From Histomonas meleagridis 2922-C6/04-290x (Eukaryota > Protista > Parabasalia): DNA of 64,000 bases. The notes under the pieces are model-generated. The model made no database searches. It was not told the DNA's origin and was given only the letters and a program-made list of their open reading frames with translations. The stretch spans positions 40,383 through 104,382 of the forward strand of contig JAANOX010000188.1 of assembly GCA_020184695.1 (NCBI GenBank), read 5' to 3'. Made by a program: the position numbers and the translations under genes. Each line of letters starts with the position of its first letter. Position 1 is the first letter of the stretch. This document shows, one piece after another, positions 1 to 64,000 of the stretch.

Positions 1-1
1 T

Positions 2-1537
2 AATTCACCAGTCGAAGCAAACTTCGAAGAATACATTCAAACAATGAAAAAATTAAAAAAAGCAATTTCAGTTCTTGAAAAACTTAATTTTAGGGAATCT
101 TCTATATCTAAGACAAAAATGTTAAGTCTTCAGTCTATAGGATGTGTAAATTTATTAAACTATTTCGAATCAATTATTAGACAAAATATAAAACCATTTC
201 CAATTTCTGATTTTGAATATAAAGGAGGTAAGTTTAATATTTGTAATGAAGAACTTATTAAAGATATAACATATCCCATTTCATCTGAAAATTTTAATGA
301 TCTTAATAAAATTTCAAATGTGCTTTCTGATATTTCATATGATTCATATATCAAAAAATATATTTATTATAGATTAATTTTTATTTATTCCTCATTAAGT
401 ACTTTGTTCCAAGAGTCTGAAGAACGTAAAATCATTGGAAAAACTTTTGATATTCTTGAGATTCCGATTTATGAACGTCATTCACATTCAATACATTTTC
501 TTATTAATTTTTTTCTTTTTCTCTTAAAAAGAGAAGCTGAAATTGCAAATAAAATATTTGGAAAAGGATATCATTCAATTCTAAGTAAAATTATGGATTC
601 TCCATTTGGTCAATTAACAAATGCAATACAAAAAATGCATTCTGATGCATATTCATCCCATATTAATGTATTTTTTGATCTTGACTTATTATCAACAATT
701 CAAAGTGCAATAAGTTCATTTGATCCAATTCATAATAAGGATTTAGTAGGTAGCCAAAGATTAAAAGTTCTTTCTGAAGTTATTCGACCTTTTCAAAATA
801 CGATACAGAAAGTACTTGATCTTTTTATGGAATCTGTCGAGAATCATGATTATTCAATGATTCCAAATGATGGAAATATTAGTCCTTTAACATCAAATAT
901 AATTCTTTTCCTTAAAGAACTTTCTCAATATCAAGATGTATTAAAAACAATTCCTAATTATTCTTTTGATACAATAACCACAACTACTATCAGTAATTTA
1001 ACATTAAATCTTTTAAATAAATCTAAACATTATCAAGATCAAGTTTTAACTCAGATATTTAATATAAATAATTTTAATTATGCATATAATTCTATTCAAC
1101 ACTTTGAAATTGATAAATTTATTAGTAATGAATCGCTAATAAATTTAGAAGAAATTATTCATAATTCACAAGAACAGTATGTTAAATTAACATGGGATAT
1201 CGCATTTTCAAAGCTTGATGAAAAAGAAGGTTTTGGAGAGATTAAAATGAAAGGCAAATTTGTTTCTTTAAATAAGAAACAAAGAAAAATAATTAAATAT
1301 CAGTTTCATGATTTCCTTGGAAAGTGTGATGAAATCATCTTAAAACATGAAAAGTATACCATATATAATCCAAAATACTTAAATGTGATTTTAAATGACA
1401 CAATAAGAAGGATAAACACAATTTATGTAAAGTATTGGTCAAAGTGGAAAGATAGTAATTTTTCAAAAACGCCTGAAAAATGGATTGTATATCAGCCTCC
1501 GATGCTCTGTAATCGTGTCACTTTACTTTATTCCTAA
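2..1537 (+). CDS. EXO70: Exocyst subunit Exo70-like (5' partial, frame open to the window edge)
   Basis: DGNISPLTSNIILFLKEL resembles the Exo70 DGTVHxLTS motif. C-terminal FSKTPEKWIVYQP resembles Exo70 FSKNPEKYIKYTP. No stop upstream of the ATG at 44. Confidence 0.72.
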   Translation, partial: NSPVEANFEEYIQTMKKLKKAISVLEKLNFRESSISKTKMLSLQSIGCVNLLNYFESIIRQNIKPFPISDFEYKGGKFNICNEELIKDITYPISSENFNDLNKISNVLSDISYDSYIKKYIYYRLIFIYSSLSTLFQESEERKIIGKTFDILEIPIYERHSHSIHFLINFFLFLLKREAEIANKIFGKGYHSILSKIMDSPFGQLTNAIQKMHSDAYSSHINVFFDLDLLSTIQSAISSFDPIHNKDLVGSQRLKVLSEVIRPFQNTIQKVLDLFMESVENHDYSMIPNDGNISPLTSNIILFLKELSQYQDVLKTIPNYSFDTITTTTISNLTLNLLNKSKHYQDQVLTQIFNINNFNYAYNSIQHFEIDKFISNESLINLEEIIHNSQEQYVKLTWDIAFSKLDEKEGFGEIKMKGKFVSLNKKQRKIIKYQFHDFLGKCDEIILKHEKYTIYNPKYLNVILNDTIRRINTIYVKYWSKWKDSNFSKTPEKWIVYQPPMLCNRVTLLYS

Positions 1538-1633
1538 TTAAAATTCTGTACTCTTTTTTCATTCAAATTTTATTAAATTCTATTAAAAATAATTGTGCCA
1601 CACAACATTCAGAATACATTTTGATCTTTATTA

Positions 1634-2314
1634 ATGTTTTGCATGTTTCTTTTAATATCTTTGGCCGAAAAACCAAGGCGGAGACGAAGCCATACGGCTA
1701 TCATTAATGATTTAACTGAAAAGCAAAATAATGAAGAATACAAATCCGATCAACATAGAGGAAGTAGAGATAAAAAAGCACACCATATCAGACACACAGA
1801 AGAAGGCTTGCAAAATCCAGTTGAAAATCCAAATGAAAACATAAATTTAGTCAATCAAATTCCTGAAGATGATTCTTCTCATAGAAAATCAGGGAGAAGT
1901 CGCAAAGATAGGCATAGCTCAAGACACAGTTCAAATAGGCATCACAGACGAAAGTCATCGAGTGATGATCAATGTAATTCTGATTCTGATTGTCATCAAA
2001 ATGCTAAATGTACTGAAGGGAAATGTGTATGCAATGAAGGTTATACAGGTGACGGATTAAATTGTGATTATTTATATAATCCTTATACCATGCAAATCAA
2101 AGAATTACTCAAAACATACAAAATTTTCATACCAATAGTCGTGGTTTTATGTTTGTTGATTATTTGGATGTGTTTTCGAAACAGAAAGAAAACCAAAAAT
2201 GAAAAAGTGTTTCAAAAACATTATCTACCAGTTACTCTCAACAAAAAACTTCAACCTCAAAACGAAGAGCAAGGATTCAACGTCCATTTTGAACCACTTA
2301 ATTCCCGTGGTTGA
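1634..2314 (+). CDS. Single-pass membrane protein with one EGF-like domain and a Ser/Arg/His-rich region
   Basis: Hydrophobic N-terminus. Six-Cys EGF pattern CNSDSDCHQNAKCTEGKCVCNEGYTGDGLNC. TM helix IFIPIVVVLCLLIIWMCF followed by a basic stop-transfer. Confidence 0.75.
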   Translation: MFCMFLLISLAEKPRRRRSHTAIINDLTEKQNNEEYKSDQHRGSRDKKAHHIRHTEEGLQNPVENPNENINLVNQIPEDDSSHRKSGRSRKDRHSSRHSSNRHHRRKSSSDDQCNSDSDCHQNAKCTEGKCVCNEGYTGDGLNCDYLYNPYTMQIKELLKTYKIFIPIVVVLCLLIIWMCFRNRKKTKNEKVFQKHYLPVTLNKKLQPQNEEQGFNVHFEPLNSRG

Positions 2315-2417
2315 GGATCCTCATGGTTTTCTGATCAGAAAACAGTAACTCAGCGCTTTATTATGTAAATCAAACAAATTTTTGAATTTTATGAACGTTT
2401 ACATTTCTGAGCTTATG

Positions 2418-3797
2418 TTAAGAAAACGGTTCCCTGCATATCGGACAATTTAATTGTTCCTCCATCCATCTTTTTAGACATTTTTCGTGAAAGCAATGCC
2501 CACATGGAGTCACCATTGACTTCTGATTTTCATGAATTATTTCAAAACAAATTGCACAATTCACATTATCTATTATTTCATGATCAAAGTAATCAAAACT
2601 TCTGTCTTTATGTTCAAAACATAATCTTCCGCCAAACTTATTTTGTAGAAGAACAATTATGCTTTGTAATAATGTATATGTTATTAAAATTATTCCATTC
2701 AAGGGATTATAAGTTCTGGAATAATTGTTTGGATATAGTAAGAAATAAACCAATGGAAACACTCTTTCAATAGTAATTACAATTACAAAAAATGTATCAT
2801 TTTTAGTTCCTTTTGCTGCATTCCAAGCAGAATGGAATATTTGTGGGATAAAAAACGAATATATGAAAAGTGATGGTAATAAATATATTTCATCACCAAA
2901 AAAATAAGTGAGCATTGTTTCAAAGAATAACAATAATATAAATATTGCCCAATAAGTGTCATAAACTAAATTTTGTCGATTTTCATCTCTTTGAAAATGT
3001 GAATATGAAACTATTATTCGAATATATATTACAGACCATACTAAAAGATAAAATGATGTAATAAATACATTTATAATCATAAAAAGTTTTCCAAGAAATT
3101 CTTTTTCAATGCTTATGAGCATAAATTGAGAATAACAAAAGGAAAATGTAATATGCATTGCAAATGAAATTGGAGAAAGTTTAGATATTTGTGCAGGTGA
3201 ATCGAAATTGTTTTTAATTGTTTTCCAACCATAACAAGAAAGAACAAATAAAATTGAAGAAATTATTGCAAATTTTTTTCCTTGTATAATATAGGGTAAA
3301 GCATCAATCTCAAAAGCATTAAAATGAAACTTAAAATTTGTTAAAACAATAACTCCTGTTATACATTTGTCACTTAAATAAACTTGTTTTCGAGGTGGTT
3401 TTATTCGACTCATACAACCCCATAAATATTTATAATCAATTATTGAATAATTCTGTTCGGTTAAATATTCCATTAAGTAAAAATTCATTTTATCAGGTGA
3501 ATCAGTAAATAAAATTGATCTTTTCGATATAATTTTCTGAAATATTTCTTCTGCATTTGTTATTCCCATGATTTTATTAGAATTAAAGGCAAAATAACAA
3601 TTTTTATCAGGAGATGATATTCCATTCATTTTAAATGTCATAACATTATATCCATTTAAAATCGAAACTAAAAAAGAACATTTATCTTCCTCATTTGACT
3701 CTAATATGATTTTAATTGATAAAGTTGTATTCTTTTTGAAGCTTTGAATCTTTTCTCTACCTATATATTTAGAAATTAAACTAATTAAAAATATCAA
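2418..3797 (-). CDS. Multi-pass transmembrane RING-H2 E3 ubiquitin ligase (Tul1-like); start codon uncertain (TTG)
   Basis: C-terminal CAIC...PCGHCFHEKC...CPIC RING-H2. About 7 hydrophobic segments. FIPQI motif as in the Tul1 family. Confidence 0.8.
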   Translation of the reverse strand: MIFLISLISKYIGREKIQSFKKNTTLSIKIILESNEEDKCSFLVSILNGYNVMTFKMNGISSPDKNCYFAFNSNKIMGITNAEEIFQKIISKRSILFTDSPDKMNFYLMEYLTEQNYSIIDYKYLWGCMSRIKPPRKQVYLSDKCITGVIVLTNFKFHFNAFEIDALPYIIQGKKFAIISSILFVLSCYGWKTIKNNFDSPAQISKLSPISFAMHITFSFCYSQFMLISIEKEFLGKLFMIINVFITSFYLLVWSVIYIRIIVSYSHFQRDENRQNLVYDTYWAIFILLLFFETMLTYFFGDEIYLLPSLFIYSFFIPQIFHSAWNAAKGTKNDTFFVIVITIERVFPLVYFLLYPNNYSRTYNPLNGIILITYTLLQSIIVLLQNKFGGRLCFEHKDRSFDYFDHEIIDNVNCAICFEIIHENQKSMVTPCGHCFHEKCLKRWMEEQLNCPICREPFS

Positions 3798-4146
3798 AAG
3801 ATTTTATTGTATTTGCTTAAGCAGTAAAAATAACCGAATGTTTTATTAAATTTTCATGAAGACTATAGTTAAAAACCTTTGCATTAACAAAGGTTTTCTT
3901 GAAAATATACTTTTTCTTCAAATAAAAAATAAATTTAATAAAAATCATTAATTTTTTATTTCAAATAAATTCAATGCTACATAATAATAATGTTGATTCG
4001 TATTGTTTCTTTAATAATTTTTAATTGATATATTGGTTCGATAAAATTATTCTTTTATCAATAAGATACGTTATAATAAAATTGTTGTATTGATATTTTC
4101 AATTTTGAAAATTCTATTTATAAAAAGAAAATACCAATTTCAAAAT

Positions 4147-4722
4147 TCATTTATTTTTCATAGTCTTTTTTACCTTCTTTTTTTCCCATAATTCTCTTCT
4201 ATCTCTTAAAATTAATGTTTCATAATAAAATGGATATAATCTATGTGAAATAATTTTTTTCCTTCTTAAAATTCCCATTTCTGTTCTATGTTTTAAAACT
4301 GTGTACCATCTATTTTTTATAGAGCATGAAGTTCTTCCCGGTAATTTATCTGCAATTTGTGTCCAATGATTTCCATAAGCTTCTCTTAATTGAATTATAT
4401 AGTCATCTTCCCATTGTTGATAAGGTGTTTTATTTATATCAGGATTAAGACGGAATTGCCATCTCTCACGACATTGTTTAGCAGTTCTTCCTGGTACTTG
4501 TTTAGAAATATCAGACCAACGAATCTTTCCATCACAATTAGCCATTGCATTTAATAATATTCTATCTTCTACTTCACTCCATTTTCCTTTTCCTGGTGTT
4601 TCTTTCATTTGTTTGTTATTAATCTGTGAAGGAAGTAAAAAAAACATACATGTATTAAAATATTCTTCAGTAGAAGCAGGAAGAGGTAAATCAGTAATTG
4701 GTGGTAAATTCTCTTGTAACAT
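4147..4722 (-). CDS. R2R3 Myb-like DNA-binding protein
   Basis: KGKWSEVED...W..IS..VPGRTAKQCRERW and WEDD...YGNHWTQIADKLPGRTSCSIKNRW Myb repeats. Confidence 0.92.
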   Translation of the reverse strand: MLQENLPPITDLPLPASTEEYFNTCMFFLLPSQINNKQMKETPGKGKWSEVEDRILLNAMANCDGKIRWSDISKQVPGRTAKQCRERWQFRLNPDINKTPYQQWEDDYIIQLREAYGNHWTQIADKLPGRTSCSIKNRWYTVLKHRTEMGILRRKKIISHRLYPFYYETLILRDRRELWEKKKVKKTMKNK

Positions 4723-5612
4723 GATAATTTTTATTGGCTTTTATAGCAATCAGATCATAATTCCAGAAAATCATAGATTTTATGAAGTTAAAAGAATATC
4801 TGAAATTAACATGCTAATTTTATCAATATTGATTTTCTTTTTGAAAGCAAAAACATTTAATTAATTTATAAAATTGAAGCAAAGTTGGTTTTATTTTTCA
4901 GATTATAACAATTTGTTTGAAAAAATAAACCTCAAAGATAAACAACTTTCAGAAAATAAAAAAGAATAAAAATTATAACAGCAGATGAATTTAGAAAGCA
5001 AACAATTTTATGTAATCATGATTATTTTGAGATAAAATTAAAACGATTTTTATAAAACATTTACCCGAAATATCAATAATATTCAAACATACCCTTTTTA
5101 TCTGTAATACAAATTTTATATAAATCCATTTATTAAATGATATAATAACATATAAAAATTAATTGAAACTCAAATTTTAACCAAAAATATTTATATATAT
5201 ATATAATATTTATTTTAATAAAGCTATAAATCAAACTAATTAATGATAAATAAAATTAATTTAAATACAAGATCTATTCTTTAAGGTACTTAATTAATCT
5301 CAAGACCAAAAAACTGGTGCTTGGGCATGATTTTGTAAACAATTCAATTATGAGGTACCCGTATTTTTTAGGGTCTGCCCCATCGTAAGATGGACGTTAA
5401 GGCCTAAACATAAACTAGTTTATTTAACTCAGAATTTTCTGTTGTAAAATAGTGAAGTGGTACTTATCATACGAGGAGCAGACTTAATTTCTTGAAATAT
5501 TCTGAAAAAATGTTAGGCTTTGCTGAACAAGGTGGTTAAATCTAATTAATTTAAACACAAACACATTTTTGTAAGAATATTCTCTTGATAAATCATTAAC
5601 ATATAAAGTGGT

Positions 5613-6682
5613 CATTCTCATTACACATCATATCATAAACAAACAAAATCATTTATACAAAACATTCTCATTACACATTATATCATAAACAAACAAAATC
5701 ATTTATACAAAACATTCTCATTACACATTATATCATAAACAAACAAAATCATTTATACAAAACATTCTCATTACACATTATATCATAAACAAACAAAATC
5801 ATTTATACAAAACATTCTCATTACACATTATATCATAAACAAACAAATCCACTTATACAAAACATTCTCATTACACATCATATCGCAAACAAACAAAATC
5901 ATTTATACAAAACATTCTCATTACACATTATATCATAAACAAAACAAAATCATTTATACAAAACATTCTCATTACACATTATATCATAAACAAACAAAAT
6001 CATTTATACAAAACATTCTCATTACACATCATATCATAAACAAACAAAATCATTTATACAAAACATTCTCATTACACATCATATCATAAACAAACAAAAT
6101 CATTTATACAAAACATTCTCATTACACATTATATCATAAACAAACAAATCCACTTATACAAAACATTCTCATTACACATTATATCATAAACAAACAAAAT
6201 CATTTATACAAAACATTCTCATTACACATTATATCATAAACAAACAAATCCACTTATACAAAACATTCTCATTACACATCATATCGCAAACAAACAAAAT
6301 CATTTATACAAAACATTCTCATTACACATTATATCATAAACAAACAAAATCATTTATACAAAACATTCTCATTACACATTATATCATAAACAAACAAAAT
6401 CATTTATACAAAACATTCTCATTACACATCATATCATAAACAAACAAAATCATTTATACAAAACATTCTCATTACACATCATATCATAAACAAACAAAAT
6501 CATTTATACAAAACATTCTCATTACACATCATATCATAAACAAACAAATCCACTTATACAAAACATTCTCATTACACATCATATCATAAACAAACAAAAT
6601 CATTTATACAAAACATTCTCATTACACATTATATCATAAACAAACAAATCCACTTATACAAAACATTCTCATTACACATTAT
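5613..6682. repeat. 50-bp tandem minisatellite, about 21.4 copies
   Basis: Unit CATTCTCATTACACAT(T/C)ATATCATAAACAAACAAAATCATTTATACAAAA repeats with period 50 (one copy is 51). No ORF. Confidence 0.98.
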
Positions 6683-6728
6683 ACACAAAATCTTTTACAA
6701 AACGCGAAATTCATTGACAAAATCCTTT

Positions 6729-9479
6729 TTACTTTTCATCTTTTTCTTCCTTTCCTACGTTCAGTCTCTTCTTTATATCATGCAGCCTCATTTCCGAGTG
6801 TTTCTTGAACGCCTTTGTGAACTCTATTGATTCCTGGCTCTTGTTCTTGAACAGCCACACCAAGCAGAACTCGAACGTTTCCTTTAAGAACAAATCATTT
6901 CTGAACAACGTGTGACTTGTCTTAAATATTGTCACTATTCTACCCATTGATTGTTTCAATATTTCGATAATTTTATTATTCAAATCCTTATCATTTTGTT
7001 TCAATATTTTTGCGGTGAATTCGAATATTCTTCGTATTAAGTTATCATTATTTTTAATTATATTTGATAAAGTTTCAGATAAACTTTTGTTACATAACAT
7101 TTTATATAATGATTTCGGCTTATCAACAAAGAAGTTCAATAATATCCAAGTGTTATGTAATATTAAGAAGTCGGAATCGATTAAATGTTTTGCTATAGCG
7201 TCTGAAAATTCGGGTTTTTCTACAATTACTTTCCGTGTAGTTTCTAATGTTAAGAATACATTTATAGCTTTAATTCTTTCTTTATATAAATTATTTGGGA
7301 TTTCATGTAAATTCGATACTAAAAATCCAACTGATGAAGATAACTTTTCTAAATTTAATTTGAAATCAATGATTAATCGATCATTAATTAATATTTTACA
7401 GATTGGTATTAATAACAAAGATAAATATCGATTATTATTTTCTAATGTATTTGTCTTATGAATTACATCATTTAATAAATCACATAATTCATTACATTGG
7501 AATTGGAAATATAATGTATTACTTGTATTAATAATATGATTTAAGATTTGCGCTATAGCATATGGTATATTATATATATTATTGTTATTGTTTTGTAATA
7601 AGTTCGGTAATATTTCCCCAATTTTGGTGATGGATTTCGCAAATAAAAATGCGGCTTGATTCATACATGAACAATGTGATATTGACCAAAGTTTAGATGA
7701 ATCATTCTCTTGTGAAATCCATGTCAAAAATTCGGACCCTAATAATATCCGATGAATTCGTGTGGAATTAGAATGTAATAACATTAGAAATGATCGATAT
7801 AAATCTGTTCCTTTCTTAGATGTACGTAACTCTCGTAAAAATGTCTGATCAAATATTATAGTCGATATTTTAGATGATATAGAATGACATTGTGAATATG
7901 CTATTGTATAAAACTTTTTCCCATTGTTCTCACGGAATAATGATAAAAAGTTATCTAAGAGATAAAAGCGATTAATTAAATTAAGTTTCTCATCATTATC
8001 TTTGATGGATGGTAACATCTCAACTCGATATGGTGAAATATAATTAACTAATGATGTTAACTGATGAAAACTTCGTAAGTTTTCGGGTAAAATTATAACA
8101 TTAATCAAATCAACAGATTCTGTGGTAGTTATATATGAATTTAAGAAGTTGCCAACATGTAACTTGTCTAATAATGAACGATTAGATAATTGTAATAATC
8201 GAATTATGTTTTCACGTTTGCCAATAATCGGATCAATTAATGAGACAAATTTTTTGCCATTAACATCGAGATTTAATATCTGTGTGTACTGTGCGGTGTT
8301 CAAATTGAAGTTAAGAATCTTAAAAATACAATTTATGTTGGTATAATCTAACTGATTTGTGGTAATTAAATTTTGGACTTTGTCAATGTTCTTCTCTGGA
8401 ATACCTAATACACAGACATTAGGTTTGATGGTGGTTTGACTTTTAGTGACGGGTTCATAAAGTCCATATGCAATACTATCAGATATAAATTTAGACTTAT
8501 CAATACCAAAGACATATAAAACATGACTACAACGAAGACCATGGGTTGAAAACTCTTTGGATTTGGACCGGACTAAGGAATTTAGATTTTGGATTTTCTC
8601 CGAGATATTTGTTAAGTTAGTGACTGGTGGGATTTCATTTGCCCAAGATAGAAAGGCGGTGTCTAACACAGGATTGGAAGGTTCAAATATGTCAGCTTCT
8701 TCATCTTTGATGGGATCTAATGTGGCGACCGTTTGCATGCCCTTTGGTGGAATTGGACAAGACCTTAATGTATCATAGGTAACGTTGCACCATTTAACAT
8801 ATGCTTCTTCATATTCTTCATAAAAGTCATAAAGTATAGGATTAGGTTCAGATGCAACTAATGATGAACACCATTGATCTTGACTTGTAAGATGATGTTT
8901 AAAACATAATGGATCACGTTTGGGTACTTGTTCAGGGAAAAGTTCTTCGGGATCAATTTCATCTTTTTGATATAATTTGGTAAGCATTAATAAATAATTA
9001 CGTGGAAGAAGTTGCCATAATTCAGGTTTAAATGTCCTGAAACGACCTGGGTGCGCTTTTTCTTCTTTGGTAAAGATTTTAGGAGGTTCTGGTAAATAAA
9101 ATTCTCCTGAAATTGGAATAGGAAGTGTAACATATGAAAAATATATTGAGGCTTCCTTATACCAAAGTTCAAAAGCTTGTTTAAAGTCTTCTTTGTTTTG
9201 ATATTCTTTTGGATTTGGAAAAGAAACCAAAATTTTGTCCTGTGGTTTAAATGTTGAAGGAAAAATATCTTTAGTGAATACATCCTGAAAGTCATTAGAA
9301 TTATTTAATGCATAAACATCCCCATTAATTGGTTGGTAATATTTGTCAAGAGGTGTAAAATCACCATTAATATAATAAGGAATTTGATCACCAGAAACAT
9401 GTTCATTAGCGTCATGAGGTGGGATGTCTATGAAATCATATGTCATTTTGAGTGTTGTTTCTAATCCTTTAGTCCTCAT
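6729..9479 (-). CDS. Large hypothetical protein; Pro-rich N-terminus, helical (ARM/HEAT-like) C-terminus
   Basis: 916-aa uninterrupted ORF in AT-rich DNA with an ATG start. Confidence 0.8.
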   Translation of the reverse strand: MRTKGLETTLKMTYDFIDIPPHDANEHVSGDQIPYYINGDFTPLDKYYQPINGDVYALNNSNDFQDVFTKDIFPSTFKPQDKILVSFPNPKEYQNKEDFKQAFELWYKEASIYFSYVTLPIPISGEFYLPEPPKIFTKEEKAHPGRFRTFKPELWQLLPRNYLLMLTKLYQKDEIDPEELFPEQVPKRDPLCFKHHLTSQDQWCSSLVASEPNPILYDFYEEYEEAYVKWCNVTYDTLRSCPIPPKGMQTVATLDPIKDEEADIFEPSNPVLDTAFLSWANEIPPVTNLTNISEKIQNLNSLVRSKSKEFSTHGLRCSHVLYVFGIDKSKFISDSIAYGLYEPVTKSQTTIKPNVCVLGIPEKNIDKVQNLITTNQLDYTNINCIFKILNFNLNTAQYTQILNLDVNGKKFVSLIDPIIGKRENIIRLLQLSNRSLLDKLHVGNFLNSYITTTESVDLINVIILPENLRSFHQLTSLVNYISPYRVEMLPSIKDNDEKLNLINRFYLLDNFLSLFRENNGKKFYTIAYSQCHSISSKISTIIFDQTFLRELRTSKKGTDLYRSFLMLLHSNSTRIHRILLGSEFLTWISQENDSSKLWSISHCSCMNQAAFLFAKSITKIGEILPNLLQNNNNNIYNIPYAIAQILNHIINTSNTLYFQFQCNELCDLLNDVIHKTNTLENNNRYLSLLLIPICKILINDRLIIDFKLNLEKLSSSVGFLVSNLHEIPNNLYKERIKAINVFLTLETTRKVIVEKPEFSDAIAKHLIDSDFLILHNTWILLNFFVDKPKSLYKMLCNKSLSETLSNIIKNNDNLIRRIFEFTAKILKQNDKDLNNKIIEILKQSMGRIVTIFKTSHTLFRNDLFLKETFEFCLVWLFKNKSQESIEFTKAFKKHSEMRLHDIKKRLNVGKEEKDEK

Positions 9480-10165
9480 TTGCTTTGTCTGTTGGTATTA
9501 AAAAATAAACTATAGAAAAAGGACGTTTCTCAATATGGTTTGTGAACTGACAAACTGCTTTTTCATTGAGATTCTGCGGTTGTTGTTTTTTTTTTCCTGT
9601 AGGTAATTTCTAAAAATGTTTAAAATTGGAACCGAAATAAAAATTTATATCAAAATTCTCGTCATGTATTATCATAAGGACAATGTTAATAGAAAAAACA
9701 TCATGTACTATGAATAACTTAAATTATTAATTTTCACAATGCATCGAAAAAAATAAAAAGAAATTGGTTTTTCAATATACACACCTTCTACAAAACTCCT
9801 GGTTTGATATAATACATCTTTTTATTGCTTAATATTGATGTGTATTGAATTTATTTCTACAAAAATCGAAATTTAACATCATGAAAATATTAGCGTTTTT
9901 CAACTTGAATAAAGTTTTAATGCAAAATAAAATCATAAATATATAAAACAATATTTTTAGAGTATGTCTATTAATATCCGGAAAAATATTTTCTTCTTTA
10001 TTCTTTTAACGAAAGTTTTAAATATGTAATGTAATCTATTGTTTTTATGAGAAATTATTTTTAAAAATAGCATTTTCTGGGAAATAAAAAACCAAATTCA
10101 TAAAAATATCAACATCTTATCCCATTTTATTTTCTGTCTAATATAATTATTTTTAAATTTTTTAA

Positions 10166-11470
10166 ATGAAATATTTTCATAATGAATTCATTAACAAAAC
10201 AAATAATGTTTTAAGTAATGGTTTCTCTATTGCTGCTTATGTTGCTAAAGAGATGAAGTTTTTAGAAGAAAGTGAATTTGCAGCCAAACGAGCTTTTAGT
10301 TATAATCCAATTAATGAAAAGGTATTAGAAAAATTTCCTCATTTTCAAACGTTGATTTCTATTGTGCATAAAAAAATTGATCATGAAATCTTAAGTGCAA
10401 TTATAAACTGGAAAAAATTAGGGAATTATTACTTCGTAATAGGTGACTTTCCAAATTCGTTTGCTGCTTATTCACATGCTCAAAATATGAATTCTAATGA
10501 AAAAGATCCTGTTTTTTTATATTTATTAGGTATAATTTATCATCATTATGATTATTATCAACATTCACTTTTATGTTTTAAAAAAGTTATTTTATATAAT
10601 CAGAATTATGATTTTTTAAGCGATATATATTTTAGATTGGGAATTGTTTATAGAAATATGAATAAATATTCAAAATCATTACAATATTTTAGGAAATCAC
10701 AATTAAATCCACCACATGGTTTAAGTTTAGAAGATATTATAATGCAAATTGCTCATACATATCATTTAATGAATGAAAATCAAAAAGCTGGCGAATTATA
10801 TATAGAACTTATTGGAAAGCATCAAAAAAATAAAATCATTAAACAAGAATATTATTGGTTTTTATTATCAATAGCAACGACAGAAAATTTAATAGAAATG
10901 TCAAATGAAATTAATGAAAATTTAAAGAATTCTGGGTTCGATCCTATTTATTATCATATTTTAGCAAAAATTCACATGAAATTAAATGATTATGCAACAT
11001 CACTTCGTTTATTTCAATTATGCGTAGAATATTTTAATGATAATCCTATTTATTGGTGTAATATAGGTTCACTTTATTGTTTATATGGTAATTATCAAGC
11101 TGCAATTATATCATTTCAAAAGGCAATTTATTTAAAGAAAGATGTAGTTGAAGCATGGTTAAACATGGGTTATATTTATGAGCGTCAATATGATATCCAA
11201 AATGCAATAAATATTTATTCAATTGGAAAGCAAAACTGTCCTGAAAATCTCGAAATTATTAAAAGATTTTTCGAATTACAAAAAACAAATAACAAAGAAC
11301 AAATAAAATCACAACTAATTAACATTGATTGTTCAAAGACATTTATGCAACATTCAGAACAATTTGCTAATGAATATGTAAAAGCAGTCCCATTGTTTCC
11401 ATCATCATGTTTTGATGAGACAATAGATTTTAACATGTTGTCTACATTGCCTAAATCAAACTTTTTGTGA
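10166..11470 (+). CDS. TPR protein, Ssn6/Cyc8-like
   Basis: Multiple TPRs. NPIYWCNIGSLY and PPHGLSLEDIIMQIAHTY resemble Ssn6/Cyc8 TPR segments. Confidence 0.65.
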   Translation: MKYFHNEFINKTNNVLSNGFSIAAYVAKEMKFLEESEFAAKRAFSYNPINEKVLEKFPHFQTLISIVHKKIDHEILSAIINWKKLGNYYFVIGDFPNSFAAYSHAQNMNSNEKDPVFLYLLGIIYHHYDYYQHSLLCFKKVILYNQNYDFLSDIYFRLGIVYRNMNKYSKSLQYFRKSQLNPPHGLSLEDIIMQIAHTYHLMNENQKAGELYIELIGKHQKNKIIKQEYYWFLLSIATTENLIEMSNEINENLKNSGFDPIYYHILAKIHMKLNDYATSLRLFQLCVEYFNDNPIYWCNIGSLYCLYGNYQAAIISFQKAIYLKKDVVEAWLNMGYIYERQYDIQNAINIYSIGKQNCPENLEIIKRFFELQKTNNKEQIKSQLINIDCSKTFMQHSEQFANEYVKAVPLFPSSCFDETIDFNMLSTLPKSNFL

Positions 11471-11529
11471 ATTTTTTTTTTATTAAAAAAAACTAATTTT
11501 CAAATTCTATTGATAAATAAAATTTCATT

Positions 11530-12507
11530 ATGGTTTTATGTAAACATTGTCATAAGGAAAAAGCACAAGTTGTTCGACCAGAAACTGGAGAAAAGTTATG
11601 CAGAGCATGTTTTTCTGTTGTATTTGAAGAAGAAGTTTATCAAACAATTCAAAGATTTCATTTAATTGACAAAGGAGATATTGTTGCAATTGGGGTTTCT
11701 GGTGGTAAGGATTCCACTGTCCTTATGCATATTCTCAATACTTTGAATATACGTTACAACATGGGATTTGAAATCCAGCTTGTTTGTATTGATGAAGGAA
11801 TCACTGGTTATCGTGATCATGCTTTAGATACTGTTGTGAAGAATTCAGAAAATTACAAACTTCCACTTACCATTCTTAGTTTTACTGGTATCTTTGGTTG
11901 GACATTAGATCAAATTTTTCAAGCTACTCATACCCGTGAAACATGTACATACTGTGGTATCTTCCGACGTAGAGCACTTGATATAGGTGCACAACACGTC
12001 AAAGCTACTAAAGTGGCGGTAGGTCACAACGCCGATGACTTAGCAGAAACCGTTCTTCTTAACGTCCTCCGCGGGGATGTTTCTCGTTACGGACGCTCTG
12101 TTGATATTAAAACAGATGGTATTGAATCTAGATTAAAAGGTTCAGCAATTGCTCCCCGAATTAAACCTTTTGCTTTTCAAAACCAAAAAGAAATAGTTTA
12201 TTATGCACATTTTAATAAACTTCTTTACTACGCTGTAGAATGTACTTATGCAGTACAATCATTCCGTAGATTTCCTAGAGAATACTTAGTGGCAAAACAA
12301 CAAAAAGATCCAGGAGTAATGAGAAGAATTATTGAGGGAGCAATTATTTACCAAGAACAAAATTCTGGCTTATTGGCAACATCCGAAGAAATAGGGTTTT
12401 GCAAAAAATGTAGTGCTGCATGCAATCATGACATATGTATGGCTTGTAGATTAATAGAAAGGTTAGAAGCTGGATATGCTAAAAAGCAGATAGTGGAAGG
12501 AAAGTGA
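11530..12507 (+). CDS. CTU1: Cytoplasmic tRNA 2-thiolation protein 1
   Basis: N-terminal CxxC..CxxC, SGGKDS PP-loop, CTYCGIFRR, GHNADD, terminal Cys motifs. Inr-like TCATT directly before the ATG. Confidence 0.95.
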   Translation: MVLCKHCHKEKAQVVRPETGEKLCRACFSVVFEEEVYQTIQRFHLIDKGDIVAIGVSGGKDSTVLMHILNTLNIRYNMGFEIQLVCIDEGITGYRDHALDTVVKNSENYKLPLTILSFTGIFGWTLDQIFQATHTRETCTYCGIFRRRALDIGAQHVKATKVAVGHNADDLAETVLLNVLRGDVSRYGRSVDIKTDGIESRLKGSAIAPRIKPFAFQNQKEIVYYAHFNKLLYYAVECTYAVQSFRRFPREYLVAKQQKDPGVMRRIIEGAIIYQEQNSGLLATSEEIGFCKKCSAACNHDICMACRLIERLEAGYAKKQIVEGK

Positions 12508-12539
12508 AACTTTAAGAAAATCTTGCGAAATAAAGATTT

Positions 12540-13034
12540 TTATCTAATGAAAATAATCAAAACAATACATAAAAGAATAACAAATGGAAGCCATATTCGA
12601 AAGTAATCTGGCACTGTGAGAGTTTGTCCATTTAGAATTAAGCCCCAAATAATTTTGATTGTTGCACCATTCACCCATTTTCCAAAAAATGGCGGAATTG
12701 GTTTGTAGCCAATTTTATCAAGTACAGATGCAGCAAAGTAATGGCAATTTGAACAAAGAATATTGTAATTAATACTGCCAAACTCACATGATACGTCTTC
12801 AATCGCTCGATCCCAAGTTTCGCAATCAATGTTTATTTTCCACTTTCTTTGTGGCCTTCCGAATAACATTCTTCCAGTTCCAATTGTATATGGACCTTGA
12901 AAATCATATGTTGTTCCTTCTGAATCTGCAACACCAACATGACCAATAAAAGGACATATCCAAGAAAGACCAGGTATTGTCGACCAAAGAACATAGCATT
13001 CACGTTGCCGAATTAAGTTTGTTTCTTCTGCCAT
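12540..13034 (-). CDS. TMEM222/RTE1-family protein
   Basis: WICPFIGHVGVADSEG..YDFQGPY and YNILCSNCHYF match the family motifs. Confidence 0.85.
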   Translation of the reverse strand: MAEETNLIRQRECYVLWSTIPGLSWICPFIGHVGVADSEGTTYDFQGPYTIGTGRMLFGRPQRKWKINIDCETWDRAIEDVSCEFGSINYNILCSNCHYFAASVLDKIGYKPIPPFFGKWVNGATIKIIWGLILNGQTLTVPDYFRIWLPFVILLCIVLIIFIR

Positions 13035-13062
13035 AAAACAACAAAAAAATTATTTTTATATA

Positions 13063-13070
13063 GACCGTTA
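13063..13070. promoter_or_regulatory. M3-like core promoter motif (GACCGTTA)
   Basis: Fits the trichomonad M3 consensus DRCSGYTD. Lies about 30 nt upstream of the minus-strand ATG at 13034. Confidence 0.5.
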
Positions 13071-13312
13071 ATTTCTTTTTACCCAAAAAACAGAAAATTA
13101 CAAATCTTTCTCCTTAGTAAAGAACAATTTTTTATTTAAAAAACATTTTCCATTCTAGCGTTAAATATTTTCATGCTTTAATTGGGTTTTCAGAAAATCA
13201 AATTTGATATAAATTTATGTATGCTTCTTCTTTCATTATTTATACGTAATCTTTTACACATCACTCACTCCGTATTTACATATTAGATTTCGTGCATTTC
13301 AAATTAATATTT

Positions 13313-13963
13313 TTAATGTTGAACATTGGATTTGCATTCCAATAGAATCGGTTCTTTTTGCCACATAATGAAAAACAAAGTTTGAACTGATGCTTCATCG
13401 AGATCAGTTGTTGCCTTTTTGAACTCATCAATTAGGGAAAGGCTTGGAATTTTTTGAGGATCAGTATTAAGAACAAGAGATTCTTCTTCTTCCTCTTCTT
13501 CTCCTAATGAAGAACCAAGTTCATTTTCATCACTTTTTGTTTTTGTTTGTTTATCATAAAAAGAGTAAAATGTGTTTGTTAAAATTGTTATTAATGTGGA
13601 ACGTGGAAGTACCCCTTTTTTAAGTTTGTCCAAAGTTTTAAAATAGGTGAGAAAATGATACATAAATTGAGGGAAAAACAAGCAGCAAGGCAAAGCTAAT
13701 AAAAAATTTCCAAATGCTATTCGATGAGAAATAAGTGTTCCTGATGAAATCGTTGGATCAACACACTCACAAACAAATGCGACAAAACTGTATGGAATTT
13801 GATCATTAATAACGGAAAGAATGGAGTAAAAATCATCACAATTCAATCGAGTATCTGGAGGAAATTTTGCAAACGCTTCTAGAACATGTGTAACAAATTC
13901 TTTTCTTAATTCGAATGATTGAAATATATCATTAAAATTAATTTGGAAAGAGTTCACTTTCAT
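13313..13963 (-). CDS. Hypothetical protein
   Basis: 216-aa ORF with ATG start and an acidic stretch. Confidence 0.65.
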   Translation of the reverse strand: MKVNSFQINFNDIFQSFELRKEFVTHVLEAFAKFPPDTRLNCDDFYSILSVINDQIPYSFVAFVCECVDPTISSGTLISHRIAFGNFLLALPCCLFFPQFMYHFLTYFKTLDKLKKGVLPRSTLITILTNTFYSFYDKQTKTKSDENELGSSLGEEEEEEESLVLNTDPQKIPSLSLIDEFKKATTDLDEASVQTLFFIMWQKEPILLECKSNVQH

Positions 13964-14016
13964 ATCATTGACATTTCTGTTTTTATTGAAATAATAATGG
14001 CAATATCAACACTAAT

Positions 14017-14045
14017 AACCGTTAAAACCGCAATGGTCAGCCTTT
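14017..14045 (+). promoter_or_regulatory. M3 (AACCGTTA, 14017-14024) plus M5 (CCTTT, 14041-14045) core promoter of RPL12
   Basis: Both motifs match described T. vaginalis core-promoter elements. CCTTT lies 10 nt before a ribosomal protein ATG. Confidence 0.65.
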
Positions 14046-14054
14046 TGGAATCTA

Positions 14055-14534
14055 ATGTCCCAAGAGGTTGTCATTCGCGTTCGTGTTTGGGGTGGTGAAT
14101 CAGGTGTTACAGCAAAGCTCGCCCCACGTTTGGGTCCACTCGGTGTTAACTCTGGTCAAGTTGGTCAACAAGTTGCAAAAGCCACAGAAGAATATAAAGG
14201 ATATCGTTGCACAGTCCAAATCACAATTGTTGATCGTCAAGCAACAATTTCAGTTGTTCCTTCTACCTCTACCCTTATCATTCATGCACTTCAAGAACCA
14301 CATCGTGATCGTAAGAAGACAAAGAATGTTAAGCACACAGGAAGCCTTACACTTGACAATGTCATTGATATTGCTCGTCAAATGAGACACAAATCAATGT
14401 CAAAGACACTTGCCGGAACAGTTAAAGAAGTTCTTGGAACATGCCAAGCTATGGGTGCACAATGTGAAGGTCAGAACGCCAAAGCCATTCAAAAGAAGAT
14501 CTCTTCTGGCGAAATTTCAATTCCAAATGAGTAA
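14055..14534 (+). CDS. RPL12: 60S ribosomal protein L12 (uL11)
   Basis: GGESGVTAKLAPRLGPLG, VVPSTSTLII, KHTGSLTLDNVIDIAR, KEVLGTCQAMG. Highly expressed codon bias. Confidence 0.97.
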   Translation: MSQEVVIRVRVWGGESGVTAKLAPRLGPLGVNSGQVGQQVAKATEEYKGYRCTVQITIVDRQATISVVPSTSTLIIHALQEPHRDRKKTKNVKHTGSLTLDNVIDIARQMRHKSMSKTLAGTVKEVLGTCQAMGAQCEGQNAKAIQKKISSGEISIPNE

Positions 14535-14692
14535 ATCAACAAATAATTTTTAATACTCATTTTTTTGGGATTACCTTAAGCATATGAATATCTGTTTTAA
14601 GTGGAGAAATACTTTAAATTAGTTCCTTTCATTTCTTTTTATAGAAAAATTTCTTTGGTTGAAATTGACAAGGTTTGTCCGACTATAGGTTA

Positions 14693-15157
14693 ATGAAGTT
14701 TATTCTTCAGTGCGTTGAGAAAGCAACAGCAACAAAAAGTGATGGAAGCGTAATTGAAATTGGAAATGGAATTCTTGTATACGTGTGCTTTAATAAGAAA
14801 GACAAAGAAGATGATTTGAATTGGGCAATCAGAAAAACATTTAGTATTTGCTTATGGGAAGACGAAAAGGATGGAAGGCCATGGAGGAAGGGAATCACCG
14901 ATATTTCAGGTCAAATAATCTTTATTTATGAACCAAGACTTTACGCTTCTGTTGATAATTCTTCAGAACCTTCTTACGAAGAATTAATGCCAGAAGGTGA
15001 TGCGATAAAAATGTACTCAAAACTTATCGAAAAAGCAAATGCTTCACATAAGCAAGATCACGTCATTACAATTCCTTTTGGTGAGAAAGCAAAGCTTGAT
15101 TTTGTGAATGACGGACCTATAACAATAACAGTTGATTCTTTCCACAGACGTAATTAA
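14693..15157 (+). CDS. D-aminoacyl-tRNA deacylase (DTD)-like protein
   Basis: MKFILQCV..A start, IGNGILVYV, LWEDE...W, C-terminal VNDGPITITVDS with the Gly-Pro motif. Confidence 0.8.
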   Translation: MKFILQCVEKATATKSDGSVIEIGNGILVYVCFNKKDKEDDLNWAIRKTFSICLWEDEKDGRPWRKGITDISGQIIFIYEPRLYASVDNSSEPSYEELMPEGDAIKMYSKLIEKANASHKQDHVITIPFGEKAKLDFVNDGPITITVDSFHRRN

Positions 15158-15363
15158 ACTTATTTTTTGATTTTTTCTCATCTGTCCCCAAAAAATTTAG
15201 CCACCCGAAAACGCTCAGAAAATTTGCCGATCGTCATTCATTTTTCCAGCTTTTTGATTTCGTGGCAAGATTTTTCAATGTTTTATGGGAAACGATTATT
15301 TAATTTGTTGAATGGTCTTTTTGCGGAGTTTTTCAGTTACTTTTGGTCGTTAAGACCAACCAA

Positions 15364-16437
15364 ATGAAAAGCAACGCAACTCGAGTTGCAGTCCTATCAG
15401 TATCTTATGCACTATTTTCGATGATGATGGTTTTTACAAATAAGCTCATCCTTCGCGCTGGTAAATCCAATCCAGATATCGTATCTCCAGATAATCTCCT
15501 GATAGTTCAATGCTCGATTGCAGCAGTGCTTTTCCTAGTCCTGGGTTTATTTGGTTGCTTCCCACTCAGAATAGGATTTATGGATTTATTAGTTTGCTGC
15601 ATTGTTAATTTTGCTTTTATTGGTACTATGCTAGCAAACTCTTATTCACTTAAATATCTTTCCATACACATGGTAACCCTTCTCAAATGCTTGTCTGTTG
15701 CCTTTACAGCTATCGGAGATCATATTTTTTATAAGCAAGAGATGCCACCATCCATTCGCTTTTCGCTGTTTCTTATTGTTGCTGGTTCAGCTGTTGGTGC
15801 AATAACAGACATAGACTTTTCACCTATCGGATATTTCTGGATGTTATTATCAATTCTATTTTCTACAGCCTATGTACTTCTCACCAAACTTCTTGTTTCC
15901 AGTCGTAATCTTCATTTCTTCACCCTTATTTTCTGGAACAACTTCTTATCAACAATTTCGTTATTAATATATACCAATACCCGCAGTTATATTAAGTATC
16001 AAACATTTTCTAATCCATTTTCTGTCTTATTCCTTGACTCTGAATCCATATATTTAAAGCCATGGTTTATTATATTTTCCGGCATATTAGGAATTTTAGT
16101 AAACTTTGCAACATTTATGCTCTTAGGACATGCATCAGCGACTTCGTATGTAGTTGTTGGTGCTGGAAAGAAAGTATTTCAAGCAATTCTTTCTTTCATC
16201 ATATTTCCAGATTCAACAAACTTTGCGAATATTTGCTCAGTTGTAATTGGCTTAACAGGTTCTACAATGTACGGATATGTTAATTGGAAGAAATCAATTA
16301 AGAATTTGGAAGAAGAAAATGATGAAAACGAAATTCCTTTCTTAGCAGATGAAGAAAACGACTGTCTCGAAAATGTACATTTCCCTAAGGTGGAAGAAAA
16401 ATCGGAAAAGATAAATGACAATGAAAATATAGTGTAA
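15364..16437 (+). CDS. Nucleotide-sugar transporter (SLC35/GDP-mannose transporter-like)
   Basis: About 10 TM helices. FTNKLIL, LKYLSIHMVTLLKCL, SATSYVVVGAGKK. Confidence 0.85.
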   Translation: MKSNATRVAVLSVSYALFSMMMVFTNKLILRAGKSNPDIVSPDNLLIVQCSIAAVLFLVLGLFGCFPLRIGFMDLLVCCIVNFAFIGTMLANSYSLKYLSIHMVTLLKCLSVAFTAIGDHIFYKQEMPPSIRFSLFLIVAGSAVGAITDIDFSPIGYFWMLLSILFSTAYVLLTKLLVSSRNLHFFTLIFWNNFLSTISLLIYTNTRSYIKYQTFSNPFSVLFLDSESIYLKPWFIIFSGILGILVNFATFMLLGHASATSYVVVGAGKKVFQAILSFIIFPDSTNFANICSVVIGLTGSTMYGYVNWKKSIKNLEEENDENEIPFLADEENDCLENVHFPKVEEKSEKINDNENIV

Positions 16438-16681
16438 TTTTTTGATCGTTATAATATATTATAAATACTTCTATTCTGTATTTGATTTTTTTTTAAATTT
16501 AATTTGTTAAATGAATTTTGCAAATGTAAATAATTTTAAATTCGTAACAGAGTTAATCTCAAAAAGTGTCCATTTGATTGATAGTTTGGACAGATGAGAA
16601 ACGAAATTCTGTATCAGACTATATCAGTATGATTAGGATCAAGAAACAAGAAGGCAGAAACACTTTGGTCTTCCCATTGAC

Positions 16682-16689
16682 GACCGTTA
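16682..16689. promoter_or_regulatory. M3-like motif (GACCGTTA)
   Basis: Ends 6 nt before the ATG at 16696. Confidence 0.45.
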
Positions 16690-16695
16690 CCCGAG

Positions 16696-17490
16696 ATGGA
16701 GGCAGAAAACCCAAAGTTTTCGTGCCCTTATTGTGTATTGACGTTTAAGAGGGAAGGAAGCCTTCACGCACACATAGACTGCATTCATGGTGATATGTTC
16801 CAAAAGACTAAATCATATCATTGCCCTTTATGTGATTATACAGGAACAAAAAGCCATTTACAGCAACATATTAAGGCTTATCACAAAAACTCAGAGGATA
16901 TTATTGAAGAAGCAATTCAAAGAAAGTACTTTGTTTGCCCTTTTTGTTCACAAACATTTAAAAAAATTCATACATTCCGCCAACACACTGCTATTATTCA
17001 TGAACACAAGAAGCCTTACTCTTGCGACATTTGTGGTCAAGAATTTTTGTCCCTTCTTAATTATAAAAGACATCCATGCTTGAAAAAATCAAAAGATATC
17101 AAATGTAGCTATTGCGATGCAAAATTGTCATCTCGAAAAGAGCTTACTAGACACTTAAAGGAAGAGCATAAAAAGCCACATGTTTGTCCTGAATGCGGTG
17201 CAACATTTTCAATCAGTGCAAACCTGAAGCAGCACATGCAAAAGCATTCTGGAAGTCCAACAAGTCGGAGAAAGTTTGCATGCCCAGTTGATGGGTGTAA
17301 TTCAGCATTTACACGACAGACAAATCTGAATACACACATAAAAACTATACATGGAGGAGTGCTTCCTTACACATGCGATGTTTGCGGTGCAGCATTTTTG
17401 TATCCATCTCTCCTTGCAAAGCATGCGGAATCTCATATCAAGCAGCCAGAGCCAGAAATAATCGAATTCGATGATGTGTTTTTATTATAA
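16696..17490 (+). CDS. Multi-C2H2 zinc finger protein (about 8 fingers), TFIIIA-like
   Basis: Repeated CxxC...HxxxH fingers. RRKFACPVDGC..AFTRQTNLNTHIKTIH resembles the late fingers of TFIIIA. Confidence 0.85.
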   Translation: MEAENPKFSCPYCVLTFKREGSLHAHIDCIHGDMFQKTKSYHCPLCDYTGTKSHLQQHIKAYHKNSEDIIEEAIQRKYFVCPFCSQTFKKIHTFRQHTAIIHEHKKPYSCDICGQEFLSLLNYKRHPCLKKSKDIKCSYCDAKLSSRKELTRHLKEEHKKPHVCPECGATFSISANLKQHMQKHSGSPTSRRKFACPVDGCNSAFTRQTNLNTHIKTIHGGVLPYTCDVCGAAFLYPSLLAKHAESHIKQPEPEIIEFDDVFLL

Positions 17491-18145
17491 ATATAGAATA
17501 TATATCAATTGATGCTTTTTCCTTATGTTTATAGAATATATGGAAATTCTATCAAGTGAGTTTCTTCGAATTTAAGATTGACTCTTAATTACAGTCATAT
17601 TTTGATTCTACATGTTACATAATATTAAGTTTTTGGTTCGTCGCTAGATTGTGAGCTTTACTCATACGATATGCTTCTGTGTAATTTGATCGGCATGTGA
17701 ATTGAATATGTTTGTTTGGGTAATCAGCGGTTTTTGATCAAAGAGCTAAACATTTATATGTGATTAATAATTTTTTATATTCTAAAGAATCATTGAATAT
17801 ATTTTTATATAAAAATATAATAATATTATGATTATAGAATTATACAAATTTATTAAAAAAAAAATATCTTTCATATAAAATTTAATTAAAAAAATTATCA
17901 TTGTCTTCATTTTATTTCATCTTTAAATTCTTAAAAATAGCTTTGATTTCTTTTGTACTTCGGGGATACTTGTTATTAATGAAAATTGTATAACATAAAA
18001 CACTTTGGAAGAAGGGGAAAAAATTTTTTTCTCCTATCGTTGAAAATTAAATTAAAAATGATCGAACTCAGCAGGTGAACCGGCTACTTATAGAACGATT
18101 ATTTTATACACAATTTCATTTTAAACGGTTTGTCAATCTTACAAA

Positions 18146-18589
18146 ATGAACAGGCGTCTGATGAAAGAACTCAATGATATCAAGGCTGCTCCACCAACAG
18201 GTATATCAGCAGGCCCAGTCAATGAATCTGATATTTACCATTGGGAAGCTCTTATCCAAGGACCTCCTGGCACAGTATATGAAGGCGGAATTTTCAAAGT
18301 AGATATCGCCATCCCTAATGAATTCCCACACAAGGCACCAACCTTTAAGTTTATCACAAAAATTTACCATCCAAATGTTGATCAAGAAAAAGGACTTATT
18401 TGCTTAAAAGTTTTACAAGAATGGGCACCATCTGTTAAAATTGCTAAGGTATTAACTGATATATACAACCTTATGATAACCCCTGAACCTGAACATGCTG
18501 TTGATGCTGCTATTGGGCAAGAATTTATGGAAAATCGCGCTGCTTTCGATAGAAAGGCCAGAGAAATGGTTAGTCAATACGCACATTAA
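18146..18589 (+). CDS. Ubiquitin-conjugating enzyme E2 (UBC4/5-like)
   Basis: RRLMKEL, HWEALIQGPPGTVYEGG, KIYHPNVD..GLICL (active-site Cys). Confidence 0.95.
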   Translation: MNRRLMKELNDIKAAPPTGISAGPVNESDIYHWEALIQGPPGTVYEGGIFKVDIAIPNEFPHKAPTFKFITKIYHPNVDQEKGLICLKVLQEWAPSVKIAKVLTDIYNLMITPEPEHAVDAAIGQEFMENRAAFDRKAREMVSQYAH

Positions 18590-19013
18590 ACCCTTCGTAT
18601 TGATTTTTTTTTAACAAATTTTTTAATTTTTGTGGATCAATGCAAAACCATATATTTTGAAGTTAGCTTGAGAAAATGACAAAAGTAAAAAGCTTTCTAT
18701 TTCTACGTTTTGGAAAGACTCTTTCCTTTCATCCTTTCCAAATAAATATTGTATAATATTTTTTATAGCAAATAATTAACAGCTAATTCAAACTTGCCTG
18801 GGTTTTATCCGGCTTGAAGGATCAGAGTGATTTTTTTTTAGGATTAATGAATGATCATCTGATCAAATTTTCTTTTGACTTCCCAAAGTTAATGGAAACT
18901 TCAGCACCATATGAAGCATAAAATATTGTCCAAAATTTGGAGCATTTTATATCAATAATAAAAACACATTAAATCATAAAAATAAAATTAGCACTTTTGA
19001 TAAAATTATCAAT

Positions 19014-19892
19014 TTACTGAATTAGTTCTGGATGTTTGAAACCTTCAGCTTTCTTATTCTTAACGATGATAGCAACAATTATTGCTATCGATACAGCCAA
19101 AAGAACTGCTAGAACAACAACAGCTATTATTAATCCAGTATTGGATGATTGAACTGGCTCGTCATCTCCTAATTCGAAGACAATACCATAGTAAAGAATG
19201 TTAAAGTTTCGGTTCAAAGTTCCGTTAATTGAGTCAGCAACTTTGATATAGTTTAATCCTTCAGCTCCAATTGATTCACCCCAGCTATTAAGAACCTCGA
19301 GGTAAATACCATCATGGCCTTCTATTGTACCTATTCCTGTGACAGTTACTGCATGGTCAATTGACGACATTGTTTCATTATCCATATAATATTTATCAAT
19401 AATGCTTAAATCACTTAATTTTTGAAGAGTAGCAGAGCGCATAACTGAAACTATTGGTCTTCCAGTTTTAAGTAATTCTACAATTGTATCAATGTTAGCA
19501 TTTGCTCCTGAAAATACATTATAACTTTTGACATAAATAGAAGATGGCTTTTTGTTGTACTCCATAATCATATGTCTTTTATCATTGACGAGATATTCAA
19601 AAGCGCAATAATGACTATAAAAATAATTGGTTGAAAATTGTTGGCATGATGGATATTGGGATTTTCCATCGAAATAATCAATAATGGTATTCACTATTGT
19701 ATCCCATGGAGAGAATTTCATTCTATTTCCACTAATTGATGCATATTGCATTTCAACTGATGAAACTGTTGAATATGCCCAACAAGTTCCATACTCTCCC
19801 TGGTCTTTAATGATTGATAGGTAATCTTTGTTGACGCCTGCAATGGCTGAAAACAAAGCAAGTCTTGAGAGGATGCTTCTTTCTAGGATCAT
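19014..19892 (-). CDS. Papain-family (C1A) cysteine peptidase with C-terminal TM helix and no prodomain
   Basis: DQGEYGTCWAYS (Gln, Cys), DHAVTVTG (His), LNSWG (Asn). Hydrophobic C-terminal helix. Confidence 0.85.
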   Translation of the reverse strand: MILERSILSRLALFSAIAGVNKDYLSIIKDQGEYGTCWAYSTVSSVEMQYASISGNRMKFSPWDTIVNTIIDYFDGKSQYPSCQQFSTNYFYSHYCAFEYLVNDKRHMIMEYNKKPSSIYVKSYNVFSGANANIDTIVELLKTGRPIVSVMRSATLQKLSDLSIIDKYYMDNETMSSIDHAVTVTGIGTIEGHDGIYLEVLNSWGESIGAEGLNYIKVADSINGTLNRNFNILYYGIVFELGDDEPVQSSNTGLIIAVVVLAVLLAVSIAIIVAIIVKNKKAEGFKHPELIQ

Positions 19893-20476
19893 TAGTGAGC
19901 TGATATTTGAACCAAATTTTCGGTTTGCCAGACATTGAATTTTTGTTAGTTCGGTTCAAACATCATGTTGTTTGTTGACTTATTTTGCACTTTTAGTAAA
20001 ACAATCAAAAATCCAATATCATCCCACAAAAAATGAGAGGGAATAAAAAAACCGCTATGATGTGTGCTAATTAGATGATCATTCTCCGATTTAATCATTG
20101 CAAGAGGAGCCACCTTCATGTGCCAAAACAATAAAGGCCTTCAGCCTCTGAATTGCACATAAGGTACTCACCATCCTGGAATAAATTCCGAGGATTTCGT
20201 CCCGCCCAAAAAAATTTAATGAACTTTCTATTTTTTCATTAAAAAAAAGAAACCTATTTTCGCAAAATTGAATCTTCAAGAAATGAAAAAAATTATATTT
20301 AGATTAAATCATTTTTTGTACCTAAAGACCGCTATAGTGTAAATAAGGAACAACTGAATAGGCTTATTTAATGTTACAAAAGTAATATCTAATTAACAAA
20401 ATTTACAGTCAAATAATGAAATTTTATTAGCTTCAGTATGCAACCTTGTAACTCAATGCTGAGGTTGTAGTTATGT

Positions 20477-20886
20477 CTAATTTTCTTCGGTTTTAATTTT
20501 GAAATGATCAGGATAACGAGCAAGTTTAGATTCTTCAATTCGTACTTTTGTTGATGATCCACTGAATTGGATTAAGACCTGTTCGTTTGAAGTTGTTTCA
20601 GAACTGTTGTAACAACAGCAGGGTAAAACATTGTGGACCATATTTTTAGTTCTTCATCATACCAAAGCGCTAAAACTTTTTCTCCTGGTTTATATTTACC
20701 CGACGTTGATGGGAATTGAGTAACATGATCTCTAGATAGTGTATATTTATTATTTTCTTGTGATTCATCGTATTCATCACAAACGACAAATTCTCCACTT
20801 GGAAGAATTGATTCAATGCGTGTTAGTATCCAAGCATTTAAATCTTGAAAATATGCAGCACAGAGTTTTCCTGGTTCAAGATTCAT
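20477..20886 (-). CDS. Tandem Tudor (SGF29-like) protein with one frameshift near 20600
   Basis: AWILTRIE...FVVCDEYD and GEKVLALWY...TMFYPAVV. The domain continues in another frame as SETTSNEQVLIQFSGSSTKVRIEESKL. Adding one T restores the frame. Confidence 0.6.
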
Positions 20887-20887
20887 C

Positions 20888-21370
20888 TCAAACAAGAGAA
20901 TATTCCCCTTTAACCTTCGGTTTACCCTTCCCGAAGAAATCCCAAAACAAATTTTTTCTAATTATTCCTTGACGATTGAGATTGAGCTGCTTGATAATGG
21001 TTTTAGAGATGGCTTTTTTTTCTTGAAAAAATATGTAAAATACATTTTAATGAGTTTTGGAGAGTGATTTTCTGATAAATAAAAAAACAGAATTTTATCT
21101 TCTAGAGAATCAAAAACACATATGTGTTCCAAGTAGGCATGGAAATGTAGTCCACCTTTATTAACAACAATTGCTGTACCCAAGCTCTGTTACCACTTGA
21201 GCGTTATCTGTTGTATCCTCTATATGAACCATCATCAAATTTATCTTGATTTCATTTTTCAAATGTTTTTCGAGAGTAGATTGCATGAATTTTATCAGTG
21301 AATGAAAAACACAAATTTTGCTGTTGAAATTCCTAATGTAATATTTTCCATAGGAAACTTTCGAAGTCAT
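20888..21370 (-). pseudogene. Hypothetical gene broken by two homopolymer frameshifts
   Basis: Three consecutive protein-like ORF pieces join by single-base changes at a G run (about 21182) and a T run (about 21030). Confidence 0.4.
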
Positions 21371-21722
21371 TTTTATGTGTAATTGCTTTATTTCACTTTT
21401 GACTCAAAAAAGCATTTTCGGATTTTTCTTGAAAAAATATCAAAATATAGTTCAATGAGATTTGATGATTTTGTCAAGTATGCCTTTTTCACAAATATTA
21501 TTTTTAATCATATGAAAGACATAAACTAATAACCACAGTGCTTTGGGGCTTGATCAAGCCCTTAATTTACGAAGACGTTTAGGATTACACTTTTGTTAGA
21601 ATAATCATCACAACGTTCATTCAATTCCAACAGAAGTGACATGTTCAATTCAAAACCAAAAATGGTTATTTGAAAACAACCGAAATATAACTTTTTGAAC
21701 TCTCAATATTATTTCACGTCAC

Positions 21723-23357
21723 ATGTTCAGGATTTATGTAATCAGTGGAAAGAATCTTCCAGCAGCAGATCGAAATGGAAAATCTGACCCCTATGCTGTA
21801 GTATATGCAAAGGCATTTGGAAGTAAAATTAAAATCGGAAAAACAAAAATAATCAAAAAAACATTAGATCCTGTTTGGGACGAACATCTCGAAAAACCAT
21901 TTGCCTTTTACTTCCCATTTCTTAAAATAATCACGATTAAAGTATATGATTATGATTATGTTGGAAAAGATGATTATCTCGGAAAAGTTAAGATAAATTT
22001 CTTGACAAATCCTTTTGAGTGCGATCGCATATCAAGCATTCCATTAAAAACAAGTCTAAAAACCAAAGGACCTCCAACTATTGAAATTATGGTATCACCT
22101 AATGCTTTTTCAGCATTTAAAACAGATGAAAAAAGCAAGAAAGATGTTGAGCGCATTGTTTCATTCCTTGAGTTCAATCCACCTTTGAAACCAGGGCACA
22201 TAATTAGCACACTTTCATATTATGTTTTTGACAGAGCTGATGGTGGCTGTGCACGTCGTGTGCCAAGAGAGAGTAATCATGATGACTATGGAATTAAAGT
22301 AAAATTCCCTCAAACGCAAGTATCTTCGACAGGAATCACTCCATATTTAACATTCAATGCCACATCTCTTCAAACGCATCCATTTAGTAGCATTCAGCTA
22401 TATTATGTTCCTATTGTTGAAATTCTTGATGGTTATACTGGTACAGTTACATTGAAATGCCTTTCTTTTGACCCAAGAGAAAACAAAATACCAACTCTTC
22501 TTTTCCAGGAGCATTTTCAATTCCAAGGGAAAGATGTTAAAAGCAGCCAATACTATCTTCACATTTCAGATGGCTGTAAGAACCCTTCTAACGTTCAACT
22601 TCCTGGCGGCCTTAACGTTCTCACTCATGGCGGTTGTCTATCGTTATCCAGCTTTAACGGAAACTTGACTGAATTTGTCGAAAGTCTCAAAGCTCAAGTA
22701 TTATTTAAAATCCGTGATGGTTTGACTCTTTTCCATCGCCTTGAAGTTGATCTTAACAAATGTTTAACACTTAACTATGTCGCGAATTATTTCAAACATC
22801 CGATTCCAAAGACCATTATATTTTATGGCGATTATCAATCACCTCCAGGATTTCCTCTTGATGAAGGAATCGAAGCTTATGACATCGATTTCAATCCTTT
22901 GGGTAACGTTTGTTTTAGCCACAGAAAAGATCTCCAAGATTGCATGGAACTTGTCGTGGACCGAAGTAAGAAGTTTGACAAGTTCAAGAACGAGACGTTA
23001 TATTTGAAGGTTAAGTTATTTGACCTTCCGCCAGAAGTTCGCTATTTGTTGGTCGGCATATCGCAATACCAGAACAAGCCGTTCCCATTGAACAAAGGCG
23101 GATACTTTAGGCTGTACGACGAAAGCGACATGTTCGAGTTTATGAATCTGACCGTCCGTGAAAAAGGCGAAGGATCAGCAGTGCTCATCTGCCTCCTGTG
23201 GAAAATGGACGACGGAGACTGGGCGTTCATGCCAATGCACAAGTCGTTCGAGATAAATGGTTCTCACGGAGGTCTGCCGCCACTTTTCGCACTCGGAAAG
23301 AAGTTCTTGACGGAATCAAATTACTTGGATAGAATGAAAGCAACAATGAGCAAATAA
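21723..23357 (+). CDS. C2-domain protein with a C-terminal TerD-like domain
   Basis: C2 motifs ADRNGKSDPY, KTLDPVW, YDYDYVGKDDYLG. The C-terminus ETLYLK..DLPPEVRYLLVGIS...FRLYD...SAVLICLLWK...WAF resembles TerD. Confidence 0.75.
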   Translation: MFRIYVISGKNLPAADRNGKSDPYAVVYAKAFGSKIKIGKTKIIKKTLDPVWDEHLEKPFAFYFPFLKIITIKVYDYDYVGKDDYLGKVKINFLTNPFECDRISSIPLKTSLKTKGPPTIEIMVSPNAFSAFKTDEKSKKDVERIVSFLEFNPPLKPGHIISTLSYYVFDRADGGCARRVPRESNHDDYGIKVKFPQTQVSSTGITPYLTFNATSLQTHPFSSIQLYYVPIVEILDGYTGTVTLKCLSFDPRENKIPTLLFQEHFQFQGKDVKSSQYYLHISDGCKNPSNVQLPGGLNVLTHGGCLSLSSFNGNLTEFVESLKAQVLFKIRDGLTLFHRLEVDLNKCLTLNYVANYFKHPIPKTIIFYGDYQSPPGFPLDEGIEAYDIDFNPLGNVCFSHRKDLQDCMELVVDRSKKFDKFKNETLYLKVKLFDLPPEVRYLLVGISQYQNKPFPLNKGGYFRLYDESDMFEFMNLTVREKGEGSAVLICLLWKMDDGDWAFMPMHKSFEINGSHGGLPPLFALGKKFLTESNYLDRMKATMSK

Positions 23358-23982
23358 CAAAATTTACTAAACTGTCTTTTTGATGACCGTTTTGCATAAA
23401 TGTCATGTGAAAATTCAAACAAAATAGTTGTTCACTTTTGATCGCTTTAGCATTATATGATATCATTTGGATATGAATATGAGACAAAGAGGAAAAAAAT
23501 ATTGAGAAGAAACTGTGAATTTAAATATTGAAAAAATGTTTCATTCCAAGAAGGAAAAATATTTTCACTATTATAAAAGGTTTGTTGTACAAGATCAGCT
23601 CAATAAATATGGTTGATAATTTATCTTTTATTTATGAACAAAATGTTTAATGAAATTTAGGTTTTCAAAGGAAAGTTTCGAATAATGTTTATCTTCGAGA
23701 GCTGAAACACGAATTTTGCTCAAAGAAGGCTGAATCAAAATGCTTAATACAATACAAATAATTTTAAAACAATTTGTTTTATTAATTGGAAAATTTTTTT
23801 TCTATAACAAGTAATCTGCTTTGAATTTTTAATGATAAAAAAAATATTATAAACATGAATAAGTATCTGTATGACTGCTTCGAATTTCGATCGTTTAATA
23901 GTATTTTCATTAAAGGATAATTTCCTTCCCTCATTCAAACACCACTAAGATAATTTTGTCCATAAAACGTTTAGAAAGTATT

Positions 23983-24984
23983 TTATTTTAACTCAATTGT
24001 TGATTCCACGGCGAAGTGATCTGATAGATAAGGGTAAGCAAAGTTTCTAATCTTAAATTTCTTCACTGTTGTGTTGAATCCTTTGATCACTTCGTCATTC
24101 TTATGCTTGAACAGCATTATGTAGTCGATGCTTTCATTCGTCATCAGCTCCTTATCGCCGGGCTGGTTCAAGACCGATGTTGTCGACAAGTGTTCGCCAT
24201 TTGATACCTTTAAAGTATCGATAAGTTCGAAATTGTCGATTTTAAGCGTGTCCAACATGTGTACATATTCCTTTCCTTCGCCAATCGAATTAATGTTTAA
24301 GTCGCCAAGTAAAATCATCGGCGAATTTCCGTTTTGATGTTGAACCATAAATTCATTAAGCGCTCTCAGTTGATCAGAACGAACACTGTAATCTGTTTCA
24401 GTAACACTTCCATACGAAGCTTGAAGATGCGTCGAGAAAACATTAATCGAATCATTTGGATTGATTTGGATTTTTGCATATACACTTCCTTTGGCAGCAA
24501 AATCATCGTAAGAACAACCAGATTCATATGTAATATCTGACGTTTCTGTAATTGGTAACTTGGAGAGTATTAAAACGCCGCTGTCAATAAGTCGCTTGGA
24601 AATAAATTTGACCGATTTGGATGAAACAATATATTGAAATCCTCGTGATTTCATTGATTTGATAAATTCTTTGACTGTGTATGATCCAAAATGAAATGCT
24701 TCATTTAAACAAACAATGTCATAATCATCAAGCTTTTTTGAAAGCATTTGTGACCTTTGTAGAATATATTCGTTTGTTCCAATGTGAAGAAGAAATGGCC
24801 TCCAAAATACATTGTATTGTAGAACTTTTATTTCTTTCTTAGATGAATCGAATTTGAACTTTCTTAAATCAGTACAAATGTCTTTATATTGTGAGAATGT
24901 AAAGAATCCGAGAATTTTAAGACATCCGAAAAGAATACCAAAAGCAAGAAATGGGAATAATGTCCAAAAAAGAAAATTTTTCAT
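23983..24984 (-). CDS. Endonuclease/exonuclease/phosphatase family, neutral sphingomyelinase-like, N-terminal TM
   Basis: LQYNV, DIVCLNEAF, DSGVLILSKLPI, STHLQA, LLGDLN, IDYI, SDHFAV. Confidence 0.88.
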   Translation of the reverse strand: MKNFLFWTLFPFLAFGILFGCLKILGFFTFSQYKDICTDLRKFKFDSSKKEIKVLQYNVFWRPFLLHIGTNEYILQRSQMLSKKLDDYDIVCLNEAFHFGSYTVKEFIKSMKSRGFQYIVSSKSVKFISKRLIDSGVLILSKLPITETSDITYESGCSYDDFAAKGSVYAKIQINPNDSINVFSTHLQASYGSVTETDYSVRSDQLRALNEFMVQHQNGNSPMILLGDLNINSIGEGKEYVHMLDTLKIDNFELIDTLKVSNGEHLSTTSVLNQPGDKELMTNESIDYIMLFKHKNDEVIKGFNTTVKKFKIRNFAYPYLSDHFAVESTIELK

Positions 24985-25286
24985 TTTGAACTGCTTTTTT
25001 CGTTGTAAACTCGATTGAAAAAGTCAAAAGATGATCAAAAAAATAGACTTCAAAAAATTTATCACCGGAAGACCAAAACTTAAATCAAATTAATGTTATT
25101 CAAGATTCTTCAAAAATATTTTTTATTTACTATTTACTATTAGGTGAAAAAAATTCAAGTATATATAACCAGTTTCGTTCTTTGTTTCACTTATCGTAGT
25201 GTTTACACTGTTCAATTTTGCGTTGTAAACTTTGGGTGGTCAAACAATTCAATTTTTTATACCTGATTGAAAATGATCACCATTGA

Positions 25287-26273
25287 ATGGCCGTCGACTA
25301 CCTCTATGTGTTCCAAATTGGTGTATCCATGTTAATCATAATTGTAATTGGCTTCATCGTGTTTAAATTCAAGTTTTTGCCTACGAGCATTGTCCAATGT
25401 CTAAATCAATATCTTTTGAAAATTTGTTATTTTCCGTTAATATTTAGAAGCATTGGAAAGAGGAAATTTGCTGATTTAAACTTCATGCCATTCGTTGTTG
25501 GAATTTTAACAACAATTGCAACACATATTTTATTATGTATGATCTTCTTATTTAAGTTTCAAGATAAATTAAAAGCGTACTTGAGTGTCACGCTTCCTTG
25601 TTCATTTGTAAATTATCTTGTTATTGGAATTCCAATTTTTAATGCAATTTGGGGTGAAGAAAATAACGTTGTTGTTTCACTCATTTCACTTAGTAATGAC
25701 CTTATGACAACTCCAATTTATTTAGTTTTATCCAACATTTACCTTGCAATCAATCAAAAAGATGATGGACATCCAAAAATTACAAAGTGTCAAGTATTTA
25801 AAAACATCATCATTCGAATTGTAACCAGCCCGATTATCATTGCAAATGTATGTGGTTTCATATGGTCTGTAATTGGCTGGGAATTTCCAGAAATTATTGT
25901 ATCACTTACAAATTTCTCAGGAAACATAGTTCTTGGTATTTCATTACTTTGTGTTGGTGGATTTATCGCACAAAACTCATTTATAGCATGCAAAATCGCA
26001 AAGCTTATTTGTTGTATGTTGATTAGACATATTGTTATGCCTTTGATTACTATGGGATTCTGTTTTGCATTAAAACTTAACAATGATCTCTCTCGTCAAT
26101 GTGTAATTTTACAAAGTTTACCAACAGGTACAACAAGTTTTGTTTTATCCAATGCTGCTGGTATTAGTCCAGGCGTTTCATCGACAATGTCGTTTTGGTC
26201 TACATGTTTATCTGTTCTTTTCATCATGTTGTGGATGTACATATTAGACGCCCTTCATCTGTGGGTAGATTAA
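25287..26273 (+). CDS. Auxin efflux carrier (AEC/Mem_trans) family transporter
   Basis: About 10 TM helices. FPLIFRSI, NYLVIGIPIF, LIRHIVMPLI, LQSLPTG motifs. Confidence 0.85.
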   Translation: MAVDYLYVFQIGVSMLIIIVIGFIVFKFKFLPTSIVQCLNQYLLKICYFPLIFRSIGKRKFADLNFMPFVVGILTTIATHILLCMIFLFKFQDKLKAYLSVTLPCSFVNYLVIGIPIFNAIWGEENNVVVSLISLSNDLMTTPIYLVLSNIYLAINQKDDGHPKITKCQVFKNIIIRIVTSPIIIANVCGFIWSVIGWEFPEIIVSLTNFSGNIVLGISLLCVGGFIAQNSFIACKIAKLICCMLIRHIVMPLITMGFCFALKLNNDLSRQCVILQSLPTGTTSFVLSNAAGISPGVSSTMSFWSTCLSVLFIMLWMYILDALHLWVD

Positions 26274-26616
26274 ATTGAAAACCCCACAATTTAAACGTCC
26301 TCCTCATAGAATTAAAATTAAAAATTATTTAAATTTTTTTTATTCATTCAAAATTCACACAAACGATAGATTATAAATTTTTTTTGACAAAACAAAAAAT
26401 CTCAAAGTAATTATTAATTATTTTTGATTAAAGATGAAATTCATGTATAATAACAAATTTTTCATTTATATTTAAAATATATAACAAAAAAATCATCGTA
26501 ATAACATATGAAGAATGAAGAAATTTTAAACAACAAACTGTGGGTATTTCGGTTAGTTATCAAAAAGTAGGTTGAAAATTTCTGAAATTTGGACAAGCCA
26601 AATTTGTTAATCCTGT

Positions 26617-27216
26617 ATGAAACACCTTAAGTGTGTCGTTATTGGAGATGGTGCTATCGGAAAAACTTGCTTATTAATCAGTTATACATCCAACGTTTTC
26701 CCAACTGACTATGTTCCGACTGTTTTCGATAATTATACTACAAATGTAATGTGTGACAACGAAGCTATCAACTTACAATTATGGGATACTGCTGGCCAGG
26801 AAGATTACAAGAAGTTAAGACCTTTAAGTTACCCAGAGACAGACATTTTCCTTATTTGCTTTTCATTGGTTTCTCCCGCATCACTCGAAAACGTTTCAAC
26901 ACAATGGATTCCAGAAATGAGGGAACACTGTAAAGAAGCTCCTTTCATATTGGTTGGTCTTAAATCAGATTTAAGAGATGAATACCAGAAGGATCCATCA
27001 AAATGTGAAGTCGGTGAAGCACCAATTTCAACCGAAGATGGTAAGGCTACAGCTTCTAGTGTTGGCGCTGCTCATTACATTGAATGCTCTGCTTTGAAAC
27101 AATACAACTTAAATGAGGTCTTTCAGCTTGCAATAAGAACTGCTTTACACCCAGCTGCAGAGAAGCCAAAGAAGGAAAGTAAGTCTGGCGGAAACAAGTG
27201 CTGTAATATCCTTTAG
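26617..27216 (+). CDS. Rac/Rho-family small GTPase
   Basis: [38 protein letters not shown], CaaX tail CCNIL. Confidence 0.96.
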
Positions 27217-27600
27217 GAAATTGATACAATTAATTTTCTAATAATCAATTAAACGAACCTTCAGAGATCTATAACTTTCTTTTTTAATGTGATTTTAACA
27301 ATTCATTATTGATTAAATTTCTTGATCGTAAAATTTATTTTCAAATTTTTGCAACAAAAGTATTAACAAAGCTTTAAAGTAAGTCTAGTCCTAAATTTTC
27401 TTCTGTTAAATGTAAAATGAGATGAATTTTTTTCCAAAAAAGCAAAACTGACTTAAAGTGACCGTTAATACATTTTTGACTAAAAAGAAAAATGTAAATT
27501 TTTTATTTGTTTACTGCTTAATTATTTTATCTTTTACAATATATATCGCGAAAATAACTGTTCTTTTTTTAAAAAAAAAAATTTATTTTATTTAATTTTA

Positions 27601-28647
27601 TTAACATATAAAACATTTTTTCTTTTTCTTTTCCGGTTTCTCATGATTCTTTGATTCTTCATCTTCTTTCTTTGGCTTCACAGCCGGCACTAAATCTGTT
27701 GGAATTGTTGGCATTTCGTTTTTTGGTGGATCAAATGATATCACTGAAACATTTTCTTTTTCTCTTTGATTAAGTTCCTCCCAATCGAAATCTTCATCAA
27801 AGAAACAACTGTTATTATTCATACATTCGATTAAAAATGATGTTATCAATGCATAATTTGGCTTATCTTCGAACTTATATTCAAGAATTAAATCTAAAAT
27901 ATCAGTCAATTCTTTTGGCAAATTTAATGTATTAACATCTAAATTTAGTTTCGAATTATATATTACGTTTTTATCTGTCTCTGTTCCCCATGGAAGTTTC
28001 CCATTATATATTTCAACAATAGAAAACCACCAACTAATGAGATCATCTCTTCGCGAAAGTTCTTTACACTCATGAGCATTAAGAGATGCATACTTAGCAG
28101 TTCCGGCAAAGCCAACACGCGCTCGTGGTTGAACATGTTCATTTGTTTCTGGATCAATATATCGACGTGAAAGTCCATAATCAATTAAAGCTAATGGTTT
28201 AGAACGACTTGGCCTGATTAAAAAATTTGCTGGTTTTATGTCTCGATGAATAAATCCGCAATTATGAAATTCGCGAATACATCTAAGAGTTTCAACAGCA
28301 ACTATTAATGTTGTAGATAAAGAAAATTTGTTGCCACTACGGAGTTTGCGAACTGTTGTTAATGATGGGCCAAGACATTCCATCACTAAAAATCGATAAT
28401 TTTTGGTTTGACCGGAATCAATATATCGTGGAAATAAACCTGAGCCTTGGATTTCTTGCATAACCATTTGTTCATTTGCAATTGTTCGTTTGCCTTCTCC
28501 AATTGTTTCAACTTTTAATGCATATCTTTTTTGATCTTTTGTATTTCGAACATAATAAACATCTGCAAATCCTCCCCTTCCAATTAATTGTAAAATTTCA
28601 TAATTTAAAAATATTCCGCCTCTTTTAAATGTTTTTCTTTCTTGCAT
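27601..28647 (-). CDS. CK1-group protein kinase (TTBK-like)
   Basis: GRGGF, ALKVE, HRDIKPANF, IDYGL, GTAKYAS, SRRDDL. Confidence 0.93.
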   Translation of the reverse strand: MQERKTFKRGGIFLNYEILQLIGRGGFADVYYVRNTKDQKRYALKVETIGEGKRTIANEQMVMQEIQGSGLFPRYIDSGQTKNYRFLVMECLGPSLTTVRKLRSGNKFSLSTTLIVAVETLRCIREFHNCGFIHRDIKPANFLIRPSRSKPLALIDYGLSRRYIDPETNEHVQPRARVGFAGTAKYASLNAHECKELSRRDDLISWWFSIVEIYNGKLPWGTETDKNVIYNSKLNLDVNTLNLPKELTDILDLILEYKFEDKPNYALITSFLIECMNNNSCFFDEDFDWEELNQREKENVSVISFDPPKNEMPTIPTDLVPAVKPKKEDEESKNHEKPEKKKKKCFIC

Positions 28648-28673
28648 TCTTTGAAGAAATCAAACGTACATTT

Positions 28674-28681
28674 AACCGTTT
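28674..28681. promoter_or_regulatory. M3-like motif (AACCGTTT)
   Basis: About 27 nt upstream of the minus-strand kinase ATG at 28647. Confidence 0.45.
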
Positions 28682-28789
28682 ACTTGAGGTGCTCCAAAAA
28701 CCGATAGAAACAAAACACAAGAAAAGAAAAACAGCATATTTTGAAAATTTAATTGTATACAATAATTTTTATTGGAAAACCTAAAAAAA

Positions 28790-29290
28790 ATATTTTTACA
28801 ATTCATTCTGATAAAGTTATGAAGAAAATCGTCATCATTGTTTGTTAAAATTGTTTAAGAATAGCATGTGAAAGTTCCTTCATATACATTGATCAATGGA
28901 TGTAGAAACATATGCATGAGTGGAATTAATATATGAAAATGAATATGTGTTTGAATATGTGAAATTATAAATACTTAGTGACTGAAAACCAATAGTTAAA
29001 ATACCTTCACTCAGATAAACAATTATTCTATCACATGATGAAAATAAGAAAATGCACGTTCACCAAATGTTATGACATTTTCACCAATGGAAACTGTCAT
29101 TAATTTTCTACATTGTGTAAATGCATATTCGCCAAAAACTTTAACTGATTTTGGAATTGTAAATATTTGTTAATGAATAACACCTAAAAAATTCTGATTC
29201 ACCAATTGTTTGAACATTTTGCCAATAAAAACTGTTGTTAAGCCTACACAATACTGAAATGCATTACTTTCACGAAGATTAGCACTTAAT
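28790..29290 (-). pseudogene. BspA-like (TpLRR) leucine-rich repeat relic
   Basis: Reverse complement reads SNAFQYCVGLTTVFIGKNVQTIGE...IPKSVKVFGEYAFTQCRKLMTVSIGENVITFGERAF, with frameshifts and stops. Confidence 0.7.
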
Positions 29291-29719
29291 AAATATGTCC
29301 ATTGATAAAAAATTTCATTTGGAATTTATGTGATTCTTGTAGAAATAGTAACATGTTGTGTAACATTTTTTTTAATTTAATTTCTTTTAAAAAATTGTTT
29401 TTAAGAATTGATTTTTTATCATAGGTATTAAATATTTTTGAAAATAGATTAGCTAAAATTTGTAATGATGATAATCCAAATTTAATTAACAAATAGTGAC
29501 TTTAAACAAGTATTTGATATGTGTTCCCATCATGCCTATAACAGCTTTGATATGAAAATGAAGTTGATAAAATTTGTGATATAATCATTGCAAATTAATC
29601 TTATTGTCGTTGTAAGACTCAGAATTTTTTTCATTTGACATTGCATTTTTTGACTGATTTACAGTAGCACTGATTTTTCTAAGAGTAATTCCAAATACTT
29701 AAAAATACATTTTATTTAA

Positions 29720-32700
29720 TTAAATTTCATTAATTACAGTATCTAGTGTTAATTCTTCTCTTTCCGCCAGTTTTTTCTCTTTCTTTTTCCTTAAAGTTAA
29801 CTTTTCGATCAACACGAACACGAGCGCCAAGTACTCCACAATTCCAGCGTAGAACACAAACAATGCCCAAAACCCATTATGCGAGCTTAAGGCATTCGCC
29901 ACATTATAAAACTGACCAGAACTTTCTCGATCAGTCTCAATTCTCGAAAACACAAAGAAACACACCAAAGTACCATAAACGCACAAATAATGTATTGTTG
30001 TCCAAGTGTTACACATTGGTATCAATGTCAAAATTGCAGTAGCAACTACAAACGCCTGTGTCGTAAATGAAATTTCCACATAAGAAAATGAATCACCATA
30101 TGGTACTCTTACATTATTAGCCAATCTGTTTAAAATTTCGAAGATCAAAAATGACAAACCTATCGCCATGACATGTGATATGAAAAGAGACAATAAAATA
30201 TTTTTTCGTTTTAAACCATTTGAACCATAATATTCTGGCGAAGATTTTAATAATTCCAAAGGTACTTTTTGGTTAAAAATAGCGCGAGATAAAACAGGCA
30301 ACATTGTATAAAACATTAAAGTCGATAAAATTTGACTTTCATTAAATATCGGAGTTGCAGAAAAAGCGGTGAAAAAGCTATAAAAAAACATCAAATATCC
30401 TATGAAAAGGTTATAAAAGTTTCGATATTTCAAGAAAAACATTAATCTTTCACGTAACAACCCACCGTGCAGGAAAATTAGTTTTCTTAAAGTATCAAGT
30501 TTTTGTACGACTATATCACTCGAATAATTCGAAGGCGAAATAGTATCAATATTCACGGACACGCTTAAACTTGCGTTATTCATATAGATGGAATCAGAAA
30601 CAGAATGGCCGATTGCTAACACGTTTTTTTTAGCCACGTTTTTTATGATTGTTAACAATTGTCCGATTTGTATTGGGTTTGCTTTTTCGATTAATATCAC
30701 TTTATTCTTTAAAATGTCTTTAATCGAAGGAACTTTAACCAAAAATGGAATGGAATCATTATCTATTGACAAGACGTCTTTTGTATGATTTTCTTCAATG
30801 ATATTATTAATACATTGTGCAACAGTTTCAATGCTATTACCTTCAATATATGATATGTTATTCATGTTCTTAATGAAGCCTAATGATATCGCTGTAGTTT
30901 CTAATGATGAACTACGACTTGGCGATGCTAAAATCAATTGGATGTTTGCACGTTTCGCATAACTAATTAACTCTAATGCACCTTCATGTGGTTGTTCTTC
31001 AAATGCTATTAAACTTAAAAACTTTCCGCCCATTTCTAAGTTGTTAATAAAATTAAAAATATAATCAGCGCTTTCTGTTCGCGCGCGTTGCATTGACATT
31101 CGAATTTGGCGGACTTCTTCATGCGTAAATTGTTTATATGAACAACAAATAACTCTGAGCCCTTCTTCTTTAAAGGTTTGTTCAACATCAGATGGAATTT
31201 CAACATATCCACGCATAGAATCAACATCTCCACGAATAAACATTTTGACAGTGCCATCAAGATCCGCAAATATTAATGAAACACGCGGGTGTTGTGGTGA
31301 TGGTGGAAAATAATTTAAGACCATAAAACGTGCTTGTTGATCAAATATGGTGGCACAAAACTCATTGGATCGTCTCATAAAGACATACCCATATTGTGAT
31401 GCTAATTTAAGTAATGGCTCATCTTCTGGAAAATTCGAAATATAGCCAACATAATCATTAACTAAAAAGGGAACGGCTGAATGACATAAAGTAAGATGAA
31501 GGAAAAAAAGATATGTACTTTCATCTGAAACAAGATTATCATCATCAAACGCAACAAACGGACTTTGGGGTGGGTAGTAACCGTTGGCAAGGCGTCCCGC
31601 TAAACCGCAGGATGTGATCGTTTTGCCATATATTTGACCGTTTACATATACTCGGAGAACGTTAATGCCTTTATCAACCAAAAGTGATTTCGACATTACG
31701 ATCGAATCCACTTGACCAAGTTGATTAACAGAATAAATTGAAGGCACAACAGTCCCTTCATCACTTTGTATGAAAAGACTATGAATTAAAAAGATAATAT
31801 CAGAACCCCAATAAACATCTATTGGAACAAATGTTAGAAATAAGCAAAAAAAGTTTTTGAAATTATTCAAAAAATACTCTCCTATTGGAGAATCATCGTA
31901 GAAAGGCCATTTTTCTGATATTTTGCGATAGAAAATAGAAAGAGTTGCAGAGAGTAAAGCCAAAAATACAGCGAAAACCAACGAAACAACATTGTGGACA
32001 TTGAACCATAGCTCAAATCTGGAAAATTTAATAGGTGGTTCTGGATTGCATTTGACTGTTCGACAATCAGTACCAGTATAAACAACTCCACATATTACAT
32101 CACTTACTTGATATAAAGCAGAGTAGCGTTCAATAAATTGTGAGTTTCCGAGATGTATTTGCCGATTTTCAATTTCAATAGTTCCATTAAAAAGTACTTT
32201 GGAACTAATTGAGTTCGGTTCTTGAACTTCTTTTGAATAGTTCATGGTAAGTGTTATGTTTGAAATAATTTGGTTTTGTGATAAAAAATGTAAATCTTTA
32301 TGTGGATTTCGAGCTTTTAATTGGTTTGAGCCATCAATAATATGCGTATCAATAGCGCATTGACCTCCATTTGTGGTACATAACAAAACTAAATCTGCAG
32401 GAGCTACTTCGCCATTTGTTAATTTGATTATATCACCAACAGAAACTGCTTGCCATGGTATTTCTATCCAGTTGTGATCGCGAAGTACAGTAATTCTTCT
32501 TCTGTCTATTTGTTGTGTTAATTTTTTGCGCCGAAAAAATTGAATAATTTCAAGAATTCCTGAAGTAGCAAGAATAATTATAATGGGTGTAAGTGTAAGT
32601 GCCGTATTAAGAGGAAAGCTGATGAATATTTGAGCAACAAAAAATGAAAAGAAAAAAAGGAATGAAATACGTGATAAAAGAATTGGTATAAAATTTGGTA

Positions 32701-32803
32701 CTCTTGGAGAATTTGGATTTGGCTTCATGATGTTTGTTGGATATTCTGTTTCTATATAAAGAGAGCTGCGTTCCGAAGAAAAAACAACTTCTCTCATCTC
32801 CAA
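29720..32803 (-). CDS. P4-type ATPase (flippase)-like protein with degenerate catalytic motifs
   Basis: P4 architecture: W..VSVGDIIKL, PADLVLL, GVVYTG, LTLCHS, YISNFPEDEPLL, 10-TM C-terminus. DKTGT is replaced by SKSLL. Confidence 0.85.
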   Translation of the reverse strand: MEMREVVFSSERSSLYIETEYPTNIMKPNPNSPRVPNFIPILLSRISFLFFFSFFVAQIFISFPLNTALTLTPIIIILATSGILEIIQFFRRKKLTQQIDRRRITVLRDHNWIEIPWQAVSVGDIIKLTNGEVAPADLVLLCTTNGGQCAIDTHIIDGSNQLKARNPHKDLHFLSQNQIISNITLTMNYSKEVQEPNSISSKVLFNGTIEIENRQIHLGNSQFIERYSALYQVSDVICGVVYTGTDCRTVKCNPEPPIKFSRFELWFNVHNVVSLVFAVFLALLSATLSIFYRKISEKWPFYDDSPIGEYFLNNFKNFFCLFLTFVPIDVYWGSDIIFLIHSLFIQSDEGTVVPSIYSVNQLGQVDSIVMSKSLLVDKGINVLRVYVNGQIYGKTITSCGLAGRLANGYYPPQSPFVAFDDDNLVSDESTYLFFLHLTLCHSAVPFLVNDYVGYISNFPEDEPLLKLASQYGYVFMRRSNEFCATIFDQQARFMVLNYFPPSPQHPRVSLIFADLDGTVKMFIRGDVDSMRGYVEIPSDVEQTFKEEGLRVICCSYKQFTHEEVRQIRMSMQRARTESADYIFNFINNLEMGGKFLSLIAFEEQPHEGALELISYAKRANIQLILASPSRSSSLETTAISLGFIKNMNNISYIEGNSIETVAQCINNIIEENHTKDVLSIDNDSIPFLVKVPSIKDILKNKVILIEKANPIQIGQLLTIIKNVAKKNVLAIGHSVSDSIYMNNASLSVSVNIDTISPSNYSSDIVVQKLDTLRKLIFLHGGLLRERLMFFLKYRNFYNLFIGYLMFFYSFFTAFSATPIFNESQILSTLMFYTMLPVLSRAIFNQKVPLELLKSSPEYYGSNGLKRKNILLSLFISHVMAIGLSFLIFEILNRLANNVRVPYGDSFSYVEISFTTQAFVVATAILTLIPMCNTWTTIHYLCVYGTLVCFFVFSRIETDRESSGQFYNVANALSSHNGFWALFVFYAGIVEYLALVFVLIEKLTLRKKKEKKLAEREELTLDTVINEI

Positions 32804-33012
32804 AGATTTTTAACGATAGCTCTTATTCGAGAAAAAATCATTTTTTCCTTTGAACATTTTAAATCAATCATTATTTAACAAAAGACTTTAAATCAAATTA
32901 ATAAAGTGAACTAAAAAAAATATTTTTGTTGTAGAACAATTTGATTGTGAAAAATGATTTCAAAAAAATAATTTAAATATATATACATCTTTATAAAAAT
33001 TAACAAACAACA

Positions 33013-33837
33013 CTATATAGCAGCCATTGTCGGGAGAATTAATTTATTTACATACGTCGAATGCATATGAAACTGTAAAAATTGGCTCAAAAAAGAGTTT
33101 TCACTATCAAAAACTTTAAGTGCCTTTTGTACTTTGTGAAAATTCTTTCCGACCGGAGCTGAAAGCAGTATAATATTGTTATGTTTCACGTTAACACGAA
33201 GAAGGAATTGAAATGTTCCAAAAAACCCAGCGTAAAAAATTGATTTTGGTGGTGTTTGGATAAATAAAAGTGAAATGTTATCAATACTAAACTGATTGAT
33301 ATTAGTTTGTTGGATTTTGTTTTGATGGAATTGAAACATTTTCGAAATTTTGGAAAGTGGCATGCTAGAAACGTTCACCAAATTTGGTGCAAGAGCTCTA
33401 CTTATCATTGCATTGAACTCATTATTCATTCCTTTAGAATCATATGTAATGGTAAGATTTGGTTTGATTTCATTAATATAATGTTGAACAGATAAAGCTA
33501 TTTCTTCAACAGACCACTGGCTTCCTTGGAAGCTATCTGGATTATATGTATTTATAATGCAATTTTTTGGATTGATTTTTGCAATACGACAAGCTACTTC
33601 AAAATCATTTTGAGCTTGAGTAAAATTTTCTCTCCCCGGGGACAAGGAAAGAATGAAAGGATTTTTTGATTTGGAAAGAGTTGGTCCGAAATATTTGAAT
33701 AAATCTATTGGATTTGAAACGATAAAAAGAATTCTCTGTGATAAACCAATTTGCCTATCAATGACATTAAAATACATTAGAAAAACATGAGTCATTAAAA
33801 TTACTAGATTTAAAAAGACGATTTTGGACCATTCCAT
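33013..33837 (-). CDS. PIG-L/LmbE de-N-acetylase-like protein with degenerate metal ligands
   Basis: N-terminal TM, then RILFIVSNPIDLFKYFGPTL aligning to LLVIAHPDDE.MFF.PT, and ITYDSKG aligning to VTFD..G. Confidence 0.55.
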   Translation of the reverse strand: MEWSKIVFLNLVILMTHVFLMYFNVIDRQIGLSQRILFIVSNPIDLFKYFGPTLSKSKNPFILSLSPGRENFTQAQNDFEVACRIAKINPKNCIINTYNPDSFQGSQWSVEEIALSVQHYINEIKPNLTITYDSKGMNNEFNAMISRALAPNLVNVSSMPLSKISKMFQFHQNKIQQTNINQFSIDNISLLFIQTPPKSIFYAGFFGTFQFLLRVNVKHNNIILLSAPVGKNFHKVQKALKVFDSENSFLSQFLQFHMHSTYVNKLILPTMAAI

Positions 33838-34476
33838 TTACAACCACCTTTAAAATCATGAAGACTCAATAACAACTTTTTGATAATTTTATGACAGCTA
33901 ATTTTCTTATGTTTTTTTGAATGTATATCGTATCCTATCGTAAATAACGTATTTTTCTGGGAAAATAATTCCACTTAACCGAATTATCTATCGTCTCACC
34001 GTAATCCTGGGATTTCGTTCAGTGATTTGATTGGCGTTCCCTATACTAAAATCGAAATTATTCTTACGAGATCGAGGGGTCCGGAGGGCGAGCGGTGGGT
34101 GCAAGAATACTGACCAGTAGGCTGAGGTACGGAGGGTATTTATTGCAAAGAAAAATGTCTATACATATTTGAATTTAACGATTCGCATTCCTTATCAAAA
34201 ATCACTACGTAAGTAGGAACTTACAATAAACTTGGGAAACCAAATTCAACTTTTTGAATGGTATTTCTGTTAAAAACGATCAAAAGTCGTCCCATTTTTG
34301 AACATTAGTTTACGCTCTTAACTTCAAACCGCTTATTGTTTGTGGGATTTCAATACAATTAATGAAAACTGTCATATGCTTTTTGAATTCATCCGGTTAT
34401 TCTTTCTAAAGTCCAATTTCTATAGATTTTATTCTATCGTTGCTTTTTTGAATATATCCTGACGATCATATTTTTA

Positions 34477-35775
34477 ATGAGTTTGGTTCCAGGTGAAACA
34501 CAAATTGGGAACTATCTAATGCTTCATAAAATAGGCTCTGGGGCATTCTCAACAGTCTGGCTTGCGAGGAATGTTATTACTAATGTCCGTGTTGCAATTA
34601 AAGTCATTATGAAAAAAAACTTATCCACTGCGGATGATAAAACGCGTTTTGCTCGAGAGGTTAATCTTCTAAAACAAATTCGGCATCCCTTTATTGCTGA
34701 ATTTTTTGAAACGTTAGAAGATGATAATTATCATTTTTTAGTTATGGAATATGCCAAAGGTGGGAATATGCTTAATTTCATTAACATGAAAGGGCAGCTT
34801 ACGGAACTTCAAGCACGTCATTATTTTTCCCAAATAATATCAGTTTTAGAATATCTTCATAATGAGAAGATGGTTGCTCACCGAGATCTTAAAGCAGAGA
34901 ATGTTATGTTAGATCGATACAACAACATTCGTGTTATTGATTTTGGACTTAGTAATCAATTCACAATATCCACCCCAGAGCTCAAAACTGCGTGTGGCTC
35001 CCCACATTATGCAGCGCCAGAGATGATCAAAGGCAAGCCCTACACTGCTGCCACTGATATTTGGAGTGCTGGGATCTTATTATTTTCCATGGTTGCTGGA
35101 CATTTACCATATGACGATGAAAATGTACAACGTCTATTACAAAAAATCGTTTACACCGATGTTCATTACCACTGTTACATGTCTCCCTCTTTAGTCGACT
35201 TACTTAAAAAAATGCTTGCGAAAGCGCCAGAGAACCGAATCACGCTCAAGAAGATCCGCGAGCATCCATGGTTCTCACAGTATGAGTACAACGCGCTCAT
35301 CAATTTCCAAGCAACAGAGTGTCCCGGTAAGGAAGTGATCAACAAAGAAATTGTCGACAAGATGGTTGAGTTAGGCATTGATTGTCATTCGCTTCATCAG
35401 CAACTATTAAATGGCGATTTCACTGAGTTGACTTCAATGTATAGACAATTGCTGAAGGAAAACATCACCGAAAAGATGAAGGACGTGATGCACAACGTCC
35501 AAAAAATGGTTCCGCATAAGAAAATCGACCAAAGTATGAAATTCAACTTCCAAAGCAATAAGCAAAACGATGAAATGCAAAGGTACCAAGTGAGAATGCC
35601 TGGAAGAGCAGTAAGAAATGGAAATGCAGTACTGCAACAGCACCAAAACGGAGCGCCAAGAACGCTGCAGGCACCTGCGCCAGTGCAAATAGCGGCAAGA
35701 AGATTGTCAAGACCAGTGGCAGTGAAAAGGCCAATAGAACTGGGAAGCCAATTGGGGTCACACGAAACGCCTTAA
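34477..35775 (+). CDS. CAMK-group kinase (SNF1/AMPK-related)
   Basis: GSGAFSTV, VAIK, HRDLKAEN, DFG, TACGSPHYAAPE, DIWS. Confidence 0.95.
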   Translation: MSLVPGETQIGNYLMLHKIGSGAFSTVWLARNVITNVRVAIKVIMKKNLSTADDKTRFAREVNLLKQIRHPFIAEFFETLEDDNYHFLVMEYAKGGNMLNFINMKGQLTELQARHYFSQIISVLEYLHNEKMVAHRDLKAENVMLDRYNNIRVIDFGLSNQFTISTPELKTACGSPHYAAPEMIKGKPYTAATDIWSAGILLFSMVAGHLPYDDENVQRLLQKIVYTDVHYHCYMSPSLVDLLKKMLAKAPENRITLKKIREHPWFSQYEYNALINFQATECPGKEVINKEIVDKMVELGIDCHSLHQQLLNGDFTELTSMYRQLLKENITEKMKDVMHNVQKMVPHKKIDQSMKFNFQSNKQNDEMQRYQVRMPGRAVRNGNAVLQQHQNGAPRTLQAPAPVQIAARRLSRPVAVKRPIELGSQLGSHETP

Positions 35776-36509
35776 TGTAATGTAAAAGTTTTTTTTTTCT
35801 TAGTATTTTTATTAAGGATTAAAGTTGGAATTGTTTTAATCTGATGATATTTTTATTTGTTTTCGAATAATTTGTGAATAAGTTTGTCGTTATCGAGCAA
35901 TTATAATCATTTATAATTATAGGAATTAATGTTGATAAAAACAATATTTAATATATGTTAATGATATATTTGTGATGTAATCCTGATATAATTTCAACAA
36001 ATTTGTTTGTAATTTGATTTAAATAATTAAAAAGTAGTAAGAATTATAAAAATAATTAGAAATGATGTATTAGTAATAATTCAAGAAAAGAATAATCACA
36101 ATCAAAATTTGATTATCAAACAATTGAACCATCACTTTATGAAAGATACTTATTTGTCAATGAAAAAAAAGAAAATCGCCTTCGTATCGATAGTTTCACA
36201 TAAATCATTTCAGTAATTTTTTACATATTGAATTTTATTTTTTTATTTGGTAAAAATAATTAATATTTTTCATTTTTATGTTTATCGCTGAGAGCTCTCA
36301 TTGAAAAAAGTCTAAAACGAATCTTTTGATTTCAAAATCATGATATCGGGTGCTCTCATTGGCGATAAAACATTCCCCTTTGGTAATTTTTTTCAACTCT
36401 TGGGGAATAGGTAAAATTTTAGTAAAGGTATAAATAACACAGAATTCGTCTTAACATGCTATGTTCAAAATACAGCATAAGGAAGAAATTTCTTTCAATC
36501 TGGGAAAAC

Positions 36510-38027
36510 TCATTCAGTTCTTCCTAATTTTTCACGAAGTAGATTTTCTATTTCTGTATAACCGTTTTGTTTCTCTTGTGCAATTTGAATTGCTGTATAA
36601 AATTACGAAAATAAATTCCAAATTATTAAAACATATATAAAATTATTCAAATGAATATATTTTGCATTAACATCAATTCCTTCTTTATCTAAAAGTAATT
36701 TTACTATTTCTATATTATCATTTCCAACTGCAATATGAAGTGCTGTTTCAAATTATTAAAACATATTCCAAATTATTATAACACATTTCAAAATATTAAA
36801 ACATATATTAAATTATTCAAATGAATATTTGTTGCATTAACATCAATTCCTTCTTTATCTAAAATATATTTCACAATTTCAATATTTCCTGATTCTGAAG
36901 CAAATGGCAAAATATTTTTTGGAATTTGATTATTTTGAAGGAAATATTTAACGAGATATAAATTTCCCTTTCTTGCTGATTCATTTATATTATCAACAGT
37001 AATATTAATTCCTTTTTCTTCGAAAAATTCCAAAATTTCATAATTATCTTTTTTAATACAAAAACTTACTAAATCATTAGTTTTATCTTTAGAGATTTTT
37101 GATATTGATTGTATTTTTTCTAATTTATTTTCATAAATATATTTAAAGATATCATTTCGATGAAATTCTATTGCTGCTTCATATGCACCTTCAAATGTTA
37201 AATGATTTTGTTCACATAAATGAATGATTTCCTCATTTCCACCTGCAATTGCATATTTACCTGTGTTTTCTACTTTTGATCCATTTATAATTAAATATTT
37301 AAAACATTTTTCTGATCCAAAAAATGCTGCATAATCAATTAATGTAACATTTTTTTTATTAACGAATGAATATCTTTCATAAAGTGTTGGCTTAATTGTT
37401 TGATTAAAATCAAAATTTGTTTGTGATGATATTTCTTGAAGTTTTTCAACATCATCATTTTGAATCATTTTCACAATTTCATTCGGATTAACTCCTTCCT
37501 GGATAAGAAGTTCCCATTCATTCTTTAAAAGTTCTTCATAATTTTTTTGAATATATTCAGCAAATTTATAATCCCTTAAATCTTTAAATGTTTCATTTGG
37601 CATGTGCTGTATAAAATATCCTTTAGAAGTAAATAATGAATTTTTTATGTTTTTAATGATTTTTTTATCGAGTAAATTATCTTTAATCATTTTCATAAGA
37701 AGATAATATGATTCTTGTGTATTTTCACCAACAAGAAAATGTCCATATACAGTAAAAATATTAATATCTTTCTGAGTGTTCGTTTCTAGTTTTTTGATTT
37801 CTTTAAGAAAATCCAAATATAAATCAACATCTTTCATTCGTATGATAATAGTTGCATATGTAATCCTAACAATAATTAAATTAAAAGAGAATGGATAAAT
37901 ATTATCAAATTTACTTATGATTGATTTCGAAGATTGAATGATATTTTCTTTGTTTAAATTAAAAATTAAATTATTAATATATATATTAATGTTCCCATTC
38001 GTTTTCACTTTTTACTTGAGATTCCAT
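36510..38027 (-). CDS. DUF3447-type ankyrin repeat gene interrupted by an 80-nt and a 60-nt spacer; possible frameshift near the start
   Basis: LIDYAAFFGSEKCFKYL domain. Ankyrin modules continue past the ORF stop in shifted frames (TALHIAVGNDNIEIVKLLLDKEGIDVNAKY; TAIQIA...RTE-stop at 36510). The ATG at 38027 is one frame off the main ORF. Confidence 0.7.
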
Positions 38028-38479
38028 ATAAAATGCCACTTTTGTGGCAGATCATTTGCGGTTGGGTGTGATGTATAGTTTACATAATCGTTTTCGTCTC
38101 AAATTCTATAATATAAAGGAAAAAAAGAAATTTTTGAAATTCTTTTGGCTTTTCACAATTGTGGTATGCAATGACCCAATTATTTTTATTGAAATTCTTT
38201 TCACAATGAGAAATATCATATCCTTAATCCACATATGATTGTCATCAATTTAAGTGCTTATGATTTATGCATAAATCGAATATTTAATTTCTGTGATAAG
38301 GTAAATATCACTACTGATTTGAATTTGGTTCCAACAATTGAAGAAAAAGATCGACAAAAATATTTCCAAAAGCAAATCTGAAAAAAATTATATTTCATAA
38401 TAAAAGCTATTCATAAATATCCCAACGACATTATTACCATTTGAATTCATCCCATCTAAAGATTTCGTTACTCGATCTT

Positions 38480-39130
38480 TATTAAATTCAAAAAATGGAA
38501 TATTTAGATTTTATGAAACAAATCAATGAAAATTATGAAAAACTTTCAAAGAATGATTGGGAACTTAATAGGAAATATAATAAAGAAGGACATAATCCAA
38601 AAGAAAATGCAAAAATTATTCGAAAAACTTCAATAAATATCATCACAAAATGATTTTGATTTAAATCAAACAATTCAGCCGTCACTTTATGAAAGTTGTT
38701 CATTTATTAATAAAAAAATGTTTCATTAATTGATTATGCTGCATTTTTTTTCTTCATTTACATTTTAAATGTTTTAAATATTTACTTATGAATGGTTCTA
38801 ATATGGAAAATACAGATAAATATTCAATTGCAGGTGGAAATGAGGAATTCATTCATTTATGCGAACAAAATCATTCAACACCTGAAGAATCATATGAAGC
38901 ATCAATTAAATTTCATTGAAATGATATCTTTAAATATATTTATGAAAATAAAATTAACAAAACTGATAATTTAGAAGAATTAAGAAGTACATGTGTTTTA
39001 TATCATAATTATGAAGTTTTTATATATTCACAAAAAGGATGCAAATCAATGAATATATTATTAATCAAGCAGCAGAAATTGGAAATTTATTTTTTATGAA
39101 ACAATATGCACAATCCAATAAAGTTATTTC
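38480..39130 (+). pseudogene. Degenerate DUF3447-ankyrin family relic
   Basis: Nucleotide similarity to 56990-57650 (aagaatgattgggaactt, ttaattgattatgctgcattttt, gcaggtggaaatgagga) with many stops and frameshifts. Confidence 0.8.
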
Positions 39131-39371
39131 TTTGATCAGAGATTAATCATCTGCTATCTATTAGAAATAGATGTCTAAATAATATTAAAAAAATAATTTA
39201 GTAGTAAAAATTTTATATGATGTACAAAAATAAACTTGAATAAAAAGTTTTTTTTTTTTATTTTGAAAAAATTCTATGAGTATTAAGATTCAGAATGTGG
39301 ACGATTAGCTTTAAGTGATCCGCCACTATTCAATTTTGAATATATACAAAATTTCAAAATTGGGGCTTTGG

Positions 39372-41255
39372 ATGGAAGAAGAAATAAGCCCAAACAAAAT
39401 TTTCAAACAAATTTCTAGGAAAACAGAACGCTTATTTATAGACTCCACAAGTGAACTTAACAAATACAGAAACGAATTAATAAATGCTCAAAGGATAATA
39501 ATATTTAATAACTTTTTTCAGGAAAATAATGCATCTTATAAATTTATTAAGGATGTTGATCAATTTATTTTCAAGCCAAAAATGTTAGTTACATTTATTG
39601 GTCTTTCACAAATGACTCAAAGTATATCATTTTTACTTACATATATTCATTCTCATCTTGAAGAATTTGCTTCCGATGTAGTTTCAAAGCACAAACAGAA
39701 TTTTTTTCCTTATTTAATCAACTTATCCATTCCAGCCATTTTTGGATATTTTTCTTCCAAAGAATTTCTTGACTTATCATTTATTTTCTATGCCCAAATT
39801 GTCGCAAAATCTAAGCCGTCAATAGCCATCAAAGTTTTACAACCATTTTTACATAATGCCATATCATACAGATATTTTGAAATTGTCCTTAACAATTTTT
39901 TTAATTCTTTTGCATTTGATTGTGACATCCCCACTGATGACAATGGCTTTATGCCTGTTGTCATTGATACTTTTGTAAAATATCTAGTTGAATCATTTCA
40001 TCTTCTTCCTGAGCATCATGTCCAGCTTTTTCGTATAATCCTTAGTAAAGGCTGGCCCTCTGATATGTGTCGAAAAGTTCTTTTTGATGATTTTTTCTGG
40101 TATTTCATGTTAAAATGGGTCAAACTTTTAAATCTTCACAAGTATAAGACATTTTTAAAGACAATGATTAATACCATTAACAAACAAAACGACAAAATTG
40201 AAATGATCACCAGTAAAATTAAAGAATGTCGTTCTATCTATAATATACCATCCTTCTATTTTACATTTAATGAACAATTTTTAGACTTTTTTTTATGTGT
40301 TAATGATGTTAATTTAATACTTAAAACTTTAAGTAAAATTCCGGAATTTATATCGCTTAATGAGTTTAATCAGATTCGATATAAATCGAAGGAATGTTGG
40401 TTTCATGGGCAATTATTTCCACGCCAACAAATTATTCGAAACATATTATATCCAACACTTTCTGAGTCATTATTTGGTATTACTAATCAAAACAAATATT
40501 CGGAAGAATTCGAATTGTTCTTATTCCATAAGTTATTAAAGAATAACATTAAGAATTGGCACGAAATTGTATATAATTATTTAACATGTATAATACTTCC
40601 ATATATTGATTCGATCATAAAACGTTATATCCAATTAAATGAAATTACTCCCAAAAATTTTATAAGCGAATTTAATAAACTTAAAAATTATATAAATTTT
40701 GAGGGCTATAATAAATATATTTATGTTTCATTGATACAATATTCTTATGTTTCTTGGATTGGTAATTATATAAGTGTATTAAACCAAGCAAATGATTTAT
40801 GGAAATCACTTATAAAAGAACAAGAAGAAATCCCTCATTTCGCTAACTATAATGCAATGCTTCCAATGTCTTTGCAACCTATACTGGTCGATGCGATTAA
40901 TTTGTTGAAAATATCGAATGATATGTCACTACAGAAAAAATATTTTAACATAACAAAGGCATTAAATCAATTAAAAATTGTGTCTAAAAAGGAAATGTTA
41001 GGAAATAAAACATTTTTGGTTGTGCTGAAACAAAGTAAAATGAACGATTTGTTCTCAACGTTTTGTTTGTTGGATGCTTTCGCTTATCAACAAAAGGAAT
41101 TTAGAGATTTAATAGGAAGTGATGAAGAGGAAAATTGGAACGAATTAAAATCGGAAATTGTTAAAAACTTAAAAATGTCTAAAAAATCGAAATATGTATC
41201 GGTGTATGAATCAATTAATGAATATTTAATAAAGATCATGAAAAGCGATAAATAA
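39372..41255 (+). CDS. Hypothetical helical protein
   Basis: Uninterrupted ORF of about 627 aa from the first ATG. Confidence 0.8.
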   Translation: MEEEISPNKIFKQISRKTERLFIDSTSELNKYRNELINAQRIIIFNNFFQENNASYKFIKDVDQFIFKPKMLVTFIGLSQMTQSISFLLTYIHSHLEEFASDVVSKHKQNFFPYLINLSIPAIFGYFSSKEFLDLSFIFYAQIVAKSKPSIAIKVLQPFLHNAISYRYFEIVLNNFFNSFAFDCDIPTDDNGFMPVVIDTFVKYLVESFHLLPEHHVQLFRIILSKGWPSDMCRKVLFDDFFWYFMLKWVKLLNLHKYKTFLKTMINTINKQNDKIEMITSKIKECRSIYNIPSFYFTFNEQFLDFFLCVNDVNLILKTLSKIPEFISLNEFNQIRYKSKECWFHGQLFPRQQIIRNILYPTLSESLFGITNQNKYSEEFELFLFHKLLKNNIKNWHEIVYNYLTCIILPYIDSIIKRYIQLNEITPKNFISEFNKLKNYINFEGYNKYIYVSLIQYSYVSWIGNYISVLNQANDLWKSLIKEQEEIPHFANYNAMLPMSLQPILVDAINLLKISNDMSLQKKYFNITKALNQLKIVSKKEMLGNKTFLVVLKQSKMNDLFSTFCLLDAFAYQQKEFRDLIGSDEEENWNELKSEIVKNLKMSKKSKYVSVYESINEYLIKIMKSDK

Positions 41256-41289
41256 ACTTGTAATTTAATTAAACGATTTTAAATTAAAT

Positions 41290-41603
41290 AAAGATATTCA
41301 TTTTATTTATTTTTTATTTTCATGATTTGATATTTCAAAATAATATTTGAAGATTATTTAAATTAATTAGAACAGCACTTGTATGCATCTGTAAATAATA
41401 GAATAAAAATAGTTACGCAACTTCTTGAACATAAAACAATTGATATTGTTGTTAAAGATATTTATTTGTTTTATATAACATAAATTTTAATAATTTGATA
41501 TTTCAAAATAATAATTGAAGATTATATAAAATTATTTAAAATAGCATTTAGGGAAGCTTTATCATATAATTACGAGGAAATTGTAGAATTATTACAAAAA
41601 TGA
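41290..41603 (+). pseudogene. Orphan ankyrin fragment with two spacer copies (76 and 81 nt)
   Basis: KD-spacer-TAL(frameshift)...IDIVVKD-spacer-IAFREALSYNYEEIVELLQK-stop. Spacer core TTTGATATTTCAAAATAAT. Confidence 0.75.
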
Positions 41604-41959
41604 ATGAGCAAATATCTATTGAATATATATACCAATTTATATCTTGATATTCTATTTGTATGCAAACATAAGATGTATTGTTTGGTCAGATAAATTCATT
41701 TAAAAATGAATATTTAAATTAAATCAGCTTGTTCTCGTTTTATATGATTAACATAGAAGAAAATTTGTTTATCTTGAGACGTAGATGATATCAAACTAAA
41801 AATCAGAAAAATTATTAAAATGAGATATAGCTTAGTTTCAATTTCTCTATGGTGTCATAATATATTATCTGTTAAATATTTTATAAATTATTTTTTGTTC
41901 AATATTTTGAAAACATCAATTTATATATTATAATTTTTTATTCAATATATAAATGAATA

Positions 41960-42235
41960 CATCTATTAAATTTTTTTGAAATTATATAACCATTGATCAT
42001 TGTCTTGAATTGCTAGATTATGAATATTGTCATCATCATGAATCTACACATGTTCATTATTAATTTTTTCTATTTCATTTGATGATGAAATAGAAAAATA
42101 TCTTTTATTATTGCGTAATAAGAATATGACGATTCCAACAATAACCAAAATAATTACTACATATGAACGAATTAAGCAATTAATGTTTCCATAATTCGAA
42201 ATAAAAACATTTCTATCGTGAAGTATTTCAAACAA
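41960..42235 (-). pseudogene. Relic C-terminus of a TM surface protein ending DNDQWL
   Basis: TM helix YVVIILVIVGIVIFLL, an in-frame TAG, then ...QDNDQWL, matching the tail of the 63552 protein. Confidence 0.6.
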
Positions 42236-42438
42236 ATTTTTCAGAGAAAATGAATAGGTAATAACGTTCTAATTTTGACCACTTTTTTGTGTAAAAAAAG
42301 AAGTTTCGTTTAAAAATGAGGCACCCCAAAACGAATAAATTTATCCATAATTCACCGATATTGGTCGTTACAAAATTCAGTACTTTATAAAATCATTTGC
42401 TCATTGAAAAATTCTGTTGCCTGACGCCATTTCGAGTA

Positions 42439-43074
42439 ATGCTCTTTGTTTTACTTGCGGCATCATCCATTGCTGTTGAGTACTACGGCAATCATGGTGA
42501 AGAAAACGGTGATTTCAGCTCAATCATTTCTGCTGCTATTACTATTTTAATGTCTGATGGTGAACAATTAACTGAAATCAATTCCATTTCTGATGCTATC
42601 AAACACTGTCGTTCCGGTTGTGGTCTTGCCGTTCCAAGTGGTCCAAAACTTGTTAAAGAAATGAAGAAAGATAAGACATACATATCATTTGCTGTTGGAA
42701 AGGCATCCACTATTTACAACAAGATTGTTGAACACCTTAAGACACAAAGTGGTGCTGGTTCATTCACCCTTGAAATTCCAGCTAGCACTGTTCTCAGCTG
42801 CTTAACATTAGGTCATTACGTTCCACGTGTTTCTGTAACAGGCACTTATGGATACAAAGAAGTCAACGGCGAACAAGTGTGCACATTTTCTGCTTCTGCT
42901 AGGATTTATGGAACTGATCCATGGGATTTCGAAACACATTCTAGCTACTCATCTATCAAGAACCTCATTCTCGAAATCATCCCAAGCCTTCTTGTCAGCC
43001 TCCGCGGAAATATGAAACCATTTGACATCAACTATGAAGCAACTGAAAGTTATTATGGTCAATTCACAAAGTAA
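42439..43074 (+). CDS. Secreted protein with colicin M-like (lipid II phosphoesterase) domain motifs
   Basis: Signal-like MLFVLLAASSIA. AIKHCRSGCG, TLGHY, VTGTY, NG, RIYGTDPWDF and KPFDI appear in the same order as recalled colicin M motifs. Host-like high-expression codon bias. Confidence 0.6.
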   Translation: MLFVLLAASSIAVEYYGNHGEENGDFSSIISAAITILMSDGEQLTEINSISDAIKHCRSGCGLAVPSGPKLVKEMKKDKTYISFAVGKASTIYNKIVEHLKTQSGAGSFTLEIPASTVLSCLTLGHYVPRVSVTGTYGYKEVNGEQVCTFSASARIYGTDPWDFETHSSYSSIKNLILEIIPSLLVSLRGNMKPFDINYEATESYYGQFTK

Positions 43075-43308
43075 ACTAGCCTTTTGAGAAACATTTTTTT
43101 ATTTTTTGACATGATTTTTTTTGACTGTGATGATTTAATTCAATAAAATAAATTTTACAATTACAACAAATTTTTTGCTTAAAATGAAGCAGCACCTCTT
43201 TTACAACAAGAAATTAGTGATATTAGATGTCATATTTGAGGATAATATCGATTTTCGGTCTGAGAAATTAAACGAAGTCCTGAAAAAAAATACGTTACCA
43301 AAGCTTGG

Positions 43309-45879
43309 ATGAGCATCGAAGGGAAATTACGAATTGGGAAAATCACAGGATATCCAGCATCAGTTGCATCGCGTTCACATTGTAGAATTTCCATTTCTTT
43401 TCCTCAAAACCAATTTCGACTTACAAATGCAATATCTACAGATGATACATTTGATTTTGATTATGAGGCTCAATATACATTAGAAAATTCCAATCCTTAT
43501 TTACTTGATAGAATTATATCGCAGCCTTTAAAATTAACTCTTTTTTCTGTTTCTGCTGATACAAGACATCAAACACCAGCATTTGAATTTCAACTTTATT
43601 TAGATTCTCTCCTTCTCGAACAAAAGACAGAAATATCGGCAGATTTGATTGGCAAGCATTGTGAAAAAGGAGAATTTGATGCAACAATAACAGCACCAAC
43701 TTTACATATAATATTTCAAATTCCAGAACCATTAATTTCACAAGAAGATTCACAAGGGTCTGCAATTTTAAAGCTCACAGTAAATGATCTTAAAAATCTT
43801 CCGAATTCAATAATTTCATCATCACTCCATCCCGATGACAAAATTCACACATTTGATTACAATGTTTCTTTTAAATTTCCAGGAGATCGAATATTTCAAA
43901 TAACATCAGGTGTTTTTAATTTTGATGATCCGCCATTTATCGAATGGAATCGAAGCATTCGCGTATTTCTTCCTTCTTCCTCAGTTAATGCATTACTTGA
44001 ACAAGGTTCAAAAATTGAATTCGAAGTTTGGAGAGTTCTTAATGATGAATTTTTTCATTTTCCAATAACCCCTCCAATCACTAATATTTTTACTGGGAGA
44101 GCTATTTTAGATAGTTCTGAGATCACCAAGCCTGGTCAATCATATTATACAATTGAACTTTCTGTTCAAAAATATGAAAATGAGGAACCAATTAGAGCAC
44201 CTGACATTGCATTAACTGTTGATTATGGAGAATCACGTAAGTCTAATCGCACAGCTCGTAAAATAGGTCCTAAAGGCACAAAACGCAAAGGAAAACGCCC
44301 AATCACATCAAAAGATAAAAAACAGTTAAAAGTGCTTCAGACCACTTTTTCAGAGCTAACCGACAACGATGGCTTCAATGGTGAGTCCAAACTCAGTATT
44401 GATTTCCAATTTTCACATGCATTAGTTTTAAAACCTTTAGTAATGTTATCACAACTTAAGCCATCAGATTTATGCAAAAAGATTGAAAATACATGCGCAC
44501 ATAAATTATCTGATGCGATAACTGAATTTCGTGAAACTGTTGAAATATTAGCAGGAGAAATATCAGAAGCTCAACGAACTCTTGATGAGTGTAAACAAGC
44601 AGCACCTGATTTTTCTGATGACATAATCACGATTCTTAATAATATGCCATCATATCATATTGCATTGGAAAAACTTCGGAATTCAATTTTATATACATTT
44701 TCCGAATATTCATTAGCACGTAATTCTCAAAGTGAGCGTGAATTAAAAATATTATTATCAAAACTTCCAATATATTTGCGTGATGAAATCATAAAACAAC
44801 TTCCTCAAATTTATACTCCAACCAAAAAACCTATTAACCAACGTGAGTTTTTAATCCGTGAGAGTAATGAATCAGAATTAATAGGACATAAAAATACTGC
44901 GGCCGAATATCTTGAGGAATTATTAGCAATTGATTTAAATAACGCCGAGTCATGGTGGATATATTCATGTTTAATGTATAAACATGGGAATTTAAGGCGT
45001 ACTGAAGAATGTGTTCGGCGTGGGCTGTCATTTGACACAAACCACCTAAAGTTGTCAATTTTGTTTGCTTCTTTGTTAGCTGCTCAAGAACGTTATGTTG
45101 AAGCCATCAATTTTCTGAATTCAAAAAAATTCAATGAGAAAATCGTTGATGTTGTAATTTACATATTGAAAGGTTTAGCTAATCTTCCAGTTCAACAGTT
45201 ATTTGATGAAAACGATTCGCCTTTGAGTTACGCTTCCGAGTTAATGGATATAGAAGATGTGATTTTCTCTGAGCAATTAATCGCTCATGAACAAATCTTA
45301 AAAGGTGAAACTGCTGAGGTTTTGTTAAAGTTTGGACAATTGCAATATAAAATGCATAATTTCCCAAAGGCAATTTCTTTCTTAACAAGATCAATTTCAT
45401 TAGAAAAAACATCTGACGCTTTATTGTTAATGGGTCATGTTGAATATGAGCGTGAAAGATTTGAGGATGCAGCAAAGTGGTTTGAGCAAGGTTTAGAGTT
45501 GAGGTTTGAACAAGAAGCTGCAATTAGATTAGGATTCATTTATTTAGATATGGATGAAAACCTAAAGGCAGAAAATATTTTGTTCCAATGTTCCCCTCAA
45601 AGTGCTTTAGTTCTTCTTGGACTTGGGATTGCGGCTGTAAGGATGGAGAAGTATAAACAGGCCGAAGAACTTTTGAATCAGGCAACCGTTGTAAACTATA
45701 GAAATCCGGAGGTTTGGGGATACATCGCAATTCTTTCTGATATCATGGAAAGACCTGATGAAGCAATGCATGCACTCGAAATGACGAAAAAATGGAGGCT
45801 AGAAAATCCTAAAATCATCAAATTATTGAAAGAAAGGTTCGGTGAGGAAGATGAAGATACTCAAATTGACGATTATTAA
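43309..45879 (+). CDS. TPR protein, CFAP70-like (flagellar)
   Basis: 856 aa. N-terminal beta/C2-like region, basic linker, many C-terminal TPRs. Overall layout resembles CFAP70/TTC18. Confidence 0.55.
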   Translation: MSIEGKLRIGKITGYPASVASRSHCRISISFPQNQFRLTNAISTDDTFDFDYEAQYTLENSNPYLLDRIISQPLKLTLFSVSADTRHQTPAFEFQLYLDSLLLEQKTEISADLIGKHCEKGEFDATITAPTLHIIFQIPEPLISQEDSQGSAILKLTVNDLKNLPNSIISSSLHPDDKIHTFDYNVSFKFPGDRIFQITSGVFNFDDPPFIEWNRSIRVFLPSSSVNALLEQGSKIEFEVWRVLNDEFFHFPITPPITNIFTGRAILDSSEITKPGQSYYTIELSVQKYENEEPIRAPDIALTVDYGESRKSNRTARKIGPKGTKRKGKRPITSKDKKQLKVLQTTFSELTDNDGFNGESKLSIDFQFSHALVLKPLVMLSQLKPSDLCKKIENTCAHKLSDAITEFRETVEILAGEISEAQRTLDECKQAAPDFSDDIITILNNMPSYHIALEKLRNSILYTFSEYSLARNSQSERELKILLSKLPIYLRDEIIKQLPQIYTPTKKPINQREFLIRESNESELIGHKNTAAEYLEELLAIDLNNAESWWIYSCLMYKHGNLRRTEECVRRGLSFDTNHLKLSILFASLLAAQERYVEAINFLNSKKFNEKIVDVVIYILKGLANLPVQQLFDENDSPLSYASELMDIEDVIFSEQLIAHEQILKGETAEVLLKFGQLQYKMHNFPKAISFLTRSISLEKTSDALLLMGHVEYERERFEDAAKWFEQGLELRFEQEAAIRLGFIYLDMDENLKAENILFQCSPQSALVLLGLGIAAVRMEKYKQAEELLNQATVVNYRNPEVWGYIAILSDIMERPDEAMHALEMTKKWRLENPKIIKLLKERFGEEDEDTQIDDY

Positions 45880-46029
45880 TTTTTTTTTTTTGAAATTTTT
45901 GTAAACGTGTTCTTTATTTTTCTCTTGTAGAGTTGTTATAAAAATATATATTCACCTTCTTTTCTTTATTTATATTTATTAAAATGTGAGACAAAAGGCA
46001 GATGTTTATATGATTATAGATTTGAGCAT

Positions 46030-46580
46030 TATTTTTTATTAAGAAGTAATTTTACTATTCCTTTGTAACCATTTGAAGATGCCTTCTTAAGTATTGGAAT
46101 AATATTTAAAATATTATATTATTTGAGTAAATATGAAATAATTAAAATTTAAATTTTCGGCATCAACATTGTTTAAGAAGGAATTTTACAAGTTTGTAAT
46201 TTGTTTTATATGCATCTTCAAATGATGAATGATTTTGTTCCCAAAAATGTATGATTTCTTCATTTCCACATGTAATAGCATTTACCTGTGTTTTCCATAT
46301 TAGAACCACTCATAAGTAAATATTTAAAACATTTTACAGATCCAAAAAATGCAGCATAATCAATTAATGTAACATTCCATTGGTTAACGAATGAACAATT
46401 TTCATAAAGTGATAGTTCAATTGTTTGCTTAAAATCAAAATTTTAATTGTGATGATATTTCTTGAAGTTTTTCTATTTCATCATTTCGAATTATTTTCTC
46501 AATTTCATTTGTATTAACTCCTTCCTGGATTAGTTGCATATGAAATTCCCAATCATTTTTTAGTTCTTCATAATTATTAA
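46030..46580 (-). pseudogene. Degenerate DUF3447-ankyrin family relic
   Basis: Near-identical blocks to 37200-37520 (cagatccaaaaaatgcagcataatcaattaatgtaacatt) with indels and stops. Confidence 0.8.
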
Positions 46581-46646
46581 AATTACATTTTTTAATTTAA
46601 AAATTCAGTTTATTTTTTCAAAACAATAACAAAATGAAAACAGAAT

Positions 46647-47585
46647 TTATTGTTGTGCATATAATATTGGAATTTTCATTACTTTTTTCTCCTTTTTATT
46701 TCCAAACACTTTTACTCTAAAGAAGTCAAATTGATTCCACAAACTCAAAATGATTATAATTGCACAAAACAAAGCATAGCTCCACTTGAACAAAGTTCCA
46801 TTGCTCAAAATCCACGACTCCTTTTTCACGTTAATCTCAATAAACAAATATACGCCAGTTACAAATAGTATTGGAAGGAAAACATTCGGTAAAATAATTC
46901 CTGTTGCAAATCCGATTCCGATTCCAATTATATAGAACTTTGCATTGGTAATCGAATTTTTATAGAAAGATGCTTTTGCAGTAATATTATTAACTTCCTC
47001 AAATAATGTTACAATCGATGTTTGCATGCTTCCAATTGCTTTTGCTTCTTCGTCAAGTGTTTCTTGTACTTCATTCAACCTATCGCGCATTGATAATGTT
47101 GCAAGATTCATGCTTTCTCTAGCTTTTATAAGAAACTCTGTCGAAATGGAAACTGCCTTATATACGTTGAGCACTTTTTGAAGATTGTCTGTAGAAAGTT
47201 GTTCATGTGCAGCATGGAAACAAATTGTATCAAGACTTGTAAATATTGTAGTAAAAACTCCAAAACTTTCCAGGTCTAGTTCACGAATAAATTGGTCATC
47301 ATTGATATATTGTGGGATTTTATCACCACGACCATCTTGATTTTGTTCACATATCATAATAGCAACCGCAAGTCTTTTCCTTTTTGTTTCATCGAGGTTT
47401 ATACATAATGTTTTTAGTTGTTTACTTAAATCTTCAAAACATTGATTAATTTTTTGATTTGCAGCATCTGTAATATGCGACGCCTTTCGTTCATCTTCAC
47501 TTGATGAATTAGGTTTTCTGTCAACAAGTGAAATATATTTTTCGGGAGAAAATTCTGAAATAACGAGAGGAATAAGCAAAAACAT
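46647..47585 (-). CDS. GEX1/KAR5/Brambleberry-like nuclear membrane fusion protein
   Basis: Signal-like MFLLIPL. Cys-rich domain CFEDL..LKTLCINLDE.KRKRLAVAIMICEQNQDGR...FTSLDTIC. Coiled coil, then three C-terminal TM helices. Confidence 0.65.
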   Translation of the reverse strand: MFLLIPLVISEFSPEKYISLVDRKPNSSSEDERKASHITDAANQKINQCFEDLSKQLKTLCINLDETKRKRLAVAIMICEQNQDGRGDKIPQYINDDQFIRELDLESFGVFTTIFTSLDTICFHAAHEQLSTDNLQKVLNVYKAVSISTEFLIKARESMNLATLSMRDRLNEVQETLDEEAKAIGSMQTSIVTLFEEVNNITAKASFYKNSITNAKFYIIGIGIGFATGIILPNVFLPILFVTGVYLFIEINVKKESWILSNGTLFKWSYALFCAIIIILSLWNQFDFFRVKVFGNKKEKKVMKIPILYAQQ

Positions 47586-47693
47586 GTTAAATTTACGTTT
47601 AAAATTTATTAACGTCTTCAGCAAAATTTGAATTGAAAGAAAACTGAATTTTTATTAATCTATTTTCAAACATAAGTTGATTTCGTAATCAAG

Positions 47694-48263
47694 CTAAAAA
47701 CCTTGACTACTCATTTTAATTGTGTGCATTTTGGAATGCGAGTCAAGTTGGGAATGATCGCTTTTACTACTTTTCACAATTGGTTGTTCCTTTAATGAAT
47801 CAATCTTCTTCTGTATCGCCGTAAGCTCGTTTTGAACATACTTCCTAAGATCTGCAATTTTATCTTTTGCAACAAGAATCTGTTCTTCTAATCCATTAAG
47901 ACTATCATTGGTACATTGGTGCAAATTGTCTTTGATGCCAGAGGAAACTCTTTCATAAAGGCTATCCACGTAGGATCGATTTGCCTTCTCTATTAATGTT
48001 CTTTTGAGAGCTTTTCTTGCCAAAAGCTTTTGAACAACACGAACTAGTGCATAAATGGCTTCCTCATGCTGTCCATTTCGAGCATAATTTTTGATCTTTT
48101 CCCAATGAGGCGCTAACTGAGCTGAAGTATATACTTTTGGTGTGTTTATTTCTGATGAATTTACTCGAAGAGCTTTAAGTTCTTCTTCCATCTGTTTGAT
48201 TTCACGATCATAATGCTCCTGTAATTCTTGGAGGCGGTCCTCGATGTTTCCATCGAGTTCCAT
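47694..48263 (-). CDS. Hypothetical coiled-coil protein
   Basis: ORF of about 189 aa from the ATG; heptad-rich E/K/L composition. Confidence 0.7.
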   Translation of the reverse strand: MELDGNIEDRLQELQEHYDREIKQMEEELKALRVNSSEINTPKVYTSAQLAPHWEKIKNYARNGQHEEAIYALVRVVQKLLARKALKRTLIEKANRSYVDSLYERVSSGIKDNLHQCTNDSLNGLEEQILVAKDKIADLRKYVQNELTAIQKKIDSLKEQPIVKSSKSDHSQLDSHSKMHTIKMSSQGF

Positions 48264-48743
48264 TGAATTTACGCACAAAAAGTGACAATATAATCTTTTA
48301 TTCTATAGTTTACACTGCGCCAATTTTATGACCAAGCTACAGTTCTGCGTCGAACAAAAAGTTGGTAAATGAATCGTTTACACTGAAAAACTGCAATTTT
48401 TAATTGAAAATAGAAGTTTCATCCACTAATATCCGCTTTTTGATAACTTTTTATCTATTGGTTATTAAACCGTTATAGTGAAAAATAAATAAAATTCAGT
48501 TCCATGAGAAATTTCATCAATAAACTTTTACTAACACATGTTTCTTTAAAGACAAATCTATTTCAAAACAAAAGGTTTTAAAGCCATTTAACACAGTTAA
48601 CAAAAAAATTTTACTCATTCAATTTGATGAAGATATCTTTATGATTAAATTAAAAATTATTTCATGGGAAATATAATTGTTAACATTATATATCATTCTT
48701 ATTGCTAAAAACCTTATTTAAATTTCAGTTTATTCCATTAATT

Positions 48744-50804
48744 TTAATATGCCGTTGTTATCACATCGCCAACAGACAAAACAGAATCTTCATCGGCATC
48801 AACACCGAACAAAACGCCGAATGGTGTTACTCCGTATCTACTTCTTTCATCTGCTATTGTTTTCAGTGAGTCCACTTCTATATTTTCAGAGAATGGCTCG
48901 ACGGAAGAAGTCATACACAGCACCCTCCATCTCCATCTTGTTATGAGCATATTTCCACATTTCATCGGCTGCTCAACGTCTCCTTCTTCTGTAAATGGTG
49001 GTTGGCCCGACAGCAATAAGCTTGCATAGAACCTATTATAGTTATATCCTTGTGGCAACAAAGATAAACTTTCTTTTGTTATTGCGGAAAACGCCATTTT
49101 CCCGAGGAACTTTTGTTCCAACTTGACAAGATATAAGTACCGGCCAAGAGTTTGATACAAGAACATACTGACATCCTTGGAATAGACTTTTCCATATTTG
49201 GAGACTTCGGATGGAGGATTTTCATATTCATCAAACCCTTCAACAGGTACTTTCAAGATGTGATCGCGATAACGAAGACATAATTGGCCATCTTGAACTA
49301 TAGCTATAAGTGTTGCAACAGATGGACATTGTGGTGCACCAATACTCGAACCTTCTTCCGAAAAAAGTTTCCATCTTCGATCATATTCGAATCCATAGTT
49401 ATCAACTTTGCTACTTTTGACTTCATAGCCACCTGCTGCTACAATTGGAAAGACAAACATTCTCTCAATAGTAAATGGAAGCTTAATGGGCTCGCTTTCG
49501 GGGTTAGGTCCACCATTAAGAAACATTCGTGAAATAAGTGAAAGGAATTTATCAGCATCTTCATTGGTGGAGGGGTACCCGAACGATACGCGTATCGTCG
49601 CAACCGGTCTATCGTTAACTACACATAACGATGAGACGCACTTTTCGCCTTGAGTTTGACTGGACGAAAATTCAATGACTTCTTGATCGGTCCATCCAAG
49701 AGATGTGAAGGTGGCGCCAGGGTTACAATGACTTCCAATTCGAACAGAGACCTTGTTAACATCAAAAATGAACTGGATTTCTTGATGGTTAATGATTTTG
49801 CCATCGTTAGTTAGAAGATTGAAAGAATGAATGCTTGTGTTCTCTGATTTCTCAGGGTAAAATACAAAAAGTGGTTGACCATTAGAATGCTTCATGGATT
49901 CTGCAGCTTCTCTGAAGCGTTTTGATACACTGTATACATGTTCCGTTATTTGTGCTTCAGTACCAAAAGAATTACGAACACGAATGCCTTCAAGCGCAAG
50001 CAGAAGATCCGTGTATGCAATTGTGCCACTTTCAAACTTTTTCTCGAAATATGTCATGAGCTTGAATTTTCCATTTCTGGAACAACTATAAAGAAGATTA
50101 CCGCCGGCTGGTGGAGGATCTTTTAGAAGGTCTAAGCGATCTCTCCTTACGAGTAGAACACCTCCATGAGATCCAGCAAGTTTGAGTAATGACAACACAA
50201 CAAAATCAGGCTTATACCGAGAAAGATCAGGCGCTAATGTAGAAGCCGCATCAAGAATAACAATGCCATTTGTTTTTTGATACTCGCTGATCCATTCAAG
50301 CTGATATGTTTTTCCATTAAAATTGGAATGCAATGGAAATGCAAAAATATGGATATGAGAACCTTCTTCATTTGGAAGAGTATCTACACACTTTACTGTC
50401 ATTCCTTTGTTTCTGAACATTTCTGCTAAACCAAGAATTGAATTATGATTATCAACTAAATATGAGAAAGATGATGTTGAGTCAACTTTTAAAAGACGTC
50501 CGAGAGTTTGGATTGAATCTGTAGTGTTATGTGTAAAAACAACCATATATTCATCAGGAGTTGTATTAGCCAAAATGTAAATTGAAGATCGAAGTTGTTC
50601 AACTTCGTTTACTGAGCGAGAAACCTTTGCGCCTGAATGAGGATTTCTAACACAATCATTCATTAAAAATTTGTAACATTCTGTTTGTGATTGACAAATA
50701 GGCATAGATGCCGCAAAATCTAAGTACAGCCTTTGACTTAGTTGTGGGAATTCTGATTGAATTAAATTTTCTCTTGTTAGTTTTGATTGTTGTGTTGAGC
50801 TCAT
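48744..50804 (-). CDS. MOCOS: Molybdenum cofactor sulfurase-like (class V PLP domain plus MOSC domain)
   Basis: LYLDFAAS, ILDAA, SLLKLAG (PLP Lys), FESGT, RIGSHCNPG (Cys), IRVSFG, then IERMFVFPI...YDRRWKL MOSC N-terminus. Confidence 0.85.
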   Translation of the reverse strand: MSSTQQSKLTRENLIQSEFPQLSQRLYLDFAASMPICQSQTECYKFLMNDCVRNPHSGAKVSRSVNEVEQLRSSIYILANTTPDEYMVVFTHNTTDSIQTLGRLLKVDSTSSFSYLVDNHNSILGLAEMFRNKGMTVKCVDTLPNEEGSHIHIFAFPLHSNFNGKTYQLEWISEYQKTNGIVILDAASTLAPDLSRYKPDFVVLSLLKLAGSHGGVLLVRRDRLDLLKDPPPAGGNLLYSCSRNGKFKLMTYFEKKFESGTIAYTDLLLALEGIRVRNSFGTEAQITEHVYSVSKRFREAAESMKHSNGQPLFVFYPEKSENTSIHSFNLLTNDGKIINHQEIQFIFDVNKVSVRIGSHCNPGATFTSLGWTDQEVIEFSSSQTQGEKCVSSLCVVNDRPVATIRVSFGYPSTNEDADKFLSLISRMFLNGGPNPESEPIKLPFTIERMFVFPIVAAGGYEVKSSKVDNYGFEYDRRWKLFSEEGSSIGAPQCPSVATLIAIVQDGQLCLRYRDHILKVPVEGFDEYENPPSEVSKYGKVYSKDVSMFLYQTLGRYLYLVKLEQKFLGKMAFSAITKESLSLLPQGYNYNRFYASLLLSGQPPFTEEGDVEQPMKCGNMLITRWRWRVLCMTSSVEPFSENIEVDSLKTIADERSRYGVTPFGVLFGVDADEDSVLSVGDVITTAY

Positions 50805-51068
50805 TTAATGGTCTCTTTGCAATAAAGTATTTAAAACTTCCATTGTTTGCGTGGAACGTTTTGATTGTAAATCATTGAATATGTAAAAAAACATTTTTCA
50901 TCATCAAGAAAAATAAATATAAATAGGAGATTTTAAATTTTTTCACAGAAAAATGGAAAGACCCTTTGCACTATAAGTAGTTTCGCTAATTATGTATTAT
51001 GTTTAAAATAAGTCAATCAATCAAAGACTCGTTATCAAAAAAAACCAAAAAGTTTATTTATTTATGTG

Positions 51069-51497
51069 TTAAGCTATAGGACTTTGAGAACATTGAACAG
51101 AAAAAACAATGGATTCAACCTTTTGTTTGAAAGAATCTGATGTTATTGGTGAAAAAGGGGTATAAAAAGGATTTGAAAGTTCACGAATAACTTCGTCATT
51201 TATTCCAGAAAAAGCTCTACGAACAGTGCTTTCAATTAATTGAGATTGACTTGAACATACAAAGTAAAATCTATACTGTATCGTGTTTTTATACTCGGTG
51301 ATATTGTATTGTTCTGTTTTATAAATGGTTCCATGAAATCCAACGTGATATTGATTTGAATTTGAAATTGCTGTAAAAATCAAATAATCAAATTCAACCT
51401 TAGATCCGCTTGATGTATTTAACTGATATGAAAATATGGGAGAACCATCAGGTGTTAAAATTGATACATAAAAAACGCACGAAGAATTTTCTGTCAT
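51069..51497 (-). CDS. Sedlin/TRAPPC2-like longin-domain protein
   Basis: 142 aa. C-terminal LSNPFYTPFSPITSDSFKQKV is typical of Sedlin. Confidence 0.75.
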   Translation of the reverse strand: MTENSSCVFYVSILTPDGSPIFSYQLNTSSGSKVEFDYLIFTAISNSNQYHVGFHGTIYKTEQYNITEYKNTIQYRFYFVCSSQSQLIESTVRRAFSGINDEVIRELSNPFYTPFSPITSDSFKQKVESIVFSVQCSQSPIA

Positions 51498-51904
51498 GTT
51501 AATGACATGTGATATAAAAAATTATACAGTTGAATATTCATCTTGAAGCGTTCGCCCTTTCTTCAATTGTTTCAAGAACTTTAAAATGGGAATGGGGAAA
51601 CATTGAATGTATTGATGATTTGAATGCTTTTTTGTTGAAAATTAGTAATTTCAACATTTGCATTTCATAATTTCCATCTTACAAATTAAATTTCATGTTT
51701 TTAAATTTGTGTAAAATATTACAAAAAAAAATTTTTACTTTTGAAATATATTAAGGTTAATCATATTATATATATTATATGCTATTGGTTTTAAAATGAA
51801 AATCTGTCCTTTCGGAAAGCACTTTTAACGACCAAAGCGTTAAACCGATTTTGCCATTTTATAACCTATTCAAAATTGTTTCACACTAAAATTAAACTAT
51901 TCAA

Positions 51905-51957
51905 AATTTTTTTTCACGTGAAAAAAAATTGAATACGATCAAACCACGCGGTGGTTT
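51905..51957. promoter_or_regulatory. Two adjacent palindromes in a divergent intergenic region
   Basis: AATTTTTTTTCACGTGAAAAAAAATT (perfect 26-mer, 51905-51930) and AAACCAC-GCG-GTGGTTT (51941-51957). Confidence 0.45.
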
Positions 51958-52170
51958 TACCAACAATTTCTTTATGGCCGAATGTTTTTTTATTTATTTT
52001 TTTTTAAATTGATGATATAAATATATTTTTATTAATTATTCTATGACGATATAAATGGTTTTATTTATCTAACTTGGATAATTTGATTTTTCATATTAAT
52101 TTGGGCCTGATTTTTTGAATACTTTTTTGAATTTTTTTCGGTTAATTTCAATAAAGAAAATCCATTTGGA

Positions 52171-53313
52171 ATGTACCCTTCAACACAGAGTTTTTCTCCT
52201 TCTCCGGCCTTCCTTCTTTCTCAGATGAGTGACCCAACATCTGTGCTATCCAATTTATGCTCACCATTTCTCATAAATGATGTATCAATCGAATCATTTG
52301 GAGATAATATGGTATCTTCCTTATTAATACCAAACATGAAAAAATCAATATTAAACCATGAGCGCGAAGCACTACAAAGTATTCCAGAACTCATTAAGAT
52401 AATTATAGATAACTTAGGAGAAGAAATGTTAGATCTCATAAAAACAGAAATTTTAGAAACAATTATAACAATATACTTAGAATCTTCTGAAAAAGAAGAA
52501 TCATGGATATTAGATCTTTTTTGCGATTCAGTTTCTTCAATCTCATCACGATTTCGTGATGATATTTTAGTTGAATCAATATATAAATATTACACATCCG
52601 ATAATGTTAAATTACGAGTATTGGCAGCTACGATTATTTCTTTAGTACGAAGGAATTATCGTATTATAAATCAATTTCAAGCATTATCAAATGATACAAA
52701 TCCAAAAATTCGTTTAACAATTATCAAATGTTTACCAAATTGTACATTTAATGAACATATAACAGAGCCAATTCTTGAGTTAACAGCACATGATGAATCA
52801 GTTTTAGTTCGAAATGAAGCAGCAAAAATTTTTGGATATTTAACACCTCATATGACAAACACATATATAAATCTTTTATTAGATCCAAACACAACTGTTA
52901 GTGCGTTAACATGTTTTAAACAAATGGTAAATTTTTCAGAATTTGGTCAATTTTATCCAGCATTTATTGAAGTGATTAAAATGTTTCCGGAAAATGCTGC
53001 TAAAGCTTTAATAGAAATTGCACCAATTGTTGATTCAAGTGAACATAGATTATTATATAAATGTGCAAAATTATTAAGAAATGTTCCGGAATTCGTTGAA
53101 TCATTTTATCAATTCGCAAAATGCTTCGGTAATAGAAAAAGGTTTTTAAGGTTTTTTTGTGATAAGGAAAAAATGAATAATGAAATTAAGAAACTTTATG
53201 CACAACAATTAAAATTTTTTAGTGATGAATTCGAATTTGGCGAAAAACTTTTGCCTGCATATATGAACGATTCACTGGCGATAAACAAGATCGCGCCATC
53301 AATCGTTTTTTAG
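52171..53313 (+). CDS. HEAT-repeat protein (PP2A A-subunit/PP4R1-like)
   Basis: HEAT ends SDNVKLRVLAA, NDTNPKIRLTII, HDESVLVRNEAA. Confidence 0.65.
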   Translation: MYPSTQSFSPSPAFLLSQMSDPTSVLSNLCSPFLINDVSIESFGDNMVSSLLIPNMKKSILNHEREALQSIPELIKIIIDNLGEEMLDLIKTEILETIITIYLESSEKEESWILDLFCDSVSSISSRFRDDILVESIYKYYTSDNVKLRVLAATIISLVRRNYRIINQFQALSNDTNPKIRLTIIKCLPNCTFNEHITEPILELTAHDESVLVRNEAAKIFGYLTPHMTNTYINLLLDPNTTVSALTCFKQMVNFSEFGQFYPAFIEVIKMFPENAAKALIEIAPIVDSSEHRLLYKCAKLLRNVPEFVESFYQFAKCFGNRKRFLRFFCDKEKMNNEIKKLYAQQLKFFSDEFEFGEKLLPAYMNDSLAINKIAPSIVF

Positions 53314-53449
53314 ATTTACTTTTTTTTTAAATATCAACAAAACAAAAAATTGTTTTTAAATAAAATCTACTTTGTTTTTGGTGGCATAAAAAAATCATTT
53401 TTAAACATCTTGTAATTTGAAATCCATGGTTTAAATAGTGACTGTTTGT

Positions 53450-54060
53450 AGAGTAGCTGAATCAGGAATACACATCACAAAAATGTTTGTTGCAATAACT
53501 TACAAATAAAATTAAATTTGTTATTTAATTAATTTTTATAAAAAATTAACATAAGAATTATAAGCTCAGATGCTTCTCGAAAAAGTCTACATGCATTAAC
53601 TTTTTCATCATCAAAGTAATTCATGATTATTAGCACGTGATGCTATATGCGATTCATCTAGCAAAACACGGAGAGTATCTGGAATGAAGTTAAGAACACA
53701 AAAATGTTTACAAATTGTTTTATCAATCATTACTAAATATCCATTAATAAAAATTGTGTAAAATTTTTCTGCATAAAAGGTAAAGACTGAAAGTATGACA
53801 TAGCTTTCGCATTTTGCATATTGTTCAATTGAAAGCGTTGTTGAATTAAAAAAAAATAGAATTGTCTGGATTTTGAATAAAATGCAAATTCATTTGGAAC
53901 AGCATGACACGAAAGAACTTCCATCAAGCGACTGGATTTGAGAAATTATTTCAATGTGAAGAGATGGAATTATTTTGAATAAGATTTCAACATCACAATT
54001 TTGATACCAAAAAATTGTGAGAATATCTTCAACATAAATATTACATTTCGCTGTAAGAAT
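53450..54060 (-). pseudogene. Possible degenerate LRR/BspA-like relic
   Basis: Fragments such as IPSLHIEII and IPDTLRVL on the reverse strand; heavily degraded. Confidence 0.3.
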
Positions 54061-54162
54061 TCTCAATAAGCTATTATAAACTTGTTATCTAATGATGCTT
54101 GAGCAATTTTTGTTGTTTTACACAAAACGATCATTATCGGTTCAAATCAGGAAAACTGGGGA

Positions 54163-55044
54163 TTGGATATATTCTCTGATACTTGCACTGTTGAAGATAC
54201 TGCCATGGAAGCAGCCAATGGAAAATGGAGTTCTACTCAAAGTTGGTATTATGACGATCCTTACATTTCAAATTTTGTTGATATAAAAATTATTAAACTT
54301 CCACATCAAAATTTAGGGTCATATTTTCGTACAAAAATTATTTCAGATGGTGCTAAAAAATTTCATTCTATATATGGAACAAATTCACAAATTGTTGTAT
54401 TAGGATGTGGATATGATACTTTATATTGGATACTTAGAGATTTAAACATAACGTTCAAAAGTTGGTACGACATTGATAAAAATTCAGTAATTTTACATAA
54501 ATCAACAGTGATTAAAAAGTCAGAAATATTCAATCCTTCAGAAGGTTATTACCTTATACCAATTGACTTTGAAGAAACGCCAAATTTCATCAGCCTTCTT
54601 CCAAACTATGAAAATCTCCCCACACTCTTCATTGATGAATTTTCCATGATTTATATGAACCAACAAACCACCAATAGCATGCTCAAAACGATTGGATCAG
54701 ATCCAAACAATTGTTTTATTAGTTACGGAATGACACTTTCTAATGACGAATTTGGTACATTGGTCAAAAAAACGTTTGAAGAAATGGGAATTCCTTTGAA
54801 GAGTTACGACGAAACTGAAACAGTCGAAAGCGCTGTGAAAAGGCTACTTTCGTTTGGCTTTGGATATGCACGAGCTATAGATTGCGAAAAGGGAATGAAC
54901 AAAATTTTGACCGCAGAAGAAAAAAAAAGAATTTCTCGACTGGAACTGTTTGATGATCCAAATCAAGTAATATATACGATGAGGCATTATTTGGTATCTG
55001 TTGCCGGGTGTAATGAATTTGTTAAAATGATTCCAATTGAATAA
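54163..55044 (+). CDS. LCMT1: Leucine carboxyl methyltransferase (LCMT1/PPM1-like); start uncertain (TTG)
   Basis: YYDDPYISNFV, YFRT, QIVVLGCGYDT, PTLFIDEFSMIYM, RISRLELFDD...HY. Confidence 0.85.
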   Translation: MDIFSDTCTVEDTAMEAANGKWSSTQSWYYDDPYISNFVDIKIIKLPHQNLGSYFRTKIISDGAKKFHSIYGTNSQIVVLGCGYDTLYWILRDLNITFKSWYDIDKNSVILHKSTVIKKSEIFNPSEGYYLIPIDFEETPNFISLLPNYENLPTLFIDEFSMIYMNQQTTNSMLKTIGSDPNNCFISYGMTLSNDEFGTLVKKTFEEMGIPLKSYDETETVESAVKRLLSFGFGYARAIDCEKGMNKILTAEEKKRISRLELFDDPNQVIYTMRHYLVSVAGCNEFVKMIPIE

Positions 55045-55163
55045 TTGTTAATACTTATTAAAATTATATATATTTATATAATTAAAGTTTTTTGAGAAGA
55101 TATAACAAATTTTTGCTCAAAATGAAGAAAAAATGTTTTGATATATTAATAACATTTAAGAAC

Positions 55164-56411
55164 TTATTTATGTCGAACTAAACTTTTTGTTGTTCGAGTA
55201 ATACGCGCTGTACTTCTAAATGGCCTTATGGATCTTGGCGTTTCTATAATTGCCGAATCGAAGCCATCCATTGATTGAAACTGGAGTCCTGTCGAATTTG
55301 TTACTCTTGAATTCATCAAAATTGAGTTTGGAGGAGGCCCAAGTAATCTTTGTGCTTCCTCTTCTGTTGTGGCACCTGTTACTTGTGGTATATCTCTTCC
55401 ACAAGCTATACACTTCAATCGACCAACAGAAGTTTGATTTTCATTATTTAATGTTAACTCTTTTATTATATCATTAATTTCTTCTCTTGTAGCTGTTTGT
55501 TCTAAGTAATCTTTAAGCTCATCGAATTTACCATTTAATTCGCCTATTATAGATTGGAACTTTTCGAACATTTTTTCAACAAGTGATTTATCTGCTTTAT
55601 TGGAAATTTCTGAATTATCTGAAATGATTTTGTCATGAATAGCAAATAAATGAGCTTGTAAATTAGGTATAAGTTTATATATATAATCAACAACTTCACC
55701 AATATTTTCGAATTTATCGATCGGTGGAAGTCGTGGTGAATCCCTCCAATCTGCAGAGATTGAAGGATATGGCTGATATGATGATAAATCAATATTTTGT
55801 GGTGATTCAACATTTTGAATTACTTCTGGTGGAGGCTTCTTTTGTTTCTTAAGTGCTCTAATACAATCACTAATATGTTTTAAAGTCTTTTTTACAGATG
55901 TAACTGAGGCATTTAGAACATTTGGAAGAGTTTCATCAAGATTGGCAAACGTGTCATTGAAAAGAGATATGGATGAAGCAATAGCTTGTAAATGTGCTCG
56001 GGTGGAATTGAGTTTTGCCCCATTTTTATGAACTGTATCTTCAAGAAATTTGAGTTTATCATTAATGTCTTCTTTTTTATGGGAATTTGGAATTAAGTCC
56101 TTAATTGAATCAAAGCGTTCTTTGTTAGCCTTGTTAATCATGTTGGCAGTATCAAGAAGCCGCCCTTCATATTTGCCTTCGAGATCTTTTATTTTTGAGT
56201 TAAGATTATTTTCAATTAAATCAATGCGTTTTTCAAGCTCAGATGTTTTATCTTGAATTTCTTTCATAATATTATTCTGTAATGACATGTCTTTAATTAG
56301 ACGCTGTAAATCGAGAATCATTTTTTCATGTTGATCAAGTTTCTTTTCCATCTGCTTGAGTTCTTTCTCTAAATCACTTTCATCGATTTGAATCCTTAAA
56401 TATGGAGTCAT
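55164..56411 (-). CDS. Coiled-coil protein with a C-terminal CxxC motif (DUF4795-like, tentative)
   Basis: 415-aa ORF with long heptad runs and LKCIACGRDIP. Confidence 0.7.
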   Translation of the reverse strand: MTPYLRIQIDESDLEKELKQMEKKLDQHEKMILDLQRLIKDMSLQNNIMKEIQDKTSELEKRIDLIENNLNSKIKDLEGKYEGRLLDTANMINKANKERFDSIKDLIPNSHKKEDINDKLKFLEDTVHKNGAKLNSTRAHLQAIASSISLFNDTFANLDETLPNVLNASVTSVKKTLKHISDCIRALKKQKKPPPEVIQNVESPQNIDLSSYQPYPSISADWRDSPRLPPIDKFENIGEVVDYIYKLIPNLQAHLFAIHDKIISDNSEISNKADKSLVEKMFEKFQSIIGELNGKFDELKDYLEQTATREEINDIIKELTLNNENQTSVGRLKCIACGRDIPQVTGATTEEEAQRLLGPPPNSILMNSRVTNSTGLQFQSMDGFDSAIIETPRSIRPFRSTARITRTTKSLVRHK

Positions 56412-56542
56412 CTTAAATTAACGTATAAAATTTTGGGGCGCCTCGTTTTTTGTGTCAGATCTGACGACGCTGAAAATATTCTGAAGTTTATATCGGAAAA
56501 TTGAGTGATTATAACGCCATTCATTCAATATTCAGTCTTGGG

Positions 56543-59500
56543 ATGTCCAACAAGTTGACTAATATCCAAATCCTTAAATCACTCGAACAGATAATCTTTA
56601 ACTTACATAAGGGAAATTTAGAATCTGCAGTAAATCAAACAATGGATTTATATGATCCAAATTTTCAATGTTCATTTAATAATGTATTATGCAATTTTGT
56701 GATTTCTGCATTTATTGCTCAAAAGGGAGAGGAAGATAAATATATAGATTATTTGCTTTCAATACAAGCAAAAGAAGGAGAAAATTCCATAATAAAGATT
56801 TTTTGTGAAAAGCTCGCTAATAGAAAAGAACAAGAGTCACATTATCTTCTTGAAAAAATGATTGTGAAAAATTTAGTTGATAAAGATATCGTGAAAAGCG
56901 TTGAATCTAGATATTTTGCACATTATATGGATGAAACTCAAATAGATTTTTTGAAAAATAGTTCAACATGTCATGAACCTATATTACAATTTAAAAAAGA
57001 TTATGACGAACTTTCAAAGAATGATTGGGAACTTCATAAAAAATATGTTAAAGAAGGAGTTAATCCGAATGAAATTGCAAAAATAATTCGAAATGATGAT
57101 GTTGAAAAACTTCAAGAAATATCAACACAAACAAATTTTGATTTTGACCAAACAATCAGACCATCACTTTATGAAAAATGTTCATTTATTAACAATCGGA
57201 ATGTTTCATTAATTGATTATGCAGCATTTTTTGGATCAATTAAATGTTTTAAATATTTATTTATGAATGAAGCAAATATTAGAAATAAAAGTAAATATGC
57301 AGTTACAGGTGGAAATGAAGAAATTATTCATTTATGTGAACAGAATAATTCATCATTTGATGGATCATTAGCAGCAGCAATTATATTTCATCAAAATGAT
57401 ATCTTTAAATATATTTATGAACAGAGATTAGATAATTTAATAAATTATGAATTTGAAGGTAAGTACGATAATTATGATTATAATCAAATCAGATTTATTG
57501 TTTCTGGAAGCGATCAAATAAATATTAACGAATTAGGAGTTCTGTGTGAAGTTTATAATAATTATGAAATCTTTTCATTTTTGGAAAAAGAAGGAATGAT
57601 AATTGATGATTACATTATAAATGAATCAGCAAGAAGTGGTAACTTATTCCTTTTTAAGTATTTTTTCGAAAATAATTTTCGGTCTAAATGTTCTTTGTTG
57701 TTTTCATCTACATCAGGAAATAATGAACTTGTTAAATATATTTTAGAATCAGAAGAAATTGATATTAACATCAAAAATATTAAAATGCTTTATTTAAAAT
57801 TTATATTAACAATTTGATATTTCAAAATAATATTTGGAATTTATTTAAAATATTTGAAACAGCTCTTATGATTGCATCTGGAAAAGGTTACACAGAAACA
57901 GTTAAATTACTTCTCCAACAAAAAGGAATTGATGTTAATGCTAAAGATATATATTTGTTTTGTTTAGAATTTATTTTGATAATATGGAATTTAAAAAATA
58001 TATATATGAATTATTGAAAATTTTTAAAGAAGCAATTAATTATGCATCTGCAAATGGTTATCCAGAAATAGTCCAATTACTTCTTCAACAAGAAGGAATA
58101 GATATCAATGCAAAAGGTATTTGTTTATTATATAATATGTTATTATTGATGATTTGGTATTTCATAACAATATTTGGAAATTATTTTAATTATTTGAAAC
58201 GCCGTTTATACTGGCATCTAAAAGCGGTAGTATGTCTCCTTCTCAATTTTTTGATTATCGTAGTGATTATGATAAAGATATTTATATATTTATATTAAAA
58301 TTTATTTAAATAATTTAAGGTTTTATCTTTATATTAAAGAATTATTTATTATATTTTTAATGGCACTTAAGCGTACATATAAAAAAGGTTATGTTGAAAT
58401 TGCTAAATTACTTCTTGAACAAGGAGGAATTGATATCAATGCTAAAAGCATTTATTCATTTTATTCAATATATATTTTAATTATTTGGTATTTCAAAATA
58501 ATAATTGGAAATTATATTCAATATTTTATACAGCACTTATGTATGCATCCTTCAATGGTAATGAAGATATAGTTAAATTACTTCTTGAACAAGAAGGAAT
58601 TGATGTCAATGCTCAAAACATTAATATATTCTATTTAATATTTATTTTATTAATTTTGGATTTCAACGTAATATTCAGAAATTATATTCAATATTTTGGA
58701 CAGCACTTATGTATGCAGCGTTTATTGGTCATGAAGAAATAGTTAAATTACTTCTTGAACATGAAGGAATTGATGTTAATATTATGAATATTTATATTAT
58801 CATATTTATTATTCAAATTGACAATTTAAAATTTCAAAATATTATTTGGAAATTGTTTAAAATATTTCAAACAGCATTACTATTAGCAGTGGAATATGGT
58901 AGTCTTGAAATAAGTTCAATACTTTGTATGAACGAAGGTATTGTTTTAAATGAAGAAGATGTTTATTCATTTTTTTCAGTAATTATTTCAATGTTTTGAT
59001 ATTTAAACAATATATTTGGATTTTGAACATAACATTTAAAAATACATTAATGCTTGCATCTGGAAAAGGATATGTTCAAATTGTACAATTAATTCTTAAA
59101 CAAAATAATATTAATATAAATGCTCAAGATATTTATTTATAATGTTTCATGTCCATTTTAAAAATATAATATTTAAAAATGTAATTTGGATTTTATTCAA
59201 ATTGGTTCGAACTGCGCTTATTTGGGCAATAAGCAATAAAAACACTGAAATAGTTAAATTACTTCTTGAGCAAGAAGGAATTGATATCAATGAAAAAGAT
59301 GCTTATACAAAATATTTTATATTTTTTTCAATGTTTTGATATTTCGATTTAATATTTGAACTTTTTTTAAATTATCCCAAACACCACTTATAATCGCAAC
59401 TAAAAAAGGATTCACTGAAATTGTTAGAATCCTTCTTAATCATAAAGGAATTGATGTTAATGAGAAAGATATTCATTAACTTTATTTGATATTAATTTTC

Positions 59501-59807
59501 CTCTTTTAAAGTTTCGAAGCAATATATAAAAATTATTTAAATTATTTTATACAGCACTTATGTATGCATCGGGTAATAACCAAGTGGAAATTGTTAAACT
59601 TCTCCTTCAACAAAAAGGTATTGATCTCAATGCAAAGAATGATTATTTACTTTATTCAAAATTTATTTCATTAATTTTATGTTTCAAAACAAAATATGGA
59701 ATATATTAAAGTTAAATGTAACAGCACTTTCTTGGGCAGCAGCACTTAATTATGATGAAGTAGTGGAATTATTAACAAAAAAATTAAATTGTAATGAAAA
59801 TAAATAA
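56543..59807 (+). CDS. DUF3447-type ankyrin repeat gene: 412-codon first segment plus 12 ankyrin modules separated by 12 frame-breaking spacers (about 815 aa if joined)
   Basis: LIDYAAFFGSIKCFKYL domain. Twelve stop-free modules such as TALMIASGKGYTETVKLLLQQKGIDVNAKD, ending ...NENK-TAA at 59805-59807. Inr-like TCAGT before the ATG. Confidence 0.75.
57779..59720 (+). repeat. Array of 12 intervening spacers with 170-bp periodicity
   Basis: Spacers at 57779-57858, 57949-58028, 58119-58198, 58280-58359, 58450-58529, 58620-58699, 58790-58870 (81 nt), 58961-59040, 59131-59210, 59301-59380, 59471-59550 and 59641-59720. Confidence 0.92.
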
Positions 59808-59958
59808 AATATTTTATTTAGGCAGTCATCACTTTGATATCAAAGATTATATAAATAAAAGGTACATTAGCTGCAATAATTTCCTTGAAATTTCCATTGT
59901 ATTTCATGAAATGAACAATCAAATTGAAAAATTTCGTTGAGATATTTATCTTTTGATA

Positions 59959-60974
59959 CAGCTCGTTGCAATTGCTTTTATAAACCTCTGACCTTATAAG
60001 GTCAGCAAAACAAAATATCCGAAATTGAGAAGTTTACAAACCGTCTGCAAAAACCAATACCCCTAATGCAAAAGTAAATCCATTGATCTCGAAACGAAGT
60101 ATCGAAAAAGTGACGCGTGCAAAACAAAATACCCCTAAGACAAAAGTAAATACCCAAAATTGAAAGGTTTACAAACAGGCAGAAAAACAGGGTATCCCGC
60201 TAGCAAAACTAAATATCCAAATTTGAAAAGTTTACAACACAAAATAAGGACAGGTGGATTTTGATGAATAAATAAATTGTTTTTTACTCTTTTGTCTAAA
60301 AGTTCGTAGGAATAGGACTCAGTTTAGATTAAGTCTCGTGAAGCAGTTATCAAATGAAATATTTCCACTTCTTTATGCTTTATTACATACTGTATAACCA
60401 GGATCACTTTGTGACGGGATTTGAATGGTTTAAAAATTATACGTCACTTTTTTAATCACTCAAAAATTAATTGTAACTCTGTTGTAAATCAAATGATATA
60501 TCGTAACATATTATACAGTTGCATACAAAGTATTATTTAAATTGAATATTTTGAGAGTAATTTGAAATTCAGTAATAAAAATAAGGAAAAATGATGATAA
60601 AACTTCAAAAAGAATTTTTCACCTTAGCGTTTGTTTATTCAATTTTTCCTTTATAAAATTTATCTCCCATCAGTATTTATCATCTGTTAAAGTTGATTGT
60701 GCAGACGAATTCATTTGTGACATAAAAATTTGAGATTAGATAAAAATACAAATATTGGATATTTATTTTTTTGCAAGCGACTTTGTTATGCACGCGTCAC
60801 TTTTTTGTATATTTACTTTGCAATTGGGATATTCAGTTTGCAAACGTCACTTTTTGGCTATTCTGTTTCTCTGGTTAGCTACTTTGTTTTGAGGAAAGGA
60901 GATTTACTTTTGCACGCGTCACTTTTTGAGATATTGAGTTTTGCACAATGTATAAAAGCAATTGCAACGAGCTG
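59959..60974. mobile_element. Non-autonomous TIR DNA transposon (MITE/foldback-like), probably Tc1/mariner-type with TA target duplication
   Basis: Perfect inverted repeats CAGCTCGTTGCAATTGCTTTTATA at both ends, flanked by TA. Many subterminal repeats are mirrored between the arms. No transposase ORF. Confidence 0.85.
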
Positions 60975-60982
60975 TATCAAAA

Positions 60983-61000
60983 TATATATATATATATATA
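60983..61000. repeat. (TA)9 microsatellite
   Basis: Directly visible in the sequence. Confidence 0.9.
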
Positions 61001-61108
61001 TTTCACATTAAAAAGTAAACTGAAGTAAATTTTTCGTTAAAATTAATCATTTAATCACAAATTTCATTTACACAAAAGTGGCAAAAAAGAATTATTGCTT
61101 TAAGTTGT

Positions 61109-62192
<1,084 letters not shown>

Positions 62193-63551
62193 TCAATTTC
62201 TGTATTGAATTTATCGTTGTTTTGACTTTTTGAATGATTATGTAACGTCCATTTTGTATCAACATTTTGTACAATTTGTTTTGAAAGAAAGATTTCTTGG
62301 ATTAGCTTGAACACATAAATATACAATTTTGGGTCTGATGCGTATAGACACAAAAATGGTTTTTGCCTTTGACTTTAAATTTGGATTTTATGTGATAAAC
62401 TAGATAATTTATCCGGAAAATATCAAATGATATCGTTTTAGGGATTTGAAAATTTTTACATTCAAATCATTTGATATTCTCATTTAAACAAAGAGAATAT
62501 TTTACACATTTTTGTTAAATTTTGATATAAATTGCTATCATAATAATTAAAGCATATGCAATTGATCTAATTAAATATGTTGTTATAATTCCACTCGTCA
62601 TTCATTAACGTAAGCCAACCCAATCAATATGAAAACAATAAAATTAACATCATTACAAAAATTTTAATGTTTAACAAGCCAAAATAAAATTCCACGGAAT
62701 ATTAAAATAATCAAGAATTTTTCAAAATTGATTTTTGAAATTTTGAAACTATGATTTTATCTAGTTTCATGTTTAAAATCATCATGTAAAAAATTATTTT
62801 TTTTATAAATATTGCAATATTTGTATCATATATGAAAGATCCTACAAAATTTTCCGATTGAAACAAAATTTTCTCTGAGAAGTTATTGGAAATTCAACGA
62901 ATGGAACTATATATGAATCAGAAGAAACAGAATTTAATATTACATCATTTGCGACAGGATATCATTATATTATTGATGAAAATGATTCGACTATTATTAC
63001 ATATGAAAATTTAAATATAACAAATGAAACAAATGAATTTATTACAGATGTTTTTAATGGTAATATCTATATACATGTTTATTAATATACATTATGATGA
63101 AGGAATGAACCAATATTGTTATTCACATATTCATCATATCATCTTCTGTTGCAAAAGGATCTTCTTCAATGTTATGTATGTTCACGTCAGTAAACTCAAA
63201 ACTTTATTATTGTTGATCAGAAACTACATTTTCGATCTCATTTTCTATAATTTATTTTTATTTCGAATGTGTAAAATTATTGCAATCAGCAAAGCAATGC
63301 TACAACTACAATTGTAGTGTAATTACACTTGTGTTCCTTTTTATGCAAATTTGATATTTATTGAAAAATTATAAAAAATTAGGAACAAAATTCAACAGCA
63401 TACAAACTTTGTATTTATAAATAAGTAAATTTAGCTTCAATAAATTGATATTTGTATTATGTGTCGGTAACTTAATCGAAACATAACACAAAGAGAATTA
63501 TTATTAAAATGATCACTGAAAAACAATTTGAAAGAAGTTAATTTTATAAAA

Positions 63552-63998
63552 TTATAACCATTGATCATTATCATTAAGAATTAATGTTTTGATATCTTTT
63601 TCTATAGTTCCATCTGTGAATTTCGGTTCTTCATTTTGTATCTCGGAATTTTCACTTGATTGATGCTCTTCTTTCTCTGCCTTGCGAACAACAAATATGA
63701 TAATTCCTATGATAATTAACAGAACTATAACAGAGCAGCATATAATTGCAATTAATACATAAATCGAAATTCCGTCAGAAATTGTTTCATTTGAGTGAAA
63801 CATCGTATAGAATGCAGAATATTCAACATAATATGATGAATATAATAACACTGAATATGAATAATAAATCAACATTGAATAAGTGGCTTCTTGGCTATTA
63901 CATGAAAATGTAATATGTGAAATCATTGTAATTGTCTCTGTAACTGACATAAAACTCTTAAGAATCATAGAATATGAAAATGTTATGTCACTATTAAA
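63552..63998 (-). CDS. C-terminal part of a single-pass surface protein (Ser/Thr/Tyr-rich stalk, TM, tail ending DNDQWL); 5' partial
   Basis: Frame is open to the window end. TM ISIYVLIAIICCSVIVLLIIIGIIIFVV followed by RK. Confidence 0.75.
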   Translation of the reverse strand, partial: FNSDITFSYSMILKSFMSVTETITMISHITFSCNSQEATYSMLIYYSYSVLLYSSYYVEYSAFYTMFHSNETISDGISIYVLIAIICCSVIVLLIIIGIIIFVVRKAEKEEHQSSENSEIQNEEPKFTDGTIEKDIKTLILNDNDQWL

Positions 63999-64000
63999 TG

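Follow-up and report, generated by a model that had tools for sequence, protein, structure and literature searches.

To our knowledge, no protein toxins other than the colicin M (ColM)-type enzymes are known to cut the carrier bond of lipid II, and these enzymes have been described from bacteria only. Reviews of the family list no organisms other than bacteria and give its signature as DxYD(x5)HR, in which all of the named residues are essential in ColM (PMC8469651, PMC5821083). In colicin M, the essential residues include D226, Y228, and D229 (PMC8469651). The catalytic domain of ColM is active on its own, and the lipid II chemotypes of Gram-positive bacteria are cleaved by ColM as well as by PaeM. 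A bare catalytic domain is unable to cross the Gram-negative outer membrane unaided (PMC8469651). [quoted passage not shown] It is toxic in the periplasm of E. coli, and the cells become round (PMC11148199). In our literature searches, no paper connected colicin M to Histomonas, to parabasalids, or to a transfer into eukaryotes.

The tick dae amidases are reportedly interbacterial weapon genes that a eukaryote domesticated, and they are said to have a signal peptide and to be expressed. Trichomonas has a lactococcin 972-like peptide that targets lipid II. The antibacterial toolkit of Trichomonas comprises this type of peptide together with NlpC/P60, GH19, GH25, and GH3 members, and no ColM-fold gene is listed in it (PMC12612818).

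Here, we describe a gene of Histomonas meleagridis that appears to resemble the Trichomonas toolkit in its history, because there, too, a bacterial wall-targeting gene passed to a eukaryote, where it acquired a signal peptide and is now expressed (PMC12612818). It differs from that toolkit and from the tick amidases in its protein family and in its expected chemistry, which would be cleavage of the lipid carrier bond. In contrast, their chemistry is binding or peptidoglycan hydrolysis. The gene lies in a window of 64,000 nucleotides, which is the whole stretch of DNA analyzed. A preliminary description, made from the letters of the window alone, proposed a parabasalid host, and the DNA is indeed from a published parabasalid assembly, that of H. 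meleagridis.

The gene and its transcript

The coding sequence is intronless and lies on the + strand (42439..43074), running from an ATG at 42439 to a TAA stop codon at 43072-43074 and encoding 211 amino acids. It is present as a single copy in the 43.13-Mb, 281-contig H. meleagridis assembly. A cDNA contig of run X2 spans 42429-43087 and covers the entire coding sequence with zero differences. This contig has a template-switch adapter at its 5' end and an A-rich tail at its 3' end. Because it begins at 42429, the ATG at 42439 is the first start codon of the mRNA. A mechanical list of open reading frames had offered an upstream TTG start at 42397, which is ruled out by the mRNA 5' end at 42429. 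Therefore, the 211-residue reading frame and its start are real, as first described.

The mRNA starts within an initiator-like element, CCATTT (42427..42432, + strand), which we take to be similar to the trichomonad Inr, and its 5' UTR is only 10 nt long. At the locus of an orthologue (L002), CCATTT is kept and its distance from the ATG is identical. At the other end of the gene, the stop codon lies within TAAA, presumably the trichomonad polyadenylation signal, and the poly(A) addition site follows about 13 to 17 nt on (43072..43091, + strand). The cDNA contigs of runs X2 and X4 end at 43087 and 43091, respectively. The gene is transcribed as a polyadenylated eukaryotic mRNA from a eukaryotic chromosome. 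This transcript appears to be abundant. In two further runs, presumed to be RNA, the word depth was 2351 and 1416 over the gene versus 27 and 17 over the next gene. One contig (X1) reads through from the ColM-fold gene into the next gene.

The neighboring genes are eukaryotic, and their products are a kinase, an aminotransferase-MOSC protein, and proteins of the TPR and ankyrin types. It is the TPR protein gene that lies immediately downstream, with no immunity gene there, and none would be expected in Histomonas. The reading frame is under purifying selection, with a dN/dS of 0.125 at a dS of 0.9 in comparison to the 81%-identical orthologue at L002. Its GC content is 39%, and its codon use resembles that of the host. 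Among the 28 open reading frames of at least 200 amino acids in the window, it ranks second from the top in C3 (0.24) and second from the bottom in A3 (0.27), and its G3 is low (0.08). This composition fits a host-adapted, highly expressed gene, which is how the preliminary description had read its codon bias.

Predicted export, fold, and conserved residues

The first 12 residues (MLFVLLAASSIA; 42439..42474, + strand) are a predicted signal peptide. The prediction comes from their hydrophobicity (a Kyte-Doolittle 9-residue mean of 2.57 at residue 1), and small residues occupy the -3 and -1 positions of a likely cleavage site after S-I-A. Judged by this hydrophobic N terminus only, the protein is predicted to be secreted. 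Among the 13 eukaryote-context sequences (see below), 12 have a short hydrophobic N terminus of this kind, despite differing sequences. Just 39 residues precede the toxin domain, and they consist of the 12-residue hydrophobic peptide and one helix.

That helix (residues 25 to 38) leads into a predicted ColM-fold toxin domain at approximately residues 40 to 211 (42556..43071, + strand). The AlphaFold (AF2) model had a pLDDT of 91.7 overall and above 90 from residue 30 on. When the model was compared to the PDB with Foldseek, the first 13 matches were all ColM-family chains (E values of 1.8e-4 to 2e-3, probability of approximately 1), and the best of them included colicin M, PaeM, syringacin M, and pectocins M1 and M2. 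These were followed by BtpeA-CTD and then by the first unrelated match, at an E value of 0.06 and a probability of 0.16. In an independent all-against-all search (VIA-wide), ColM-family chains were at ranks 1, 4, 5, and 6 (Z scores of 7.9 to 6.2), and BtpeA-CTD was at rank 2 (Z score of 6.9). Each of these matches aligned 141 to 158 residues, whereas unrelated rows with Z scores of at least 5 aligned no more than 106. In VIA, the part of the model that aligns with pectocin M1, PaeM, colicin M, syringacin M, and BtpeA-CTD begins at residues 24 to 45 and ends at residues 209 to 211. The structural scores were moderate, with TM scores of 0.36 to 0.48 and Z scores below 8, a range that the tool terms common. 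A bacterial RHS tip, modeled from a separate alignment, returned the same match list. Two aligners and two independently built models therefore agree, which supports a colicin M catalytic-domain fold for the Histomonas protein as predicted. The ColM-like fold named in the preliminary description is borne out in this respect: Foldseek and VIA-wide both retrieve the ColM family for the model, ColM-family chains are the top Foldseek matches, and the model of the bacterial relative concurs.

Look-alikes in the ESM Atlas included Colicin_M, DUF3289, and the toxin cargo of RHS, eCIS, and MuF proteins. DUF3289 is therefore among both the language-model and the structural look-alikes of the Histomonas protein, and it, too, is a ColM-fold toxin that was recognized by structure only (PMC11148199). 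It differs in being bacterial only, and none of 41 members of the Histomonas protein's family has a Pfam DUF3289 match. The same Pfam scan of these 41 sequences, at E values of up to 1, found no Colicin_M or DUF6402 either.

Sequence and profile comparisons did not connect the protein with colicin M. Pfam and NCBIfam scans of the 211 residues gave no match, and Colicin_M (PF14859) was absent at E values of up to 10. A six-frame search of the whole genome with PF14859 also gave no match, although this is weak evidence because 14 control genomes were equally blank. Searches of the PDB sequences with the protein (phmmer) and with the family profile returned chance matches to designed repeat proteins and no ColM chain. 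With hhalign, the family was compared to colicin M alone and to an 18-sequence ColM alignment. The motifs were placed correctly, but the P values of 0.026 to 0.18 were not significant (single-comparison values were 0.09 for full profiles and 0.026 for the domains only). Therefore, the motifs by themselves are no better than chance, and the ColM assignment rests on the fold searches. By these scans, the Histomonas protein falls outside Pfam Colicin_M, and the profile comparison with that family that the preliminary description had proposed came out negative.

The hhalign alignment pairs motif 1 of the protein, DAIKHCRSGCG (residues 52 to 62; 42592..42624, + strand), with colicin M V131-G141 (ALAHYLWGNG). 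A53, H56, and G62 are nearly invariant throughout the family, and all members of the eukaryote group have H56 and R58. The invariant positions of the colicin M counterpart are A132 and G139, with Y136 and G141 nearly so. Motif 2, TLGHY (residues 123 to 127; 42805..42819, + strand), aligns with Y195-I199 (YLGNI). Its L124 and G125 are nearly invariant, and L196 and G197 of colicin M are invariant. Motif 3, DPWDF (residues 160 to 164; 42916..42930, + strand), is the counterpart of the catalytic DKYDF of colicin M (D226-F230), with D160 paired with D226, W162 with Y228, and D163 with D229. W162 and F164 are nearly invariant in the family. D160 is kept in 10 of 13 eukaryote-group sequences and 13 of 28 others, and D163 is kept in 10 of 13 and 22 of 28. 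The acidic half of DxYD(x5)HR is thus retained, with W replacing Y. However, the His-Arg pair is missing, because D160-P-W-D163 is followed by FETHS and then by S169-Y170. The preliminary description had read both halves of this motif correctly, the acidic residues as kept and the His-Arg pair as out of register. Family conservation also defines a helix motif, N175-x3-E179-x2-P182 (residues 175 to 182; 42961..42984, + strand), in which N175 is found in 40 of 41 sequences and E179 and P182 are each found in 39. In the hhalign alignment, E179 falls on E241, a residue that is nearly invariant in colicin M, and K174 falls on R236 of the colicin M His-Arg pair (H235-R236), with N175 adjoining it.

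The Histomonas domain therefore shares with the ColM bacteriocins (PaeM, syringacin M, and pectocins M1 and M2; PF14859) a predicted catalytic-domain fold and a colinear set of positions: AxxH(Y)xxGxG, LG, Dx[YW]DF, the helix Glu, and [FY]xI in the last strand. D160 and D163 match metal-binding aspartates that are essential in ColM, PsyM, and PaeM (PMC8469651). The motif pairs that the preliminary description had listed occur in the same order in the hhalign alignment, but hhalign places the C-terminal strand two residues away from the register given there (KPFDI with KEYQI). Unlike the bacteriocins, the 211-residue protein has no Pfam match and no His-Arg pair, and the TonB box and the domains for translocation and receptor binding are missing. 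It is also a eukaryotic product, has a predicted signal peptide, and lacks a partner immunity gene.

Bacterial relatives and probable lateral origin

A phmmer search found 43 homologues, the bacterial members of which matched at E values of 1e-9 to 1e-17 with 30 to 37% identity across the whole domain. Those outside the eukaryote-context group all look bacterial, and several are C-terminal tips of RHS proteins (P0014, P0017, P0024, P0026, P0043, and others). Three of these (P0024, P0026, and P0043) have a Pfam RHS_repeat upstream of the matched region, and P0033 and P0035 carry the source annotation "RHS repeat-associated protein." By sequence, the family to which the Histomonas protein belongs is an unnamed RHS C-terminal toxin domain family that has no Pfam entry. 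A word-indexed search with its profile gave no named protein.

At two bacterial loci, L025 and L026, open reading frames of 139 and 136 amino acids (6895-7314 and 6106-6516, respectively) overlap the toxin stop codon. Their products are homologous (E value of 5e-11), and both have a signal peptide and a Cys of the lipoprotein type. These are candidate lipoprotein-type immunity genes, and this suggests that the toxin acts outside the cytoplasm.

In a phylogeny, a branch with support of 98/96 splits 13 eukaryote-context sequences, the Histomonas protein among them, from 28 others (the tree is unrooted, and a eukaryotic origin was shown for some of the contigs). With P0053 as the query, the RHS N-terminal part alone was common to gut Verrucomicrobiota (Opitutales and Puniceicoccaceae) and one Clostridia MAG. 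The toxin domain was absent from the five genomes that were searched, and a sample of 401 Verrucomicrobiota genomes yielded only four short fragments.

The bacterial RHS toxins and the Histomonas protein have equivalent invariant residues and predicted folds. They differ in architecture. In bacteria, the domain comes after RHS/YD-shell repeats, and a candidate immunity gene of the lipoprotein type lies downstream, whereas in Histomonas the domain stands alone behind a eukaryotic signal-like peptide. These comparisons support a lateral origin of the Histomonas gene from bacteria. The preliminary description had also proposed lateral acquisition, and this agrees with relatives that are RHS tips with adjoining immunity genes and with a Histomonas copy that has eukaryotic flanks, a polyadenylated transcript, and a host-like composition. 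However, it had sought the source in a colicin-type bacteriocin. That part does not hold, because the nearest relatives are RHS-type polymorphic toxins of an unnamed family and the colicin import domains are absent.

Proposed function and its alternatives

Our preferred explanation, to which we give a probability of roughly 0.58, is that the gene encodes a domesticated ColM-fold toxin domain from the tip of a bacterial RHS protein, now an exported antibacterial protein with a predicted lipid II-cleaving activity. The gene would descend from the C-terminal toxin tip of an RHS-type polymorphic toxin. In the parasite, a short hydrophobic signal-like peptide and one helix precede the toxin domain, and receptor-binding, translocation, and immunity parts are absent. 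The protein would enter the secretory pathway and be released or delivered to phagosomes. On meeting bacteria, it would cleave lipid II or a similar undecaprenyl-pyrophosphate-linked wall precursor on the outer side of their cytoplasmic membrane. Catalysis would use the conserved acidic DxWD, probably with a divalent cation. Wall synthesis would then be blocked, and bacterial killing or digestion would be aided. Here, we infer the export, the substrate, the catalytic residues, and the antibacterial role. An antibacterial weapon or a digestive tool is possible because the putatively exported protein shares the predicted shape of the wall-attacking domain of colicin M. The domain probably acts on lipid II, but its cleavage is uncertain because the His-Arg pair is missing. 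We advance more tentatively, as something that may be so, the idea that this is the first eukaryotic family of ColM-fold proteins that cleave lipid II, one domesticated by parabasalid gut protists, free of receptor and import domains, at work in phagosomes or secretions, and with an HxR formed by H56 and R58 in place of the HR of colicin M.

The missing His-Arg pair would also be expected if the protein were a ColM-fold enzyme or binder that acts on something else, with the fold kept but not the chemistry of colicin M. Its target may be polyprenyl-phosphate carriers of teichoic acid, O-antigen, or capsule, a membrane lipid, competing protists, or the bird host. In line with this, H56, R58, N175, and E179 are the RHS-tip family's own invariant residues, and profile-level similarity to ColM is lacking. 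We found no description in the literature of an activity for BtpeA-CTD, the next structural neighbor, and two ColM members with altered motifs, PmnH and PmdH, are thought to be without phosphatase activity (PMC8469651, PMC5821083). However, the acidic DxWD and the AxxH..GxG and LG positions are retained, and the candidate immunity proteins of the bacteria are lipoproteins for export, which an envelope target would predict. Furthermore, DUF3289 is equally remote from ColM and yet yields a cell wall phenotype (PMC11148199). We consider a different target to be rather unlikely, although it carries appreciable weight. The absence of HR, together with H167 in H. meleagridis at a position where the family consensus is N, could instead mark a catalytically dead remnant with a nonenzymatic role, for example as a secreted structural, adhesive, or decoy protein. 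This is improbable in view of the dN/dS of 0.125, a transcript that appears to be abundant, and the invariance or near invariance of H56, R58, N175, and E179 in the bacterial toxins and the eukaryote group alike. Such conservation of polar residues across both groups points to an active site that is probably retained.

An endogenous housekeeping role in the ER or Golgi seems more improbable still. The protein's route crosses the ER lumen, where dolichol-pyrophosphate-linked glycans are found, and hydrolysis of these lipid II-like oligosaccharides would be chemically related. A mammalian dolichol-pyrophosphate-oligosaccharide diphosphatase activity is reported to accept lipid II analogues (PMC6600155). 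However, a very patchy distribution, with one copy in H. meleagridis, and relatives that are interbacterial toxins are not what such a role would suggest. Finally, cultures of H. meleagridis contain E. coli (PMC8529796), and a chance reading frame, bacterial contamination, or an assembly chimera would all be artefacts. We give this next to no credence. It is ruled out by the polyadenylated cDNA, the eukaryotic flanks on a 188-kb contig, the GC content of 39% with host-like codons, the orthologue under purifying selection, and the 43 homologues.

If the domesticated RHS-tip explanation is true, then a eukaryotic stand-alone version of the ColM fold with a signal peptide would bring a fold and a target chemistry not yet represented among the interbacterial weapons that eukaryotes have reused. 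The Histomonas gene also reveals a bacterial RHS toxin family that has no Pfam entry and has a conserved putative lipoprotein immunity partner. Because the acidic half of the ColM signature is kept without the His-Arg pair, this family is a natural experiment on the catalytic mechanism of the ColM fold. H. meleagridis is a poultry pathogen, and its growth in vitro needs live bacteria. Therefore, an abundant secreted enzyme directed against the bacterial cell wall would be a testable link between the parasite and its microbiota. If it is a lipid II-cleaving enzyme with an active site rewired around H56 and R58, then the protein would give direct molecular access to the ways in which the parasite kills, digests, or shapes its bacterial partners.

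An expressed, single-copy gene of Histomonas

The gene of interest, for which the preliminary description proposed a laterally acquired, colicin M (ColM)-like product, runs on the forward strand from ATG 42439 to TAA 43072-43074 and encodes 211 aa. A cDNA contig from public sequencing run X2 spans 42429-43087 with zero differences from the window. Its 5' end is preceded by loose sequence, TATCAACGCAGAGTACGGGGG, which we read as the 3' portion of a cDNA template-switch adapter, and its 3' end continues into an A-rich tail. Therefore, the leader of the mRNA is 10 nt long, the first start codon in it is ATG 42439, and the poly(A) tail begins ~13-17 nt past the stop codon. An upstream TTG start (42397), taken from a mechanical ORF list, is ruled out because the cDNA begins at 42429. 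Ten nucleotides upstream of the ATG is a CCATTT element, which is kept in L002, the metagenome locus of an orthologue.

That orthologue (P0002) is 81% identical to the Histomonas protein. The two genes share 80% nucleotide identity, with dS of 0.91 and dN/dS of 0.125, and the latter indicates strong purifying selection. The gene is surrounded by ORFs for a TPR/ANAPC3-like protein, an ankyrin protein, a protein kinase, and an aminotransferase-MOSC protein. The H. meleagridis assembly (43,133,364 bases in 281 contigs), queried with both the protein and the family profile, contains one copy. Neither contamination nor a chance ORF nor a pseudogene can account for the locus. Together with the cDNA, the dN/dS and the flanks confirm the ORF at 42439-43074 as a conserved eukaryotic gene that is expressed and present in one copy.

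In two other runs, word depth was 2351 and 1416 over the gene versus 27 and 17 over the next gene, as abundant RNA would give; contig depth is a poor expression measure, and these runs are only guessed to be RNA. In run X1, a single 3313-nt contig (record 1; window 42579-43250 and beyond) links the 3' two thirds of the gene to the downstream TPR gene, which could reflect read-through transcription or DNA in that run. The two genes are on separate contigs in two other runs, with depths ~85-fold apart. Among the 28 window ORFs of at least 200 aa, this ORF ranks second from the top in C3 (0.24) and second from the bottom in A3 (0.27); its G3 is low (0.08), and its GC of 0.40 is within the host range. 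This composition is consistent with the earlier suggestion of high expression. A 315-aa ORF on the minus strand at 61109-62056 stands well above all others of the window in GC (0.49) and GC3 (0.59), and its C3 is 0.37. Such values point either to very high expression or to recent acquisition.

Fold and active site compared with colicin M

Pfam and NCBIfam scans of the 211-aa protein gave no match, Colicin_M included. We built an AlphaFold2 model from a 41-sequence family alignment (mean pLDDT 91.7, pTM 0.84). In a Foldseek search of the PDB, colicin M, syringacin M, PaeM, pectocin M1, and pectocin M2 filled ranks 1-13 (E 1.8e-4 to 2.3e-3, probability 0.99-1.00). Directly after them came BtpeA-CTD, a type VI effector domain of Bacteroides fragilis, and the next unrelated match followed a clear gap (E 0.056, probability 0.16).

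We also aligned the model, independently of Foldseek, to 48,161 representative chains (VIA-wide). Five of the top six rows were pectocin M1 (Z 7.9, 141 residues aligned), BtpeA-CTD (6.9, 145 residues), colicin M (6.7, 150 residues), PaeM (6.4, 142 residues), and syringacin M (6.2, 158 residues), these absolute Z values being in a range common for the method. Unrelated rows with Z of at least 5 aligned 106 residues or fewer. The model shows a ColM-type fold because the whole ColM family ranks first with near-complete domain coverage, not because of absolute Z. A bacterial RHS tip (P0017, residues 180-376), modeled from a separate 12-sequence alignment (pLDDT 89.8), returned the same match list. 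Therefore, the proposal of a ColM-like fold held up in both searches and in the replicate. The ESM Atlas contains the Histomonas protein. Among the entries that resemble it in features and in shape are Colicin_M and DUF3289, as well as cargo at the C-termini of RHS/YD-shell, eCIS, and MuF proteins, which are all toxin delivery contexts.

For sequence comparison, we used the cma gene of plasmid pAPEC-O1-ColBM (L016 902-1714, minus strand) as the colicin M reference and an 18-member ColM alignment. The preliminary description had paired motifs of the two proteins. Those pairs were recovered by hhalign, colinear across 135 columns and matching invariant or nearly invariant positions of both families, but the alignment was not significant (P of 0.18 for the single sequence, 0.09 for profile-profile, and 0.026 with both domain trimmed). 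A53, H56, G60, and G62 of the Histomonas protein pair with A132, H135, G139, and G141 of colicin M, L124-G125 with L196-G197, D160-x-W162-D163-F164 with D226-x-Y228-D229-F230, and E179 with E241.

The defining ColM signature is DxYD(x5)HR. Colicin M needs every one of D226, Y228, D229, H235, and R236, and the D226 equivalent binds metal in PsyM and PaeM (PMC8469651). The Histomonas protein keeps the acidic half, with W for Y. S169 and Y170 occupy the HR positions, so the His-Arg pair is indeed out of register, as first described. The family consensus there is N-x-x-Y. Polar residues particular to this family are invariant elsewhere: H56 and R58 belong to the first motif, N175 and E179 to the helix that follows the acidic one. 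H56 and R58 may stand in spatially for the HR pair. The protein falls outside the Colicin_M family as currently defined, because tests for the Pfam profile match, the His-Arg part of the signature, and the domains for import all came out negative.

Bacterial RHS toxin tips and eukaryotic relatives

We searched 1.8 billion cluster representatives exhaustively with phmmer and found 43 relatives. The more distant ones are the C-terminal ends of longer proteins. Pfam RHS repeats are present in three (P0024, P0026, and P0043), two carry the source label RHS repeat-associated (P0033 and P0035), and an RHS core-end motif is directly ahead of the domain in two (P0028 and P0039). On two long bacterial contigs, L025 and L026, the toxin gene is within an RHS/YD-shell neighborhood, and a small ORF overlaps its stop codon (L025 6895-7314 and L026 6106-6516). 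The two small ORFs are homologous to each other (28% identity, E 5e-11), and both products begin with a signal peptide and then a Cys, like lipoproteins. This arrangement is the classical toxin-immunity layout, and the small ORFs are a candidate new lipoprotein immunity family. Export of the putative immunity protein points to a site of toxin action beyond the cytoplasm. The Histomonas protein belongs to this unnamed family of RHS tips.

The RHS N-terminal part of another protein, P0053, occurs at 56-77% identity in genomes of gut Opitutales/Puniceicoccaceae, Candidatus Merdousia gallistercoris (chicken), and one Clostridia MAG (L005-L013). The toxin domain was absent from all five of these genomes searched, and only four short fragments of it were found among 401 genomes of the Verrucomicrobiota, the phylum of the Opitutales/Puniceicoccaceae. 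A shared RHS part without the toxin domain is typical of swapped, orphaned polymorphic toxin tips.

The nearest relatives (30-43% identity) are short proteins, nearly all opening with Met and 8-13 hydrophobic residues, and their neighbors are eukaryotic wherever known. P0047 is next to Vps26, Exo70, and a Utp21-type WD40 protein, and P0004 is next to a BspA-type LRR protein, an ankyrin protein, and a MatE protein. P0003 adjoins a Prp18 that matches a Histomonas ORF end to end at 52% identity. A maximum-likelihood tree separated 13 eukaryote-context sequences, including that of Histomonas, from 28 others (support 98/96). This grouping makes one old transfer into parabasalids the simplest reading, in an unrooted tree where most contigs are too short to assign. 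The claim of lateral bacterial origin was supported by the RHS-tip relatives with candidate immunity genes and by the eukaryotic flanks.

Some relatives depart from this pattern. P0003, the closest nonorthologous one (42% identity; L003 1457-2488, a eukaryote-type contig of 51.5% GC), has as called a 150-residue nonhydrophobic N-terminal extension with an internal repeat in place of a signal peptide; its start codon may be miscalled, or its targeting may differ. P0006 (400 aa, Logan contig), also in the eukaryote group, has the toxin domain at residues 44-219 and a C-terminal extension of ~180 aa with a weak, below-threshold match to the membrane-protein-like Pfam family Orf78, and it may be a membrane-anchored variant. 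Within this toxin-domain family, P0010, P0019, P0023, P0030, P0032, P0042, and P0044 make up a second clade, well supported when P0022 is counted in (100/99). Classical signal peptides and long extensions at the N-terminus occur in at least P0010 and P0023. Their contigs (L018 64-1542 and L019 179-1309) are extremely AT-rich (23.5% and 28.9% GC), contain ATT microsatellites, and look eukaryotic, perhaps from anaerobic fungi, ciliates, or amoebae. This clade could be an independent transfer.

A probable domesticated toxin domain and its proposed target

The Histomonas protein opens with the strongly hydrophobic sequence MLFVLLAASSIA, whose last residues are S-I-A. This N-terminus is probably a signal peptide, and 12 of the 13 eukaryote-context members begin in the same hydrophobic way, with differing sequences. 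The protein would then reach the medium or the phagosome and use its DxWD acidic site to attack lipid II or a related undecaprenyl-PP intermediate. By analogy, it would work most like the catalytic domain of colicin M, which is active in isolation and surpasses the full-length toxin (PMC8469651). ColM-type enzymes are lethal to any species once in the periplasm and also cleave Gram-positive lipid II chemotypes (PMC8469651). DUF3289, which has the ColM fold but does not belong to Pfam Colicin_M, shows toxicity only when periplasmic, and it then causes rounding of E. coli cells (PMC11148199). The lack of an immunity gene for the Histomonas protein would follow from its host being a eukaryote without lipid II. 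A bare catalytic domain cannot cross the Gram-negative outer membrane, and so action in phagosomes with membrane-damaging factors, or on Gram-positive bacteria, would be more plausible than long-range killing in the manner of a colicin.

We consider it very probable that the protein is a domesticated bacterial toxin domain with a ColM fold. Cleavage of lipid II as an antibacterial effector has, by analogy, about an even chance. For the full reading, a domesticated ColM-fold toxin domain of RHS origin that is exported and attacks lipid II, we estimate a probability of roughly 0.58.

The reviews of the ColM family consulted describe bacterial hosts only, and no relevant paper emerged from literature searches that paired colicin M with Histomonas, with parabasalids, or with transfer to eukaryotes. 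The recent Trichomonas catalogue of laterally acquired antibacterial genes lists NlpC/P60, GH19, GH25, GH3, and lactococcin 972-like peptides, and nothing of the ColM fold (PMC12612818). The evolutionary pattern is that of dae, a domesticated interbacterial toxin. Therefore, the ColM fold and the pattern of domestication were already known, and what is new is the family, the domain of life of its host, and the altered active-site signature.
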